Assembly: GCA_965248445.1 (NCBI GenBank)
Contig: CBDFJG010000004.1
Location: 224,001 to 288,000 of the forward strand
Reading direction: 5' to 3'
DNA from: Planctomycetota bacterium
GTDB taxonomy: Bacteria; Planctomycetota; JAJSAM01; JAJVHW01
DNA length: 64,000 bases
Under the pieces are notes generated by a model. That model had not been told where the DNA came from. It was given only the letters and a program-made list of their open reading frames with translations, and ran no database searches. Of this stretch, positions 1-64,000 are shown one piece after another (the first letter of the stretch is position 1; every line of letters starts with the position of its first letter). A program made the position numbers and the translations under genes.

Positions 1-596
1 ATCACGTGCGTGATGCGCATGTCGACGTCGTCCACCACGACGGTGAAGTTGTAGACCGGTGAGCCGTCGGTGCGCGCCAGGATGAAGTCGTCGAACTGGT
101 CGTTTCGAACCACCACGCGCCCCTTGACGAGGTCCTCGATGACCACCTCGCCGTCGATCGGCAGCCGTGCACGCACGACGCACGGCGGATCCGCGGAGGG
201 AGCGGCCGTCAGATCGCGGCAGGTGCGCTCGTACCGGTACGGCTTCTTCTCGCGTTGGAACGCTTCGCGCCGCTCCTGCAAGTGCTCTTTCGAGCAATAG
301 CACCGATACGCGCCACCGGACTCGAGGAGTTCCGCGAGCCGCGCCTTGTAGAGAGGCGTGCGCTGGCTCTGGAAGTACGGGCCCTCGTCGGGGGACATAC
401 CGATCCAGGACATCCCCTCGAGGATCGAGCGCATGCTCTCGTCGCTCGAACGCTCGCGATCCGTGTCCTCGATCCGCAGTATGAACGTGCCGCCCTTCGC
501 GCGGGCGTAGAGCCAGTTGAAGAGCGCCGAGCGGACTCCGCCGATGTGGAGATCACCGGTCGGGCTGGGGGCGAAGCGGACGCGTGGTGCGGACAA
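1..596 (-). CDS. gltX: Glutamate--tRNA ligase, N-terminal part (runs off window start)
   Basis: Manual translation from TTG at 596, preceded by AGGAG: LSAPRVRFAPSPTGDLHIGGVRSALFNW...FILRIEDTD; HIGH-type motif of class I GluRS. Not in the ORF track. Confidence 0.93.
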   Translation of the reverse strand, partial: MSAPRVRFAPSPTGDLHIGGVRSALFNWLYARAKGGTFILRIEDTDRERSSDESMRSILEGMSWIGMSPDEGPYFQSQRTPLYKARLAELLESGGAYRCYCSKEHLQERREAFQREKKPYRYERTCRDLTAAPSADPPCVVRARLPIDGEVVIEDLVKGRVVVRNDQFDDFILARTDGSPVYNFTVVVDDVDMRITHV

Positions 597-689
597 CGGG
601 GAGTCTCCTGGGTCGAGCCCCAGAGGATGCCACGGCCGCCTAGCAGCGCGTTGAACAACTCTGTGGGCCGGAGGCGGGGATTCCCGGCG

Positions 690-1109
690 TCAGCGCGACA
701 GGATGAACGCGAGGCCGGTGCCCATCGCCATCAGGGCGAAGAGGACCATCGCGACACGGAGGCCCACCTGATTGGGAGTCGTGCCGTACCACGACCGGTA
801 GGGGTCGCCGTCCCGGCTCATGTCCATCTTGCGCTCGTCGGTGCCGCGCTTCAGCCGCAGCCGTGCGTCATCGAACTTCTCGACCAGTTCCCAGCCGAAG
901 AGGGACTCCTGCTCGAGCGCCTCCGCCAGCCGCTCCGGCTTCTTGAACGCGGAGGTGCCCGAGCGCAGGAACTTGAACTCCCAGCCTTCCAGGTCCTCGG
1001 GCCGATAGCCGGACATCTTCTCCTCCTCCGCGTCCGCACGCCGCTTCGCAGCGGCGGCGGCTGCCGCCGCTGCCACACCTGCGGCCGCACCTGCGTTCAT
1101 GATCGCCAC
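690..1109 (-). CDS. Small membrane protein, DUF4177-like
   Basis: WEFKFLR...GWELVEKFD pattern and C-terminal transmembrane helix; codon usage fits the genome. Confidence 0.65.
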   Translation of the reverse strand: MAIMNAGAAAGVAAAAAAAAAKRRADAEEEKMSGYRPEDLEGWEFKFLRSGTSAFKKPERLAEALEQESLFGWELVEKFDDARLRLKRGTDERKMDMSRDGDPYRSWYGTTPNQVGLRVAMVLFALMAMGTGLAFILSR

Positions 1110-1184
1110 TGCGTCGCCTCCTGAGGGTCCAACCGGGGAAACGGTACGCGGTTCGGAGGGCGCTGGCGCGGGCGCTGGCGCCGC

Positions 1185-1673
1185 TCAGAAGTCCGGCTGG
1201 ATGTTCACGAGACGCCAGTTGTTGTCGAGCCCCTTCTGCATCTTCGCGATGAACTTGATCGTGCTGCCCACGCGCTCGGCATCCGGTCCCTGGAAGCGGA
1301 CGTGTGCGACGTTCACCTGGCCGAGAATCTCCACGGTGCCGGCGTCGAGGGCGGCTCGCACCGCGGGGTTGTCCTTCAGCTCCGACATCTCCTCGACCAC
1401 GCCGATCGCCTCGTAGAGTCGGTCGTCGAACACGCGCTTCTCCGCGGTGCTCGCATCGCGATAGGAGGACGCGGCCGGATCCTCGTTCCCCTGCAGCCAC
1501 TCTGCCGTGTCCGCGTACATCAGGAGCTGAGGGAGGTTGCGCGCGGTCAGGGCGTTGTACGCCGCGTCGCGTACGGCGTCCTTGTCGGCGCTGCCGCCGC
1601 CGCCGCCGCCGCAAGCGGTGAGTCCGCTCAGCGACACCGCGAGTACTCCGAGCAGCAGAATCAGAACGCGCAT
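1185..1673 (-). CDS. Putative lipoprotein
   Basis: MRVLILLLGVLAVSLSGLTAC lipobox followed by a Gly linker; GGAGGTGAG upstream. Confidence 0.7.
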   Translation of the reverse strand: MRVLILLLGVLAVSLSGLTACGGGGGGSADKDAVRDAAYNALTARNLPQLLMYADTAEWLQGNEDPAASSYRDASTAEKRVFDDRLYEAIGVVEEMSELKDNPAVRAALDAGTVEILGQVNVAHVRFQGPDAERVGSTIKFIAKMQKGLDNNWRLVNIQPDF

Positions 1674-1744
1674 CTCACCTCCGTCCCGTCGAGACGGTAC
1701 GCACCCCGGGGTCGCGGAAGCGAGAGCCGTCCTCTCCGGAAGCC

Positions 1745-2617
1745 TCAGAAGGGCAGGTCGAGCGGCACGCCGGTCGCGGCGTCCTTCGCCGCGAGGTACG
1801 CCTTCCCCGGCTCGCAGATCTCGCTGTAGTCGCACCAGCCACACAGCGGGTTGGGAGTCGCCTCGAACGCGTCGAAGCCCAGTTCGTCGTCCTTCTCCCA
1901 GTCCGCGAGAATGCGCTCACAGACCTCGAGCAGCTCGGCCTCCTTGCGTGCCAGCAGTTCGTCGTCCGGCGTGTAGCCGAGCTCGAGGTCGTCGTTCAGG
2001 TACAGGTAGCTGCAGCGCGCGACCTTGCCGCGGAACTTGCGCGAGACGAGGATCGCGTACGCGGCGAGCTGGAGATCCTTCGCCGCCACTTCGGCATCGT
2101 CCCTCGCACGCATCGGCTTGCCCGTCTTGTAGTCGAGGATCACCAGCGAGCCGTCCGGGTTGCGGTCGATCCGGTCGATCTTGCCCGCCAGCGTGACGCG
2201 GTCGCTCAGCCGCTGTTCGTGGAACTGCTCGGCCGTCAGCGGCACGACCGTCGTGTCCTGCGTCTGGAAGAAGCGATACAGGATGTTGAGGCCCTTCTGA
2301 CCCCACGCCTTCTCGTTGTCGCGATCGTCTCCGAACGCCTCCTCGCGCGAGCGCTTCTGCTTGAAGCTATTGCGCTTGAAGACACCGCGGCCGCCCCAGG
2401 CATCACGGAGCAGGTCGCACAGCTTCTCGTACGTGCGGTCTGCGATCGCAACGCGCCCCAGATCGAAGAACGCCTCCAGCGCGTCGTGCACGGCGTTGCC
2501 GAGAACCAGAGGCGGGCTCGCCTTGAAGTACTTTCGCTTCAGTTCCTGGTCGCGCCCGTAGCGGTACTTCCGGGGACAGTTGAGGTATGCCTCGATCTGC
2601 GTCGGATAGATCTTCAT
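1745..2617 (-). CDS. PD-(D/E)XK RecB-family / Cas4-like exonuclease with probable 4Fe-4S cluster
   Basis: N-terminal CPRKY, GKIDRID, LDYKTG, QLAAY, C-terminal CGWC..C. Confidence 0.85.
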   Translation of the reverse strand: MKIYPTQIEAYLNCPRKYRYGRDQELKRKYFKASPPLVLGNAVHDALEAFFDLGRVAIADRTYEKLCDLLRDAWGGRGVFKRNSFKQKRSREEAFGDDRDNEKAWGQKGLNILYRFFQTQDTTVVPLTAEQFHEQRLSDRVTLAGKIDRIDRNPDGSLVILDYKTGKPMRARDDAEVAAKDLQLAAYAILVSRKFRGKVARCSYLYLNDDLELGYTPDDELLARKEAELLEVCERILADWEKDDELGFDAFEATPNPLCGWCDYSEICEPGKAYLAAKDAATGVPLDLPF

Positions 2618-2641
2618 CGGCGTCCGATCGTAGCGCGTCGG

Positions 2642-2902
2642 CTAGGCGTATGTATCGGCTGCTTCCGCAGCCTCGGCCCGCTTCACGGCGCGGGAGACGA
2701 AGAACACCAACACTCCGCTCAGCGACAGGATCGAGACCATCATGAAGATGATCGACCACTGGAAGCCCGTCGCGGGATCCGCGCCCCCGGCGTCACTGTT
2801 CGCGGCGACCGCCGCGTTGCAGTTTGGTCACGCGAACGCCGTCGCTGCGAGCGCCATCACCAGCGCAACGGCGAGCGGACCAGCAGGCATTGAGCGGCGC
2901 AT
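2642..2902 (-). CDS. Candidate selenoprotein: exported, membrane-anchored 86-aa UxxC protein
   Basis: MRRSMPAGPLAVALVMALAATAFA-(TGA at 2830-2828)-PNCNAAVAANSDAGGADPATGFQWSIIFMMVSILSLSGVLVFFVSRAVKRAEAAEAADTYA-TAG; SECIS-like hairpin follows the TGA. Confidence 0.72.
2795..2823 (-). promoter_or_regulatory. Bacterial SECIS-like hairpin
   Basis: mRNA UGA-CCAAACUGCAA-CGCGGC-GGUC-GCCGCG-AACAGU: perfect 6-bp upper stem starting 11 nt after UGA, GGUC loop, lower stem ACUG/CAGU. Confidence 0.68.
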
Positions 2903-2958
2903 GTCCAGACCCTAAGCCCCCGCGAGCCGGGCAGCCAGACGATCATGGCCCTCGTGCA

Positions 2959-3384
2959 TCACTCCAACCCGGGAGCGACGTGATACAGCATCGCGTAGAT
3001 CACGACGCCCGTGGCCGAGACGTACGCCCAGATCGGGAACGTGACCTTGGCCCAGCGGCGGTGCTGCGCGATGCGCTCCTTCCAGCCGAGGTACGCGGTG
3101 CGGAGTGCCAGGAACGGGACGATCGCGGCGAGCACCGTGTGCGTAGCCAGGATGACGAGGTAGATCCCCCGCCAGGGGGACACCTTGGGGAAGGTCTGCA
3201 GCTCGCCGGCCAGTGTGGCCCGCGTCACGTACGAGACCAGAAAGACGCTGGAGACGACCAACGCGCTCAGCATCATCCGCTTGTGCCCCGGGACGTCGCC
3301 GCGCTTCACCCGGGCGATCCCCACACAGAGCAGCACGAGCGCAGTGAGGTTCAGGGCGGCGTTGGCCGCCGCGTGCACGTGCAT
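2959..3384 (-). CDS. DUF420 family membrane protein (oxidase assembly associated)
   Basis: NAALNLTALVLL..G..RVKRG..HKRMM; YLVILATH; HRRWAKVTFPIW.YVSATGV. Confidence 0.88.
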   Translation of the reverse strand: MHVHAAANAALNLTALVLLCVGIARVKRGDVPGHKRMMLSALVVSSVFLVSYVTRATLAGELQTFPKVSPWRGIYLVILATHTVLAAIVPFLALRTAYLGWKERIAQHRRWAKVTFPIWAYVSATGVVIYAMLYHVAPGLE

Positions 3385-3392
3385 CGGCCGAG

Positions 3393-4055
3393 CTAGGAGC
3401 CTCGCCCGGCAGAGCGCAGCGTGTCGAGGTCCTTCATCAGCTTGTCGAGCCAGCCGGGATCCTCGAGCGGTTCGTAGTGCGCCCGTCCGCGGCCCTCGTG
3501 GTCCAGCAGCACGAACGTGGACTTGTGCAGGATCACGTCTCCGCCGTCGCCGATCTTCAGCTGGTCGGTCGTGATCGCCTTGACATGCGCACGCGACATG
3601 CGGAGGAACAGCCACTTGTCCTTGTCCGCGCCGTACTCGTCTGCGTAGTTCGACAGCACGTCGGGAGTGTCGCGCTCGGGGTCCACGCTGAACGACGTCA
3701 GCACGACGTCCTCGGCGCCGTCCAGACGCGCCTGCAACTCCTGCATCGCCTTCGACATGCGCGGACAGGTCCCGCCGCAGCTCGTGAAGATGAAGTCGAC
3801 GACGGCGAACTTGCCGCGCAGGTCGCCGGTGCTGACGACGTCTCCGGAGCGCTCGACCGCGTCGTAGACCTCGAGCTGTCCGAGGGGCTGCGGCAACAGG
3901 CCCGTGTCGCCGCGACCCGGCTCGATCAAGGGGCCGTCGCCTTCCTCGAGCGTGATCACATTCGCGTGCTCGTCGGTCGGCGGACCGCTCTCCCGGCACG
4001 CGACGAACACGAACAGGGCTGCGCCGATCAACAGGACTGGAAGCACGTAGCGCAT
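3393..4055 (-). CDS. SCO1/SenC copper chaperone
   Basis: DFIFTSCGGTCP (CxxxC), SVDPERDTP, conserved His in ILHKS. Confidence 0.92.
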   Translation of the reverse strand: MRYVLPVLLIGAALFVFVACRESGPPTDEHANVITLEEGDGPLIEPGRGDTGLLPQPLGQLEVYDAVERSGDVVSTGDLRGKFAVVDFIFTSCGGTCPRMSKAMQELQARLDGAEDVVLTSFSVDPERDTPDVLSNYADEYGADKDKWLFLRMSRAHVKAITTDQLKIGDGGDVILHKSTFVLLDHEGRGRAHYEPLEDPGWLDKLMKDLDTLRSAGRGS

Positions 4056-4864
4056 CACTTGTGGTCTCCTCGGCTGCGCGCCCCGACGATCCAGAGCGCC
4101 ACCACGAACATGAGGATGGCCGTCCCGGCCGTCACGCCCATGGAAACGCCGAAGGCCGGCAGGTCATGCCCGGGAACTTCGCCTCCGTACAGCGCCTGGC
4201 GGAACGCGGCGACGCCGTAGGTGAGCGGGTTGGCCTGCATCACCCAGCGCAGCCAGATCGGCGCTCCTTCGAGCGGGAAGAACGCGCCCGAGAGCAGCCA
4301 GAGCGGGAACAGGAACAGCATCATCACGGCGTGGAAGCCCTGCGTGGACTCCATGCGCCACCCGACCACGAATCCCAGCGCGGCGAGCCCGAACCCGACG
4401 ACGATCAGGACACCGACACCGGCGAGGAACGAGCCTGCCGTGACGGGCACCCCGACGACGGGCGCCATCAGCAGGAACAGGACGCCCTGGATGATCGCCA
4501 GCGTCGCGCCTCCCCCGACCTTGCCCAGAACGATGCCTGCGCGAGACGCCGGTGAGACGAGGACTGACTGCAGGAAGCCCTCGTTGCGGTCCTGGATGAG
4601 CGAGAACGTCGAGAAGATCGCGGTGAACAGGAGGACCATCACGACGGTGCCCGGGAACAGGAACTCGAGGAAGCCCTGCTTGTCCTCGCCCCCGCCGATC
4701 GAGAACGCTCCCTGGAACCCGGCGCCGAACAGCAGCCAGAACACCATCGGCTGAACGATCGCAGACGTGAGGCGCTTGCGCTGGCGCACAAACCGCACGA
4801 GCTCGCGCTTCCAGAGGGTGAACGCCGGGAGCCCGAATCGGCCAGTGAAGTCTGTGCGGCTCAC
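4055..4864 (-). CDS. ABC-2 type transporter permease
   Basis: About six TM helices, LFPG, LSGAFFP, NPLTY motifs. Confidence 0.9.
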   Translation of the reverse strand: MSRTDFTGRFGLPAFTLWKRELVRFVRQRKRLTSAIVQPMVFWLLFGAGFQGAFSIGGGEDKQGFLEFLFPGTVVMVLLFTAIFSTFSLIQDRNEGFLQSVLVSPASRAGIVLGKVGGGATLAIIQGVLFLLMAPVVGVPVTAGSFLAGVGVLIVVGFGLAALGFVVGWRMESTQGFHAVMMLFLFPLWLLSGAFFPLEGAPIWLRWVMQANPLTYGVAAFRQALYGGEVPGHDLPAFGVSMGVTAGTAILMFVVALWIVGARSRGDHK

Positions 4865-5796
4865 TCGAACGCCTTCCCCGTCTTCTCCAGGAACACGTCT
4901 TCGAGGGTCGGCCGCCCGACGGTGACCGACGCCAGGTCGTCGCCGAACGCAGCGAGCAGACGCGCCACGAGAGCCGGTCCGGCGTCCTCGCGGACGTGCA
5001 ATCCGCCGCCGACCGAGGCCATCTGCACCCCTAGCTCGGCGCCGATTCGGGCGCGCACGGAGTCGAGTTCACCGGGGGCTGCGGGCACCGCGGTCACGAC
5101 GTCGCCCCCGAGCGCCGCGCGCAACTCGTGCGGCGTGCCGAGCGCGACGAGCTTTCCCGCGTCGAGGATCGCCACACGATCGCAGCGCTCCGCCTCCTCC
5201 ATCAGGTGCGTCGTGACGAGACACGCAACCCCGTCCTCGTCGCGCAATCGCGCGAGGTGGTCCCACACGTCGCGGCGGGCGGCGGGGTCGAGGCCGGTTG
5301 TCGGCTCGTCGAGCAGCAGCAGCCGCGGCCGGTGCAGCAGTCCCTTCGCGATCTCGACCCGGCGCTGCAGGCCTCCGGACAACTCGCGCACCAGGTCGCC
5401 GGAACGGTCGCTCAGGCCGAAGCGGGAGAGACCGGCGTCGATGCGGGCCGTGAGCTCGCGACCGCTCAGCCCATAGAGGTGACCCTGGTGAACCAGGTTC
5501 TCGCGCACCGTGAGGTGCACGTCGAGCGACGGCGATTGGAAGACGACGCCAATCCCCTCGCGCACGGCCGCGCTCTCGTCCGGAAGCGCGTGCCCGAGCA
5601 CTCGCGCCGCACCGGAGGTCGGCGGAAGGAGCGTCGAAACGACGCGGAACAGCGTCGTCTTGCCGCCGCCGTTCGGGCCGAGCAGGCCGAACAACTCGCC
5701 CGGCCGCAGTGAGAACGTGACGTCATCCAGAGCGCGTCGCTCGCCGTAGTGGCGCGACAGTCCAGCGAGGGCGAGCGGAGAGGTGCTCTCCGTCAT
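4861..5796 (-). CDS. ABC transporter ATP-binding protein
   Basis: GPNGGGKTT, LSGG, LLLDEPT, TTH; start MTESTS at 5796 overlaps the cyoE stop. Confidence 0.92.
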   Translation of the reverse strand: MTESTSPLALAGLSRHYGERRALDDVTFSLRPGELFGLLGPNGGGKTTLFRVVSTLLPPTSGAARVLGHALPDESAAVREGIGVVFQSPSLDVHLTVRENLVHQGHLYGLSGRELTARIDAGLSRFGLSDRSGDLVRELSGGLQRRVEIAKGLLHRPRLLLLDEPTTGLDPAARRDVWDHLARLRDEDGVACLVTTHLMEEAERCDRVAILDAGKLVALGTPHELRAALGGDVVTAVPAAPGELDSVRARIGAELGVQMASVGGGLHVREDAGPALVARLLAAFGDDLASVTVGRPTLEDVFLEKTGKAFE

Positions 5797-6689
5797 GCCG
5801 GTCCGAGCGCGGCGAACGCGAGCAGGACGACCGGGAGGTAGAGCAGCGACCCACGTAACAGCAGTCGTGCGCTGCGCTCCGAGGTGCGGAACGCGAAGAG
5901 CCCACCGCAGACTACGAGCCCCACGCCTGCCGCGAGCGCCACGATGAAGTAGTCCTGCCCTGCCAGCCCGAGCGGAACCGCAGCGAGCGAGACTGCCACG
6001 GTGAGGAGCCCCTGCACGACCACCTGTCGGGCAGTGGCGCCGCTGCCGCCGGTCACGACGGGCAGCATCGCGTACCCCGCACGCGCGTAGTCGTCGCGAT
6101 AGAGCCATGCGATCGCGAGAAAGTGCGGCAGCTGCCAGGCCGCGACCAGCGCGAACAGGAACCAGGCTCGCGTACCGAGATGTCCCGTCGCCGCGGCGGC
6201 ACCGAGGAGTGGCGGCAGCGCGCCCGGGATGGCGCCGACCAGCGTGTTCAACGAGGTGCGCGTCTTGAGCGGCGTGTAGATGCCGAGGTACGTCCCGACC
6301 GTGAGCGCGCCCAGGGCGAACGCCAGCGGCGTCGTCCAGAGAAGCAGCACACCGAGACCGAGGACGATCAGCGCCAGCCCGAACACGTACGCCTCGGCGG
6401 GCGTGACGCGGCCTGCGGGCAGCGGTCGATCGCGGGTCCGCACCATGCGGGCGTCGAGGTCCCGTTCCATCCACTGGTTCAGCGCGCTCGCGCCGAAAGC
6501 GAGTAGACCCGCTCCGGCGATTGCGGCGGCGAATCGCGATGCTGGTGCGAACGTCCCGGCGGCAACCCACCAGCCTGCGGCGACTGCGAGCACCGCCATC
6601 GCGTTCAGGCGTGGCTTCGTCAGCGCAACGAACGCACCGAGCCGTGCGGCTGCTCCGATCGGAGCTACGGTCGCGTCCGTGACGCTCAC
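5793..6689 (-). CDS. ctaB: Protoheme IX farnesyltransferase (heme o synthase)
   Basis: LTKPR, NQWMERDLDARMVRTRDRPLPAG, YTPLK, WQLPHF. Confidence 0.94.
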   Translation of the reverse strand: MSVTDATVAPIGAAARLGAFVALTKPRLNAMAVLAVAAGWWVAAGTFAPASRFAAAIAGAGLLAFGASALNQWMERDLDARMVRTRDRPLPAGRVTPAEAYVFGLALIVLGLGVLLLWTTPLAFALGALTVGTYLGIYTPLKTRTSLNTLVGAIPGALPPLLGAAAATGHLGTRAWFLFALVAAWQLPHFLAIAWLYRDDYARAGYAMLPVVTGGSGATARQVVVQGLLTVAVSLAAVPLGLAGQDYFIVALAAGVGLVVCGGLFAFRTSERSARLLLRGSLLYLPVVLLAFAALGPA

Positions 6690-7723
6690 GACACGGCCTC
6701 GAGTTCGCGGGATGAGTCCGCCGCAGCGCTCGCCTCGATGCGATCTCGCGCCTCCGCAACGCGCTCGTCCGTCGGCACGCCGTAGATGCGGAGTCCGCGG
6801 AACAGCAGCGTGACGCAGAGCGCGAGAATCGCCGCCCCGAGCACCAGGTGCAGATTGAGGGTCGCGATGGCACCGAGAGACGGCAGGTCCTGGTAACCGG
6901 CGGCGACGTGCTGCGCTCGTTCGGTCGCTACCAGGTACGAGGCGAGGCCGAGGCCGATCTGCGCGATGACGAGTACGCCAAGCCATACGGACGGACGGCG
7001 CAGTCTCGGGAGCTCACGGGGCACGTCGCCGGCGCCGGTCAACACCAGCTTCGCCAGCAAGATCACGACGAGCAGAGCGAACATGGAGTGCACTTCGCGC
7101 GCGAGGTAGCCGTGCCGCGCGGCGGCTCCGAGGACGAGCTGCACGAATACCACGACTCCAGCCAGCATGGCTCCGCGTACGACGGCCAGGCCCGTCGCGT
7201 CGAGCGGCCGGTCTTCGTCCGTACGCCAGCGCGGGGAGAGGAACGTCGCGAGGGCGACGAGAGTGCAGAGGAAGAGCTGCGCGAACACCGAGTGCAGGAG
7301 CGGCCACGGCGGTGCCAGCAAGAACAGGACGCCGAGGCCGCCGAACGCCGCCTGCAGGACGACGAGGCCGAGAGCGAACCAGGCCAGCTTCCGAACCCAG
7401 CTGCGCGGATCGCAGCGCTGCACCCAAATGGCGAGCACGAGTGTCAGCATGCCCATCACGCCCGCAATGTGCCGGTGCAGCACCTCCGCGCGCAGCGTGT
7501 CGATGCGATACAGCTCCCTCAGCTTGGCCCAGTCCGGCAGCAGCTCACCGTAGATCAGCGGCCAGTCCGGGACAGTGAGACCCGCGCGCTGCGTGCGCAC
7601 GTTCGCCCCCGCGAGCAGTAGGAGCACGCAGAACCCCACACACAGCGCCGCCCATCTGAACAACCGGCTCGGCCGTCCCACGTCAGGTGGTTCGACACGG
7701 GTGGCGGTGTTCTTTTCGTCCAT
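6686..7723 (-). CDS. ctaA: Heme a synthase (COX15/CtaA)
   Basis: AGLTVPDWP, EVLHRH, multiple TM helices with conserved His; adjacent to ctaB. Confidence 0.85.
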   Translation of the reverse strand: MDEKNTATRVEPPDVGRPSRLFRWAALCVGFCVLLLLAGANVRTQRAGLTVPDWPLIYGELLPDWAKLRELYRIDTLRAEVLHRHIAGVMGMLTLVLAIWVQRCDPRSWVRKLAWFALGLVVLQAAFGGLGVLFLLAPPWPLLHSVFAQLFLCTLVALATFLSPRWRTDEDRPLDATGLAVVRGAMLAGVVVFVQLVLGAAARHGYLAREVHSMFALLVVILLAKLVLTGAGDVPRELPRLRRPSVWLGVLVIAQIGLGLASYLVATERAQHVAAGYQDLPSLGAIATLNLHLVLGAAILALCVTLLFRGLRIYGVPTDERVAEARDRIEASAAADSSRELEAVS

Positions 7724-7766
7724 GGTGCTGCGCGGATGCCGCCTCTTGCGGCACCCGTTGCGTGCG

Positions 7767-9566
7767 CTATCCCGCGGGCGTGGAGGTGACCTCGCGCTCC
7801 GAGAGATCCAGGTCCTGCGGGAGCCAGTCTTCGTCCACCTCGGGTGAGGCGTACTCGTACGGCCCGCGATAGACGGTCGGGATGACCGGTCCGAAGTTGC
7901 CGTGGATGCCCGGCGTCGGGGATGCCGTCCACTCGAGCGTGTTGGCGTTCCAGGGGTTCTGCTCTGCCTTCTTGCCCTTCCACATGCTCCAGAGCACGTT
8001 GAAGAGAAGGATCAGCTGCGTGAACCCGAGCAGGATCGCGGCGTGCGTCATGAGCCTGTTCATCGGCAGCATGCCGTCGATGTAGACGTACTTCTCGTAC
8101 GGGTTCTGCGTTCGGCGGTGCATGCCGCCCATGCCGACGACGTGCATCATGAAGAACGTCATGTTGAAGGCGATGAAGGACAGCCAGAAGTGGATGTACC
8201 CGAGCGTCCGGTTCATGTGGCGCCCGAACATCTTCGGGTACCAGTAGTAGATCCCGGCGAACGCGCCGAACAGGCTGCCGCCGAATAACACGTAGTGGAT
8301 GTGCGCGACGATGAAGTACGTGTCGTGGATGTGCACGTCCACGGGTGTCGCGGCCATGTAGATCCCTGATAACCCGCCGATCACGAACATGCTGACGAAC
8401 GCAATGGCGAAGCACATCGGCACCGTGAACCGAATTTGACCGCGCCACAATGTCGCCAGCCAGTTGAACACCTTGATGGCGCTCGGTAGCGCGATCATCA
8501 TCGTCGAGAGCATGAAGGTCATGCCGAGCATCGGGTTCATGCCGCTCTGGAACATGTGGTGACCCCACACGATGAACCCGAGTCCGGCGATGCCTGCGAT
8601 GGAGTAGACCATCGGGCGGTAACCGAAGATCGGCTTGCGCGCGAACGTCGCGATGACGTCCGACGCCATACCCATCGACGGCAGGATCATGATGTAGACG
8701 GCGGGGTGGCTGTAGAACCAGAACAGGTGCTGGTAGAGGATCGGGTTGCCACCGCCCGACGCGTAGTTGAACGGGTTGCCGCCGATCTCGAGGCCCTGCG
8801 AGAGGCCCGCCGGGATGAAGAAGCTGGAGCCCCAAACGCGGTCCAGCAGCAGCATGATCATCGCGGACGTCAGCACCGGCGTGGCGAACACCGACAGGAT
8901 GCTGGTGATGAAGATCGACCAGACCGTGAGCGGCATGCAGAAGAAGCGCATGCCCGGCGCGCGCATGGTCACGATCGTCGTGATGTAGTTGGTCGCGCCC
9001 ATGATCGAGCCGGAGCCGACCAGGATGACGCCCACGCACCAGAGTGATTGACCCTGACCGGCGAGATACGAGAGCGGTGGATAGCCCGTCCACCCAGAGG
9101 CGGGTGCCCCCGCCGCTCCCTCGATCACGAACGACATGCCGAAGCAGACGAACGCAGGCCACATGACCCAGTACGAGACCATGTTCAGAAGCGGGAAGGC
9201 CATGTCGCGCGCACCGATCATCAGCGGCACGCAGAAGTTCCCGAACGCGCCGACGAGCATCGGAATGATGACCAGGAAGATCATCACCGAGGCGTGCATC
9301 GTGAACGCCATGTTGTAGATGTCGCCGCTGGCGACGTTCTCGCCCTCGCCGTACATCGCTTCGAGGATCGACCCGAGCACCGGGACCTCGGTGTTCGGGT
9401 ACGCCAGCTGCCAGCGGACGATCAGCGCCAGCGCCCCGCCGACGAACATCCAGAGCAGCGTCGTGATGAGGAACTGCTTGCCGATCATCTTGTGGTCCAT
9501 CGAGAAGACGTATTTCCCGAGGAACCCCGGCTCGTGGTGGTGATCGTGGCCGTGCTCGTCGCCCAT
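7767..9566 (-). CDS. ctaD: Cytochrome c oxidase subunit I, A2-type
   Basis: DHKMIG, TMHAS, WFYSHPAVY (YS motif), VWGHHM, VAHIHY. Confidence 0.97.
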   Translation of the reverse strand: MGDEHGHDHHHEPGFLGKYVFSMDHKMIGKQFLITTLLWMFVGGALALIVRWQLAYPNTEVPVLGSILEAMYGEGENVASGDIYNMAFTMHASVMIFLVIIPMLVGAFGNFCVPLMIGARDMAFPLLNMVSYWVMWPAFVCFGMSFVIEGAAGAPASGWTGYPPLSYLAGQGQSLWCVGVILVGSGSIMGATNYITTIVTMRAPGMRFFCMPLTVWSIFITSILSVFATPVLTSAMIMLLLDRVWGSSFFIPAGLSQGLEIGGNPFNYASGGGNPILYQHLFWFYSHPAVYIMILPSMGMASDVIATFARKPIFGYRPMVYSIAGIAGLGFIVWGHHMFQSGMNPMLGMTFMLSTMMIALPSAIKVFNWLATLWRGQIRFTVPMCFAIAFVSMFVIGGLSGIYMAATPVDVHIHDTYFIVAHIHYVLFGGSLFGAFAGIYYWYPKMFGRHMNRTLGYIHFWLSFIAFNMTFFMMHVVGMGGMHRRTQNPYEKYVYIDGMLPMNRLMTHAAILLGFTQLILLFNVLWSMWKGKKAEQNPWNANTLEWTASPTPGIHGNFGPVIPTVYRGPYEYASPEVDEDWLPQDLDLSEREVTSTPAG

Positions 9567-9568
9567 GA

Positions 9569-10618
9569 TCAGAAGTCCTCCTCGTCGTCTTCCGACGGCG
9601 TGTCGGGTCCTAGGTCATCGGGTCCGAACGGTTTGCGTTGCCAGCGCGGCTTCTCGAGGGCGAGGTTCTCGCTCTGCCACTGCCAGCGCCACCAGATCTC
9701 GTACGAGACGCTTCCGTTCGGACCGATCTTCCCGTGCTCCGGCAACTTCACGGATGTCGGCTGACCGGCCATCCACGCCTCGTAATCGGCGTTCGACACG
9801 ACGTACAGCCGGGCCGACATGGCGGAGTGCGTGGCGCCACACAACTCGGCGCAGACGATGTCCCAGTAGTCGAGCTGCACGTCGTTGCTGTCGCGGTCCT
9901 TGACGGTCTTTCGATCGGCGGACAGCTTGTTGGAGCGGAACCACACGTTCGCCGGCCACCCCGGAACCGCGTCCTGCTTGAAGCGCAGGTTCGGCAGGAA
10001 GAAGCTGTGAAGCACGTCCATCGACCGTTCCTCGGCGAGGACCGGCCGGTCGATCGGGATGATCAGTGCACCCGTCGTTACGAGGTCGTCGTTCGCGGAG
10101 AACTTCCCCTCGGCATCCGCGACGGCGTACTCGCCGTCGGGACCGGGGTAGCGGAAGTTCCACTCGAACTGCTTCGCGAAGATCTGCACGGGAACGGCTT
10201 CGCCGTCCATCTCGCCCGGCCGGGCCGACTTCATGTCGAGCCAGAGTTCGGCCTGGTACACCGCGAGCAGCACGAGGATCAGCGACGGGACGATGGTCCA
10301 CACGATCTCGACCGCGTGGTTGCCGTGCGTGTGCTTCGCCTTCTGCCCCGCCTTCGCGCGGTACTTGAAGAGGAAGTAGACGAGGACAGCCTGGACGAGC
10401 ACGAACGTGACGCCCGTGATCCACGTGATCAGGTACGTCAGCCTGTCGATCTCCTCGGCCTGCTCCGAGGCAGGCTCAGGGAGCCAGCCCAGGACGTCGC
10501 CCGAGCAGCCTGCGAGGAGCGCGACGCTCGCGAGCGCCCCGAGGGCGCGCAGGCAGTTCTGTCCGCGCTTGGTGGTGCTCAACTCGTCCGCCTCCCGCCC
10601 CGGCTCTGCCAGGCTCAT
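9569..10618 (-). CDS. ctaC: Cytochrome c oxidase subunit II (CuA), probably lipidated
   Basis: LLAGC lipobox, EIVWT, QFEWNFRY, DVLHSF, CAELCGATHSAM; start uncertain. Confidence 0.93.
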   Translation of the reverse strand: MSLAEPGREADELSTTKRGQNCLRALGALASVALLAGCSGDVLGWLPEPASEQAEEIDRLTYLITWITGVTFVLVQAVLVYFLFKYRAKAGQKAKHTHGNHAVEIVWTIVPSLILVLLAVYQAELWLDMKSARPGEMDGEAVPVQIFAKQFEWNFRYPGPDGEYAVADAEGKFSANDDLVTTGALIIPIDRPVLAEERSMDVLHSFFLPNLRFKQDAVPGWPANVWFRSNKLSADRKTVKDRDSNDVQLDYWDIVCAELCGATHSAMSARLYVVSNADYEAWMAGQPTSVKLPEHGKIGPNGSVSYEIWWRWQWQSENLALEKPRWQRKPFGPDDLGPDTPSEDDEEDF

Positions 10619-10760
10619 CCGTTCCACGACGAGGCGGGATGTTAGCCCAAGCGGGGGCGTCTTCAGGACCGGGAAACGGCCCGATCCGGTGGTTCCCGAC
10701 CGGAGTCGCGCCGGCCCCCCGAAAGCGGGCCCGGAAGCGGCTCCGGCCTGCATCCGCCGA

Positions 10761-11558
10761 CTACTGCGGCAGCGTCACGTCCGACGTCACGGCGTCGCCG
10801 GCGATCGTCACCTTGAAGCTCTTCTCACCGAACTTCTCGTGCCACGCCTTCATCTCGTACTCACCGTCCGGGAGGCCCGCGATCGAGTACGCGCCGCTGG
10901 CGTCGGTCGTGGCGAAGAACGGGTGCTCCGAAGCGAACGCCCAGGCGCTCATCCAGGAGTGCACGTCGCACGAGAAGGGGATGCGTCCCTCCCTCTTGTC
11001 CATCGTGATGGTGTCGGAGGCGCCGGCCTCCTGAGCCTCATTGAACGGCTCGTTGCGCTTCGCCTTGACGTGGACGTTGTGCGTCGTTGCGTCGCTGTTC
11101 ACGACGTCGAACGCCTGGCCGACCATCACGCCGAAGACGTGCGGCTTGTAATAGCACCCCTCCTGCACGAGCTTGAAGCCCGACGGAATCTCGTAGCCGG
11201 ACATCTCCTTGTGCGGGCCCTTGTGCGCCCAGACGAAGACGTTCGGGAGCGTCATGTCCTCGTTGACCCAGAACTTCTGGTCCCACGCATCCTTGTCGGC
11301 CCACGCACCGGCGCAGACTTCGTCGCTGCTGACGTTCAGCTTGACCTGCTCGGGACGCGTGCCGTCGAGCTTGACGGTGCCAGACACGCTGCCCTTCGCC
11401 GCCGCGGCGTCGTACGGAGTCTTGTCGCTGGACGCGCCGCCCGATCCGCCGCCGTTGTCGGCCGCATCACCGCCGCCCGACTTCTTGTCGTCGCCGCCGC
11501 AGGCCACCAGGCCGAGCATCACGAGCCCGGTTGCGAGTCCCATCACGATCGTTTTCAT
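10761..11558 (-). CDS. Lipoprotein with cupredoxin-like and carboxypeptidase-regulatory-like domains (copy 1)
   Basis: LVAC lipobox; THNVH...CDVHSWM; HPFFATTD..G. Confidence 0.8.
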   Translation of the reverse strand: MKTIVMGLATGLVMLGLVACGGDDKKSGGGDAADNGGGSGGASSDKTPYDAAAAKGSVSGTVKLDGTRPEQVKLNVSSDEVCAGAWADKDAWDQKFWVNEDMTLPNVFVWAHKGPHKEMSGYEIPSGFKLVQEGCYYKPHVFGVMVGQAFDVVNSDATTHNVHVKAKRNEPFNEAQEAGASDTITMDKREGRIPFSCDVHSWMSAWAFASEHPFFATTDASGAYSIAGLPDGEYEMKAWHEKFGEKSFKVTIAGDAVTSDVTLPQ

Positions 11559-11757
11559 CTCGAGAGTCCTCCTCCGTCCGTCCCGCGCGGGCCCGGACGA
11601 TCCGATGTATTGCATGCCCCGTCGCTGCCGCGTGCGGACACTTGGACCCGTGCGGCAGGGGTAAGCCGACGATGTTCCGGCGACACCGCGGCATCTCCAA
11701 GAACTCGGGGGGGCCGGCCCGCCGTCCCGGTTCCCAGCCGCCTCCGAGCGACCCGGA

Positions 11758-12552
11758 TCACTCCGCCGCCAGGCTCGGTTCCAGGGTCACGGACGCCCCC
11801 TGCGTCACGGTGGCGCGCACCTCCGTCCGGCCGAAGTGTGGGTGGTCGACCCGGAACACGTAGTCCCCCGCCGGCAGGCCCTCGACCGAGAACGCCCCGG
11901 CGGCGTCCGTTGTGGCGAAGAACGGGTGCTCGACGACGTAGCAGTGGGCCTGCATCCACGAGTGCGTGTCGCAGACGAAGTCGACCCGTTCGCGCTTCGT
12001 CAGCGAGATCGCATCCCGCGTCCCCGGCGGCTGCGCGAGATTGAAGGGCTTGTTGCGTTTCGGCTCCGCGTGGACGTTGTGGGTCGTATTGTCGCCGTTC
12101 ACGACCCAGAGACCCTGGCCAAGCAGGATGCCCGACACGTACGGGTGGTACATGCCTCCGGTCTGCACGATCTCCGCAGCGTCAGGGACTGGAAACCCGG
12201 TGAACGTCTCGTGTGGCCCCTCGTGCGCGTACACGAACGCGTGCGGCAGCGTGCCGTCCGCGTTCACGACGAACTTCGGATTGAAGACGGGGTCGGGTGC
12301 GAACGCGGCGACGCACACGTCGTCGACGCCGCCCTTGAACTGTTCCTGCGCCGGAAGCGCCCCGGTCAGTCGTACCGTGCCCACGACCTGGCCGGTGTGC
12401 GCGCCGGACTCGTAGACCGTCTTCTCCACGACACCGGGGACGCCGGGCCCTGGCGGTGGACTGCCTGTCGGCGGCGCGTCTTCGCACGCGTCGCAGCCGG
12501 CCAGCGAAGCGATCGCTGCGATGGTGAACAGAGTCCTGCGGATCGACGTCAT
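11758..12552 (-). CDS. Paralogous cupredoxin-like lipoprotein (copy 2)
   Basis: SLAGC lipobox; THNVH...CDTHSWM; HPFFATTD. Confidence 0.78.
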   Translation of the reverse strand: MTSIRRTLFTIAAIASLAGCDACEDAPPTGSPPPGPGVPGVVEKTVYESGAHTGQVVGTVRLTGALPAQEQFKGGVDDVCVAAFAPDPVFNPKFVVNADGTLPHAFVYAHEGPHETFTGFPVPDAAEIVQTGGMYHPYVSGILLGQGLWVVNGDNTTHNVHAEPKRNKPFNLAQPPGTRDAISLTKRERVDFVCDTHSWMQAHCYVVEHPFFATTDAAGAFSVEGLPAGDYVFRVDHPHFGRTEVRATVTQGASVTLEPSLAAE

Positions 12553-12705
12553 CCTAAGAGCCCTCCGGAAGTAGACGGACGTCACACGCCCCACGATTCG
12601 CAACGCGCGCCCCACGCAACACCATCCCGGAATCGAACCCCCTGGTCCGTGCACGGGCGGGGGTGGAACCCCCGCCCGCACGGAAGGCATGCGAGGGACC
12701 TGAGG

Positions 12706-13554
12706 TCAGCGCGCGAGGCTCAAACCGATTGCCGCTGTCTCCCCGGACACCACTTCGACCTCCGCCTGTCCCTCCCCGAACCCCGGGTGCCAGGCGTGGA
12801 TCGTGTAGTAATCTGGAGGGAGCCCGCCGATCTCGAAGCGGCCGGCCGCGTCGGTGGTGGCGAAGAACGGGTGGTCCAGCACCCAGCAGTAGGCGCTCAT
12901 CCAGCTGTAGCAATCGCACGTGATGCGAACCCTCGCGCTCTTCGTGAACACGATCGTGTCCGAGGCGCCCGGCGCCTGGGTCTTCGCGATCCTCGGGTTG
13001 CGCCGCGAGGTCACGTTCAGGCAGTGCGTCTCGTCATCGAGGTTCCGCACGACCAGCGGCTGGCCGCGTAGCAGTCCGAAGACGTAGGGCCGGTACATGT
13101 AGAGGTGCGCGTCGAGATGCACCGGCGGACTCCGGGCGCCGTCAGTGATCCGAGCGACGGCGCGGACAAGGGGCGCCGCACGGATCCACACGAACGCGTT
13201 GGGCAGCGTACCGTCCGGGTTGATCGTGAACTTCGGATCGAACACCGGCGAGTCGACCGTCGCGGCTGCGGCCGTGGACGACGCGCTCATGTTGATGCGA
13301 ACCGGCGGGACGGGTGTGCCGGCGAACACCGCGACCCCCGTGATCCGCCCGGGCGGCTGCTCGAGAGCCGCCCGCTGCTCGGCGGACAGTTCCACGGAGT
13401 CGAGCGTTACGTCGAGGTCCGGTCGCAGCGGCGGGCCGGAGTCGAGCGGCAGCGACAGACACCCGCGGACCAGGAACAGCCCGAACACCGCCGCGAGGAG
13501 CGCGCCGCCGGCCACCACGACGACGGTCGCGAGCGCGGATCGGGTTCGGGCCAT
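12706..13554 (-). CDS. Paralogous cupredoxin-like membrane-anchored protein (copy 3, altered ligands)
   Basis: N-terminal TM; THCLNV...CDCYSWM; HPFFATTD. Confidence 0.75.
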   Translation of the reverse strand: MARTRSALATVVVVAGGALLAAVFGLFLVRGCLSLPLDSGPPLRPDLDVTLDSVELSAEQRAALEQPPGRITGVAVFAGTPVPPVRINMSASSTAAAATVDSPVFDPKFTINPDGTLPNAFVWIRAAPLVRAVARITDGARSPPVHLDAHLYMYRPYVFGLLRGQPLVVRNLDDETHCLNVTSRRNPRIAKTQAPGASDTIVFTKSARVRITCDCYSWMSAYCWVLDHPFFATTDAAGRFEIGGLPPDYYTIHAWHPGFGEGQAEVEVVSGETAAIGLSLAR

Positions 13555-13623
13555 TGCGGACCTCCCGGAGAGAGGCTACTTGCCTCCCCTGGAACGCACG
13601 GCGGAGCCGTTCGCGTCCCTCGG

Positions 13624-14412
13624 TTATCGGGCTTCGATCGTGGCAGCGGCCGCAGTGGCCTGACGGCGGATGTCCTCGGGCCAGCCGGAGCGCGGGTCGG
13701 CCAGGGACAGGAGTGTGGCCACGTCCTCGGGCTGTCCCACGAGCGCGAGCGCGACGATCGCGTTGCGCACGTGGCCGGCTGCGGGCGCCACCACCAGCAG
13801 CACGTCGCCCGCCGCGACGGTGGCACCCTCCTCGACGACGGCGTCGAGCACCCGCCCCGGCAGCGCGGCCCGCACCTCCGCGCTCCGTCCGTCGCCGAGG
13901 TCGATCCGCACAGCGAGCATCCCCTGCTTGACCGGGTCATCTGCGGCAAGCGTGGTTGTCACCGTGCCGGCCGCGGGCGCGAGGACCCCGTGGTTCCCGA
14001 GCATCTCGCGGAGAACCTGCAATCCCGTGTCGTCACCGAACCGGGAGAGAGATGTCGCCGCGTTGCGTCGGGCGATCGGAGAGCTGTCCTCGGTGACCAT
14101 CTCGCGTAGACGCGCGGCGAACTCCGGCCGCGCCGTGTCGTGCTGCATCGCCCACGCCGCCGCCTCGCGCACCGACGCCTCGGAGCGCGACGACGCCCGC
14201 ACGAGTTCGTCCACCCAGCGCTGCATTCCCGGGCGGCCCTCGTCGAGGCGCATCGCGATCTCGCTGATGCCGTGCTGGACATGGCGCGGCTTCGCGTCGG
14301 GGGAGAGCCGCTCGACGAGTGCGTCGTCGTCGAGCCGCTTGCCGAACCACGTGCCCCACCAGAACAGACCGGGGACGAGAATCAGCAGCGCCGCGATCGC
14401 GGCGAGGATCAC
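13624..14412 (-). CDS. Membrane-anchored HEAT-repeat protein with biotinyl/lipoyl-like domain
   Basis: N-terminal TM; VREAAAWAM and RRNAATSL HEAT-like repeats; APAAGTV...VRAALPGRV..VEEGATVAAGDVL; start uncertain. Confidence 0.7.
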   Translation of the reverse strand: MILAAIAALLILVPGLFWWGTWFGKRLDDDALVERLSPDAKPRHVQHGISEIAMRLDEGRPGMQRWVDELVRASSRSEASVREAAAWAMQHDTARPEFAARLREMVTEDSSPIARRNAATSLSRFGDDTGLQVLREMLGNHGVLAPAAGTVTTTLAADDPVKQGMLAVRIDLGDGRSAEVRAALPGRVLDAVVEEGATVAAGDVLLVVAPAAGHVRNAIVALALVGQPEDVATLLSLADPRSGWPEDIRRQATAAAATIEAR

Positions 14413-14476
14413 GAACGGGCGCTTGAACGCGCCGCGTTCGCCGCGACGCCTGCGCGCGGGCCCCGCGAGAGCCCCG

Positions 14477-17400
14477 TCAGTCGTCGAGAGACCTCAGATA
14501 GCGGACGATGAGGTCGACGTGGTCGCCCTCGTACGCCTTGGCCGATGGCAGAGACTGGTCCTGGAACACCCATCTGCCGAGTTCGTGCGACTTGCCGCAG
14601 CTCGGGCAGAGACGTGGATGGTCGGACAGCTGATCCGGATTGATCAGCGCCTGGCACCCTGGGCATTCCTTCCGGAAGAGTGCCGGCATCGCCGTACCCG
14701 GCTCGAGAAGACTGGGATTCTGTATCCAGCGCGCGACCCACTCGGGACGCAATCGCGCGGCCGTGTAGCTGAGGTTCGGCGCCTTCGTCTCGTCGTTGAG
14801 GGGCTGTCCCGTCACCACGTGGCACTGCACGCAGTTCGCGGACGCGAAGATCGCCTCGGCGGCCTGCCGCTCGGTCGGCGAGAGCGTCCACAGTTTCGGT
14901 GCCTGGTAGATGTCGGGCTGCTTCGCCATCGCGTCGAAGAAGCGCACCAGTGCACGTGCCTCGCGCGCCGTGAACTCGAACGTCGGCATGCGCACCGTCA
15001 GGTGCGGCCGCACGGACTTCGGGTTCGCCGTTCCACCGCCCAGCGACGGGTCGCGCAGGAAGTCGGTCAGCCATGTCGGGCGCGTGCGGAAACCGGTGCC
15101 GACGAGGTACGGCGGCCGGTCACCCTCGTTCTCCTGCCCAGCCACGAAGTGCGGGAGCTTCTGGATCGCCGGCACCATGCCCGGACGGATCTGGTGGCAG
15201 CCCTCGCAGTTGTACTTCCGCACCAGCCACCAGCCCTCGCGGACGGCCTGGCCGGTCTCGGTCGGCTGGTACTTGATCGTGGACGGGAGGAACTTGTCCT
15301 CCACGCTGCCCATCAGCAGCGAGACGATGTCGTAGATCTCCTGCCCGGACAGGTTGAACTTCGGCATGCGCAGGCGCGACCAGCGATCCACGTTCTTCGA
15401 CGTGTCGTAGATCTCCGGCTTCGCCAGCTTGTGCATCGCGAACCCGCGGTGGTTGTACCAACTGCCGTGCGGATAGAAGTCGCGGTTGTCGTCGAAGATC
15501 TTGAGGTCGTCCTTCGGCGCCGTCCACCCGAGCAGCGGCTCGTTCTCGTCGTGGTGCTCGGACCCGCGCTTCGCCGCAACGGTGTAGTGGCCGAAGTCGA
15601 GGCGCTCCATGGGCTTGCTGCCCCAGCCGTTCATCGACGTGCCGATGCGGCCCTCGTTCTCGAGCCCGCCAATCTCGTGGCAGCCCGCGCAACCGTGGTG
15701 TGCCACCAGGCGCTTGCCGCGATCGAAACGATCCGTCTCTTCGAGCCAGGGCGCCGCCGCCGGGAAGTCGACACCGGTCGCACCGCCCTGCGACAGCAGG
15801 TACGTGGCGATGTCCGTGGCCTCCTTCCGATTGAGGCGGAGGCTCGGCATGACCACCGTGTTGTCCCACTGCAGGTCGAAGCCGCAGTTGGGGCAGGCGG
15901 TGTGCTCACGGCCGAAGACGAGGCCCTCGCCGTGCTTCTCGAAGTCCGCCGGAGTCAGGTCCCGCTTGCACTCCGCGCAATACGGTGCCAGGCGATGGCG
16001 CGGGTTCGTGACCCAGTGCACCACGTGCTCGAGGTTCGACTTCTCGCCGAGGTTCGTGAGGTTCGCGGCGAACGTGTTCCCCATCCACGAGCCGTCCGCC
16101 TGGTCGCCGATCGAGTGACACGCGAGGCAGCCGACCGAATTGAAGAGCTCTTCGCCTGCGGTCGGGTCGCCGGGTGAGACCGGCTCCATCCCGTACACCG
16201 TGAGATCGGCGGCGACGTTCGTGGACGACTGCCACAGGAACGCGGCCACGTCTTTCGCCTCGTCGTCGCCATACCAGCGGAACGCCGGCATCTTGGTCGA
16301 GGGGCGCCAGTTCCTCGGGTCCTGGATCCACTGCGTGAGCCACTCGGGCTTCACCTTGGCGCGCAGGTCCTTCAGGTTCGGGCCGACCTTCTTGCGCTCC
16401 TTGACGACGTCGTACAGCTCGCGACCGAGGTTCGTCCGTTCGGTCTGCAGGCCCGCGATCTGCATGCGCAGCGCGTTCCCCTGCAGTGCCACGTCGCCCG
16501 CCAGCCGGTTCGCGACGTCTTCGTCCTCGTCGAACACGGGGTCGACCACTGCCTTCAGGTTTCGTGCCCGCTGCTCGAGCGCCTCCATCTCGAGGTCGAT
16601 GTCCGTGATCCGCATGGCGACCCCGCGCGAACGCTCCGGCTCGACGTCGTAGCCCTTCAGTTCGTGACAGCCCCAGCAGCCGTAGTGGCGGAAGTTCTCC
16701 TTCGCCTGGCTGATGCGCTCGCCGCCTTCGAGGTGGATGTCGCCGAGGTGGCACTGGTTGCAACCCGCCTCGAAGTTGGTCGGCGGGTGCATGCGCTTGA
16801 GCCAGTAGTGGTTCAGCCCGTGCGCGTTCTCGGCAGCGGAGTTCTTGTTGCCGTAGGTGATCGCGACGCCGTTGCCGCCGTGACACATGGAGCAGCCGAA
16901 CTCCTCGGGGTCGTGTGTCCCGAACAGCTCCGCCTGCCGCGGGTGGCTCTCGTAGAGTTTCATCTCGTCGCCGCCGAGAGCGGCGGCGTTGATCGGCATC
17001 GGACTGCGTGCGTTCAGATGGCACGTCTCGCAGCGGTCGACCCAGTTCTTCGTGTCCTGGATGTGAAGCTGCTTGATCGTCCCGATGGAGAAGTCCTCGA
17101 TCGAGCTCTTGAGGCCGATGACCTGGTCGGGCTTGAGACCCGTCACGTATCGCTCCAGATACCTCTCGGCGCCGACCTCGATGACCTTGTCCGCGATCTC
17201 CTTGCGCATGTCGTCGTCGTCGACGTTGTCGAGCAGGAGCGCGATGTTGCCCATGTTCGTGTCGAGCCAGCGGTTCCGGGCCGCCTCGGCCGCCGAAAGA
17301 GCGCGCGAAGCGGCGCCGAGGTCGCCCTGGCGTGCGGACTTGTTGAGCTGCAGCTCGTCTGCGCGGGCGATCAGTTCACGCACAGTCGAGGTCTGCGACT

Positions 17401-17944
17401 TCTCCTCGTCGCCGACGGTCCACGAGTAGGTGACCTCGCGGGCTTGCACCTTCTTGATCTTCTCGAGGTAGCCCTGCGCGCCCTCGGTGTCGACGACGTC
17501 GAGCTTGCCCGCGACGTCCGCGGCGTGCTCGGCCTTGTAGGAAGTCGCCGCGATCTCGCTGCGGGGGCTCTTGATCGCCTCTCGGATCGACGTGAGCTCG
17601 GAGGAGATGCCGTTGATCTCGCTCTGCAGGGCATCGCGGCGGTCCTTGCTCGCCTCGGCAGCCGACTGGGCCGCTGTGACAAGCGCTTGGTAGTCGTCGA
17701 GCCCCGAGATCTGCTGCTGCACGAACTGGCGGTCGCCCTGCACGCCGTCCAGGTACCCGACCATCGCGTCCTGCCACGTGCGCTGGTATCCGAAGTACGG
17801 ACGCCGCGTGATGAACTCGTCGTAGACGACCAGGACCGACGAGATGACCACGGCCAGCGCCGCGATCACGATCGGCACCGACAAGGACCGCTCGTAGAGC
17901 GGGTCTTTCGGGATGTCGGGGGTGGTGGGCTTGTCGTCGCTCAT
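14477..17944 (-). CDS. Large membrane-anchored octaheme c-type cytochrome of the Rieske/cytochrome b complex
   Basis: Eight CxxCH (CETCH, CSMCH, CNQCH, CWGCH, CLACH, CAGCH, CEGCH, CVQCH), N-terminal TM, coiled-coil segments, two extra CxxC..CxxC pairs. Confidence 0.9.
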   Translation of the reverse strand: MSDDKPTTPDIPKDPLYERSLSVPIVIAALAVVISSVLVVYDEFITRRPYFGYQRTWQDAMVGYLDGVQGDRQFVQQQISGLDDYQALVTAAQSAAEASKDRRDALQSEINGISSELTSIREAIKSPRSEIAATSYKAEHAADVAGKLDVVDTEGAQGYLEKIKKVQAREVTYSWTVGDEEKSQTSTVRELIARADELQLNKSARQGDLGAASRALSAAEAARNRWLDTNMGNIALLLDNVDDDDMRKEIADKVIEVGAERYLERYVTGLKPDQVIGLKSSIEDFSIGTIKQLHIQDTKNWVDRCETCHLNARSPMPINAAALGGDEMKLYESHPRQAELFGTHDPEEFGCSMCHGGNGVAITYGNKNSAAENAHGLNHYWLKRMHPPTNFEAGCNQCHLGDIHLEGGERISQAKENFRHYGCWGCHELKGYDVEPERSRGVAMRITDIDLEMEALEQRARNLKAVVDPVFDEDEDVANRLAGDVALQGNALRMQIAGLQTERTNLGRELYDVVKERKKVGPNLKDLRAKVKPEWLTQWIQDPRNWRPSTKMPAFRWYGDDEAKDVAAFLWQSSTNVAADLTVYGMEPVSPGDPTAGEELFNSVGCLACHSIGDQADGSWMGNTFAANLTNLGEKSNLEHVVHWVTNPRHRLAPYCAECKRDLTPADFEKHGEGLVFGREHTACPNCGFDLQWDNTVVMPSLRLNRKEATDIATYLLSQGGATGVDFPAAAPWLEETDRFDRGKRLVAHHGCAGCHEIGGLENEGRIGTSMNGWGSKPMERLDFGHYTVAAKRGSEHHDENEPLLGWTAPKDDLKIFDDNRDFYPHGSWYNHRGFAMHKLAKPEIYDTSKNVDRWSRLRMPKFNLSGQEIYDIVSLLMGSVEDKFLPSTIKYQPTETGQAVREGWWLVRKYNCEGCHQIRPGMVPAIQKLPHFVAGQENEGDRPPYLVGTGFRTRPTWLTDFLRDPSLGGGTANPKSVRPHLTVRMPTFEFTAREARALVRFFDAMAKQPDIYQAPKLWTLSPTERQAAEAIFASANCVQCHVVTGQPLNDETKAPNLSYTAARLRPEWVARWIQNPSLLEPGTAMPALFRKECPGCQALINPDQLSDHPRLCPSCGKSHELGRWVFQDQSLPSAKAYEGDHVDLIVRYLRSLDD

Positions 17945-18026
17945 CTCCGCCTTTCGAACGCGTCCCACACGGACGCGCCGCACAGTGAAGGGAAGCACGC
18001 GGGAGTTGGTCTCCCGCGCGCCGACG

Positions 18027-18971
18027 TCACACGTTGAACCAGGGCGTCACCCAGACGTACTTGATGGTGAACAAGAGCTTCAGCGCCATCTTCACGGGCA
18101 CCGCGATCATGATCACGAGGAAGCCGACGAGGTGCATGTACTGGATGATGTTCATCTTGCGGAACAGCTCGGGCTTGTACTTGCGGATCGCGAAGTCCAC
18201 GGCACCGCCGGTCGCCGCCAGGAACCCGAGAGTCATGACGCCACCGAACACTCCGATCATCATCGGATCCGTCAGGCCGAAGATCTCGTGCAGGTGCACG
18301 TTGACCTCGTGCACGACGCGGTGGCTGTCCCACGTCTGACCCGGCCAGAACCACATCCAGCCCGGGCCGCGGATGAACGTCCCGATGAACGCGAGCAGGA
18401 GCCACAGCACGAGGTAGCCGAACATGAAGCCGCCGATGGCGAACTTGCGCTGCTTCCACGTGTAGTACCCGTTGCCGAGCGGACTCGGGTCCATGTACGG
18501 GATCGCCATCAGTCCGACCACGATCACATTGGGCAGAATCACACCCGCGATCCACGGGTCGAAGTAGACGAGCAGTTCCTGCAGCCCGAGGAAGTACCAC
18601 GGCGCCTTCGCCGGGTTCATCGTGAGCGTCGGGTTGGCCGGTTCCTCGAGCGGCGCGTCGAAGTAGATGGCCCACAGGATGAGGAACGCCGTGACGATCA
18701 GGCAGGCCAGGAACTCGATGCGCAGCAGGTACGGCCACGCGTGCACCGTCTTGTCCCACGCGGCGTGGTACGGCTGGTGCTTCCTGTGGTGGGTCTTGGC
18801 GAGCGCGGGGTCCGCCTCGAGCTGCGTGATCAGGCGGTCGTTGCGGACCGCCTCGCGGAAGCCGTACCACAGGTACCAGGGTGTGATGATCGCCAGCAGG
18901 ACGATCGGGATGTTGTCCGGCAGGACCGTGATGTCCACCAGCTGCTGCCAATCGATCGCGAACAGGTGCAT
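18027..18971 (-). CDS. Cytochrome b C-terminal / subunit IV-like protein
   Basis: APLEEPANP...PAKAPWYFLGLQELL; multiple TM; directly follows cytochrome b. Confidence 0.85.
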   Translation of the reverse strand: MHLFAIDWQQLVDITVLPDNIPIVLLAIITPWYLWYGFREAVRNDRLITQLEADPALAKTHHRKHQPYHAAWDKTVHAWPYLLRIEFLACLIVTAFLILWAIYFDAPLEEPANPTLTMNPAKAPWYFLGLQELLVYFDPWIAGVILPNVIVVGLMAIPYMDPSPLGNGYYTWKQRKFAIGGFMFGYLVLWLLLAFIGTFIRGPGWMWFWPGQTWDSHRVVHEVNVHLHEIFGLTDPMMIGVFGGVMTLGFLAATGGAVDFAIRKYKPELFRKMNIIQYMHLVGFLVIMIAVPVKMALKLLFTIKYVWVTPWFNV

Positions 18972-19855
18972 CAGCGCCTCCCCTTCGCGGTCTTGACTTC
19001 GCTGGCGAGCATGACGGGCGCAGGTCCGGAAATGGACCCGTCCTTACGGATGCGCCAGAAGTGCACGATCATGAACGTGCCGCCGACGAGCGGCAGCGCG
19101 ACGCAGTGCCAGATGTACGCTCGAAGCAACGCATTCGCGTCGACGATCGAGCCCCCCAGCATCGCGAATCGGATGTCGTTGTAGGCCGACGCGCCGATCT
19201 CCGGGCCGAAGGGACCCTCGTGACCGATGAGTGGCGTTGCGCGCGCCATGTTCGTGCCGACCGTGACCGCCCAGAAGCCGAGCTGGTCGTCCGGCAGCAG
19301 GTAGCCGGTGAACGAGAGCAGCATGGTCACGAGGAGCAGGATCACGCCGACGTTCCAGTTGAATTCGCGTGGCGGCTTGTACGAGCCGGTCATGAACACG
19401 CGCATCTGGTGCATCCAGACGGTGATGATCATGGCGTGCGCCGCCCAGCGGTGGAGGTTGCGCAGGAAGTTGCCGAACGGCACGTCGTTCTTGAGGTAGA
19501 GGATGTCGCGGAACGCGTCCGCCTTCGACGGGTGGTAATAGAACATGAGCGCCACGCCCGTGAGGGTCAGGATCAGGAACAGGTAGAACGTGATCCCGCC
19601 CATGCCCCACGTGAACGTGTAGCGCACGGCGTCGCGGTTGAGCTTGGCAGGATGCAGGTGCAGGAACACGTTCGAGAGCACCGCGAGCGAACGGTTGCGC
19701 GGCGTGTCGTCGACCTTGTGGCGGAAAATCGAACGCCACATCGACGTCTCGAACGGGTTCTGCAGCCACTTCTTGTGAAGCGGCACGGCCTCCTTGGCCT
19801 TGTCGATGACGTCGCCGAGGCCGGGCGTGTCATCCGGGGGAGTCTTGGGAACCAT
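18971..19855 (-). CDS. qcrB: Cytochrome b (b6-like N-terminal half)
   Basis: [37 protein letters not shown] heme b ligands. Confidence 0.9.
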
Positions 19856-19926
19856 CCATGCCCTCTTGTTCTGCCGTTGCACTCATGCCCGGCGCGGACC
19901 TGGCCCGCGCGTCGCGCCGCTCTGCG

Positions 19927-20529
19927 CTAGATGTACGACTCGCGGTCGTTCCAGTCGTCCTGTCCGAACACCCTCAGCTTGTCGACGACGATCTGTCCGT
20001 CGGCCGCGAGCGAGACCTTGGTGCGGTCCATCGGTCGCGGCGCCGGGCCCTCGAAGTTGACGCCGGCTGAGTCGTAACCCGAGCCGTGGCACGGGCACTT
20101 GAACTTGTTCGCCGAAGAAACCCAGTCCGGCGTGCAGCCGAGGTGCGTGCAGATGGCGCTGATGACGAAGAGCTTCTCCGCATCGCGCACGACCCAGATG
20201 CGGTATTGCGACTGCCAGCGCGAGTCCACTCCGAACGAGTAGTCCGACGGGTACCCGATCTTGAAGGTCGTCGGCGGCTCGAACAGCGTGCGCGGGAAGA
20301 AGAACTTCACGGTCCCGAGCGTGAAGATGCCGAGGACGCCGGTCAGTCCGAACCAAGTGAACGTGCGGCGGCGCAGCTGTGTCTGCGTGCGGTCCGGCTC
20401 CAGATCCGTACCGCGCTGCTTCGGCGGACGCGGCCGGCGCGGCACCGCTGCTCCGGGCGCACGCGGCATGGTCGCCCCCACCGAACTGGATCCGGGCAGC
20501 GGCGGCGAGCCCGGCTGTGCATCGGACAT
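19927..20529 (-). CDS. qcrA: Rieske iron-sulfur subunit
   Basis: Tat-like LRRRTF plus TM; CTHLGC and CPCHGS; GPAPRP. Confidence 0.93.
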   Translation of the reverse strand: MSDAQPGSPPLPGSSSVGATMPRAPGAAVPRRPRPPKQRGTDLEPDRTQTQLRRRTFTWFGLTGVLGIFTLGTVKFFFPRTLFEPPTTFKIGYPSDYSFGVDSRWQSQYRIWVVRDAEKLFVISAICTHLGCTPDWVSSANKFKCPCHGSGYDSAGVNFEGPAPRPMDRTKVSLAADGQIVVDKLRVFGQDDWNDRESYI

Positions 20530-20879
20530 AACGGTCTGCTCCTCGCAACGAGCTTGGACCCGGGGGCTGCGGTTGGCGCCGACCGGCACCGCGGATCTCC
20601 CGTTCCCAAGCACTCGCGGCCGCTGGGCCACGGAATGGCGGGTCATCGTAGGAAAGGGCTGCGGGGGGTCCAACTTCCCTCGGGAGGATCGCGCGGGTGG
20701 CGTGACGCCGCTTGCCGGAAGCGGTTCGGACTCCCCGCGGATGGTGCATCTCGGCGCCCCGTGGCAGATCGGGCGCAGCCGAGGCCATCCCAAGCCCCCG
20801 CCCACCCTCGAGGGGAAGGACGCACGGCCCAATGCCGAGGTCTCACTCGTCGGGGTCACATCGGCGGCGCGATCTGCGC

Positions 20880-21191
20880 TCAGTACTCGAAGACGCCGTA
20901 GTCCAGCTCGACCTCGGTGGTCGGCGTCATGTCGATCGCGTCCCACGGGCAGCCCTCGAGGTAGATGCCCATCTTGCCCTTGGAGATGCACTGCTTGCAG
21001 CCGATGCACTTGAGGGGATCGACCCAGATGTAGCCGAACGGGTTGTTCGTGTCGTCGTGGATGAGCTGCATGCAGTTCTCCACGGGACAGAGCGTCTGGC
21101 AGACCGGCGAGCCCGCGCAGCCGGTGCAGGCGTCATTGATGACGGCCAGCTCCTTGGGCTTGCGCTTGCGCTTGTTGGTCAGCTGGGGCAT
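20880..21191 (-). CDS. Dicluster-type 4Fe-4S ferredoxin
   Basis: CTGCAGSPVCQTLCP and CIGCKQC...GCPWDAI. Confidence 0.88.
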   Translation of the reverse strand: MPQLTNKRKRKPKELAVINDACTGCAGSPVCQTLCPVENCMQLIHDDTNNPFGYIWVDPLKCIGCKQCISKGKMGIYLEGCPWDAIDMTPTTEVELDYGVFEY

Positions 21192-21291
21192 CGCGCGACG
21201 GCCTCCGTACGGACTCGGTCTCGCCTCTGGGTGGGCACATGGTGCCGAACGGGTAACCCGCCGTGGTGGATTTTCGCTTCCCGGGCCACCG

Positions 21292-21819
21292 TCAGAAGCC
21301 CTCTCGAGCCAGGGCACGATCGATGTGCTCCTGCAGATCGTCCGCCTGCCACAAGCCCGGCCGGTGAAACAGCTTCCGGCCCTGGAAGAACAAGAGGTAG
21401 GCGGGGGGCACGAAGTCGGGGAAGCGTTCCATGACCCCCGGCGCGTCGTGGATCTCGAGGTAGCCCACCTTCATGGCGCCGCGGTTCATGTAGGCGAGGA
21501 CCTCGGTCTGGGACTTGGCCGCCCGGTTGGTGATGTTCCACTCCTCTGCGAAGTGGACCAATACAGGCTGACGGGCCCCGAGCACCTCCTCCTCGAACGT
21601 CGTGTCGTCCCACACCGGAAGCGTGGAGGGGCTCGACTTGGCCCGCCGCACGGCCAGGTAAGTCATCAGCACGACCGGCAGGACGACGAGCAGCACTAGG
21701 ATCACGTCGAAGAACGTGCGCTGGCCCTCGACCTCATCGGAGACCGGCGGCGCACCGTCCTGCGCCGCGGCGGCCGCCGCGAGGATGAGCAGCCAGATCA
21801 CCGCGAGGGCATGGCGCAT
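21292..21819 (-). CDS. Membrane-anchored thioredoxin-fold protein lacking CxxC
   Basis: Signal peptide plus TM, then TFEEEVL..QPVLVHFAEEWNITN; WCxxC replaced. Confidence 0.7.
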   Translation of the reverse strand: MRHALAVIWLLILAAAAAAQDGAPPVSDEVEGQRTFFDVILVLLVVLPVVLMTYLAVRRAKSSPSTLPVWDDTTFEEEVLGARQPVLVHFAEEWNITNRAAKSQTEVLAYMNRGAMKVGYLEIHDAPGVMERFPDFVPPAYLLFFQGRKLFHRPGLWQADDLQEHIDRALAREGF

Positions 21820-22325
21820 CACGACGCCGTCTCCGTTCGGAGGAGCGCGGCCGCCCGCCGCTTCTCGACGCGCCAGCGGCGCATCGTGATCAGCCACGCC
21901 ACCGGGCCCGGTCCGCTGACCAATGCCGCCGCCAGCGCCACCTGCGCGCGACTCATCTGCGCCGTCGGTGGGAAGGCAACGAACAGCAGCACGACGGCGA
22001 CGACCGTCAGCGGCACGAGGATCGTGACCGTCCACGAGCGGAGCCCGGCGTCGCGCAGCAGAGTCGAAGCCATGACCGCCCACGCTCCGAGGAACCCGCA
22101 GAGGAACACCGCGATTTCCCGCCACCAGCCGCCGGGCTCGCGGAACACGAAGTGCGGGATCAGGCGTGTCAGGGCGATCGCCTGGAGAACCACGTACAGC
22201 CCGGCCGCGTGCAACAGGCTCTTGGCCATGTCGCGCACGTGCCAGTCGTACTGCGCGAGCGACATCCCCGCGCGCTCGGACGGAGGGGCGGACGCGGGCA
22301 CGTCGTCGGGTGAAGTCTGCGCCAT
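21819..22325 (-). CDS. Hypothetical membrane protein (about 4 TM)
   Basis: Hydrophobic segments; abuts the next gene. Confidence 0.55.
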   Translation of the reverse strand: MAQTSPDDVPASAPPSERAGMSLAQYDWHVRDMAKSLLHAAGLYVVLQAIALTRLIPHFVFREPGGWWREIAVFLCGFLGAWAVMASTLLRDAGLRSWTVTILVPLTVVAVVLLFVAFPPTAQMSRAQVALAAALVSGPGPVAWLITMRRWRVEKRRAAALLRTETAS

Positions 22326-22534
22326 CTCTGCAAGGTACCGCGCCATCCGCGTCAGCCGATGGGGCCAGACAACCGCGCCCCGATCGGCCAGGAGAATCGC
22401 GCCATCCGCGTCAGCGGATGGGCCAGGGAAACGATGCGGGCGACCTCGACGTGTGTCGAGATCGCCCGCCTGCGGAGTTTCCCCCGGCCTACTTCGTGTC
22501 ACTGCAGGTGCGCGTGACTACCGGCCCCGCGCGT

Positions 22535-24367
22535 CTACCACTTGTGCGCGAGCCAGTCCTTCTGGAGCTGGTCGAGGTCGAGGCCCCTGGTGGCTTCCTT
22601 GAGCGACTCACCGTGCCACTGGGCGGGCTCGATGACGTCCGATGTGACGCTGCCCGGGCCATCGAGTTCGCCACCGGCCGTGCCGCCTTCGCCTTCGCCT
22701 TCGCCTTCACCCTCGCCCTCGCCGGTCGGCTCACCGTCGTCGCCCTCGCCACCGCCCCCGCCGGGGTTGAACCCGTCCTCGAGCGCCTTCTCGCGGCCCT
22801 GGGTGACGAACGACTTCAGCGTGTTGAAGTACGTCGGGAGGATCTTCTGATACTCCTTGTTCTTCGTCGTGCGCAGGAAGTAGATGAACGACCAGCCCAG
22901 CGCGTAGTTGGCGCCGGCGGGGATGCCGAACTCGTTGCTGCCGTAATACTGCCGCTGGCGCCAGGTCAGCCACTCGCGCAAGTGGAGGATCTCAGGCTTC
23001 TCCTCAGCGGTGTCCGCACCGTCCCCGGTGACCGGCCCGCTCGGAGCCGCCGTGGTCGTCTTGCGACGGATGCCTTCCTCCCACTTGCGCTTCGCCTTGC
23101 GCGCTTCCTCGGTGCGCCAGCCGAACACGTCTCGCTTGAACTTGCCGCCCTTGTAGACGTGGCCGGAGAAGAAGTCGCCGTGGCCCTCGTTGAACCACGA
23201 GTGCGGGGAGACCTCACCGACGGAGTAGAAGATGTACTGGTGGAACGCCTCGTGATAGAGGACGCGGATTGCGTCCTTCTTGTCGTTCTTGTCCTGATAG
23301 AGCACGAGCTCTTCGTGGTACGACGACCAGTAGCCCGCTGAACTGCGCGGCGCGCCGTACGCCATGTACTGATCGCGCGTCTCGCAGATGCGCACAATGC
23401 TGACGTCGAAGAACTCACGGTCCGCGGGGAAGACGACCTCGTAGACCTGCTTGCGTAGCGCCTCGATCTCCTTGGCGACGCGATCGACGATCTTCTTCTT
23501 GTTCACGTCTTCGTCGTAGACGACGAGGTAGTTGTCGGTGCGCTTGTACTTCCAGCCCTTGATGATCTTCTCTTTCACGAACTTCGTGAGCTTCTCACGG
23601 ACTTCCTCGGGGTCCTTGTCGCGGAGGAACTTGGACTCGTCGTCACCCGACTTGTTCTTGAGCTCGCGCCGTTTGAACGACTTGACGGTCGCCTCGAACT
23701 GCTTGCGGAACTTCTTGGCGAACTTCACGTCGACGTAGCCGTAGAAGCCGAGTTCGATGATCTCGGTCTCGGTCTCCCACCCGGTCGTCGCGAGCCAGAG
23801 CCACCACGTCGCCCTGGTGCCCTTCGGCCGCTTCTTGTGGTAGTTGACCTCGAGGATGCGGCACTCGTGCTTCGAGGCGGTCTTGATGTACTTGGGCTTC
23901 TTCTGTGCCTCGATGCGCTCGGCGTACGGAACGACCTCACCGAACAGGTGCTTTTGCCAGGTCATCATCTCGTTGACCTCGGTCTCGAGGTTCTTCTTCG
24001 TGCCCTGCATGGCGAACCGCAGGTACGACGCCTTCATCTCGTCGGTCCACTCCTCCGATCCCTCAGGCAGTTCGACCTCGTCGGCGGCGAGCTCGCCCTT
24101 GGGCTTCACCGTCCAGATGATCTTGAACGTGGGCTGGTCGGCGGAGTACCGCTTGTACACGGGCGAGGGGTCCTTGAACTCCGCCGCGATGTGCATGTCG
24201 TCGTCGCCGGGCTTCGGGGGGACCTGCTCGAACGAGTCCTCGACCGAGCACGTGAATCCGCGGATCGGATCCTTGTGGGTCTTCTTCCTGGCGTACGCGG
24301 GTTGCGTGGGAGCCAACAGGGCCGCCGCAGCCACGAGGGCAACGGCGATGGCAGACAAGGTGCGCAT
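22535..24367 (-). CDS. Secreted DUF1570-like gluzincin metallopeptidase
   Basis: Signal peptide, HEAFHQY...WFNEG, YALGWSFIYFL. Confidence 0.8.
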   Translation of the reverse strand: MRTLSAIAVALVAAAALLAPTQPAYARKKTHKDPIRGFTCSVEDSFEQVPPKPGDDDMHIAAEFKDPSPVYKRYSADQPTFKIIWTVKPKGELAADEVELPEGSEEWTDEMKASYLRFAMQGTKKNLETEVNEMMTWQKHLFGEVVPYAERIEAQKKPKYIKTASKHECRILEVNYHKKRPKGTRATWWLWLATTGWETETEIIELGFYGYVDVKFAKKFRKQFEATVKSFKRRELKNKSGDDESKFLRDKDPEEVREKLTKFVKEKIIKGWKYKRTDNYLVVYDEDVNKKKIVDRVAKEIEALRKQVYEVVFPADREFFDVSIVRICETRDQYMAYGAPRSSAGYWSSYHEELVLYQDKNDKKDAIRVLYHEAFHQYIFYSVGEVSPHSWFNEGHGDFFSGHVYKGGKFKRDVFGWRTEEARKAKRKWEEGIRRKTTTAAPSGPVTGDGADTAEEKPEILHLREWLTWRQRQYYGSNEFGIPAGANYALGWSFIYFLRTTKNKEYQKILPTYFNTLKSFVTQGREKALEDGFNPGGGGGEGDDGEPTGEGEGEGEGEGEGGTAGGELDGPGSVTSDVIEPAQWHGESLKEATRGLDLDQLQKDWLAHKW

Positions 24368-24601
24368 CAGTGGGTCCTTCCTCTCTCGTCTCTCGACTCC
24401 CCCATGGGGAACGCCCGCTCCGGCGCCCGGTTCGAAAACAGGGCCGCACGCCCTATAGGACGCACGAGGACGGTCATCGTTCCCACATAGGTGTTGCATC
24501 GGCATCGACGGACCTCGGCCTGCGATCCGAGGCTGGTCCCCAAGACCGCGGCCGCCTCCCGCCATCGAGGCCGGTGGCAACCCGGATAGAGTAGCCGATC
24601 G

Positions 24602-24958
24602 ATGGATCCTAAGCTGATCTCGGCGGAGGGTTTTCGGGCCGCGTGCGAGGGCGCCCGGCCTGCGTTCGTGCTGGACGTGCGCGAGTCGGACGGCTTCGCC
24701 CTCGGACGCATCCCGGGCTCAGTGAATGTCCCGGTCCACGATCTCGGGCGCCGGCGGCGGGACCTGCCGGCCAGCACCATCGAGCGGATCTTGCTGGTCG
24801 GCGACGACCGGCATCGCACGCTCGCGGCGGCCCGGTTCCTCGACCTGATGGGCTTCGGCGATCTCGCCGTGCTCGACGGCGGCATCGCGGCCTGGGACGG
24901 TCCGCTTGAGCGGGACGAGGCCGCCGCGGATGCAGCGGCTGGCCCGGAGCCGTCGTGA
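24602..24958 (+). CDS. Rhodanese-like domain protein without catalytic Cys
   Basis: VLDVRE, GRIPGS.NVP, LDGGIAAW. Confidence 0.8.
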   Translation: MDPKLISAEGFRAACEGARPAFVLDVRESDGFALGRIPGSVNVPVHDLGRRRRDLPASTIERILLVGDDRHRTLAAARFLDLMGFGDLAVLDGGIAAWDGPLERDEAAADAAAGPEPS

Positions 24959-24966
24959 GCGGGCGT

Positions 24967-25893
24967 TCAGCCCAGATCGTCGTAGCGCAGCGGCGCCGTC
25001 GAGAGAGCGAACCGGTCGCCGTCACGAGCGACCAGGAAACCGGCGTCCCGCAGACCCTTCCAATCTCTCTGGAGGCTGCGGAGACTCGGGGCCCGCCGTC
25101 CCGCGTGCAGACCGACGTAGTCCTCGAAGCGGAGCGTGCGCCCCACGTCTCCGTCGTCCGGACCGCTCTCCGCGAACCAGCGCAACAACTGCTCTTGACG
25201 GGCACCGAGACCGGCTCCCCGCTCGTCCAGCCACCCGAGCAGGACGTGCCGCGCAGTCCATTCGCGCTGCACCTCCCGCGTCACGGCGAGCGCCTCGACG
25301 AGCCGGTGCGCGCGGGTGCTGGCGAAGGCGTCCGGATCCGGCCGGCGGGCGTGCCCGTTGCCACCCGCAGCCGGGGGTGGGATCAGCACCCGGTCGGCCT
25401 CGAAGCCGTCAGCGCCGAGGAGCAGGGCCTCGGCCGCGTGGGCGACGGCCTCCGCCGGAGCCGCGAACGGCTGCACGAGCCGCAGCAGGAAGTGCAGCGC
25501 AAACGCCCGGGCGGGCGGCGGCCAGACCTCGATGGCGACCGGCGCGTTCACCGTCTCGAGGAGCTCTTCCAGGAGGTCCGCCAGCCCCGCGGCCGGAGGA
25601 GCCGGCGTGCCCTGGAACGCATCACCCGGTCCGCGACGCAGTCCCTCCCCCCCGGCGGCCTTCGCGAGCATCGTCAGATGGTCCCGCCGGACGGTCAGCA
25701 GCCCGTCCTCGCGGGCCAGCGCGGCAGCGGCATCGAGCGCGGCGCCGGCAGCCGGCGGCGCCGCATTCCGGGACCGACACCACGCGCGGAATCGTTGCGC
25801 CGCCCCAGGCGGCAGGGGCGCCAAGAGGACCTCCTCGCGGAGCAGGCGGGCCGCGAAGAGGGGTTCGCGAAGGGCGGAGAGATCCTGGAACAT
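24967..25893 (-). CDS. Degenerate Fic-like protein with C-terminal HTH
   Basis: HFLLRLVQPFAAPAEAVAH aligns by eye to the Fic helix-loop; SLRSLQRDWKGLRDAGFL wHTH-like. Confidence 0.5.
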   Translation of the reverse strand: MFQDLSALREPLFAARLLREEVLLAPLPPGAAQRFRAWCRSRNAAPPAAGAALDAAAALAREDGLLTVRRDHLTMLAKAAGGEGLRRGPGDAFQGTPAPPAAGLADLLEELLETVNAPVAIEVWPPPARAFALHFLLRLVQPFAAPAEAVAHAAEALLLGADGFEADRVLIPPPAAGGNGHARRPDPDAFASTRAHRLVEALAVTREVQREWTARHVLLGWLDERGAGLGARQEQLLRWFAESGPDDGDVGRTLRFEDYVGLHAGRRAPSLRSLQRDWKGLRDAGFLVARDGDRFALSTAPLRYDDLG

Positions 25894-25899
25894 CGACGC

Positions 25900-26012
25900 C
25901 TTGATTGTCGTGCATCATATCTCTGTAAGTCTGATGAATTCCATGCTCTATGTCTTTATGGCTATTATTTTTGACGTGAAGTATGGCGTCCTTTTTGACG
26001 CCGGAGGAGGCT
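25900..26012. promoter_or_regulatory. AT-rich divergent promoter region
   Basis: Abrupt AT-rich ~100 nt between divergent genes; GGCGTC/GACGCC inverted repeat before GGAGG. Confidence 0.55.
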
Positions 26013-26015
26013 GAC

Positions 26016-26441
26016 ATGGCCACGATCTTCTCACGCATCATCTCCCGGGAACTGCCGGGCCACTTCGTCTGGCGGGACGAGCGCGCCGTGGCGTTCCTCT
26101 CCATCAACCCGCTCAAACCGGGCCACACCCTGGTCGTGCCGGTCGCTGAGATCGACCACTGGCTCGACCTCACCGGAGAGCTCGCAGCGCACTGCATGCG
26201 GGTGGCGCGGGCAGTCGGCCACGCGATCCGGCGGGTCCACAAGCCGACCAAGGTCGGTCTGATGATTGCGGGCCTCGAGGTGCCCCACTGCCACCTGCAC
26301 GTCGCACCCATCAACGGGGTGCACGACCTGGATTTCGCGAACGCCGCGAAGGAGGTGCCGCCGGCGGAGGAACTGGCGACGGAGGCGCGCCGTCTTCGAC
26401 GGGCGCTCTCGGCGCTCGAATACCACCACGGCGCGGACTGA
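26016..26441 (+). CDS. HIT family nucleotide hydrolase
   Basis: TIFSRII, PGHTLVVP, VPHCHLHV. Confidence 0.92.
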   Translation: MATIFSRIISRELPGHFVWRDERAVAFLSINPLKPGHTLVVPVAEIDHWLDLTGELAAHCMRVARAVGHAIRRVHKPTKVGLMIAGLEVPHCHLHVAPINGVHDLDFANAAKEVPPAEELATEARRLRRALSALEYHHGAD

Positions 26442-26468
26442 CGGAACGGCTCGGGCTGACGGACTCCG

Positions 26469-26930
26469 TCAGTCGGGCGGCTCGAGCAGCCGGGCGCGCT
26501 CCTCCGGGGTGGTCAGCCGCTCGATGTCGGGGAACAGTGCCCGCTCCTCCCGGTCGTGGTGGTGCGCCATGAGCGTCCGGAAGGCGTGCTCCCGGCCGAT
26601 CAGGAGGACAATCTCGCGGTGAAGCGCTGGGTCCTCGCGGTCGAGCGCGGCGGTCGCTTCGACGATCTCGGCGGCCATCGCGCGGAGCTTCTCGTGCTCC
26701 TCGCGGTAGAAGCGCGGCTCGCCGATGCGCGACCAGCCGCCTCCCTTCTCGAGCACCGGAAGCAGGCGCTCCTCTTCGTGACGTGCGTGCGCCTCGAGTG
26801 ACTCGTGCAGTTCGCCCGCCAGGTCGCGCGCCGTCGCGAGATCGCCGCGCACAAGTGCCTCCTGATGCGCGAGAAGTGACTCGAGCAACTCGGAGTGGTC
26901 GTCGCGCAGCGCTTCGAATGCCTCGGTCAT
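26469..26930 (-). CDS. Hemerythrin/HHE domain protein
   Basis: DDH, HARHEE, EEH, HHDREERALFP. Confidence 0.8.
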   Translation of the reverse strand: MTEAFEALRDDHSELLESLLAHQEALVRGDLATARDLAGELHESLEAHARHEEERLLPVLEKGGGWSRIGEPRFYREEHEKLRAMAAEIVEATAALDREDPALHREIVLLIGREHAFRTLMAHHHDREERALFPDIERLTTPEERARLLEPPD

Positions 26931-27017
26931 GGTCCTCGAGCATACCGGGGCAGGCGCGGGCGCGCGGAGGCCCCTCCCCCGGCGACCCCGGGATCGGGCG
27001 GGGGTCCCGCCCCCTTG

Positions 27018-27968
27018 TCAGCGCGTCGCGGGACGCAACTCGATCAGCGTGATCTCGGGACGTGCCCAGAAGCGCACGCGTGGGGCGCTTCCGCCCTCCA
27101 TGCCCACGCCACGGCTCACATGCAGCGCCATGCCGTCCACGTCGTACAAGCCGCTCTCGTAGCGTTTCCCGTGGCGCGAGAACGTGATCAGCGCACCGAA
27201 GAACGGCAGGGCCACCTGGCCGCCGTGCGTGTGACCGGCGACCATCAAGTCGACCGTGCTGCCGCGGTGCGCGTGAGGAACGACCTCCGGGTGGGGCGGA
27301 TGGAACAGCGCAACTGTCGGGAAACGCGGATCCGCGTCACGCAGGGCGTCGGCGATGCCGTCTTCGTCCGACATCGGCGCGCCGACGAGTTGCAACGCGG
27401 TTCCGCGCACCGGCACGCGCACGAGTCGTCCGTCGAGAACCGTCGCCTTGGTGGGGGCGTCGAACTGGCCGGCGTCCGGCACATTCCAGATATCCCAGTT
27501 CCCGCGGACGGCGTAGACCGGCGCGACTGCGGCCAGACGTTCGATGCAAGCGCGGAACACGGGAAGCGCTTCCACGGAATTCACTGCATCGCCCGTGAAC
27601 ACGATCACATCCGGCGAGAGGTCCCGCGCGGCATCGGCCACGCGGTCTTCGAGTCGCGACTGCGGGTCGCTCTGCAGGTCCGAGACGTGCAGCACGCGGA
27701 TGGGGGGCGTACCCGGTGCGAGCTTGGTGGTGGAGACGCTGATCTGCCGCACGTCCAGCCAGTAGGGCTCGATGAACCGCCCGTACGCCATGCAGAGAAC
27801 GCCGAGCGCGCCCGCTGCCAGTATCCCCTTCGCGAGTTTCCCGAGCGGTGCCGACTTGCCGCGCCTCCGGGCGCTCACGTAGCGCACGACGACGAACAGC
27901 ACCAGTGCATAGACCGCCGCCAGAGCCGTCACGAAGAGCAACACGCGGAGCATCTCGATTCTCAGCAC
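27018..27968 (-). CDS. Membrane-anchored metallophosphoesterase (YkuE-like)
   Basis: SDLQ, TGD, GNWD, GHTHGGQ, SRGVG, RPEI. Confidence 0.88.
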   Translation of the reverse strand: MLRIEMLRVLLFVTALAAVYALVLFVVVRYVSARRRGKSAPLGKLAKGILAAGALGVLCMAYGRFIEPYWLDVRQISVSTTKLAPGTPPIRVLHVSDLQSDPQSRLEDRVADAARDLSPDVIVFTGDAVNSVEALPVFRACIERLAAVAPVYAVRGNWDIWNVPDAGQFDAPTKATVLDGRLVRVPVRGTALQLVGAPMSDEDGIADALRDADPRFPTVALFHPPHPEVVPHAHRGSTVDLMVAGHTHGGQVALPFFGALITFSRHGKRYESGLYDVDGMALHVSRGVGMEGGSAPRVRFWARPEITLIELRPATR

Positions 27969-28094
27969 CAGCGGTGGGGGTCTCCGGAGTCGGGCACGCG
28001 CCGGGTTGGACGGATGGGAGTCCGGTCACATACTCGCCGTTCCTGGGAACCTCGCGGTCGCTCGGGGGCCCCGGATATCCTCCCGGGCTCGACT

Positions 28095-28775
28095 ATGAGA
28101 TCTCCCACTCCCGCCGTCGCCCCCCTCCGGATCGTCCGCCCGGGCTCCGTCTCGTACCGCGACGCGTGGGAGATGCAGCGAGAGGCGGCACGGGCACTGC
28201 GCGCTGACGAGGGCCCCGAGACACTGTTCCTGCTCCAGCATCCGCCGGTGGTGACGCTCGGGCGGCGGGCGCGGGACGACGGGCACCTGCTCGTGCCTCG
28301 CGAGGAACTCGAGAAGCGCGGCTTCGAGGTCGTGGACACGGACCGCGGCGGCGACGTCACGTTTCACGGGCCCGGGCAGATCGTCGGTTACCCCATCCTC
28401 GACCTGCGCAAGCGGCGCAGCGGACCACGCGGACACCTCCAGTTCATGGAGGAGGTGCTGCTCCACGTGCTCGCGACGTACGGGATCCGCGCGTTCCGCG
28501 ATCCGGAGCACACCGGAGTGTGGACGGAGCAGGGCAAGATCGTCGCCATGGGCATCCGTGTCTCCGCGGGCATATCGCTCCACGGCTTCGCGTTGAACGT
28601 CGCGGCGGAGTTGCAGGGGTTCGGGATGATCGTTCCCTGCGGCATCGACGGCCGCGCCGTCGCCTCGATGACGGGGATGCTCGGCGAGGCGCCGGACATC
28701 GACGACGTCATGGACCGGATCGCGGAGACGTTCCGCACGGCGCCGAGTGAATGGGGACGTACGAGCAAGGCATGA
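28095..28775 (+). CDS. lipB: Lipoyl(octanoyl) transferase
   Basis: HPPVVTLG, RGGDVTFHGPGQ, HGFALN, IVPCG. Confidence 0.95.
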   Translation: MRSPTPAVAPLRIVRPGSVSYRDAWEMQREAARALRADEGPETLFLLQHPPVVTLGRRARDDGHLLVPREELEKRGFEVVDTDRGGDVTFHGPGQIVGYPILDLRKRRSGPRGHLQFMEEVLLHVLATYGIRAFRDPEHTGVWTEQGKIVAMGIRVSAGISLHGFALNVAAELQGFGMIVPCGIDGRAVASMTGMLGEAPDIDDVMDRIAETFRTAPSEWGRTSKA

Positions 28776-29740
28776 GCGACACGGTCATTCCATCGACATC
28801 ATTGAAGAAGCCGGGCAAGCGCCGTCTACCCGGGTGGTTCAAGCGACCGCTCGGCAGCGGTCCGGAGTTCAACCACGTCAGTTCTCTCGTCGGTGACCTG
28901 GGACTCCACACGGTCTGTCAGAGCGCCCGCTGCCCGAACCGCGGCGAGTGCTGGTCGATCGGCACAGCCACGTTCATGATCCTCGGCGAGGTCTGCACGC
29001 GGGGCTGCCGCTACTGCGCGGTCCCCAAGGGCAAGCCGCTGGAGCTCGATCTCGACGAACCCCGGCGCGTCGGCGAAGCCGTGAGGAAGCTCGACCTGCG
29101 ACACACCGTGATCACGAGCGTGGATCGCGACGACCTCGCCGACGGCGGCGCCTCGATCTGGGCCGAGACGATCCGCGCGATCCGCCGCGACGCTCCCGGC
29201 TGTGCGGTGGAGGTCCTCATCCCGGACTTCGCGCACACCGAGGGCGACGCGCTCGCGGTCGTGATGGATGCGCGGCCGGACATCCTGAACCACAACATCG
29301 AGACGGTCCCTCGCCTGTTCCCGGTCGCGCGCAAGGGCGGCGACTATCAGTTGTCGCTGGGCGTGCTGCGCCGGGCCCGCGAACTCCGCCCCGACGTGCC
29401 GACGAAGAGCGGCATGATGCTCGGCCTCGGCGAGACCGACCCCGAGGTCCGGCAGGTGCTGCACGACCTGCGCGCGGTCGGCGTCGACATCGTGACCATG
29501 GGCCAGTACCTCGCGCCCGAACAGGACAACGGCTTCTATCTGCCGATCGACCGCTTCGTTCCTCCGGAAGACTTCGACGAGTGGGCGCGGTTCGCGCGCT
29601 CGATCGGCTTCCGTCACGCGGAGTGTGGTCCGCTCGTGCGCTCGTCGTACCACGCCGAGAAGCAGGCCGGCGGCCGGCGGCCCAGTGAGGCGCTGAGCAC
29701 CCGCGAGACTCTGGGCGAGGTCGCGAGCGACGCAGAGTGA
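28772..29740 (+). CDS. lipA: Lipoyl synthase
   Basis: CQSARCPNRGEC, CTRGCRYC, NHNIETV, RSSYHA. Confidence 0.96.
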   Translation: MSDTVIPSTSLKKPGKRRLPGWFKRPLGSGPEFNHVSSLVGDLGLHTVCQSARCPNRGECWSIGTATFMILGEVCTRGCRYCAVPKGKPLELDLDEPRRVGEAVRKLDLRHTVITSVDRDDLADGGASIWAETIRAIRRDAPGCAVEVLIPDFAHTEGDALAVVMDARPDILNHNIETVPRLFPVARKGGDYQLSLGVLRRARELRPDVPTKSGMMLGLGETDPEVRQVLHDLRAVGVDIVTMGQYLAPEQDNGFYLPIDRFVPPEDFDEWARFARSIGFRHAECGPLVRSSYHAEKQAGGRRPSEALSTRETLGEVASDAE

Positions 29741-30378
29741 GTAGCGGGACGCCTCCGTTCCGCGACGTCGCCGGCGCTCCCAAGGGCCCGCTCGACGCCG
29801 CCGCGTGGCAGTCAAAGTGGGAAGCCCTCGATGCGCCGTGGGATCTCGGTGAGCCGTCCCCTCCACTCGCACAGGCCGTGGCGGACGGGTGGATCAAGCC
29901 ACCCGGCCGCGTGCTGGTGCCGGGCCTCGGCCGCGGTCACGACGCGCTGATGCTCGCGGACGCCGGGTTCGACGTCGTCGGCATCGACATCTCAGCGGAG
30001 GCGGTGCGGCTGGCCGGCGAACTCGCGGCCGAGGCGGAGCTCGACGTGACGTACCGCGTCGCGAACGTGGTCGCGCTGCCGGGCGACATCGGCACATTCG
30101 ATGCAGTCGTGGAACACACGTGCTTCTGCGCCATCGACCCTGCTCTGCGTGACGTTTATGTCGACGCGATGTCGCGCGTCCTGCGACCGGGGGGCGCGCT
30201 GATCGGCGTGTTCTTCGTGATGGAACGCGAGGACGGGCCGCCGTTCGGCGCGACGGAGGAGGAACTGCGGCATCGTTTCGCCACACACTTCGAGGTCGAA
30301 CACATGGCGCGACCGGAGAGCAGCCTCGAGCGCCGCGACGGCATCGAGATGCTGGCTCTGCTGCGGAGACGCGGATGA
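29737..30378 (+). CDS. TPMT-like SAM-dependent methyltransferase
   Basis: PWDLG, LVPGLGRGHD, EHTCFCAI, GPPF. Confidence 0.87.
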   Translation: MSSGTPPFRDVAGAPKGPLDAAAWQSKWEALDAPWDLGEPSPPLAQAVADGWIKPPGRVLVPGLGRGHDALMLADAGFDVVGIDISAEAVRLAGELAAEAELDVTYRVANVVALPGDIGTFDAVVEHTCFCAIDPALRDVYVDAMSRVLRPGGALIGVFFVMEREDGPPFGATEEELRHRFATHFEVEHMARPESSLERRDGIEMLALLRRRG

Positions 30379-31190
30379 GCGACGAGCTGTTCGAGCGCTA
30401 CGGCGGCTGGGCGCTCGTGACCGGCGCATCGTCCGGACTCGGCGCGTCGTACGCAGAGTCGCTGGCGGCAGCTGGCTTCCCGCTGATCCTGACGGCGCGA
30501 AGGCAGGACCGCATGGACGAGCTCGCGGCACGGCTGAGCGCCGCTCACGGCACGAAGTCGCTCGTCGTACCGCTCGACCTGGCCGTACCCGGCGCGTGTG
30601 ATCAGCTCATCGAAGCCGCTGGCGACCGTGAGGTCGGCGTGCTCGTGAACAACGCAGGCTTCGGATTCTCCGGGGCATTCGTGAACGCAGACACCGCCGC
30701 CGACGAGCGCATGGTGCAACTCAACTGCTCCGTACCGGTGCGCCTGACACACGCGTGTCTGCCGGCCATGCGGGAGCGGGGGCGTGGAGCGATCCTGATC
30801 CTCTCGTCGGTCGCGGGCTTCCAGCCCACGCCGTGGTTCACGGTGTACGGCGCCACGAAGGCGTTCGACCTCGTGTTCGCCGAAGCGCTCTGGAGCGAGC
30901 TGCGTGGAAGCGGTGTCGACGTGCTTGCCGTCTGCCCCGGCGAGACACGCACTGAGTTCGCGCGACATGCGCACATGGGCCGCGACAGCGGAGGCATGGA
31001 GCCGGACGTCGTGGTTGTGGGCAGCCTGGCGAAACTCGGGCGCGGACCGACGTTCGTGCCAGGCGCGAAGAACAAGTTCGCGGCGTTCCTGTCGCGCTTC
31101 TTCCCACGTTCGTTCGTGGCAACCGCGACGGGCAACGTCCTCGCGAGAGAGCTCGTCGGCAAGACTCCCGACGAATTGCGCAATTCGTAA
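30375..31190 (+). CDS. Short-chain dehydrogenase/reductase
   Basis: TGASSGLG, NNAG, YGATK. Confidence 0.93.
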   Translation: MSDELFERYGGWALVTGASSGLGASYAESLAAAGFPLILTARRQDRMDELAARLSAAHGTKSLVVPLDLAVPGACDQLIEAAGDREVGVLVNNAGFGFSGAFVNADTAADERMVQLNCSVPVRLTHACLPAMRERGRGAILILSSVAGFQPTPWFTVYGATKAFDLVFAEALWSELRGSGVDVLAVCPGETRTEFARHAHMGRDSGGMEPDVVVVGSLAKLGRGPTFVPGAKNKFAAFLSRFFPRSFVATATGNVLARELVGKTPDELRNS

Positions 31191-31196
31191 GCGCGG

Positions 31197-31224
31197 CGCG
31201 GGCGTGGCAGCACCCCGCCCCTAC
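31197..31224 (-). repeat. GTAG-type REP-like palindrome, copy 1
   Basis: Reverse complement GTAGGGGCGGGGTGCTGCCACGCCCGCG matches 52743-52770 at 26/28. Confidence 0.65.
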
Positions 31225-33035
31225 TACCGCTTAAAGAGGGTGTGTTCCAGGGTGAGCACGGAGAACGCGGTGAACGGTTCGATCCCGCTGCGGGAGAGCC
31301 ATCGTTCGTTCCGCTTCTGCGTCTTCCCCTTTGTCGTGACCGTCGCATCGGGAGATGGATCGAACATGCCGGCCCGGAACCCGTCGACGATCTGGAAGTC
31401 CTCCGCGTACTCGAGCACCACCTGGCGACGCGCGGGGGAGAGGTCCTCGCTGAGCAGCAGCTCCATGCGCACGTCGTAGTACAGGCCGTACAGATTGACC
31501 TGTCTTGCCGGCCGGGCACCGACCTTCGCGGTGGCCGCGAGCGCCTTGGCGAAGCGCTCGCGCGTCGCGTCCTCTCGAACCTCGCCGAGCACCTGCAGTG
31601 CGAGCATCCCGGCCGACTGCAACGAAGCATGTGCGCTTTGGCCGACCATGTACGAGAAGTGGGTCTCGTCCACGCGCGTTGATTTGACGAAGTAGAGCAT
31701 GGCCTCGACCACGTCGGCGCCGGGCGCATCGATACCCGCTTCCCGTGCGGCTTCGTACGCCTGCACCACCCACGCCGTCACGCTCAGGTCCCCGGCGCCG
31801 CCGGAGCCGTAGCGGTATCCGCCCCGTGGACCGGCGAGCGTCGCCTGGTACTGCCAGCCCTTCTCCACTGCCTGGACCACACGCGCGTCGCCGGACGCGC
31901 CGGCGGCCTGGCCGAGCGCCATGAGCGCCAGCGCACTGTCGTATCCGCGGCGGCCGAAGGAACCGTCCTTCCGCTGCTGGCGGACGATCCAGTCCACACC
32001 GCGTGCCAGGCTCTCCTCGAAGACGCCGCGAGCGTCCTGATCGCGAAAGTCCAGGAACGCCAGCACGGCCAGCGAGGTCGCTGCGAGAGTCCGCCCGCTC
32101 TCTTTCTCGCCCTGTGAACAGACGCTCTTCTTGTCGCCGTGCAGGGCAAGACACCGGGTGCGCGTCCGCTCCAGCGCACCGGCGTCGCTCTGGTGCAGCG
32201 CCAACCACGCAAGCCCCGCGTGAATGCGCTCCAGGAGGGATGTCACGCCGCGCGCGCGCAGCCGCTCAAGCTGCTCGACGCGCCGCCTCTCGACGGCGGC
32301 CGGGTCGGTGACGTCGAGCTTCGTGACGCGCCGCGACCACTCGCGGGCCCGGACGCGGTCGATCGCGGGGTCGACCCAGGTCCGGTCAGCCGCGTCGATC
32401 TCCGTGCCACTTCGGCCGAAGCGCGCCAGGTGGCGCGCGATTGCATCGCGTTCCTCTGCCTGCTCCGTGCCGTCCAGGATCGCCAGTTCCGTCGCGCGGG
32501 CGGCCTTCCCGAGGCGGTCGAGCAATACCTGCAGCCGGCGTTGGGAGTCGGCGAGCAGCAGCGCGCGTTTCGCGCCTGCCAGCACGTCGTCGGGGATCTT
32601 GCGGCCCGCCTCAGCGTCACCCTCGAGATCGTCGAGCAGCGTGTCCTCCCAGACGGCGAACACCTCCGCGTACGAGGGGACCCACTCCGCCGGCTCCGAT
32701 CGCGGAGGCAGGACGATCAGTAGCGCTTCGAGCACGCGGCCGGAGTCGAACGCCGCGAGCGCGCGATCGAGCAGCGCGCGGCGGTCGTTCAGCGCGGGCG
32801 TCGACTTTGGCGGAGGCGCGACTCGATTGCGCTCCCGTCGCGACGTCGGTCCGTTGCCGCCGTCCTCCGCGGCGTTCTCGCCGGAGCCGGGGAGTGCCGA
32901 GATCGCATCACCGCGTTCGGGCGGCGGCGCCCCGGGCGGGCGGGACACGACGAACGCGATCGACCCCGCGACGACGAGGACCAACGCGATCAGGAGGACG
33001 ACCGGAGCTCTCACTCCACCATTAGACGGGCCCAT
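31224..33035 (-). CDS. Prenyltransferase/squalene-oxidase-repeat (alpha/alpha toroid) protein
   Basis: GLAWLALHQS..G, WIVRQQRKDGSF, GGYRY..GDLSVTAW; N-terminal TM. Confidence 0.75.
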   Translation of the reverse strand: MGPSNGGVRAPVVLLIALVLVVAGSIAFVVSRPPGAPPPERGDAISALPGSGENAAEDGGNGPTSRRERNRVAPPPKSTPALNDRRALLDRALAAFDSGRVLEALLIVLPPRSEPAEWVPSYAEVFAVWEDTLLDDLEGDAEAGRKIPDDVLAGAKRALLLADSQRRLQVLLDRLGKAARATELAILDGTEQAEERDAIARHLARFGRSGTEIDAADRTWVDPAIDRVRAREWSRRVTKLDVTDPAAVERRRVEQLERLRARGVTSLLERIHAGLAWLALHQSDAGALERTRTRCLALHGDKKSVCSQGEKESGRTLAATSLAVLAFLDFRDQDARGVFEESLARGVDWIVRQQRKDGSFGRRGYDSALALMALGQAAGASGDARVVQAVEKGWQYQATLAGPRGGYRYGSGGAGDLSVTAWVVQAYEAAREAGIDAPGADVVEAMLYFVKSTRVDETHFSYMVGQSAHASLQSAGMLALQVLGEVREDATRERFAKALAATAKVGARPARQVNLYGLYYDVRMELLLSEDLSPARRQVVLEYAEDFQIVDGFRAGMFDPSPDATVTTKGKTQKRNERWLSRSGIEPFTAFSVLTLEHTLFKR

Positions 33036-33070
33036 TAGATAGACGGGCCCATTAGACGGCGCAGCCGGCC

Positions 33071-34039
33071 TCAGTCCTTCTTGCCCTTTCCGTCGCCGTC
33101 ACCGTCGGCGTCGTCGTCCGGATCCTCCCCGAAGTCCAGGCCGCCCTTGCGCTTGGTCGGACCCTTGTACTTCGGGATGTCGATGCCCAGCTTCTTCAGC
33201 TCGAGCCGGTTCTCGACCATCCACCTGCGCAGGTCGCTCGCCTGGCCGATCTCCTCGTCACAGATGTTCGTGCACGCCTTGGCCAGTTCCTCGATGTAGA
33301 CCTTCAGCATGAGGGGCGGCTTGCCGCGCGGGCCGGCGTTGCCGTACTTCGCCTTCCAAGCCGCCTCGGCCGCCTCCTGATCCGCCGTGCCGGAAGCGCC
33401 GGTGTCGACCTTCACCTCGCCGGTCTCCCACGAGTAGCCGACCGGATGGCGTTCCCACAACCCCAGCAGAGTGGGCAGCGCCTGCCAACTGTCGATCCGG
33501 CCCAGCGCGCGCACGCACGTGAGCAGCAGATACGGATCGCCGCCCTTCTTGAGGATCTCGCAGACGATCGGGACCGCGGGCTCGTGCTTCAGCTTGCCGA
33601 CGGAGTCCACCGCCGTGTCCACGACGTCGATCTCGAGCTTCTTGTTCTTGTCGAGCACTTTCACGAGCGCGTCGCCCGCCGCGACAGTCGACTTCTCGTT
33701 GCGCTTGAACTCGGACAGCACGGACGCCGCCATGAGCTGATGCTCGATGTCCTGGTCCTTCAGGATCAGCTTGCCGAGGTAGTCCGCCGCGACGGGATGC
33801 TCGGTGCTCGCAACCGCCATCAGGAGGTCGGCGTACGTCGCGTCGTCCTTGGCGCGCTTCGCGTTCTTCTTGAAGTACGCGATCTCGGCCTTGGCCTGCT
33901 TCTCCCACGCCTTCTCGGCAGCCTTCTTGGCGGCACTGTCTTTGGAGGCACTGTCTGCCGCTTCGTCGGCGCGCACACCACTCGACGGCATCGCGAGGAG
34001 CATCGCGGCTACGAACATCAGTGCTGTCGTGGTTTTCAT
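33071..34039 (-). CDS. Secreted HEAT-repeat protein
   Basis: Signal peptide; AVDSVGKL and CVRALGRI HEAT-like repeats. Confidence 0.65.
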   Translation of the reverse strand: MKTTTALMFVAAMLLAMPSSGVRADEAADSASKDSAAKKAAEKAWEKQAKAEIAYFKKNAKRAKDDATYADLLMAVASTEHPVAADYLGKLILKDQDIEHQLMAASVLSEFKRNEKSTVAAGDALVKVLDKNKKLEIDVVDTAVDSVGKLKHEPAVPIVCEILKKGGDPYLLLTCVRALGRIDSWQALPTLLGLWERHPVGYSWETGEVKVDTGASGTADQEAAEAAWKAKYGNAGPRGKPPLMLKVYIEELAKACTNICDEEIGQASDLRRWMVENRLELKKLGIDIPKYKGPTKRKGGLDFGEDPDDDADGDGDGKGKKD

Positions 34040-34049
34040 CTGTCTGCCC

Positions 34050-35623
34050 TCACTTCGTGAAGAACTTCCCTACTCCACCGGTCTCACGCGCCAGCTTCCG
34101 AAGGAAGCGGAGATCCACTCCGATCCCGATCACGTTGATCCGGATCGGCTTGACCCTGTGCAGTTGTACGACCGCGTCGAGGATCTGGTCGGGCTCGATG
34201 ATGTCCCCGATCGAAGGCGCCCCGTCGGTCACCAAGTAGATCTCGTCGGGTCCGGACTCATAGGACTTCTTTGTGTTGCCCGCCAGATCGAACGCTGTCG
34301 CGATCGCTTCCCAGGTATTGGTCTTGTCGTCGGGCTTGACGCCCTTGAGCCCGGCAATCGCCTTCTGCTTGTTGGCGGAGTTGGCCGGGACGAGCTTGCC
34401 CATCCACGGACTTGCGTCGTTCGAGAAGAAGATCACGTCGAAGTGCTGCTCCTCCCTCAGCTGGGAAATCAGCAGGATCGTCTGCTCCCGCGCCAGATCG
34501 AGACGTGACTTGATGCGCCACCACGGGATGTCGTAGCGCCGCTCTTCGTCCCCGTCTTCCTCGGCGGCTCCCTTCCCTCGGCACCCGCACCGGTCACGGC
34601 CGCCTTGCGACGGCTCGTCTCCCTGCGCAGCCGGTCGCGGTCGATCTCGATCGGGTCGTTCATGGACAGCGACATGTCGAGGATCAGCACGACGCGGTTG
34701 CTCGTGACCTCCATGCCGTAGAAGTGTGGGCGTCCGCCCTCGTCCGCGTATCCGCTCGCCGCGCCGGACACGCCGTCCTCGGGATCGTCGTCGCGCGCGG
34801 ACACGTCTTCACCGGCGAGGAACTTGCGCCACTTGCTCGGTTTGCTGCCGAGCCTCTTTCCGGTGATGCGTGAGAGCGCGTGCGCCGCGTCCGCGCGCAT
34901 GCGACCGCGGGAGTTCTCGAGAAAATCAACGAGCCGCGGCACCGCCCGCTCGCGCAGCACATCCTTGTCCGGCAGCCGGTAGATCGACGACATGGCCGCA
35001 GACTGCACCTGCCAGTGGCGGTCGTCGAGCAGCGCAAGCAGCGGGTCGAGGGCCTCCAGCGCGCGGTGCTGTCCGATGCCCCAGGCCGCCATGCCGCGGA
35101 CCATCGGGTCGCCGTCGTCGAGCGTCGCGAGCAACGCGGCCCGCACACGGTCGTCGCGGACGTGCGCCAGCGCCTCCAGATAGACCACGCGCTGGTCCGT
35201 CTTGCCCTTGCCCGCGTGTACGATCAGGGCGGCGATCGCGTCCGCGTCCTTGATCTTCGAGAGCACGGTCACGGCCCGCGCGATGACGTCCGCCCGCTTC
35301 TCCTTGCCGACGACGTACTTCGAGACGATCGCGAGGCGCTTGTCGTCGGGAGTGTCCTTCAGGGACTCGACGGCTGCAGCACGCTCCTTGGCGTCGTCGC
35401 TCTTGTACTTCTCCGCGAAGGCGGCCGCGGCGGGGTCGTCGCCCTTCTTCTTCTTCTTCGGCTGCGCCGTTGCACTCGGACCGCCAGCAAGCACGAGCGC
35501 GAGCGCCACGACGACGGCCGCGCCGATTCGGGGCCATGCGAATCCGGGCAGTCCGAATCCGGGCAGACCGAGGCGGTTCAGCAGCATCCCCTCAGGATAC
35601 CCCGCCGCCGGCCCCACGCTCAC
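34050..35623 (-). pseudogene. HEAT-repeat plus VWA protein split by a frameshift near 34570
   Basis: First frame carries HEAT repeats and ILDMSLSM (MIDAS); second frame continues EEDGDEERRYDIPWWRIKSRLDLAREQ...LVTDGAP...LARETGG. Possibly a sequencing indel. Confidence 0.75.
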
Positions 35624-36474
35624 TCAGGAGGGAAGACGGCCGCGAGTGCAGCCTCGTCTCGGCGGATGCCCTCGTCGCGCTCGGCGACGAGGTCGAGCCG
35701 CACGGTCAGGATCTCCATCGCCAGCGGAGGGCCGGGCACCAGGTAGGACTCGTGGAAGACCTTCCAGCCGGTCGAGCAGACGTCGCAGGCCTCCAGCGAC
35801 GCCGGACCGGCCTCTCGCGCCGCGAGGACGCGCAGCTTGTTCGCGGACTCCTCCCCGCACGCGGGGCAGCCCAGGCCTTGCACCGTCCATGACCCGCCGC
35901 ACAGCACGCACAGCATTCGGCGATCGCCGCCCGGCGCCGCAAGGCTCGCCGCCGGAGCGAGTCCGCAGAACGGACACGCCGCTCGGACCCACCGCTCGGC
36001 GTGCGGCGGACTGAACGCGCGCGCCAGGTGCGTCGCCGGAGCCGCCAACGAACGCAACAGCAGGAACCGAAACAGGGGCGGGTGCGGAACCTCGTCGTCA
36101 CCCGGGAGCGAGGTGAAGTCGCGCAGGTGCCGTGGCCATTCGAACGCAGGGTCGAGGACCGCGTCGGCCACCTCGCTCGCGGATCCCGCGACCTCCGGGA
36201 ACGCCGTGGCGAGCCGCGCGGCCAGCCGTCCGAACAGCGGCTCGACGAGTCCCCGCAACACCGCAGGGTGTGCCGCCGACAAGAGCGCGCGCCCCGAGAG
36301 CCAGTGCACGCCCGGCGGCCCGGTGAATGCGGGCCGCGGCGCCGGGCCGGTGCCGTCGGTGGCGAAGGCCGTCGTCTCCTCGGCGAGTTCGAGGTGCAGG
36401 CGGGCGAGCGGCGCGAGGGCCGGTTCCTCGGCCACGATGCGCGCAAGCGTCCAGAGCGACTCGTCCTGGGCCAT
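35620..36474 (-). CDS. fdhE: Formate dehydrogenase accessory protein FdhE-like
   Basis: Four CxxC (CPFC, CVLC, CPAC, CDVC) and LDLVAERDEG tail. Confidence 0.75.
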   Translation of the reverse strand: MAQDESLWTLARIVAEEPALAPLARLHLELAEETTAFATDGTGPAPRPAFTGPPGVHWLSGRALLSAAHPAVLRGLVEPLFGRLAARLATAFPEVAGSASEVADAVLDPAFEWPRHLRDFTSLPGDDEVPHPPLFRFLLLRSLAAPATHLARAFSPPHAERWVRAACPFCGLAPAASLAAPGGDRRMLCVLCGGSWTVQGLGCPACGEESANKLRVLAAREAGPASLEACDVCSTGWKVFHESYLVPGPPLAMEILTVRLDLVAERDEGIRRDEAALAAVFPPE

Positions 36475-36532
36475 CGTCCGTCACAACCTCCGGGGTCTTC
36501 TCTACCCGTGCTTGTCTGTACCCGGGCTATCT

Positions 36533-37747
36533 CTACCGGGCCGGCCTACGCCGCGCCACCACCGCCGTCGCGCGCTCGTCCAGCCGGGTCGCGAACATGT
36601 CGATCGCGCCTCCGGCCCCGCGCCGCGAGGCACCGCGCGCGACGGAGCGTTGCAGCGTCGCCGCGTCCAGGGGAACACCCCTTACGTGAACCCGGACGGA
36701 ACGCGCGGCGACCGAGCGAAGCGCCCCGCGGATGCTCGCAGGGTCGAGCGCGACACACGACAGCACCTCGTACGACGTGAGCCACGGGGAGTCCACGCCT
36801 GAGTCGCCGGTGAGGAGCGCGATTCCGGGACTCACCACGCCTAGGCCGTGGCGCACGCACAGTTCGGCCAGAAGCGAGGCCCGTACGGCGGCCGGGTCCG
36901 GGACGTAGAGCGCGCCGCCGAGCGGGAGTGGGGCAGCGTCCTCGCGTGCGCCCGACAGCGAGACCGAGGGACCGTCGGCTGGAAGCTGCACAGCGAGCAC
37001 GTGCGGCGCGGCCGGGTCGCGATGCGACGCGACGAACGCCTCGCAGCACGAGCGCGCGGCCGAGACATAGGAGACCGAGAACGACTCCGGCACGACATCC
37101 GACCTCAGCGAGGGCGCGGCCTTGATGAACACGCGCCGCTCCGGCGCGAGAGCGAGCAGCGCGGAGAGCGGCGGTTGCCAGCTGTCCGGATCCAACGAGC
37201 GCGCGCCCTGCGGCCGGCGGTCGGGATCGGCGAAGACGACGTCGGCCCGCGCCGCGTCGTCCTCGAGAACGGCCAGTCCGTCGCCGGGTATGACCCGCGC
37301 ACTCGAAAGGCCGAGTGTCATGAGGTTCGTGTGTGCGCACGCCGCGCGCACGGCGTCGACGTCGGTCGCGATCAGGTTAGCTGCACGGTGGGCGAGAGCG
37401 AGTGTGTCGGCGCCGCAGCCGCAGCCGATCTCCAGCAGTCGGGCACCCGCGGGCACCTGCTGGGCGTGCCAGATCGCCACGCGGCCGGACGTGGCCTGTT
37501 CAACGGCTTCGCGCACGGCGAGCAAGCGCTCGTCGCACCCGATCTTGCGCGCGAGTGCGCGGCCGGCGGTGACGAGTTCGAGCGCGGCGGCGCGCTCGAC
37601 CGGCGGCGCGTCGGCGTTGCTGCGTCGCAGTTTCTCTGCGGCGGCGAGCACATCCCCGGCGGCCGCCTCGACGGCGGCATGTGCCCCCATCAACAGCCGC
37701 CACCCCGGCTCGCCAAGGACGGCCAGCGCCGCCTCGCGGTCCGGCAC
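36533..37747 (-). CDS. Class I SAM methyltransferase with THUMP-like domain
   Basis: EQATS, EIGCGCGAD, FADPDRR, LYVPDPAAVRA. Confidence 0.8.
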   Translation of the reverse strand: MPDREAALAVLGEPGWRLLMGAHAAVEAAAGDVLAAAEKLRRSNADAPPVERAAALELVTAGRALARKIGCDERLLAVREAVEQATSGRVAIWHAQQVPAGARLLEIGCGCGADTLALAHRAANLIATDVDAVRAACAHTNLMTLGLSSARVIPGDGLAVLEDDAARADVVFADPDRRPQGARSLDPDSWQPPLSALLALAPERRVFIKAAPSLRSDVVPESFSVSYVSAARSCCEAFVASHRDPAAPHVLAVQLPADGPSVSLSGAREDAAPLPLGGALYVPDPAAVRASLLAELCVRHGLGVVSPGIALLTGDSGVDSPWLTSYEVLSCVALDPASIRGALRSVAARSVRVHVRGVPLDAATLQRSVARGASRRGAGGAIDMFATRLDERATAVVARRRPAR

Positions 37748-37748
37748 G

Positions 37749-40700
37749 TCAGTCCCCTGCGCGGGCGGCCTGAGCGTGCTGGTGCCGCAAGTGAGCCGCA
37801 CCCGCGACGATGTCGCGTCCCGGGCTGCGCGCGGACGTGAAGGACTCCGCGTCGTCCTCGGAGAGGCGGCGCGCGGCGCGGTGCAGGCAACTTTCCGCGT
37901 CCAGCAAGCGCTCGTCCGCCAACTCGACGTCGCCCAGCACGCGCGCTGCCAGCGAGAGGCGAAACAACGCCTCGATGCGTTCGGCGACGTCTCCCAGGTC
38001 GCGCATCGCATGCACGGCGTCGTCGGCGCGGGCGCGCGTGACGGCCTCTCTACCACTGCGCGCGGCTCCGACGGCGCGCAGTGAGTGTGCCACGGCCACC
38101 AGCGGGTCCTTGCCCAGGGCCTCGACGGCGTCCCGCAGACGTACCTCCGCACGTTCCACGGCACCCATCAGCATCTCGACGCGGGCGAGCGCCACACCGG
38201 TGCGCGCAAGAGCCACGGAGTGCTCCTGTCCCGCAAGCACTTCCATCGCCCGCTCGAGAAGATCCTTCGCGCGTGTGACATCCCCGAGCTGGAAGGCGGC
38301 TTTGCCCACCGCCGTCAGGACGCGTCCGTGCTCCCCGGCGTCGGGTTCAGACTCCGCGACAGTCAACGCGTCGCGGAGCGTGCTCTCGGAAGCCGTGACC
38401 CTCCCCACGGACAGTTCGGACTCGCCACGCAGCCGCAGCGTGCGGGCACGCAGCGCACCGTCACCGACGACCTTCGCGAGATGCGCGGCCTCGCCGAACA
38501 GCGCGCAAGCCTCGCTCACGCGCCCCTCCGACTGCAACACGCCGGCGAGATCGATCAGGTCCTGGGCCTCATCTGATCCGTCGCCGCGGGCGCGGTCGAC
38601 GGCAACCGCCCGGCGCAGAAGCTGCTCGGCACGCACGGGATCGGAGTCCGAGAGCGCGTGCCTCGCCAATCCGCGCAGGGCGACGGTCTCGAGTCGCAGG
38701 TCGCGGCCATTGCGGGCTGCGGTGAGCGCAGACCGCAGGTGATCTTCGGCCTCGTCCTTCCATCCGGCGCGAGCAGCAACCTGTCCCGCGGCTCTCCGCG
38801 CACGGGACTCGAGTGACCGGTCGCGGGTCTCCCGTGCGAGCTCGAGCGCGCGCCTCAATTCGTGCCGGGCCTCGCCGTAGCGCTGCTGGTCCCGCCGCGC
38901 GAGTCCGCGCGCGAAGTGCGCCCGGCCAACCGCGGGCCTGTCATTCACGTCGACCGCGGCCGTGAGCGCTTCGCTCGCATACTCCGCGGCGCGCATCGGG
39001 TCCTCCGCGACGTTCGCGAGTGCGAGCGACAGCCGTGCCGCCCGGCGCCGGTCATCGGCCTGCATCGCATCCCACTGTGCCGCAGTCAGCACCTCCCGCG
39101 CCCCGGACACGTCTCCGGCACGACTGAGAATCGCAGCGCGGTCCAGATCCAGATCGATCGCCGCCGTCGTCCGGCCCTCCTGCCGGAGCTGGTCCGCCGC
39201 GAGCCGGGCCAGCCTGTCCGCTTCGGCGAGACGCCAGGTCGCGCGCATGTGCGTCATCGCGGCCGGGAGGTACAACTCGCCGCGGAGCACGCTACCGCCG
39301 CGCAAGTAGTGGTAGGCCACGCGATATGCCAGCACTCCGTGGATCTCGGAGGGCGCGAGCTGGTCGGGGTTGCGGCTCGCGAGGAACGCGTCAGCCGTGC
39401 GGACGTGGGCCGCCGCGAGCTGACCGGGATCCGCGCCCGTCGTCAGGAGCCCCGTGTGTGCGGAGACGACGAACCGCCGGGCCGGACCCTCGCCCCGCAC
39501 GAGCCCTGCCGCCTCGACGTCGGCGAGCGCCGACTCCATCTCGTCGTGCGTCCAGTCGAGTGTGCGGCGGGTGACGTCCCCGTCAAATCGATCGCCTTGG
39601 AGCGCCGCCGCGAACAGGAGTTGCCGGCCGCGGTCACCGACAGCCTGTAGTCGGGCCGCGAACGCGCTCTGCTCGCTGTTCGGCGCCCCCGATAGAGGCG
39701 CATCGCCGGCAGTGAAGCGCGTCGCGTCCACGCGCTCGAGGACACCCCGTGCGGCGAGCGCGTGCAGCACGTCGTACGCCGGACGGGGGCGACCTCCGGA
39801 GGCGTCGTGCACGATCGGTGCGATCTCCGCCGCCGCAGTATCGTCGCCGACGACGGCCCGTACGAGGTCGAGCATTGCAAAGGCATCGAGCGAGTCGATG
39901 ACTACCTCGGCTCGACCTGCGAACGACTCGGCAAGATCCGTCGGCAAAGCCGAACAGGCGACCACGATCAGGAGCGGCATGTCGGCGGTGACGCGCGCCA
40001 GCGCTCCGATCACCCGTCGCGCGGCCGTGCCGGCGCGATCCACGTCGTCCAGGACGAGCAGTGCCGGGCGATGAGCGGTGATCGTCTCGACCACGCGCAC
40101 GAAACACGTGCAGAGTGCGCTGAGTCCCAGCGCCTCGGCTCCGGGTGGCCCGGCACGACTGGACAGGATCGCGGCCAGCGTCGTCGCTGCCCCCGCCGAT
40201 TCTCCGAGGAGTCGAGCGACCAGCTGCTCCTGGACTTCGCGCTCGCCTGTCATGAAGTGCGTCAGCGCTTCGGTCAGCGCTCCAAGCGGCCGGCCGACGC
40301 CGTAGCGCGGGAAGGTCGCCGCCAGCGCGATGATGTCGGTCCTCTGCTCCACCGACTCGAGCAGCGCGTCCAGAACACGTGTGCGACCCGCGCCGAACGA
40401 CCCGCGCACCACGACCACACCTCCGGTTCCCGCGGTGGTCGCGTCCACTGCGGCGCGAAGGGCGGCGAGTTGCGACGTGCGGCTCACGCACGGCACGTGG
40501 CGGTCACCAAGCGGCAACGGAGCCGGGCGCTCGGTGAACCACTCCTCGTCCGGCGGCTCCGCCGGCGGGGTGACAGGAGGAGGCGGAGGGTCGCGAGTCG
40601 CGGCGAGCATCGACACCGGGTCATCGACGACCGATTCCTGCTGGATGTGGCGCGACATCCACCACGCGCTCTGCCGTCGGCCGGCCAGCACCTGGACCAG

Positions 40701-41486
40701 TTCGTTGGCCGACGAGAACCGCCGCCCGGGCCGCGGATCGAGCAGGGTGTGGATCACCTCCGAAAGGAAGATCGACGCCGCATGACGCACGTCGTTCGGC
40801 CGGCGGCTCCCGGGCTCCGCGCCGTCGACCGTGCGCTCATTGTCGTAGAAGCTCCCTGTCGCGGCGCGGTACAGCAACGCCCCGAGCGCGTAGAGATCGG
40901 ACGCATGACCGCGTTCCGCCACATCCGCCCGCACCTCCGGCGCGAGACACGCCGCAAGCGGAGCGGGTGCGCCTTCGACGCGCAGATCGACGGGCGCGAA
41001 GCCGACGTCCAGCAGCACCGCGCGGCCCTCCTCGTGCAGCAGCACCGTGGCCGGATGGATGGCGATCCCGGCCAGACCGGTGCCGTGGAGCGCGGCCAGC
41101 GCCGACGCGAGGTCGCGCGCGATGCCCTCCGTGGCCTCGTCCGAGAGCACCGGGGTCTCATCGAGCAGCACATCCATCGACGTGCCGGGGAGCCACGCCA
41201 TCGCGCTCCAGAACCGCAGCCCGGGCTCGCCGCGGAGCGTTCCGAAGTCCGCCGGGGCGTGCACGGACTCGCTCGCCGCCCCGCGTGCAGCCCCGTGCGC
41301 CCGCACGAGCCGCTGGATTCCGTCCGGCCCCCCCGCCGCATCCACGTCCACCACGCGAACGCGAACGGCCGTGCCGAGCGCGAGGGGGCCGCCGGGCGAC
41401 GCGACCGCCCCCTTGTAGGCACGCCCCGGCCCCGGGACGTAATGCCGTTCGAGCAGTTCGTAAACGTGCAGTCTCTCCGCCGCCAT
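37749..41486 (-). CDS. Pseudokinase-AAA/STAND ATPase-TPR protein
   Basis: Kinase remnants (APE, SDLYALG), GSFGAGRT P-loop, LLVLDDVD, long TPR-like C-terminus. Confidence 0.75.
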   Translation of the reverse strand: MAAERLHVYELLERHYVPGPGRAYKGAVASPGGPLALGTAVRVRVVDVDAAGGPDGIQRLVRAHGAARGAASESVHAPADFGTLRGEPGLRFWSAMAWLPGTSMDVLLDETPVLSDEATEGIARDLASALAALHGTGLAGIAIHPATVLLHEEGRAVLLDVGFAPVDLRVEGAPAPLAACLAPEVRADVAERGHASDLYALGALLYRAATGSFYDNERTVDGAEPGSRRPNDVRHAASIFLSEVIHTLLDPRPGRRFSSANELVQVLAGRRQSAWWMSRHIQQESVVDDPVSMLAATRDPPPPPVTPPAEPPDEEWFTERPAPLPLGDRHVPCVSRTSQLAALRAAVDATTAGTGGVVVVRGSFGAGRTRVLDALLESVEQRTDIIALAATFPRYGVGRPLGALTEALTHFMTGEREVQEQLVARLLGESAGAATTLAAILSSRAGPPGAEALGLSALCTCFVRVVETITAHRPALLVLDDVDRAGTAARRVIGALARVTADMPLLIVVACSALPTDLAESFAGRAEVVIDSLDAFAMLDLVRAVVGDDTAAAEIAPIVHDASGGRPRPAYDVLHALAARGVLERVDATRFTAGDAPLSGAPNSEQSAFAARLQAVGDRGRQLLFAAALQGDRFDGDVTRRTLDWTHDEMESALADVEAAGLVRGEGPARRFVVSAHTGLLTTGADPGQLAAAHVRTADAFLASRNPDQLAPSEIHGVLAYRVAYHYLRGGSVLRGELYLPAAMTHMRATWRLAEADRLARLAADQLRQEGRTTAAIDLDLDRAAILSRAGDVSGAREVLTAAQWDAMQADDRRRAARLSLALANVAEDPMRAAEYASEALTAAVDVNDRPAVGRAHFARGLARRDQQRYGEARHELRRALELARETRDRSLESRARRAAGQVAARAGWKDEAEDHLRSALTAARNGRDLRLETVALRGLARHALSDSDPVRAEQLLRRAVAVDRARGDGSDEAQDLIDLAGVLQSEGRVSEACALFGEAAHLAKVVGDGALRARTLRLRGESELSVGRVTASESTLRDALTVAESEPDAGEHGRVLTAVGKAAFQLGDVTRAKDLLERAMEVLAGQEHSVALARTGVALARVEMLMGAVERAEVRLRDAVEALGKDPLVAVAHSLRAVGAARSGREAVTRARADDAVHAMRDLGDVAERIEALFRLSLAARVLGDVELADERLLDAESCLHRAARRLSEDDAESFTSARSPGRDIVAGAAHLRHQHAQAARAGD

Positions 41487-41601
41487 TGACGGTTGCTCCG
41501 GCGATTGCGCGGCCGTTGGACGTGCTATTGGCTCGTGATCCCCGACCGCTGGCGCCATTGTGCGGCGGGACGCGCGACGCTGCGCGGTTTAGCGGCGCGG
41601 G

Positions 41602-42786
41602 TCAATCTCGCATGTGCGGGACCATGATGAGCGGCCTCGAGACCGCATCCGGCGGGATCTCGATATCCGCGCCAAGCGTCGCCTCGACCTCGTGCAAGAT
41701 CGCCGACGTCATGCGCGCCCCTGCCATCAACTCATCGAACTTCACGTAGCCCATCAGATCGATGATCCGACCCCGCCTCTCGTACGTATCGGGAGGGAGC
41801 CTCTTGAGGTGCTTGGAGACGATGCCGAGGATCGTCTCGTGGTGCTCCGCCGGACTTCCCGCGAGTATGTGGCCCGCATAACCCTCCTCGGCGTCGATTC
41901 GCTCGCCGTACATGACGATTTTGGGCTCCTCGAGCCAGACGCCCGCGGCGCCGATCACGTCCAGACCCCGGCGATCCCGAGCGTGCTCAGAGTGCAACAG
42001 GAGCCGCTGCTTCTCGTCGAGCAGCGCCTCGACGTCGTACATGTACTTCCGGCGGCGCTCGCCCACCCTCACGTAGACGTCGAGCACGTACCACTCGTTG
42101 CCTGCCTCCTCGCGCTCGGCCTTCGTCTCGAGCAACGAGTACGTCTCCGCCAGCTCGGCGAGTCCTGCAAGCTGATCGTCGGTCAAGCCGCGCCCCCGCT
42201 TGTCGAGCGTCGCTGCGACCACGTTGGCGAGCATCGCGGGGTGCATCAACGTGCGGTGCGGACGCTCGTAACCGAAGCGCTGCTTGACCAGTTCCTCCTG
42301 CTCGAAGAGCAGACTGAAGTAGTCGGTCTCATCGCCGTCGAAGAAGTCGTCGCCGCGGGAGAACGCGTTGGCCTGGTCGTTCAGCACCGGGATCATCTTG
42401 GCGTAGACCCCGCCGATCAGGTCCCAGTCGACATCGCCGAGCGTGCGCTCGTAGCCGGAGACGAGCACCCACGGACCGCCGTTCTTCGGCGGCGCCGCCA
42501 CCGGACCCTCACGCAGCCCGGGTGGAGGCAAGGCGCTGTCGCCACCTCCACCGGTCGCGTAGGCCGGATCTACATCGCCACCGGCTTCGTTGCCCTGGCC
42601 CGCGTCGCCGGCTCCGTCCGCCGGGTCGCCGGCCTGCGTGGTGCCACCGCCGTCGTCGGGCACGCCCGACAAGACAGCCCAGCCACCGCCCACGAGGAGC
42701 GCCAGCACGGCGAGGATCACCACAACCACGAACGCAGTGCGCCCGTCTTCCCTTCGCCGTTCGACCATCGTCATGACCTCCATCAT
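41602..42786 (-). CDS. Hypothetical membrane-anchored protein
   Basis: N-terminal TM; ATGA overlap with the upstream gene. Confidence 0.6.
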   Translation of the reverse strand: MMEVMTMVERRREDGRTAFVVVVILAVLALLVGGGWAVLSGVPDDGGGTTQAGDPADGAGDAGQGNEAGGDVDPAYATGGGGDSALPPPGLREGPVAAPPKNGGPWVLVSGYERTLGDVDWDLIGGVYAKMIPVLNDQANAFSRGDDFFDGDETDYFSLLFEQEELVKQRFGYERPHRTLMHPAMLANVVAATLDKRGRGLTDDQLAGLAELAETYSLLETKAEREEAGNEWYVLDVYVRVGERRRKYMYDVEALLDEKQRLLLHSEHARDRRGLDVIGAAGVWLEEPKIVMYGERIDAEEGYAGHILAGSPAEHHETILGIVSKHLKRLPPDTYERRGRIIDLMGYVKFDELMAGARMTSAILHEVEATLGADIEIPPDAVSRPLIMVPHMRD

Positions 42787-43889
42787 CCCGTGAATACGCC
42801 CGGCGGGGCGATCATGTGCCCAGCTTTCGCCGCGAAAGCCACCGTCTCGGCCGAAAGCTGGCCGCAACCCATCCCCTGCTGCTTCCCGGCGCTATAGCGG
42901 ATCTTCACGGGGCAGCGCAGGCGGCGCAGTCTCGAGGTGAAGTCCTTCACCTCGCCCCACGAGGGGGGCCGGAAGCCGGCTCCGGTGTCGTTCCAAGGGA
43001 TCACGTTGAGGATGTAGCGCAGCCCCTGCAGCTCGCGGCCGAGCGCATCGACGTGCTCATCGTCCATGTTGACGCCGGGCAGCGCGACGTATTGCAGGGT
43101 CACCCACGGGACGGCGCACGACCGCTGATACGTCCGCATCGCGTCGATCAGGTCGCCGAGCGGATGAACCCTGGCCACGGGCATGATCCGTTCCCGCACG
43201 CTCTGGATCGCCGAGTGGAGGGAGAGGTGGAGCCGCCACGGCCGGCGCTCAGCGGCGAACTGCCGGATCCGGTCGGGCAGGCCAACCGTCGAGACCGTGA
43301 TGCGCTTGCGCGCGATCGCCTGAGCGTCCTGGGCGTTCAGGTTCTCGCACGCGTCCATCACCGCGTCGTAGTTGTGCAGCGGCTCGCCCATACCCATGAA
43401 GACCACGTCGGTCACGCGCTCCCCGGTCACGCGCTCGATCCGGGTGCGTCCCTCGATGATCTCCCCCGCCGTCATGTTGCGCAGCAACCCCATCTCGCCC
43501 GTCGCGCAGAACGTGCAGCCCATCGCGCAACCGGCCTGCGAGGAGACGCAGAGAGTCCGGTTCTCGCGATTTCGGATGAGAACGAACTCGACGATTTCGC
43601 CGCCGCCGCCATCCGGGCCGCGCAATCGGTATGCGAACTTGCGCGTCCCGTCGCCCGCGAGGCGCTCGCCCGCGGGCTCGAGAAGGGGACCGAAGCGGAA
43701 CGCGCGGCGCAGCACGGAAGTGCTCTTGCGTCCCACCGGCAGTTCGTCCCACGTCAGCGCGCCCTCGCCGTGGATGGCAAAGCGCAGCCGCTGCGCGAGC
43801 GCCGGCGCGTCCGCACCGGCGTCGGCCAGCAACCCGCCCAGTCGAGAGGCGGGAATGTCGCGCAGGTGCAGCATCGGATCACCGGACAT
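42783..43889 (-). CDS. RlmN/Cfr-family radical SAM RNA methyltransferase
   Basis: LCVSSQAGCAMGCTFC, MGMGEP, SLHS, CGQL. Confidence 0.85.
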   Translation of the reverse strand: MSGDPMLHLRDIPASRLGGLLADAGADAPALAQRLRFAIHGEGALTWDELPVGRKSTSVLRRAFRFGPLLEPAGERLAGDGTRKFAYRLRGPDGGGGEIVEFVLIRNRENRTLCVSSQAGCAMGCTFCATGEMGLLRNMTAGEIIEGRTRIERVTGERVTDVVFMGMGEPLHNYDAVMDACENLNAQDAQAIARKRITVSTVGLPDRIRQFAAERRPWRLHLSLHSAIQSVRERIMPVARVHPLGDLIDAMRTYQRSCAVPWVTLQYVALPGVNMDDEHVDALGRELQGLRYILNVIPWNDTGAGFRPPSWGEVKDFTSRLRRLRCPVKIRYSAGKQQGMGCGQLSAETVAFAAKAGHMIAPPGVFTG

Positions 43890-43899
43890 GCGTCCGACT

Positions 43900-45079
43900 C
43901 TATCCGCCGTCCGCGGAGACGCCGATCGCCGCGACGGGTGGCGTGTCGTCGGTGAGATCGTCGAGGTATCCCTCCGGCAGCGAGACGTCCTGGGTCCCGC
44001 CGGATTTCCCGCGCGGAACGCGGACAGCTGACGGCGGGAACGGCGTCTCGTCGTCGATGGCGAGCAGCGTCTCGCGAACGTCGTCGACGGTCAGAACCCG
44101 CTTGCAGGCGGGCACGGATCGCGCCGCTGCCCGGATAGCCCTTCGTGTACCACGTGAGCTGACGGCGCATCATCCGGATGCCACGCTGCTCTCCGCACCA
44201 CCCAGCCAGCCGCTCGGCGTGTTCGAGTGCGATCGCGCGCACCTCGCGCCACAGCGGCGGATCCCGCGGCCCGCGCCCGTCGAACACGTCGGCCAGGTCG
44301 CGGAAGAGCCAAGGGCGTCCCAGGCATCCGCGCCCGACGATGACGCCGGCACACCCGGTCGTGCGCATCATGCGCAGCGCGTCCTCGGCCTCCCAGATGT
44401 CGCCGTTGCCCAGCACCGGGATCTGCACATGTTCGACTAGCCGTGCGATCGCTTCCCAACGCGCTTGTCCGGCGTAGAACTGTGCGGCCGTTCGCGCGTG
44501 CAGCCCGACGGCGACGCAACCTTCCTCCTCACCGATGCGGCCGGCATCCATGTACGACAGCAGCTCGTCGTGAACGCCCATGCGGAATTTGATCGTGACC
44601 GGCACGTCACCGGCGTTCGTGACGACCGCACGCACGAGCCGCCGCAGCAGGTTCGGCTTGACCGGGATCGCGGCCCCGCCGCCCTTCGATGTCACCTTGC
44701 GCACGGGACAGCCGAAGTTCATGTCGATGTGATCGACGTGGCCGTCGCCAACCAGCCGGCGGGCGGCCTCACCAAGAGAGACCGGCTCCACGCCGTAGAG
44801 CTGCAGTGAGCGCGGTGACTCCTCCGGGCCGAAGTCCGCGAGGTGCCACGTCTTGGCGTGTCCCTCGACAAGGGCCCGGGCCGTGATCATCTCGCTGACG
44901 TAGAGACCCGCGCCGAAGCCCCGGCAGATCGCACGGAACGGGTAATTGGTGACTCCCGCCATGGGCGCGAGCACGACCGGCGGCCACACCCTGAGCGAGC
45001 CCAGGGCCAACGGCGCGAACTCGTCCGAACCGGCAGGCGGCACGTCCTTGTTCAGTTCGGAGCGGTAGACGTCCTGCAT
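43900..45079 (-). pseudogene. dusB: tRNA-dihydrouridine synthase B, +1 frameshift near 44101
   Basis: LAPMAGVT, NFGCP, GNGDI, VGRG; C-terminus RVLTVDDVRE...LPEGYLDD lies in another frame. Confidence 0.85.
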
Positions 45080-45089
45080 GGCCGCTCCT

Positions 45090-46982
45090 TCACTCGCTCT
45101 TCACGAGCGTTGCCTGACCGTCCGCGAGGCGCAGCCGCCCCCACTCGCGCCATGGGATCGCCCGGCGCTCTGCGAGGACACCCGCCTTCCAAGCCTCCTC
45201 GACGGTGAACTCTTTCACCAGCACAACGTACGTCGAGTCCATGGAATTGAAACCGGCGCGGGTTCCGAAGAACCCCGCAACGCGGGCGAGCCGTCTCTCC
45301 GTGCGCTGGAGGTCACCGACTCGCTGCACGACGCGGAAGTTCCAGTACACCCACATGCGACCGGACATGGCCGGGTGCGCGCGGCCATCCTCCTGCGTGA
45401 TCGGCAGGAACGTGCGCGTGCCGTCCGGCGCCTCGTGGGCGAGCGTCATGGACATCCGCCTCCCCACGAAGTGGTGCGACATGAAGACGCCGTGCGCGGT
45501 GATGCCGAAGAACGGCCGACCCACGCGGTGGCGCACTTCCACGACGGCGTGCCTCCACGTCGCGTACGGCCCTTCGATCCCGATGGCCGCCGCCGTGTGG
45601 GTGAACGCCAGGTTCGCCGTGGAACTCACAATCTGCAGCGCCAGCGTGACGCAGATCAGCGCGGTGAGCGGACGCAGATCGTCACGGCCGCTCGCGACAC
45701 TCGCGGGCGCGACCGCGCAGACTTCATCTCCACAGTCGCCGCGGGCGCGGGAGTGCGCCACCCGTCTGTACACGGCAGTCGCCGCGGCGGCGATTCCCGG
45801 CAGTCGGAGGAGAACACCGGCCGGAAGCGTGCACGGCATGCGCGAGAGGACTGCGGCGTACGCGGCGACCCCACTCTCCACCTTGCCGCCGGAGGTCACG
45901 GCATGCACGTCCACCAGAAGCGTCTCCCGCTTCACATCGCGCAGCGCCGGCAACCTCTCGTGAGCCGTGTCGACGGCTTGGAACGTGACGGCACCGGTCA
46001 CGTCGAGTGCACCGAGCACCGCCCGTGTCCCGCGGCAGAGAGGACAATCGCCGTCGAAGACGAACGACACGGCCGGCGAGGCCCGCCGGAATCGCGCTCG
46101 CAGCCACGCGTACACACCGGGAGGCACCATGACCGCGTAGAGCCCGATCACCGCGATCGCAAACCACGGAATCGGGAATGCCACGAGAATGCCGACGTGC
46201 AACCCGAGCCCGACGACGAACAGCGGCAGCCACATGCGCCGCCACCACATGAGCAGCACGAAGGCGAACTCGAACGCGAGCGTGAGATAACCGAGCCCCC
46301 GCGAGAGGATCTGGTTGTCGAGTAGGAACGACAGATCGACCCACGTGGCGTACAACACCGACGCCGGTAGCCACATGCCGAGGCCCTTCGTCCAGAGCGG
46401 AGCGGTGACCTTGTGCAGCGTGGAATCCGCGTACACGAAGGCGATCGCGACGAGCACGATCCCTACGCTCCAAGCGAACGAGACCGTCGCGCGGAGAGGC
46501 TCGGGCTCACGGGCGGCCGCGCTTCGCCGGAGCTCGCGCAGCCGGTCGATCGACAGCCGCCGGGAGACCGGCGCGAAGATCAGGAACACCGCGCCGAGGG
46601 TGAACACGTAGTCGACGTGGTACTCAAAGTCGCGGAACGTGCTCATCGTCGTGAGCGTGAAGGCGTAGTTGACGATCGCGGCGAGTCGTGTCCGGTAGCC
46701 GGCCACGATTGCCAGGACGACCACGCCCCAGACGAGTGTGGCCAGGCGCAGGTCGATGGCCGGTGACATCACTCCGACCAACTCGGAGCCGAGGAGCGGT
46801 GCGAGGTAGCGAAGCTGGAACACCTCGCCAAGAAGCGCCAGCCCGAACACGATCCGGAACACCGCCAGCGGGACAGCGGATACCTGTTGGGGACCGAATC
46901 TGCGCGTGATTCGCCGTGCGCACACCCACGACAGCCACAGGGTGGCACTGAGGAAGATCAGGAATGCGACGCGAACGGCCAA
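45090..46982 (-). CDS. HTTM-domain membrane protein fused to DCC1-like (DUF393) thiol-disulfide domain
   Basis: LAVFRIVFG, SIDR, W..G, GLGLHVGI, then FDGDCPLC. Confidence 0.8.
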   Translation of the reverse strand: MAVRVAFLIFLSATLWLSWVCARRITRRFGPQQVSAVPLAVFRIVFGLALLGEVFQLRYLAPLLGSELVGVMSPAIDLRLATLVWGVVVLAIVAGYRTRLAAIVNYAFTLTTMSTFRDFEYHVDYVFTLGAVFLIFAPVSRRLSIDRLRELRRSAAAREPEPLRATVSFAWSVGIVLVAIAFVYADSTLHKVTAPLWTKGLGMWLPASVLYATWVDLSFLLDNQILSRGLGYLTLAFEFAFVLLMWWRRMWLPLFVVGLGLHVGILVAFPIPWFAIAVIGLYAVMVPPGVYAWLRARFRRASPAVSFVFDGDCPLCRGTRAVLGALDVTGAVTFQAVDTAHERLPALRDVKRETLLVDVHAVTSGGKVESGVAAYAAVLSRMPCTLPAGVLLRLPGIAAAATAVYRRVAHSRARGDCGDEVCAVAPASVASGRDDLRPLTALICVTLALQIVSSTANLAFTHTAAAIGIEGPYATWRHAVVEVRHRVGRPFFGITAHGVFMSHHFVGRRMSMTLAHEAPDGTRTFLPITQEDGRAHPAMSGRMWVYWNFRVVQRVGDLQRTERRLARVAGFFGTRAGFNSMDSTYVVLVKEFTVEEAWKAGVLAERRAIPWREWGRLRLADGQATLVKSE

Positions 46983-47121
46983 TTTGCTCTGTAGCTCCCG
47001 GGTGCTCTGCGGCTCCCGGCCGAGGAGAATAGGTCCATGCGGACCGCGGGGTAGCGGACTAAGTCCGCACCTCTCTGCACACTCTCAACTCCTCCGAGCC
47101 GGCCGGTATCCTCGGACTGCG

Positions 47122-47412
47122 ATGCCCACGATCCACGGACTGCCTGCTGGCCACCTGCTGGAAGCGGCACCCGAAGAGACGCTGCTCGACGCCGCCCGAC
47201 GCGCCGACGTGCCGCTCGCGTCCTCGTGCGCCGGCCGGGGCATCTGCGGAGACTGCGTGCTCCGTGTCGTTGATGGAGTGGCTGCGCTCACACCGGCGGA
47301 CGTCGCCGAGGAAGCGTGGCGCAAGCGCACGGGCCGCGGTGGTCCGCACGAGCGCCTGGCCTGTCGCGTCCGCGCCGTCGCAGACGCCATCGTGAGCACG
47401 ACCTACTGGTAG
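47122..47412 (+). CDS. 2Fe-2S ferredoxin
   Basis: TLLDAA..SCAGRGICGDC...RLAC. Confidence 0.85.
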   Translation: MPTIHGLPAGHLLEAAPEETLLDAARRADVPLASSCAGRGICGDCVLRVVDGVAALTPADVAEEAWRKRTGRGGPHERLACRVRAVADAIVSTTYW

Positions 47413-47423
47413 TGTTCCTCGCG

Positions 47424-48470
47424 ATGGGCGGAATGCACTCGATCACGACCATTGATCCGGCGACGCGTCGCGTGCGACTCCAGGCGGGAGCCGTATCGCT
47501 GGTCGCCGGTCTGCTGATCCTCTGCGCGAAGTTCATCGGGTGGGTGATCACGGACTCGCAAGTCGTGTTCTCCGACGCGATGGAGTCGATCGTGAACGTC
47601 ACGGCGGCCGGCGCGATGCTCTTCGCGATCGTCGTCGGGAGTCGTCCCGCAGACGAGGACCATCCCTACGGTCACGGGAAGATCGAGTTCCTCTCGGCCG
47701 GGTTCGAGGGCGGGCTGCTGGCGTTCGCGGCGGTGGCGATCGTGACGGAGGCCATCGCCGCGCTGATCGACAAGGCCGTGCCCCACGAGCTGAACGTCGG
47801 GATGCTCATCGTGGGCCTGGCGGGCGTCGCCAATCTCGGACTGGGGATCTACCTGATCAGAGCGGGCCGTCGATGCGGTTCGCACGCGCTCGTCGCAGAC
47901 GGCAAGCACGTGATGTCGGACTTCTGGACCAGTGCCGGAGCCGTCGTCGGTCTGCTCCTGGTCAAGTTGACCGGCCTGGCCTGGCTGGATCCCATCCTCG
48001 CGATGCTCGTCGCGCTGCTGCTCGCCAAGACCGCGTACGGAATGGTGCGATCGGCAGCGCGCGGCCTGATGGACGAGGTCGATCCCGAGGCGCTCGCCGA
48101 CGTCGCGGAGGGACTCGAGGAGGCGCGTGCGCCGGGGATCATCGACATTCACGACCTGCGCGCAATCGACCTCGGCAGCGCCTTGCACGTGGACCTTCAC
48201 GTCGTGGTGCCGGAGTTCTGGACCGTCGAGGAGGCCCACGAGGCGACCGACGCATACCAGGTGCGGCTGCTGCGGACGCGCCGGCGGCCCGCCGAACTCG
48301 CGTTCCACATCGACCCCTGCGAGCGGGCTTACTGCACGGCGTGCGACGTGCCGGACTGCGCCGTCCGAGAAGCGGTGTTCGAGAGGCTCCTGCCGTTCAC
48401 CGCGCAGAAGGTGGTCGAGGGGCCGCACGCCGGCGGCCACGACGTGCACTCCGATCCCGTCGGGCGCTGA
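47424..48470 (+). CDS. Cation diffusion facilitator transporter
   Basis: SDAMES, HPYGHGKIE, ADGKHVMSD, HIDP. Confidence 0.92.
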   Translation: MGGMHSITTIDPATRRVRLQAGAVSLVAGLLILCAKFIGWVITDSQVVFSDAMESIVNVTAAGAMLFAIVVGSRPADEDHPYGHGKIEFLSAGFEGGLLAFAAVAIVTEAIAALIDKAVPHELNVGMLIVGLAGVANLGLGIYLIRAGRRCGSHALVADGKHVMSDFWTSAGAVVGLLLVKLTGLAWLDPILAMLVALLLAKTAYGMVRSAARGLMDEVDPEALADVAEGLEEARAPGIIDIHDLRAIDLGSALHVDLHVVVPEFWTVEEAHEATDAYQVRLLRTRRRPAELAFHIDPCERAYCTACDVPDCAVREAVFERLLPFTAQKVVEGPHAGGHDVHSDPVGR

Positions 48471-50678
48471 TCAGTCGTTCGGGAGCTTTGCGGGCTTCGC
48501 GAGCTTGGCGCGCAGCTTTCGTCGCGTGGCGACGAAGTCCGTGACGGCGTCGGCCATGGACGCAACATCGTCGGCGAGGACGAACACGCTGATTGGGAAC
48601 TGCACGCCGGCGTCCTTGGGCACGGAGCTGACGAAGAACCCCTCGTCCGCGAGTGCGTTCACGGTCTCGAAGTCCGTCGCCGGCTTGATCGTCACGCGCA
48701 CCCGCAACGCGTCGTCCTTCCTCTGCAACTTCACCTTCGCATCGGCGGTACTCGCCTTTTTGCTCCCGGACGTCTGGAACTTCCGGAGGACGCCCCCGAT
48801 CCAGACCGTGATCTGATCAGGGAAGGTCGTCTCACTCGTGTACGGGAGCGTGCCGTCGAGTGTGACCTTGTCGACGAACCCCGTTCGCGTCACGCGCAGC
48901 GAGACCTGCAACTTGCGCAGAGTGAGAGTCTCCAGTTCGACCGGCGCGGCGCCGACGGGCGTCTGCCCGGGGTCGTCCACGAACGCCTCATCCACTTCCG
49001 CCTCGAGTCCGTTGGGGAACTGGTCGGCGTCACGGTCAGCCGACGAGAGACCCACGATGTCGATGGAGATCGTCGCGCCGAACGTGCCGAGGTCTTCCAC
49101 CGTCAGCAGCGCGGACTCGGAGAACTCGGCGGGGCCGGTCGGCGTTCCCGTGATCGTCAGCGCGATCGGGTCGAACACGAGCCCGCCAGGAAGTCCGGCG
49201 GTGTCGAAGTCGGCGGCAGTGAGCATCCCCCCACGCAGCGCGATCCGCGCGCGGAACGGCCGTCCTTCCACTCCCCTGAACGTGGAGCTCAGGAACGACA
49301 GGTCACCGGGAGGGGAGACGCCGGAAGCGCTCTCGAATGCGCCACGGTCGACGCCCGGGCCGATGACGCGGCCCCGGCCCATGGCATCGGTCTCCTCGGG
49401 GTCGGCCACGTACGCGGGATCGCCCGAGTCGATCAGCGGTGAACCGGGGAACGGGGTCGTGTCGATGCCGCCTCCGCTGTTCGTCGCGATGATCGGATCC
49501 GCGACGACGGAACTGCCTCCGTCGCCATTCGCGGCGGAGAACGCCGCCAGGCCCTGGTAGTCCTTGCGGTTCCACTCGAACCGGAGCGCGCCCGGGTGCC
49601 CGTTGCTCCACCAGACATTGCGCGCGAACGTGATCGCGTTCGTGTCGGCGGCCTTGAACGGGTTGGTGACGCCGAGGCTCTGCGCGGTCGTCACGACGAG
49701 ATTGTCGGTGAACCACACTCCGGTCGCCTTCTGCACGAGGATCTCACCGGTACCCGAGTCCGTCGTGCCGCCCTTCGCCTCGCTCGCCACCTCGATTCCG
49801 ATGTCGCAGAGACTGACGACATTCGCCTCGATCAGGATGTCCTCGCCTCCGTCGACGTAGATGCCGCCCGCACTGAGATCGCCCCGGTAGAACGGGTTGC
49901 CGTCCGTGGAGCAGTCGAACACGTCGTTCTCGCGGATGACGCCGTTGCGCGCGCGGTCGTCGGAAGGCGCGGTGCCCTCGAGTCCGATCGCGTCGATCCC
50001 GATGTTGTCGCACGCGCTCAGGAAGTTGCCGCGGATCAGGAAGCCATCGACGTTCCCGTTGACCACCAGCGCCTCGCTCGCGCCGAGAGTGAGGTTTGTC
50101 AGAGAGCACCCTTCGACGGTGACGTTGGTCAGCGGAGCGGCGCTTCGGCCGTACACAGCGATGCCGTGGGCGTTCCGCTCTCCGCTCCCGTTGTTCGCGA
50201 TTCCCGCGACCGAGCAGTCGACGATCTCGATGTCCGAGGCCGTGCCGGCCACGTTCTCGACGAGAATGCCGCCCACGAGGTCGTCACCGCGGTCGGTCGA
50301 GAGTCCGCTGATGCTGAAACCCTCGACGCGCACGTGGTGGATGTCGCTGAGACGCACCATCCACGTCTCCTCACCCGCGACTGCCAGCCCGGGTCCCCGG
50401 ATCTCGGCACCACCCGCGACCTCTGAGCGGAAGGTGATCCAGCCCAGGGTCTCGTCGCCGGAGACACTGACGCTGACCGTCTCGACGTAAACGCCGGACC
50501 GGACCATGACGACGTCGCCGGGCGCCGCGCTGTCGGCCGCGTGCTGGATCGTCAGCCAGGGCTCCGCGTCCGTGCCGGGGTTCGCGTCATCGCCTCCGGG
50601 CGCAACGAACCGGTCCGCCCCGAGGGCGGGTGAAGCGATGAACACGAGTAACGCGGCGGCGGCCCGGTGCATCGGCAC
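48471..50678 (-). CDS. Secreted right-handed beta-helix protein with Ig-like domain
   Basis: GDDANPGT..PWLTIQHAAD, parallel beta-helix repeats, DRGAFE, GLPGGL..ITGTPT. Confidence 0.8.
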   Translation of the reverse strand: MPMHRAAAALLVFIASPALGADRFVAPGGDDANPGTDAEPWLTIQHAADSAAPGDVVMVRSGVYVETVSVSVSGDETLGWITFRSEVAGGAEIRGPGLAVAGEETWMVRLSDIHHVRVEGFSISGLSTDRGDDLVGGILVENVAGTASDIEIVDCSVAGIANNGSGERNAHGIAVYGRSAAPLTNVTVEGCSLTNLTLGASEALVVNGNVDGFLIRGNFLSACDNIGIDAIGLEGTAPSDDRARNGVIRENDVFDCSTDGNPFYRGDLSAGGIYVDGGEDILIEANVVSLCDIGIEVASEAKGGTTDSGTGEILVQKATGVWFTDNLVVTTAQSLGVTNPFKAADTNAITFARNVWWSNGHPGALRFEWNRKDYQGLAAFSAANGDGGSSVVADPIIATNSGGGIDTTPFPGSPLIDSGDPAYVADPEETDAMGRGRVIGPGVDRGAFESASGVSPPGDLSFLSSTFRGVEGRPFRARIALRGGMLTAADFDTAGLPGGLVFDPIALTITGTPTGPAEFSESALLTVEDLGTFGATISIDIVGLSSADRDADQFPNGLEAEVDEAFVDDPGQTPVGAAPVELETLTLRKLQVSLRVTRTGFVDKVTLDGTLPYTSETTFPDQITVWIGGVLRKFQTSGSKKASTADAKVKLQRKDDALRVRVTIKPATDFETVNALADEGFFVSSVPKDAGVQFPISVFVLADDVASMADAVTDFVATRRKLRAKLAKPAKLPND

Positions 50679-50695
50679 AGGCTACACCGAGAGGG

Positions 50696-51100
50696 TCACT
50701 CGACCGCGGCGAGCCACTCGCTCACCCGCTCTCGCAATCGTCCCTCACGAAACGTGTTCCACTTCGAGGCGGCGTCGGGTCCGACCTGCGGGAGCGCCTT
50801 CACGAAGCGCTTCGTCGCACCCTGCTTGCTGTCGAGAAGGCGGGAGATCCGGTCGTCGTCGGACTCGTCGACAAACTCCTGCATCCACACGAAGTCCTGA
50901 GTCGTCGTGATCGGAGGCACCCCTGCGAAGCGGTTCTCGTCGTCCTCCACCTCTTGCGCGGTCACGTCCCGGACGTTGCAGCGCCCGTCCTCGACGCGCA
51001 CGACCCGCCGCTCGTGGCGGTCGAGGAAGTAGGACACCAGAGGATCGCCGGCCACGAAGGCGGCGCGCAGCGCGGTCAGAAGATCGGCGGCACCGGACAC
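50696..51100 (-). CDS. UPF0158-like protein
   Basis: YFLDR, WMQEFV, GA.KRF, W..FR..RLRE...WL. Confidence 0.65.
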   Translation of the reverse strand: MSGAADLLTALRAAFVAGDPLVSYFLDRHERRVVRVEDGRCNVRDVTAQEVEDDENRFAGVPPITTTQDFVWMQEFVDESDDDRISRLLDSKQGATKRFVKALPQVGPDAASKWNTFREGRLRERVSEWLAAVE

Positions 51101-51109
51101 AAGAGCCCG

Positions 51110-51481
51110 CTACGTGGAGTCGCGCCCCCGTCGCGGCGCCCGGTCGCGCGTGCGAAGGCGAGCGCGGTCGCGATCGTTCTCCCAGCGCGCGACGACGAAG
51201 TGCACCTCGTCGCGTTCGCCGCCGTCATCGGTCTCGACGCGCATCGGGACGATGTCCTGGAGGTCCCACTCCGGGCCAAGCGCGAGCCACTGGTTGGCCT
51301 CGGTGTCGGTGCGGCAATAGTGCACCTCAGCGATCCGTTCGAGCTTGGCCTGGCCGGGACGGCGGTTGCGCCGCCGGCCCTTCTTCGTGCCACGCGTCCC
51401 CTCGTCCGAAGGCCGCTCCGGCAGACCCTCGGGGGCCCTGCCTTCGGCTGCATCTGTCTCGGGATCGGTGCGCTCGTCCAT
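51110..51481 (-). CDS. Hypothetical protein
   Basis: Plausible ORF MDERTDPE... in a co-directional gene run. Confidence 0.5.
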   Translation of the reverse strand: MDERTDPETDAAEGRAPEGLPERPSDEGTRGTKKGRRRNRRPGQAKLERIAEVHYCRTDTEANQWLALGPEWDLQDIVPMRVETDDGGERDEVHFVVARWENDRDRARLRTRDRAPRRGRDST

Positions 51482-51494
51482 GGGACCGCGGAGT

Positions 51495-52688
51495 CTACTT
51501 GCTCTTCCGGGTCTCGCGCTTTCTACCGGCGGCCCAAGCGAGCAGCAGGCCGACCAGGATGGCGGTGGCGAGGGTCTCGGCCCACGGGAACGGCCGGCCG
51601 GAGGGAAGCTCCTGTCGAAGCGCGCCGGCAGGTCCGAGCCCCGGAGCCCACGGGACGGGGTCCATCTCGGCGGGCTCGCCCGCGCCCCACGCGGCCATGG
51701 CGCGAGCCATCGGGTACGTCGGCGGCTGCGCCTCCATGCGTCCGGCGAGCAGCGTGACCGGTTGCGGTGCGTCCGCCGGGAACCACAGGCGCCTCGCCGG
51801 CACGTACGCGGAGATCGCGGCGATGCGTGCGGATTGCGGATCGCGCAACGGGATGCGGAACCGCACCCACCGGGACATCGCTCCTCCGGCAGCGACGACG
51901 TGCCCATGCACGCGGCCGGGCGGGGCGGCACCGTCCGCCATGAACGGCAGGACACGCCAGTCGTTCGAGTCCGGGTGTCGCGCGTCGTAGACGGTTACCG
52001 CACCCGCAGCGTCCCCTTCGACCTCGATGCGCACCTCGATGTCCGGGCCGCGGCGCACGCGCAGGTCGAGCATCACATCGATGCCCCGCGCACTGACGAC
52101 GTGGTCCACCACCTCGGGCTGGATCGCGACGCGCGGGGTGTCGACGGCGTCCCACTCGGCGATGATCCGGCGCCGCGCGGCGGTCGTGACGTGGAGCAGC
52201 CTCCCGACGAACGGCGGAAGCGGAACGACACGGTCGGCGCCGTCCGTCTTCGCACCACCCGCGACCAGAATCGAGGTCATGCGGTCCGGCCGGACACCCG
52301 CGTCCACCACGACGGCGCCCGAGTCCGCCGCACCGCCGATCAGGCGCAAGCGCGCCGGCGCCGGACCGGGGCCCGGGAGCATCACGCCGACCGTCACGCG
52401 ACCGTCGTTCGCCTCCGCCTGCGTGTACTCGGAGAGCTCGACCGATTCGGGCGGCGGCCCCGCCGTGTAGACGAGCCGCTCGATCTCCTTGCCGTCGGGT
52501 CCGACAAGCCGCAGATCGTCATCGCCGTGCCGCAGGTACGCGCGCAGTACGGACGGAACGTCGAGATGCACCCACTCGCGCGCTCCATCGGGGACGCTCA
52601 CCTCGCGACGGATCAGGACATCCGGTCCGTCGACCTCACCGCCGGCGACGAGCAGGAGGGCAAGGGCGGCGGGTAGCAAGCGACGCAT
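51495..52688 (-). CDS. Exported protein with C-terminal membrane anchor
   Basis: Signal peptide MRRLLPAAL, DLRLVGPDGKE, C-terminal TM and basic tail. Confidence 0.55.
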   Translation of the reverse strand: MRRLLPAALALLLVAGGEVDGPDVLIRREVSVPDGAREWVHLDVPSVLRAYLRHGDDDLRLVGPDGKEIERLVYTAGPPPESVELSEYTQAEANDGRVTVGVMLPGPGPAPARLRLIGGAADSGAVVVDAGVRPDRMTSILVAGGAKTDGADRVVPLPPFVGRLLHVTTAARRRIIAEWDAVDTPRVAIQPEVVDHVVSARGIDVMLDLRVRRGPDIEVRIEVEGDAAGAVTVYDARHPDSNDWRVLPFMADGAAPPGRVHGHVVAAGGAMSRWVRFRIPLRDPQSARIAAISAYVPARRLWFPADAPQPVTLLAGRMEAQPPTYPMARAMAAWGAGEPAEMDPVPWAPGLGPAGALRQELPSGRPFPWAETLATAILVGLLLAWAAGRKRETRKSK

Positions 52689-52742
52689 GGCAAATGGTGT
52701 ACCCGATGGGTGTGCAGCCGAGGCATGCGAACAGCGGTCGCT

Positions 52743-52770
52743 GTAGGGGCGGGGCGCTGCCCCGCCCGCG
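52743..52770 (+). repeat. GTAG-type REP-like palindrome, copy 2
   Basis: GTAGGGGCGGGGCGCTGCCCCGCCCGCG, intergenic. Confidence 0.65.
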
Positions 52771-52783
52771 ATCGGACCAGCGT

Positions 52784-54469
52784 TCACGGCAGGAGTCGCG
52801 GGCGCCACGATCCGAACGGCGGGAACGGGAACACGATCAGAGCGGCGCGGCCGCGGAGGTTCGCGCGCGGGACGAACGGCATCGGCGTCGGCCCCTCCTC
52901 GCCGAGCACGTCGGCCCGGGGGATGCTGCGCGCGACGCCGTGGCGGTCGATGAACCTCAGTTCCTTGCTCGTTCGGCGAATGTTCGCGTCCTGCCCGCCT
53001 TGCATGTTGGGGAGGTAGTCCGCTGCCACCAGCGGCTCGTCCATGCCGCGGACGCGGAAGCTGCGGCCGGTCCACGCGCGGCTGTCCTCGGACTGCTTGG
53101 CGTTGTCTCCGAGCATGAAGAACGAGTCGGGATCCACCGTCCACGCAAACGTGCCGTCCGCCGCAGGCAGGTAGAACAGGTCCTGCGCGAGCACGACCCG
53201 CGAGATGTTCATCGCGCCGCCGCTCCCCCCCACCGCCGCACCATGCTTGCGGCCGCTGCCGCGCGGAACGTCGAGTTCGCCGACAACCGCGCCGTCGAGC
53301 AGGGCGCGCGCAACGCCGTCTGCGACCTCCAGCGCGACGCGCGTGCTGCCGGACACGGCCGCGGAGAATTCCGCTTCCGCTTGCCCGCCCACGGAGAGCC
53401 GCCCCTTGCCGTTCGATCCGCACTCGAACGTCACCTCGGTGCCCCGCGTGATGACCCGCGCAATGACGCGAGCGCTGTCGTCATCGGGTTCCGCGGTGAA
53501 CGCGACGCGGAGATCCGGCGTCGTGACCCGTCCCCTGTACCTCAGCAAGCCCGCGCGATCGCCCCGGGGCTCGAACCGCAGCACGCCTTCCTTGACGCGC
53601 TTGAACCCGTCGTCCTCCGATGCGGTCCACGCTTCCGCGATCTTGCGCTGCTTGCCGACACCGTCCCGGCTCGGGAAGACCTCACGCCAGACACTGGCCT
53701 GCACTGCGGGCGGCTTCCTCGCGATCGTGCCGTCGATGACCACGTCGCCGTCGATGATCTCCACGTCCTCACCCGGAAGACCGATGAGGCGTTTGACGAA
53801 CGGTACGTGCTCGCCGAGCGGGTACGCGAAGACCACGATCTCGAAGCGACGGGGCGCGCGGAGGTGGTAGACGGCGCGGTCCACCAGCACGTGATCGCCT
53901 GACCGTCCCTTCCCCGCGACCATATGGTTGCCGTAGATCGTCGGCTGCATCGATCCCGTCGGCACGGCCGTGTGTTCGACGACGACCATCCAGAAGACGA
54001 TGGCGGTCGCGACGGCGTACGCGATGCGCTCGATCCGGAACGCGCGGCCACTGACGTCCTTGGGCGGCCCGCGAGGATCCGGTGGCGGCGCCGGCACCGG
54101 TGGCATGCGGCGGCGCAGCGCGGACAGCGCCACCGCGACGAACGCGGCCGCGCCGAGAAGCACACCCCACGCTGCCCCGAAAACGAACACGACGGCGCCC
54201 GCTCCGAGCAATCCGGCGGCGGCGATCGCGTCCCCCCGCGACCGCGTCATCACCAGGTGCGCGATGATCGCTACTGCCGCGTACGTCAGCACCAGCGCGT
54301 TGACGTGAGCCAGCGTGCCGGTGCCGAGTTCCCGCGCCCGCGGGAGCAAGCCGGAGACGAGCGCTGTGGTGGCGGCGGCGTTGCGCAGTCGCCTGCCGAC
54401 CCGCGACCGGTCCGCCGGCATCAGCGCATCCGCGACCGGCGACAGCACGTAGGCGAAGAAGGCTCTCAC
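52784..54469 (-). CDS. lepB: Signal peptidase I with large insertion
   Basis: VPTGSMQPT, FVKRLIGLPGE, LGDN..SEDSR. Confidence 0.88.
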   Translation of the reverse strand: MRAFFAYVLSPVADALMPADRSRVGRRLRNAAATTALVSGLLPRARELGTGTLAHVNALVLTYAAVAIIAHLVMTRSRGDAIAAAGLLGAGAVVFVFGAAWGVLLGAAAFVAVALSALRRRMPPVPAPPPDPRGPPKDVSGRAFRIERIAYAVATAIVFWMVVVEHTAVPTGSMQPTIYGNHMVAGKGRSGDHVLVDRAVYHLRAPRRFEIVVFAYPLGEHVPFVKRLIGLPGEDVEIIDGDVVIDGTIARKPPAVQASVWREVFPSRDGVGKQRKIAEAWTASEDDGFKRVKEGVLRFEPRGDRAGLLRYRGRVTTPDLRVAFTAEPDDDSARVIARVITRGTEVTFECGSNGKGRLSVGGQAEAEFSAAVSGSTRVALEVADGVARALLDGAVVGELDVPRGSGRKHGAAVGGSGGAMNISRVVLAQDLFYLPAADGTFAWTVDPDSFFMLGDNAKQSEDSRAWTGRSFRVRGMDEPLVAADYLPNMQGGQDANIRRTSKELRFIDRHGVARSIPRADVLGEEGPTPMPFVPRANLRGRAALIVFPFPPFGSWRPRLLP

Positions 54470-54476
54470 TGGCCGG

Positions 54477-56252
54477 TTACTTACCCAGGTCGCCGTAGAA
54501 GCGCCACTTCGTCTCGTGGTTCAGCGACAGCGGTGCGTCGGACAGCGCCGCCCTCACGAACTCCACGGGGATCGAGTTCTGCTCGAGCACACGATCGTGG
54601 AACGTCCGCTCCGTCATCCGGCCGGACTCGACGAGTTCCCGGTGCAGTGCCCGGATCTGCTGCCCGCCGATCATGTACGCGCACTGGTAGAGCGGCCCGT
54701 AACCGCCGGAGATGTAGCGGCGCACTTCGCTCTCGGCCGCGCTCTTCTCGTGACCGACGACGTCCACCAGGTAGTCGACCATCTCGCTGGGTTCCATCTC
54801 GCCGAGGTGGAACTTGATGGTGACCACGATCCGCGCGCAGCGGTGCTTGCGCCAGAAGAGCATGCCGACCCGGTCCTCAGGGCCGCGCGGCCAGTCGAGA
54901 TCCCACAGCCGCATCTCCCAGTAGAGCGCCCAGCCCTCGACGAAGAACGGCGTGCGAAAGGCCTGGCGCTGCGCGTTCGCGCGATCCGCCACGAACAACT
55001 GCAGGTGGTGCCCCGGGATGAGCTCGTGCGGCGTAACGATCCGGGAGAAGTGCTCGTTGTTCCCGCGCATGCTCATCAGCTTGTCGCTGTGAGACATGTC
55101 CTCGGTGGCATACGCCACGTGCATGCGCTGCCCGGAGTACGCGGCGTACGGAAGGGTCTTCTGTCCCTTCGAGGAGATCATGTCCAGGTACCACGCCTCT
55201 TTGCAGAGCGGCGGCACCGTCAACAGCTCACGGCTCTCCACGAACTCGATCGCCTCCTTGGACTGACGCGCCACGAGGTCATCCATCTCGCCCGGCTCGG
55301 CGTGCAGCGACTTGACGTGCGCGAGCAGCGCCTTCCAGTCGTCTCCGGGCAGCTTCTCGGTGAGTTCCTTTGCCCGCGCGCGGCACCAGTCCATCTCGCG
55401 CTCGGCGATCGCGAGCAGTTCGTCAGGGCCGTAGGGCATCGACTCCTCGCGGATAGCTGCGGTCAGAGCCTCGCGGCCGATGGGGTCGCCGAACAGGTCG
55501 CCCCCCTCTTTCTTCACGCCGGCAACGGTCTCGCGCAGGTGCTTCGCGTACTCGTCGAGGGCGGTCTTCGCCGCCTTGTGCGGCGCGCGATTCCACCAGC
55601 CGAACTCCGGTTCGTATCCGTCTCGGTACTCGAACCACGTCTTGAGCGTCCTGGTCAGTCGGTCCACGGCGCGCGCCGCGCGGAAGGCCTGGTGCTTCGA
55701 CGGATGGAGAGCGTCGGCGTTTTCCTCCGCGTCCTTCTCCTTGGGGTCCTTCTCCTTCGCGGGCTTCTTCACGCGGTCCGTCAGCGCCTTGGCCGCATCC
55801 GCGATCGACGAGAGCACGCCTGCCGCGTCGCGGGCGGACACCGACTCCATGCGGCGGCGGGCCTCCTCGAGCTTCACGACGTCATCGGCGAAGGGAACGA
55901 GGCCGGCGATCTCCGCTTCACGTGCCGCCTCGGTCTCGAGTCGCCGCAACGACGTCCGCACGCGGTTGCGCAGCAGCAGCAGGTCGATCTGTGCCGGGCG
56001 CGAGAGCGACGCGAAGCCATCGCGCTGCGCCTCGATGCGCGCCTGCCAGCCCGTGAGGAAGCGGCGCATCCGGTCGCGCGCCTGCGCCGAGAGGGGCACG
56101 GAGTGGAAGTCGCGCACCGTCGCCTGGTCGGCGACGAAGTTCTCGATCATCACGCGGGTGTCGAGCGGCGAATCGTCCGCCCGGGCCGGCGCACCTGCCA
56201 GGACCGCCGCGACCATCGAGAGGGCGGCGAGGTGGAGCGTTCTGCGCATCAT
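54477..56252 (-). CDS. DUF885 family protein
   Basis: HELIPGHHLQ, FVEGWALYWE, EVRRY, AYMIG. Confidence 0.88.
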   Translation of the reverse strand: MMRRTLHLAALSMVAAVLAGAPARADDSPLDTRVMIENFVADQATVRDFHSVPLSAQARDRMRRFLTGWQARIEAQRDGFASLSRPAQIDLLLLRNRVRTSLRRLETEAAREAEIAGLVPFADDVVKLEEARRRMESVSARDAAGVLSSIADAAKALTDRVKKPAKEKDPKEKDAEENADALHPSKHQAFRAARAVDRLTRTLKTWFEYRDGYEPEFGWWNRAPHKAAKTALDEYAKHLRETVAGVKKEGGDLFGDPIGREALTAAIREESMPYGPDELLAIAEREMDWCRARAKELTEKLPGDDWKALLAHVKSLHAEPGEMDDLVARQSKEAIEFVESRELLTVPPLCKEAWYLDMISSKGQKTLPYAAYSGQRMHVAYATEDMSHSDKLMSMRGNNEHFSRIVTPHELIPGHHLQLFVADRANAQRQAFRTPFFVEGWALYWEMRLWDLDWPRGPEDRVGMLFWRKHRCARIVVTIKFHLGEMEPSEMVDYLVDVVGHEKSAAESEVRRYISGGYGPLYQCAYMIGGQQIRALHRELVESGRMTERTFHDRVLEQNSIPVEFVRAALSDAPLSLNHETKWRFYGDLGK

Positions 56253-56279
56253 CGAGTCCTCCGGAGGCAAGATAGCCGC

Positions 56280-57332
56280 ATGCGCGTCCGTGACGTCCTC
56301 GCGACCGTGCGGCACCTGGCGCCGCGTGTACTGCTCGGGCTGGTGCTGCTGGTCGGGTGGGCCTGGTGCCTCGGTGCGATCTGGTTCTCCGAGATCGGGC
56401 CGCCTGCCGCCCGGTGGGCCGCCATGGGCCTCTTCGTGCTCGTCTTCCCGGTCCTCCTGCTGCGCGGCATGGAGGTCCGCCACGTCGTCTTCACGTTCCT
56501 GGCCGTGTTCGTCGCCGGGGTGCTGCTCTTCCACCTGCGGCGGCCGTCGCTGGAGCGGGACTGGGTGGCTGAGATGGCACGCGGCCCGGAAGTCGACGTC
56601 ACCGGCGACCGTGTCACGGTCACGAACGTCCGGAACTGCTTCTACCGAGGCGAGTTCGACTTCGACGTGCGGTGGGAGGTCCGCGGTTACGACCTCATGA
56701 AACTGCGAACGCTCGACTTCATGGTCGAGCGCTTCCACAAGACCGACGGACCGGCCCACACGTTTCTCTCGTTCGGCTTCGGCGATGATCCGGAGACGCG
56801 CGAGTACGTCACGGTGTCGGTCGAGATCCGCCGCGAGGAGGGCGAGTCGTTCGAGGTTCTGCGCGCTCTCTACCGGCAGTACGAACTCCTCTACGTCGTG
56901 GCCGATGAGCGGGACGTCCTGCAACTGCGCACGAACTATCGCAGGTCACGGACGTACCTGTTCCCGGTGAAGACGACCTACGAGCGCATGCGCGCGGTCT
57001 TTATCTCCATGGTCGAGCGCGCGAACGCACTCAGCCACGAGCCCGAGTACTACAACACCGCGACGAGCACGTGCACCACCAACATCGTGTCGCACGTCAA
57101 CGAGTTGTTCCCGGGTCGCGTGCCGATGCACCTGGCGGTCCTGTTGCCCGGCTACTCCGGGCGGCTGGCGCACGAGATCGGTGCGGTAGACCTGGCCGCG
57201 CTCGGACTCGACGGCGAGATCGACTTCGCGCTCGTCGAAGAGGCGTGCCGCATCGACGACGACGCGCAAAAGTTCCCGGACGATCCCGACTTCTCGCGCA
57301 GGGTGCGCGCGGCGCGCCGCGCTGTCCGCTGA
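56280..57332 (+). CDS. DUF4105 / Lnb-like membrane protein
   Basis: N-terminal TMs, AHTFLSFGF, SVEIRRE, YNTATSTCTT. Confidence 0.85.
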   Translation: MRVRDVLATVRHLAPRVLLGLVLLVGWAWCLGAIWFSEIGPPAARWAAMGLFVLVFPVLLLRGMEVRHVVFTFLAVFVAGVLLFHLRRPSLERDWVAEMARGPEVDVTGDRVTVTNVRNCFYRGEFDFDVRWEVRGYDLMKLRTLDFMVERFHKTDGPAHTFLSFGFGDDPETREYVTVSVEIRREEGESFEVLRALYRQYELLYVVADERDVLQLRTNYRRSRTYLFPVKTTYERMRAVFISMVERANALSHEPEYYNTATSTCTTNIVSHVNELFPGRVPMHLAVLLPGYSGRLAHEIGAVDLAALGLDGEIDFALVEEACRIDDDAQKFPDDPDFSRRVRAARRAVR

Positions 57333-57339
57333 GCCCGGT

Positions 57340-58638
57340 TCACTCGGGCAGCGGACCGTTGGTGCGCACTACGTGCACGTCCCGCTGCGGGTACGGGATC
57401 GAGATGCCCTCGGCGTCGAAGCGCCGCTTGACCTCCGCCGTGACGTCCCACCGCACAGTCCAGTAGTCCGGCGTCCGCACCCACGGCCGCACGACGAAGT
57501 TGACCGACGAGTCGGCGAGCTCGTGCAGGCGGATGACGGGCGCGGGATCGTCGAGCACCTTCTCGTGCGCCGTGACGATCTCGGTCAGAACCGAACTCGC
57601 CTTCTCGATGTCGTCTTCGTACGCGACGCCGAACGTCAGGTCGATGCGGCGTTTGTCGCTCCCGGTCACGTTGGTGATGGTGCCGCCCCAGATCTTGCCG
57701 TTCGGGATGACGATCAGCTGGTTGTCGCCGCTGGTGAGCACCGTCGACACGAGGTTCATGTGCTTGACGCTGCCCTGCTCGCCGGCGGCCTTGATCCAGT
57801 CGCCGAGGTCGTACGGCTGGTAGATCAGGATCATGAGTCCGGCTGCGAAGTTGCCGAGCGTCTCCTGCAGGGCAAAGCCGAGGATGAACCCCGCGACTCC
57901 CATCGCCGCGAGCATCGGCCCCACTTCGACCTCGAGCATCGAGAGCGCAACGAGAATGCCGATCAGGAGGATGACGTTCTTCGCGATGTTGACGGCGAAC
58001 CGCTCGAGCATCTCGTTGAAGTCCATGAACGCCGTGTTCAGCAGCCGGCGCAGAACCGCCGCGACGATCTTGCCGAGCAGCCAAGCGATCACCAGCACGA
58101 GTAGGAACTTGCCGATGTTCCTGGCCCAGCGGAGGCCGCCCTCCTCGGACTTCCCCCAGCTCTTGATGGTCGTCCACGCTCCGCTCGCGTCGGTCACGTC
58201 GATCTCGGCGGTGATGTCTGCGACGGCGTCTGCGTACGCCCGGTACTCCTCGATGTCGCCGCCCTTCAGCTGCAACTCGCCGAGCACGGCTCGATTGCGG
58301 TCGTAGATGCGCGTGCGCTGGCTCACGAGCTTCGCCAGCCGTTCCCGCTTCGCCTCGAGCTCCGCGCCCTGGGCCGAGAGACTCTCGACCCGCAGCCCGC
58401 TGACCTCGATCTGGGTCGCACGCAGGAGTTGCTGCCACGCCTTCGCCTCGACCTCGAGCTGCTGCTTCGTCAGGGGCTTCAGCCGGTGAGCCAGTTCGGT
58501 GAGGTCGATCTCTTGCTGGAATGCCGTCCGGGCGTTCTCCGGCGGCGGATCTCCGTCCTGCGCCCACGCAGGGACCGCCGCGAGCGCCGCGGCGAGCGCG
58601 AGTAGGAGGGTCAGAGCGTGGGTGCGGAGGGTCTTCAT
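57340..58638 (-). CDS. mscS: Small-conductance mechanosensitive channel
   Basis: GFALQETLGNFAAG, IPNG, DSSVNF, GISIPYPQ. Confidence 0.92.
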   Translation of the reverse strand: MKTLRTHALTLLLALAAALAAVPAWAQDGDPPPENARTAFQQEIDLTELAHRLKPLTKQQLEVEAKAWQQLLRATQIEVSGLRVESLSAQGAELEAKRERLAKLVSQRTRIYDRNRAVLGELQLKGGDIEEYRAYADAVADITAEIDVTDASGAWTTIKSWGKSEEGGLRWARNIGKFLLVLVIAWLLGKIVAAVLRRLLNTAFMDFNEMLERFAVNIAKNVILLIGILVALSMLEVEVGPMLAAMGVAGFILGFALQETLGNFAAGLMILIYQPYDLGDWIKAAGEQGSVKHMNLVSTVLTSGDNQLIVIPNGKIWGGTITNVTGSDKRRIDLTFGVAYEDDIEKASSVLTEIVTAHEKVLDDPAPVIRLHELADSSVNFVVRPWVRTPDYWTVRWDVTAEVKRRFDAEGISIPYPQRDVHVVRTNGPLPE

Positions 58639-58743
58639 GGGCGCCTCGGGGGAGGTCCTCTCTCTAGCACGCCTCGTGCGACCGCGCGGGCTGTTAACGT
58701 CCGTGGCGCCGGGCGGGCGGTTGGTGAGGCTCCCTGCCCGCGC

Positions 58744-60243
58744 GTAACCGTTCACCCCTTCGTCGCGAGCCAGGATCCAGATCGTTCGGCCATCGGTCGA
58801 TCAAGATGTTGTGGGCGAGCGGCAGGACGAGGATCTGCGGGCGATGGTCGAGGGCCTTCTGGCCTGGATCGAGGAGCTGGAGCGTCGCGAAGCGAAGCAT
58901 CTGCGCCGCATCGACGAGCTCGAGTCGCGTCTGAAGCGTGACTCCCGCAACAGCTCGAGGCCTCCGTCGTCGGACCCGGCGTGGTCCAAGCGCCGTCGCG
59001 GCCGAAGGCCGCGTAGCGGTCGCCAGCAGGGCGGACAGCCGGGCCATGAGGGCACGGCGCGCGAGCTGGTGGATCCGTCCAACGTCGATGAGACCAAGGA
59101 GCACCGTCCCGACCGCTGCGACGCGTGCGGACACGACGATCTCGAGCAGGGCATCGGCGATCCGTACCGGCACCAGGTGACGGTGCTCCCGCGCGTGCTC
59201 GTCACGGTGCGGGAGCACCGGCTGCACAAGGCGCGGTGCCGGCGCTGTCGTGCGGTCACGACGGCGGTCCTGCCCGATGGCGTGCCGACCGGGGCCTTCG
59301 GTCCGCGGCTGACCACACTTGCCGGCGCGCTGCGCGGCGTGTACCGCGTGAGCGTGCGGGAGACGCAGCGGCTGCTCGGTGAGATCTTCGGTGTGAAGAT
59401 GTCGCTGGGCAAGATCAGCGACTGTGAGCGTCGGCTCAGTGACGCTCTGCACTCGTCGTACCTCGAAGCCCTCGGGGCAGTCCGCACGTCGCTGCGAGCC
59501 AACGTGGACGAGACGTCGTGGAAGGAACGGGGCCGGGTGTGCTGGCTGTGGGCGGCGGAGAGCGAGCACGCCACAGCCTTCGGGATCGATCGCCGCCGCA
59601 GTGCCAAGGCGAAAGGGCGGCTGATCGGGCGGCGCTTCGGTGGCACGGTGATCAGCGACCGGATGGGTGCCTACGAGTCACACCCACTTGCCCGCCGCCA
59701 GCTCTGCTGGGCGCACATCGAGCGCGCCTTCCGTGCGCTGGCCGAAGGCCCGCGAGGACATCGCCGCTTCGGCAACAAGGGCGTCATGATCGCGCAGTCG
59801 GTCATGCGCAGCTACCGGCTCTTCGGTGAGCACGGCGACCGTGACCGGCTGCAAGGCGAAGCCGCTGTGCTGCGCGGACGGCTCGAGCGACTGATCGCGA
59901 ACGACGACTCGGCTCTGGCCAACCATCTGCGCCCCCGCGTGGTCGCCCTCTTCACCTATGCGCGGACCCAGGACGTGAGTCCGACGAACAACGCCGCCGA
60001 GCGCGCGGTCCGCAAAGCGGTGCTCTGGCGCAAGGGCTCCTTCGGAAGCCAGTCCGCTCGCGGACTCCGCTTCGCCGAGCGCGTGTTGACCGCCGCGGCC
60101 ACGCTGCGACGCCGTGGCGACCAAGTCTTCGACTTCCTCGCCGACTCGGTCGCCGCGCACCTCACCGGCGCCGACCCGCCCGTCATGGTCCCGCTGCCCG
60201 TCGCACGCTGAGGCTCACACGCTGTCAAGGGGTGAACGGTTAC
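58744..60243 (+). mobile_element. IS66-family element (single ORF, ISBst12-like), copy A
   Basis: 17-bp perfect TIRs GTAACCGTTCACCCCTT / AAGGGGTGAACGGTTAC. Confidence 0.9.
58811..60211 (+). CDS. IS66 transposase
   Basis: NSSRPPSSD, GGQPGHEG, CxxC zinc finger, VDET, CWAH, TNNAAER. Confidence 0.93.
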   Translation: MGERQDEDLRAMVEGLLAWIEELERREAKHLRRIDELESRLKRDSRNSSRPPSSDPAWSKRRRGRRPRSGRQQGGQPGHEGTARELVDPSNVDETKEHRPDRCDACGHDDLEQGIGDPYRHQVTVLPRVLVTVREHRLHKARCRRCRAVTTAVLPDGVPTGAFGPRLTTLAGALRGVYRVSVRETQRLLGEIFGVKMSLGKISDCERRLSDALHSSYLEALGAVRTSLRANVDETSWKERGRVCWLWAAESEHATAFGIDRRRSAKAKGRLIGRRFGGTVISDRMGAYESHPLARRQLCWAHIERAFRALAEGPRGHRRFGNKGVMIAQSVMRSYRLFGEHGDRDRLQGEAAVLRGRLERLIANDDSALANHLRPRVVALFTYARTQDVSPTNNAAERAVRKAVLWRKGSFGSQSARGLRFAERVLTAAATLRRRGDQVFDFLADSVAAHLTGADPPVMVPLPVAR

Positions 60244-61316
60244 GCGCGGTGGAGTTCCGAATGCGAGCTCGGGACGTGAACTCACTCGCCGAACGGACGG
60301 CTCGTGAGTACCAAAGCCGCGCAGCCACGGGCGGCCCCCGATCAGTCGGGCGCCCCCTCAAAACCAATGAGCCCCGCCACACCGCGTGACGAGGCTCAGG
60401 GGGAGAGGCGAGGGGACGCGGCGCTGATGGAACCGCGACTTGCCCCCTGCCTAGATACGCAGTGTACCAGACGCGCGACCCAGTTGTGTCGGACCCGAGT
60501 ATTCACCGACGAGACAGCGTGGGGTGTGAACCCGACAAACCGCTGCTTGGTGTGGCGAGGGCATGACTCGCACAGTGCGAGGCAGCTGCTCATCGAGTAG
60601 GCGCCCTCAGCCGTGACACGGGTGGACCTCGCAACCTCCCCGGCGCCCCGGCGCGAGTAGTCGCAGGGGCCGCACTGGTGCGAACACACCTCCGTCTCGC
60701 ACCCGCACCGTCCGACGGCGCGCTTGGAGAAATCGCTCTCGTAACTCCTCAATTGCGGACGCGGCCCGCTCCCCGAAGTGACTATCTGAGCCGATGCGTC
60801 CTCGCCCGAAGAGCACGTAGACGTCATCGCGTTCCTCGTGCTGGGCTGCTGAGACGTCCGCCCGGGATGGGGTTGCGTTGCGAGCCCTGGGAGTGCAGAA
60901 GTTGTGGCGCTGCGAACGACAGAGCGCCCTGTTCGATGTCAAACACGAACAGGGCGCCACGAGAGAGAAGGAACGCTGACGCGTGCGACAGCGCCTCCAA
61001 CTTGAGATTCTGCGCGACAAGTGGGACAGGAAAGAACGGGGTGGCCACCTGGCACTACGACACATGCGGACCGCCATGTCGGCGGCTCATCGCGAGTCGC
61101 GGTCGAAATCGCGTCGGGAGGTGTCGAGTTGCCAGATCCTGTCGTAGTCAGCGCCAGGAGTCAGTCCAAGCCGAGCGCATTGTCCCTCCACAGCGCGATC
61201 CGCACTGCAGAGGCAAGTCAGGACGATTGCGGATCGCTCGCGACAGCGCGTGTCTACGCGGCTGGCGCACAATGGAGCCTGTGGGGCGGGATGCGCAACG
61301 CTACCGCCCGCTAGCC

Positions 61317-62851
61317 GTACCTGTTCAGCCCTTGATCTGACCGAGGATCCAGATTGTTCCGACGCGGGTCGATGAAGAGTGTGTGGGCACCGACGAGTTG
61401 CGCGAGCTGGTCGAGCGGATGTCGCGTCGGCTGAACGACGCGGAGGAGACGATCGCGTCGCAAGCGGAGGTGATCGAGCGTCAGGCAGCCCGCATCGACG
61501 AGCTCGAGAGCCGATTGCGACGCGACTCCCGCACATCGTCGCGGCCGCCCTCGTCGGACCCGTCGTGGTCCAAGAGGCGGCGGCGGCGCAAGCCGCCGTC
61601 TGACAAGAAGCAGGGTGCGCAGTCGGGTCACGAGGGCACGACGCGCCAGCTCGTGGACGAGTCCGAGGTCGATGATGTCCAGGACCACCGTCCGCAGGAG
61701 TGCAGCTCCTGCGGTAGCGGCGCACTCATTGCGGTCGATCGTGCCCCCACGCGGCAGCAGGTCTTCGCGCTACCGCCGCGACTGGTCCACGTGACCGAGC
61801 ACCGGCTGCACCGCGCTCGCTGCACAGGGTGTGGGATGACGTCCACGGGGCGTCTGCCCGATGGCGTCACCGCCAGTCCCTTCGGTCCACGGCTCACCGC
61901 ACTGACTGCCTCGCTGGTCGGAGTCTTCCGGCTGTCGCGGCGGGAGACGAGCCGCCTGCTGCGCGACGTGATCGGCGTGTCGATGTCGCCCGGCACCGTG
62001 AGCGCCATCGAGGAGCGGGTGTCGGGTGCGCTGTCCTCCGCGCACCTCGAGGCACTGGGTGCCGTGCGCACGAGCCGGGTCGCTCACGTGGACGAAACAC
62101 CGTGGCCTCGTCGCGGCGTCCTGCACTGGCTGTGGAGCGCGGTCAGCGAGCACGCAGTGGTCCACCGGATCGATCGTCGTCGCAGCGCCAAGGCCATGCG
62201 ACGACTCATCGGTCGCCGTTACCGCGGCGTCCTGGTCACCGACCGCATGGGCGCCTACGACCGGCACCCGACCGAGCGTCGCCAGATCTGCTGGGCGCAC
62301 CTCGAGCGCGACTTTCGCTCGCTTGCGGAGGGACGATCTGGCGAGCGTCGCTTCGGCAAGAGCGCGGTCTCGCTCGCCCAGGCCGTCATGCGAGCGCATC
62401 GCCGCTTGGGTGAGCACGGGGACCGCGCAAGGATGCAGCGAGAGCTGCGCCCGACGTGGTCGCGACTGATCGACTTGCTCGTACGCGGGGCGGACAGCAA
62501 GCAGCGTCGAGTCCGCGGGATCAGTCGTCATCTGCTCGCAAGAGCCGAGGCACTTTGGTCCTTCGCCGACGTGCCGGGTGTCTCCCCGACCAACAACATC
62601 GCCGAGCGCGCCGTGCGCAAACCAGTGCTCTGGCGCCGCGGCACCCACGGCAGCCAGAGCGAGCGAGGACTGCGCTTCGTCGAGCGCATCTTGACCGTCA
62701 CCGCCACCTGCCGGCAGCGCGGCGACAACGTCTTCGACTACCTCGTCGCCGCCACCAGCGCCGCCGGGCTCGGGCAACCGCCGCCGACTCTCGTCGCGCT
62801 GCCGATCAGTCGCTGAGCACGGGGCTGCTCACTCATGACCTGAACAGGTAC
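61317..62851 (+). mobile_element. IS66-family element (single ORF), distinct copy B
   Basis: 12-bp TIRs GTACCTGTTCAG / CTGAACAGGTAC. Confidence 0.85.
61383..62816 (+). CDS. IS66 transposase
   Basis: SSRPPSSD, CSSC/CTGC, VDET, CWAH, TNNIAER. Confidence 0.93.
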   Translation: MGTDELRELVERMSRRLNDAEETIASQAEVIERQAARIDELESRLRRDSRTSSRPPSSDPSWSKRRRRRKPPSDKKQGAQSGHEGTTRQLVDESEVDDVQDHRPQECSSCGSGALIAVDRAPTRQQVFALPPRLVHVTEHRLHRARCTGCGMTSTGRLPDGVTASPFGPRLTALTASLVGVFRLSRRETSRLLRDVIGVSMSPGTVSAIEERVSGALSSAHLEALGAVRTSRVAHVDETPWPRRGVLHWLWSAVSEHAVVHRIDRRRSAKAMRRLIGRRYRGVLVTDRMGAYDRHPTERRQICWAHLERDFRSLAEGRSGERRFGKSAVSLAQAVMRAHRRLGEHGDRARMQRELRPTWSRLIDLLVRGADSKQRRVRGISRHLLARAEALWSFADVPGVSPTNNIAERAVRKPVLWRRGTHGSQSERGLRFVERILTVTATCRQRGDNVFDYLVAATSAAGLGQPPPTLVALPISR

Positions 62852-62852
62852 G

Positions 62853-64000
62853 GCGAGCGGGCTGGTTCGCTGGCATGCGCGATGGAGAGAGGAACGCGGA
62901 GGACGACCCACAGAGCGCGCACTCGACACGAGGAAGGAAGCCGAGGCATTCCTCACCGAGATCCGCAAGCGCGTCCTCGCGGGCACCTACGCCACTCCCA
63001 GGACCGTTCGGGGGGCAGCCGCACACTCCGCGCAGCAGACAGCGGACGTGCCGACGTTCGTTGCGTACGCAGAGAGCGTGTTCCGGTCACGCATCGCCCC
63101 CACCCGGGCACCGACAACGGTCGTGCTGTACGAAGCGAACCTCGCCGCACTCGCGCTCTACTTCGGAGAACGCGAGGTCGAACGCGTGACGATCCCTGCC
63201 AGGCGACTTGACGAGTTGACCGGCGCAGCGTTCCTCGACTACCGAGCATGGCGGCGCACGTTCCGCCGCAGCACGCACGGAGCACCGAAGCCGGTCAGCG
63301 CCGTGACGCAGAACCGTGACCAAGCGTTCGCGGTCCTCGTGCTCAACCATGCGGTTGCGGACGGGCTGATCGCTGAGAACCCACTCGCCGGTCTTCGCAA
63401 GCTCCGGGAGCCGCGCAAGCCCCGCCGCTACCTGACGAAGCACGAAGCCGCACGGCTCATCCTGGCGAGCGATAGGCACTTCCGGCCGTTCGTCGTCACG
63501 TCGCTCCTCACCGGCCTCCGCACGTCCGAACTCCTCTCTCTGCGGTGGGCAGATGTGGGGTTCGAGCAAGGCACGCTTGCCGTGACCCGGACGAAGGTCG
63601 GGAACGCTGACCACCTGCCGCTGCATCCGGTCGCAGCGGAGGAACTTCGGCGGCTGCGGGCGTCCCGCCCGGGAGCGCGGCCGGACGAGCACGTCATCCT
63701 CAACTCGCGCGGAGCGCCGTGGCGGGACATCCGCAAGGCATGGCGGCGCGCACTCAAGGGGGCGGGCCTGGAGGGCCGTGACGGACTCACCCCCCACTCG
63801 CTCCGGCACTCCTTCGCCACTCACTTCCTGGAGGGTGGCGGGGCCGTGACCGACCTACAGCAGCAACTCGGTCACTCCGAACTCGCAACGACGCAGCGCT
63901 ACGCAGGCATGGTCAACGCACGGCGACGGCAGTCCGTCCTGGCGATGGAGTTCGGGACGAGCCTGAGAGATGGCGATGCGGCGGAGAGAGTGACCCGAAG
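62853..64000 (+). CDS. Tyrosine recombinase/integrase, 5' end cut by IS66, stop beyond window
   Basis: Manual translation: VRWHARWREE..DTRKEAEAFL (arm-binding-like), TGLRTSELL, RTK, HSLRHSFATH, LGHS, TTQRY. Confidence 0.9.

Follow-up and report, generated by a model that had tools for sequence, protein, structure and literature searches.

A candidate selenoprotein family with UxxC and CxxU motifs encoded beside cytochrome oxidase assembly genes in Planctomycetota

Introduction

The closest described counterpart of the RNA element reported here is the fdhF SECIS of E. coli and Salmonella. Its upper hairpin is short and G+C-rich, lies within the coding sequence and begins 11 nt after the UGA; PMC4489274 describes both the GGUC loop and a bulged U as important. 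On the protein side, the closest counterparts are the UxxC/CxxU selenoproteins (Trx, Grx, DsbA-like, TlpA-like and Prx-like), in which selenocysteine (Sec) replaces one Cys of a CxxC motif; they are exported, and their Cys homologues are abundant (PMC13188914). A further set of selenoproteins handles metals, among them a putative mercuric transport protein with C/SxxU, the SO_0444 Cu/Zn efflux protein with UxC, SaoC and MbdU (PMC13188914). In oxidase assembly, Sco generally needs a partner of the PCuAC or CtaK type; the function of CtaM/DUF420 and copper loading without PCuAC or CtaK are described as open questions (PMC9145763).

The locus studied here lies in a window of 64,000 nucleotides, the whole stretch of planctomycete DNA that was analysed. 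Like the fdhF SECIS, it has a UGA, a spacing of 11 nt and then, still within the coding sequence, a short, G+C-rich upper hairpin whose loop contains GGUC. The sequence-only reading of this DNA had drawn that comparison, and both the spacing and the importance of the loop agree with PMC4489274. Unlike the fdhF element as described there, the upper stem in the window forms a perfect helix of 6 bp, closed by a 4-nt loop, and lacks the bulged U; in the lower stem the register shifts between subgroups of the family, and there is no Rfam match. The protein resembles the UxxC/CxxU selenoproteins of PMC13188914 in that Sec would replace one Cys of a CxxC motif, in its predicted export and in its abundant Cys homologues. 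Unlike the catalogued members, it belongs to a small-protein family without a thioredoxin fold or known domain, the mature protein, about 60 residues long with one TM helix, is predicted to begin with the motif, and Sec occurs at position 1, 4 or both within one family. Like Sco, PCuAC, CtaK and TlpA (PMC9145763), the small protein would face the periplasm from a predicted membrane tether, carries soft ligands or thiols and is encoded with cox/cta genes. It is, however, much smaller, has no sequence or fold likeness to them, and its ligand set would be Se/S, perhaps plus N, unlike the His/Met set of PCuAC and CtaK. With the metal-handling selenoproteins of PMC13188914 it shares a proposed soft-metal Sec ligand and a membrane or exported location, but those are other families with roles in detoxification or transport, none of them linked to respiratory oxidase assembly.

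The family is missing from the 119 selenoprotein families of the 2026 list (PMC13188914, Table 1), and we found no literature report of it; the BSepDB supplements could hold it under another name. Table S9 of PMC4807772 includes, for two planctomycetes, one unnamed 'hypothetical' candidate with a Rhodopirellula Cys homologue, which is possibly this family. The sequence-only reading knew of no described selenoprotein in oxidase assembly. We found none in the literature either, including the accessible parts of PMC9145763, PMC13326102 and PMC12013277, and 'seleno' occurs 0 times in the accessible text of the first of these, a review of CuA assembly. The small family is a new selenoprotein family of the known UxxC/CxxU kind, with an unusual architecture and in a new biological setting, and it is a large, undescribed protein family of Planctomycetota. 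It would add a selenoprotein family beyond the thioredoxin fold and link selenium to aerobic respiration.

Results and Discussion

The small gene occupies 2642..2902 on the minus strand and has 86 codons plus a TAG stop. It had been proposed as a frame that the ORF caller had missed, and it is indeed present in the sequence and absent from the table-11 ORF list of the window. The ATG at 2902-2900 begins the frame MRRSMPAGPLAVALVMALAATAFA-U-PNC..., the in-frame TGA lies at 2830-2828, and the TAG stop is at 2644-2642. The proposed layout was recovered in full: a signal peptide ending A-F-A, TGA-Pro-Asn-Cys, a polar linker, one TM helix, a basic tail and the TAG. The homologues share this layout. 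The signal peptide (2831..2902, minus strand) has 24 residues and a −3/−1 pattern of the signal peptidase I type, after which cleavage is predicted. The TGA (2828..2830, minus strand) is codon 25; we read it as selenocysteine, and the 112 distinct sequences of the family have either Cys or TGA in this column. The single TM helix, residues about 49–69 (2696..2758, minus strand), reads WSIIFMMVSILSLSGVLVFFV and is followed by the basic tail SRAVKR.

The TGA is no assembly slip. It shows 0 differences across four contig sets, which come from one sample, probably the source, and are not mutually independent; no RNA data set was among those listed with the sequence. The TGA of the family was seen again in 54 further genomes. 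A TGA in such a place might still be an ordinary stop, which would make the locus a pseudogene, two chance ORFs or a case of non-Sec read-through. Gene callers skip the small gene, as that alternative would have it, and a word-index protein search with the U→C protein as query scored 0 of 17 candidates. Close relatives carry TGA and escape gene calling.

The candidate SECIS element lies at 2795..2823 on the minus strand, and its assignment draws on the sequence, the minimum free energy (MFE) fold, covariation in the family and specificity for the TGA forms. After the UGA and 11 nt (2827-2817) come CGCGGC (2816-2811), GGUC (2810-2807) and GCCGCG (2806-2801), and the lower stem pairs ACUG (2823-2820) with CAGU (2798-2795). 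The hairpin and its lower stem are thus where the sequence-only reading had put them, and the MFE fold yields both stems. The codons CCA and AGT had been remarked on as uncommon, and they are (8.7% of Pro and 5.5% of Ser codons, respectively, in ORFs of at least 500 codons of this 68.7% GC genome); as for the hairpin, AGU contributes its U to the pairing of the lower stem, and CCA lies in no stem. The fold of a 66-nt stretch was no better than that of shuffled sequences (z=−0.07; the stretch is G+C-rich), which is what an ordinary stop would also give. As a single sequence the window hairpin proves nothing, and the comparative data carry the case. An Rfam search at E≤10 over 2500-3000 returned three chance snoRNA-like matches and no SECIS family. 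The hairpin of the genome's own selD is of a different type, without a GGUC loop, and a likeness to it was dropped as within-genome support.

For the comparison, a six-frame search with the U→C protein was made over 61 related genomes, 19 of which had matches; two weak hits proved spurious on in-frame reading. The aligned column of this first set, window included, holds TGA in 11 of 20 sequences and Cys in 9, in the motifs UPNC, UPSC and UPGC versus CPNC, CPMC and CAMC. A profile built from 19 sequences (alignment A1) and run over 401 genomes of the phylum listed 125 matches in 116 genomes. The DNA of 112 matches was analysed, the weakest 13 (E above 5.7e-8) standing outside all counts. A local hmmsearch over the matched loci and the family loci of a DNA pattern scan then gave 112 distinct sequences: 55 CxxC, 42 UxxC (two of which come solely from the TGA-biased pattern scan), 13 CxxU (L227, L229, L233, L234, L237, L238, L239, L241, L246, L249, L251, L252 and L256) and 2 UxxU (L255, UPSU; L248, UDSU). 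All 57 TGA-bearing sequences keep, in a single frame, a signal peptide before the TGA and a TM helix after it, a conservation that an ordinary stop would leave without reason. Cys and Sec forms occur in close relatives: G034 (Cys) and G068 (Sec) belong to the same genus, and in the window's own taxonomic family (f1) five genomes have the Sec form and two the Cys form. Judged from these pairs, the switches between Cys and Sec appear to be recent. The Cys family is large: a representative library yields 4547 clusters of it at E≤0.001, and 1346 at the stricter limit of E≤1e-10.

The hairpin covaries across the family. In the first 11 TGA genes, the 6-bp helix is paired in 66 of 66 cells, with compensatory changes in four of the six pairs; 0 of 500 shuffles reached the covariation score, and registers slid along the sequence pair in 36–79% of cells. 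Whole stems are exchanged among these genes (CGCGGC/GCCGCG, GGAGGC/GCCUCC and GGACGC/GCGUCC), and RNAalifold, unprompted, predicts the same helix. With all 42 UxxC genes, 90.5% of cells are paired and five of six pairs show compensatory changes, again with 0 of 500 shuffles matching the score and slid controls at 37–75%. The perfect 6-bp hairpin 11 nt past the UGA is present in 33 of the 42, and the GGUC loop in 36; in the nine genes whose register does not hold the canonical hairpin, weaker ones or ones of another kind are seen. None of the 55 CxxC genes has at least five pairs in the same register, and GGTC is found there in four.

In the CxxU genes a GGU-loop hairpin begins 8–20 nt after the second-position UGA. 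By a strict rule it is present in 8 of 13 CxxU genes versus 1 of 55 CxxC genes, and the stems of the other five are interrupted by one internal mismatch. The two UxxU forms have one hairpin within reach of both UGAs. In the CxxU genes the hairpin has thus moved downstream along with the UGA, and the register of the lower stem varies between subgroups. Being inside the coding sequence, the hairpin is translated (A-A-V-A or K-E-A-V-A), and changes in the stem go with changes in amino acids, as between A-A-V-A-A and K-E-A-V-A-S; the peptide has therefore adapted together with the RNA. Conservation of the loop could be partly due to the conserved Ala-Val, a tendency that the Cys forms keep too.

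The source genome (four contigs, 92% complete) has selA (E 2e-127), selB with a winged-helix domain, selD and one tRNA-SeC with anticodon tca. The selD gene (L003, G000:C3:1080793-1081719) itself has an in-frame TGA at the usual active-site position, in G-G-G-U-A-C-K. Of the 401 genomes of the phylum, 298 have SelA; among the 55 that carry a Sec form it was found in 54, and the remaining one is 67% complete. The locus thus has the marks of a selenoprotein of the SelB/SECIS type: an in-frame UGA with conserved coding sequence on either side, a covarying stem–loop past the UGA with G in the apical loop, Cys homologues at the aligned position, and selA, selB, selD and tRNA-Sec in the genome.

Among the checks that the sequence-only reading had named for its proposal were whether relatives hold TGA or Cys in the aligned column, whether the hairpin is conserved among TGA-containing homologues, and whether the genome has the Sec machinery. 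The column does hold TGA or Cys, the hairpin shows compensatory changes and is confined to the TGA forms, and the machinery is complete. The selenoprotein reading as a whole is supported, having withstood each of the refuting conditions set for it. On this comparative evidence, the small unannotated gene very probably encodes selenocysteine. We consider an ordinary stop very improbable; it is already contradicted by the TGA in 57 distinct sequences between a conserved signal peptide and TM helix, by a hairpin that covaries, is missing in the Cys forms and shifts with the UGA, and by SelA in nearly all of the Sec-form genomes. Standard gene callers overlook every Sec form. The occurrence of UxxC, CxxU, UxxU and CxxC in one family, together with a SECIS that tracks the UGA, is a natural experiment on Cys/Sec exchange.

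Counted from the predicted cleavage site, 74 of the 112 sequences have A at −3, and 81 have A or G at −1; in 37 of the 42 UxxC forms the Sec is immediately preceded by A/G, with a small residue at −3. Position −2 is F or Y in 43 sequences, Q in 9 and E in 5, and in 12 of the 13 CxxU forms a Q immediately precedes the Cys. A lipoprotein (signal peptidase II) was considered and rejected: the residue counts do not fit the lipobox L-[AS]-[GA]-C, which calls for a large hydrophobic side chain at −3 and a small uncharged one at −2, and A-x-A fits signal peptidase I. At +2, right behind the first motif position, 81 sequences have Pro, and at +5, 86 have K/R. The linker between the motif and the TM helix has 9–31 residues (median 19 in the 112 sequences), and at least two K/R follow within 12 residues of the TM helix in 97 of the 112.

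Neither Pfam nor NCBIfam has a model that matches the small protein or the family; with 19 members, the best NCBIfam match had E=0.0038, to an unrelated small-subunit model. The protein matches neither the PCuAC (PF04314) nor the Cox11 (PF04442) profile. No thioredoxin-fold match was obtained in Pfam at E≤1, and the AF2 model of a Cys homologue has helices only: one for the signal peptide, a short one of low confidence that begins with the motif, and a long TM helix (pLDDT 75–89; mean over the model 74). In a protein atlas, a natural Cys homologue fell solely among 'hypothetical protein' clusters of Planctomycetota (score 0.89). The source names of family proteins likewise read 'hypothetical protein', apart from one 'oxidase subunit 2', which no profile match backs.

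The order of genes in the window is cox2, cox1, ctaA, ABC ATPase, ABC-2 permease, SCO, DUF420/CtaM and the small gene, all on the minus strand. By Pfam we assigned cox2 (9569-10753), cox1 (7767-9566) and ctaA (6686-7723). The CtaA match spans residues 23–206 of the 345-residue ORF (profile positions 2–208 of 322); either the C-terminal half has diverged or the ORF has been misjudged. The ABC ATPase gene lies within 4861-6873, upstream of the ABC-2 permease gene (4055..4864), which stands between it and SCO. The listed ATPase ORF (670 aa) begins with about 360 unassigned residues that overlap other frames, and its true start is uncertain. The SCO1/SenC copper chaperone gene is at 3393..4058 (PF02630, E 2e-19); its CxxxC and His are invariant in 19 orthologues. 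Directly upstream of the small gene is DUF420/CtaM at 2959..3384 (PF04238, E 6e-38). In an alignment of 19 DUF420 loci (A6), three His and several Tyr in the TM helices are invariant and are possible metal or haem ligands.

The small gene had been proposed to end a cytochrome oxidase biogenesis operon. It is the last cox-related gene, but the string of genes continues on the same strand with a PD-(D/E)XK nuclease gene (1745-2617, minus strand), which starts 24 nt past the selenoprotein stop. This nuclease is probably functionally unrelated to the small selenoprotein, because the same neighbour was found in just 3 of 112 loci, all from close relatives.

The proposed association with SCO, DUF420 and cox genes was borne out across the family. 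Searching 112 loci by tblastn with the window proteins, we found SCO in 63, DUF420 in 66, both in 61, cox1 in 19 and the ABC-2 permease in 27, nearly all on the same strand as the small gene. At least one of SCO, DUF420, cox1, cox2 and ctaA flanks it in 85 of the 112 loci; the other 27 have no cox gene in the flanks by tblastn, and two of these have cox3 by Pfam. Pfam searches of 16 further loci gave the orders cox1-ctaB-small, cox3/cox4-adjacent and cox2-adjacent. In many Planctomycetota (L011, L020, L050, L051, L192, L238, L248 and others), SCO and DUF420/CtaM are fused in an ORF of about 340–360 residues, whose start is rough in the G+C-rich loci; these fusions argue that SCO and DUF420/CtaM act together. 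By its gene neighbourhoods the small family is genetically tied to Sco and CtaM, and it probably has a role in the biogenesis of the oxidase copper centres.

A role other than copper or thiol chemistry on Sco/CuA is also conceivable, with the selenoprotein acting as an accessory subunit or scaffold of the oxidase or CtaM, as a sensor or as a binder of another soft metal. About eight loci, mostly paralogues of the QCxMC/U subgroup, lie in unrelated surroundings, outside cox clusters, and at L239 the small gene has cytochrome bd subunit II as a neighbour, along with a gene for cation efflux. The TM helix is the best conserved stretch after the motif, and many recently described selenoproteins handle metals or metalloids (PMC13188914). 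Set against such a role are the linkage to both SCO and DUF420 in 61 of 112 loci and an alignment of 45 rows, Cys forms only (A7), in which the sole invariant residues are the C, P and C of the motif; invariance of the two Cys/Sec positions and the Pro points to the chemistry of the motif. We regard an accessory, sensory or other metal-binding role as quite unlikely.

In the source genome (92% complete), PCuAC and Cox11 were not found. PCuAC is present in 13 of the 401 genomes of the phylum, and one of the 13 also has the small protein. Ten of these 13 belong to one taxonomic family (f15), which is without the small protein; the anti-correlation is real in the counts but, being confined to f15, is phylogenetically weak and no more than a hint.

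From the sequence features we propose the following course of events. SelB and tRNA-Sec would insert Sec at codon 25, and signal peptidase I would cut after A-F-A, leaving Sec as residue 1. The mature protein, of about 62 residues, would then expose a short periplasmic tail (U-P-N-C plus about 20 residues), tethered to the membrane by the one TM helix with the basic C-terminus inside. The selenol/thiol pair may take up Cu(I), possibly helped by the free amino terminus and by a Met that is conserved where the helix ends on the outer side; in the Cys forms of A7, the S, I and M at this end are at least 90% conserved. While the aa3-type oxidase is being assembled, the small protein would exchange this Cu(I), in one direction or the other, with Sco and the CuA/CuB sites, and would stand in for the PCuAC or CtaK of other bacteria. 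Compared with Cys, Sec would be a softer, faster-exchanging and less over-oxidisable ligand.

We favour a Cu(I) relay because the usual Sco partner is missing from the phylum at large, no fold surrounds the motif, the predicted N-terminal position of the motif adds an amine ligand, and the conserved Met sits at the membrane surface. As the specific function of the small protein, the relay is plausible and is put forward tentatively; against it stands that UxxC/CxxU are typically redox rather than copper motifs.

The main rival is thiol reduction. The same selenoprotein with the same partners might use its Se/S pair as a redox couple, a tethered selenylsulfide/selenol-thiol shuttle. Much like TlpA in Bradyrhizobium, it would protect two sets of thiols, the CxxxC of Sco and the CuA cysteines of Cox2, from staying oxidised in the oxidising periplasm. 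UxxC and CxxU are classical redox motifs of selenoproteins (PMC13188914), and the reducing role of TlpA is described (PMC9145763). In the family, Sec is found at either or both positions of the pair, and the AF2 model places the motif, at low confidence, at the start of a short helix. The C-P-x-C motif also resembles those of the DsbA/Grx type. A redox couple would, however, have to work without a thioredoxin fold, which takes about 100 residues around the CxxC, in a periplasmic part of just 9–31 residues that has no Pfam match; the cluster has no CcdA or DsbD as an electron source, and the missing copper-donor role would stay unfilled. We consider thiol reduction unlikely. A complex prediction for DUF420, SCO and the mature Cys-form G034 protein gave a score of 0.00 in a run without controls.

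In its fullest form, the Cu(I) relay would make the four residues of the N-terminus, freed by the predicted cleavage, a Se/S 'hook' that ferries Cu(I) to Sco, CtaM and the oxidase, with Sec and its SECIS repeatedly shifted during evolution. We regard this full picture as possible but on balance doubtful. If it is true, selenium takes a direct part in building the aerobic respiratory oxidase across a whole bacterial phylum, and Sec has moved repeatedly among the first, the second and both positions, dragging the hairpin along the coding sequence. The small family is a testable candidate partner of Sco and CtaM, and its 4547 representative clusters are almost wholly unannotated.

A −10-like TANNNT box, TAGGGT, lies at 2909..2914 on the minus strand, 6 nt before the ATG. 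With start codons picked by a simple rule, TANNNT occurs at −20..−5 in 35 of 104 family genes, most often at −12; a control window has it in 7 of 104. TAGGGT may be the small gene's own promoter and give a leaderless mRNA. A scan of the window gene for a consensus sigma-70 promoter and a terminator found none.

The DNA pattern used in the scan (UGA, CC, a later UGC and GCGGUCGC) also catches a protein of about 600 residues with the motif G-V-(A/G)-G-U-P-G-C-x-x-A-V-A, hosted by Acidobacteriota, Actinomycetota and Chloroflexota. Pfam assigns it to the UGSC family (PF24696), a known selenoprotein family; the loci are L058, L061, L067, L070, L075, L079, L086-L088, L100, L103-L105, L109-L111, L117, L120, L123, L125 and L126. 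The SECIS of the UGSC genes and the A-A-V-A that it encodes look convergent with those of the small family. A third class (L084, L092, L097 and L121) comprises longer proteins, about 900 residues, in which FG-GAP and ASPIC/UnbV domains are combined. Their N-terminal motif is ELFS-x-x-G-U-P-Y-C, the same GGUC hairpin comes after it, and they match the 'ASPIC UnbV / FG-GAP' candidates listed for planctomycetes in Table S9 of PMC4807772.
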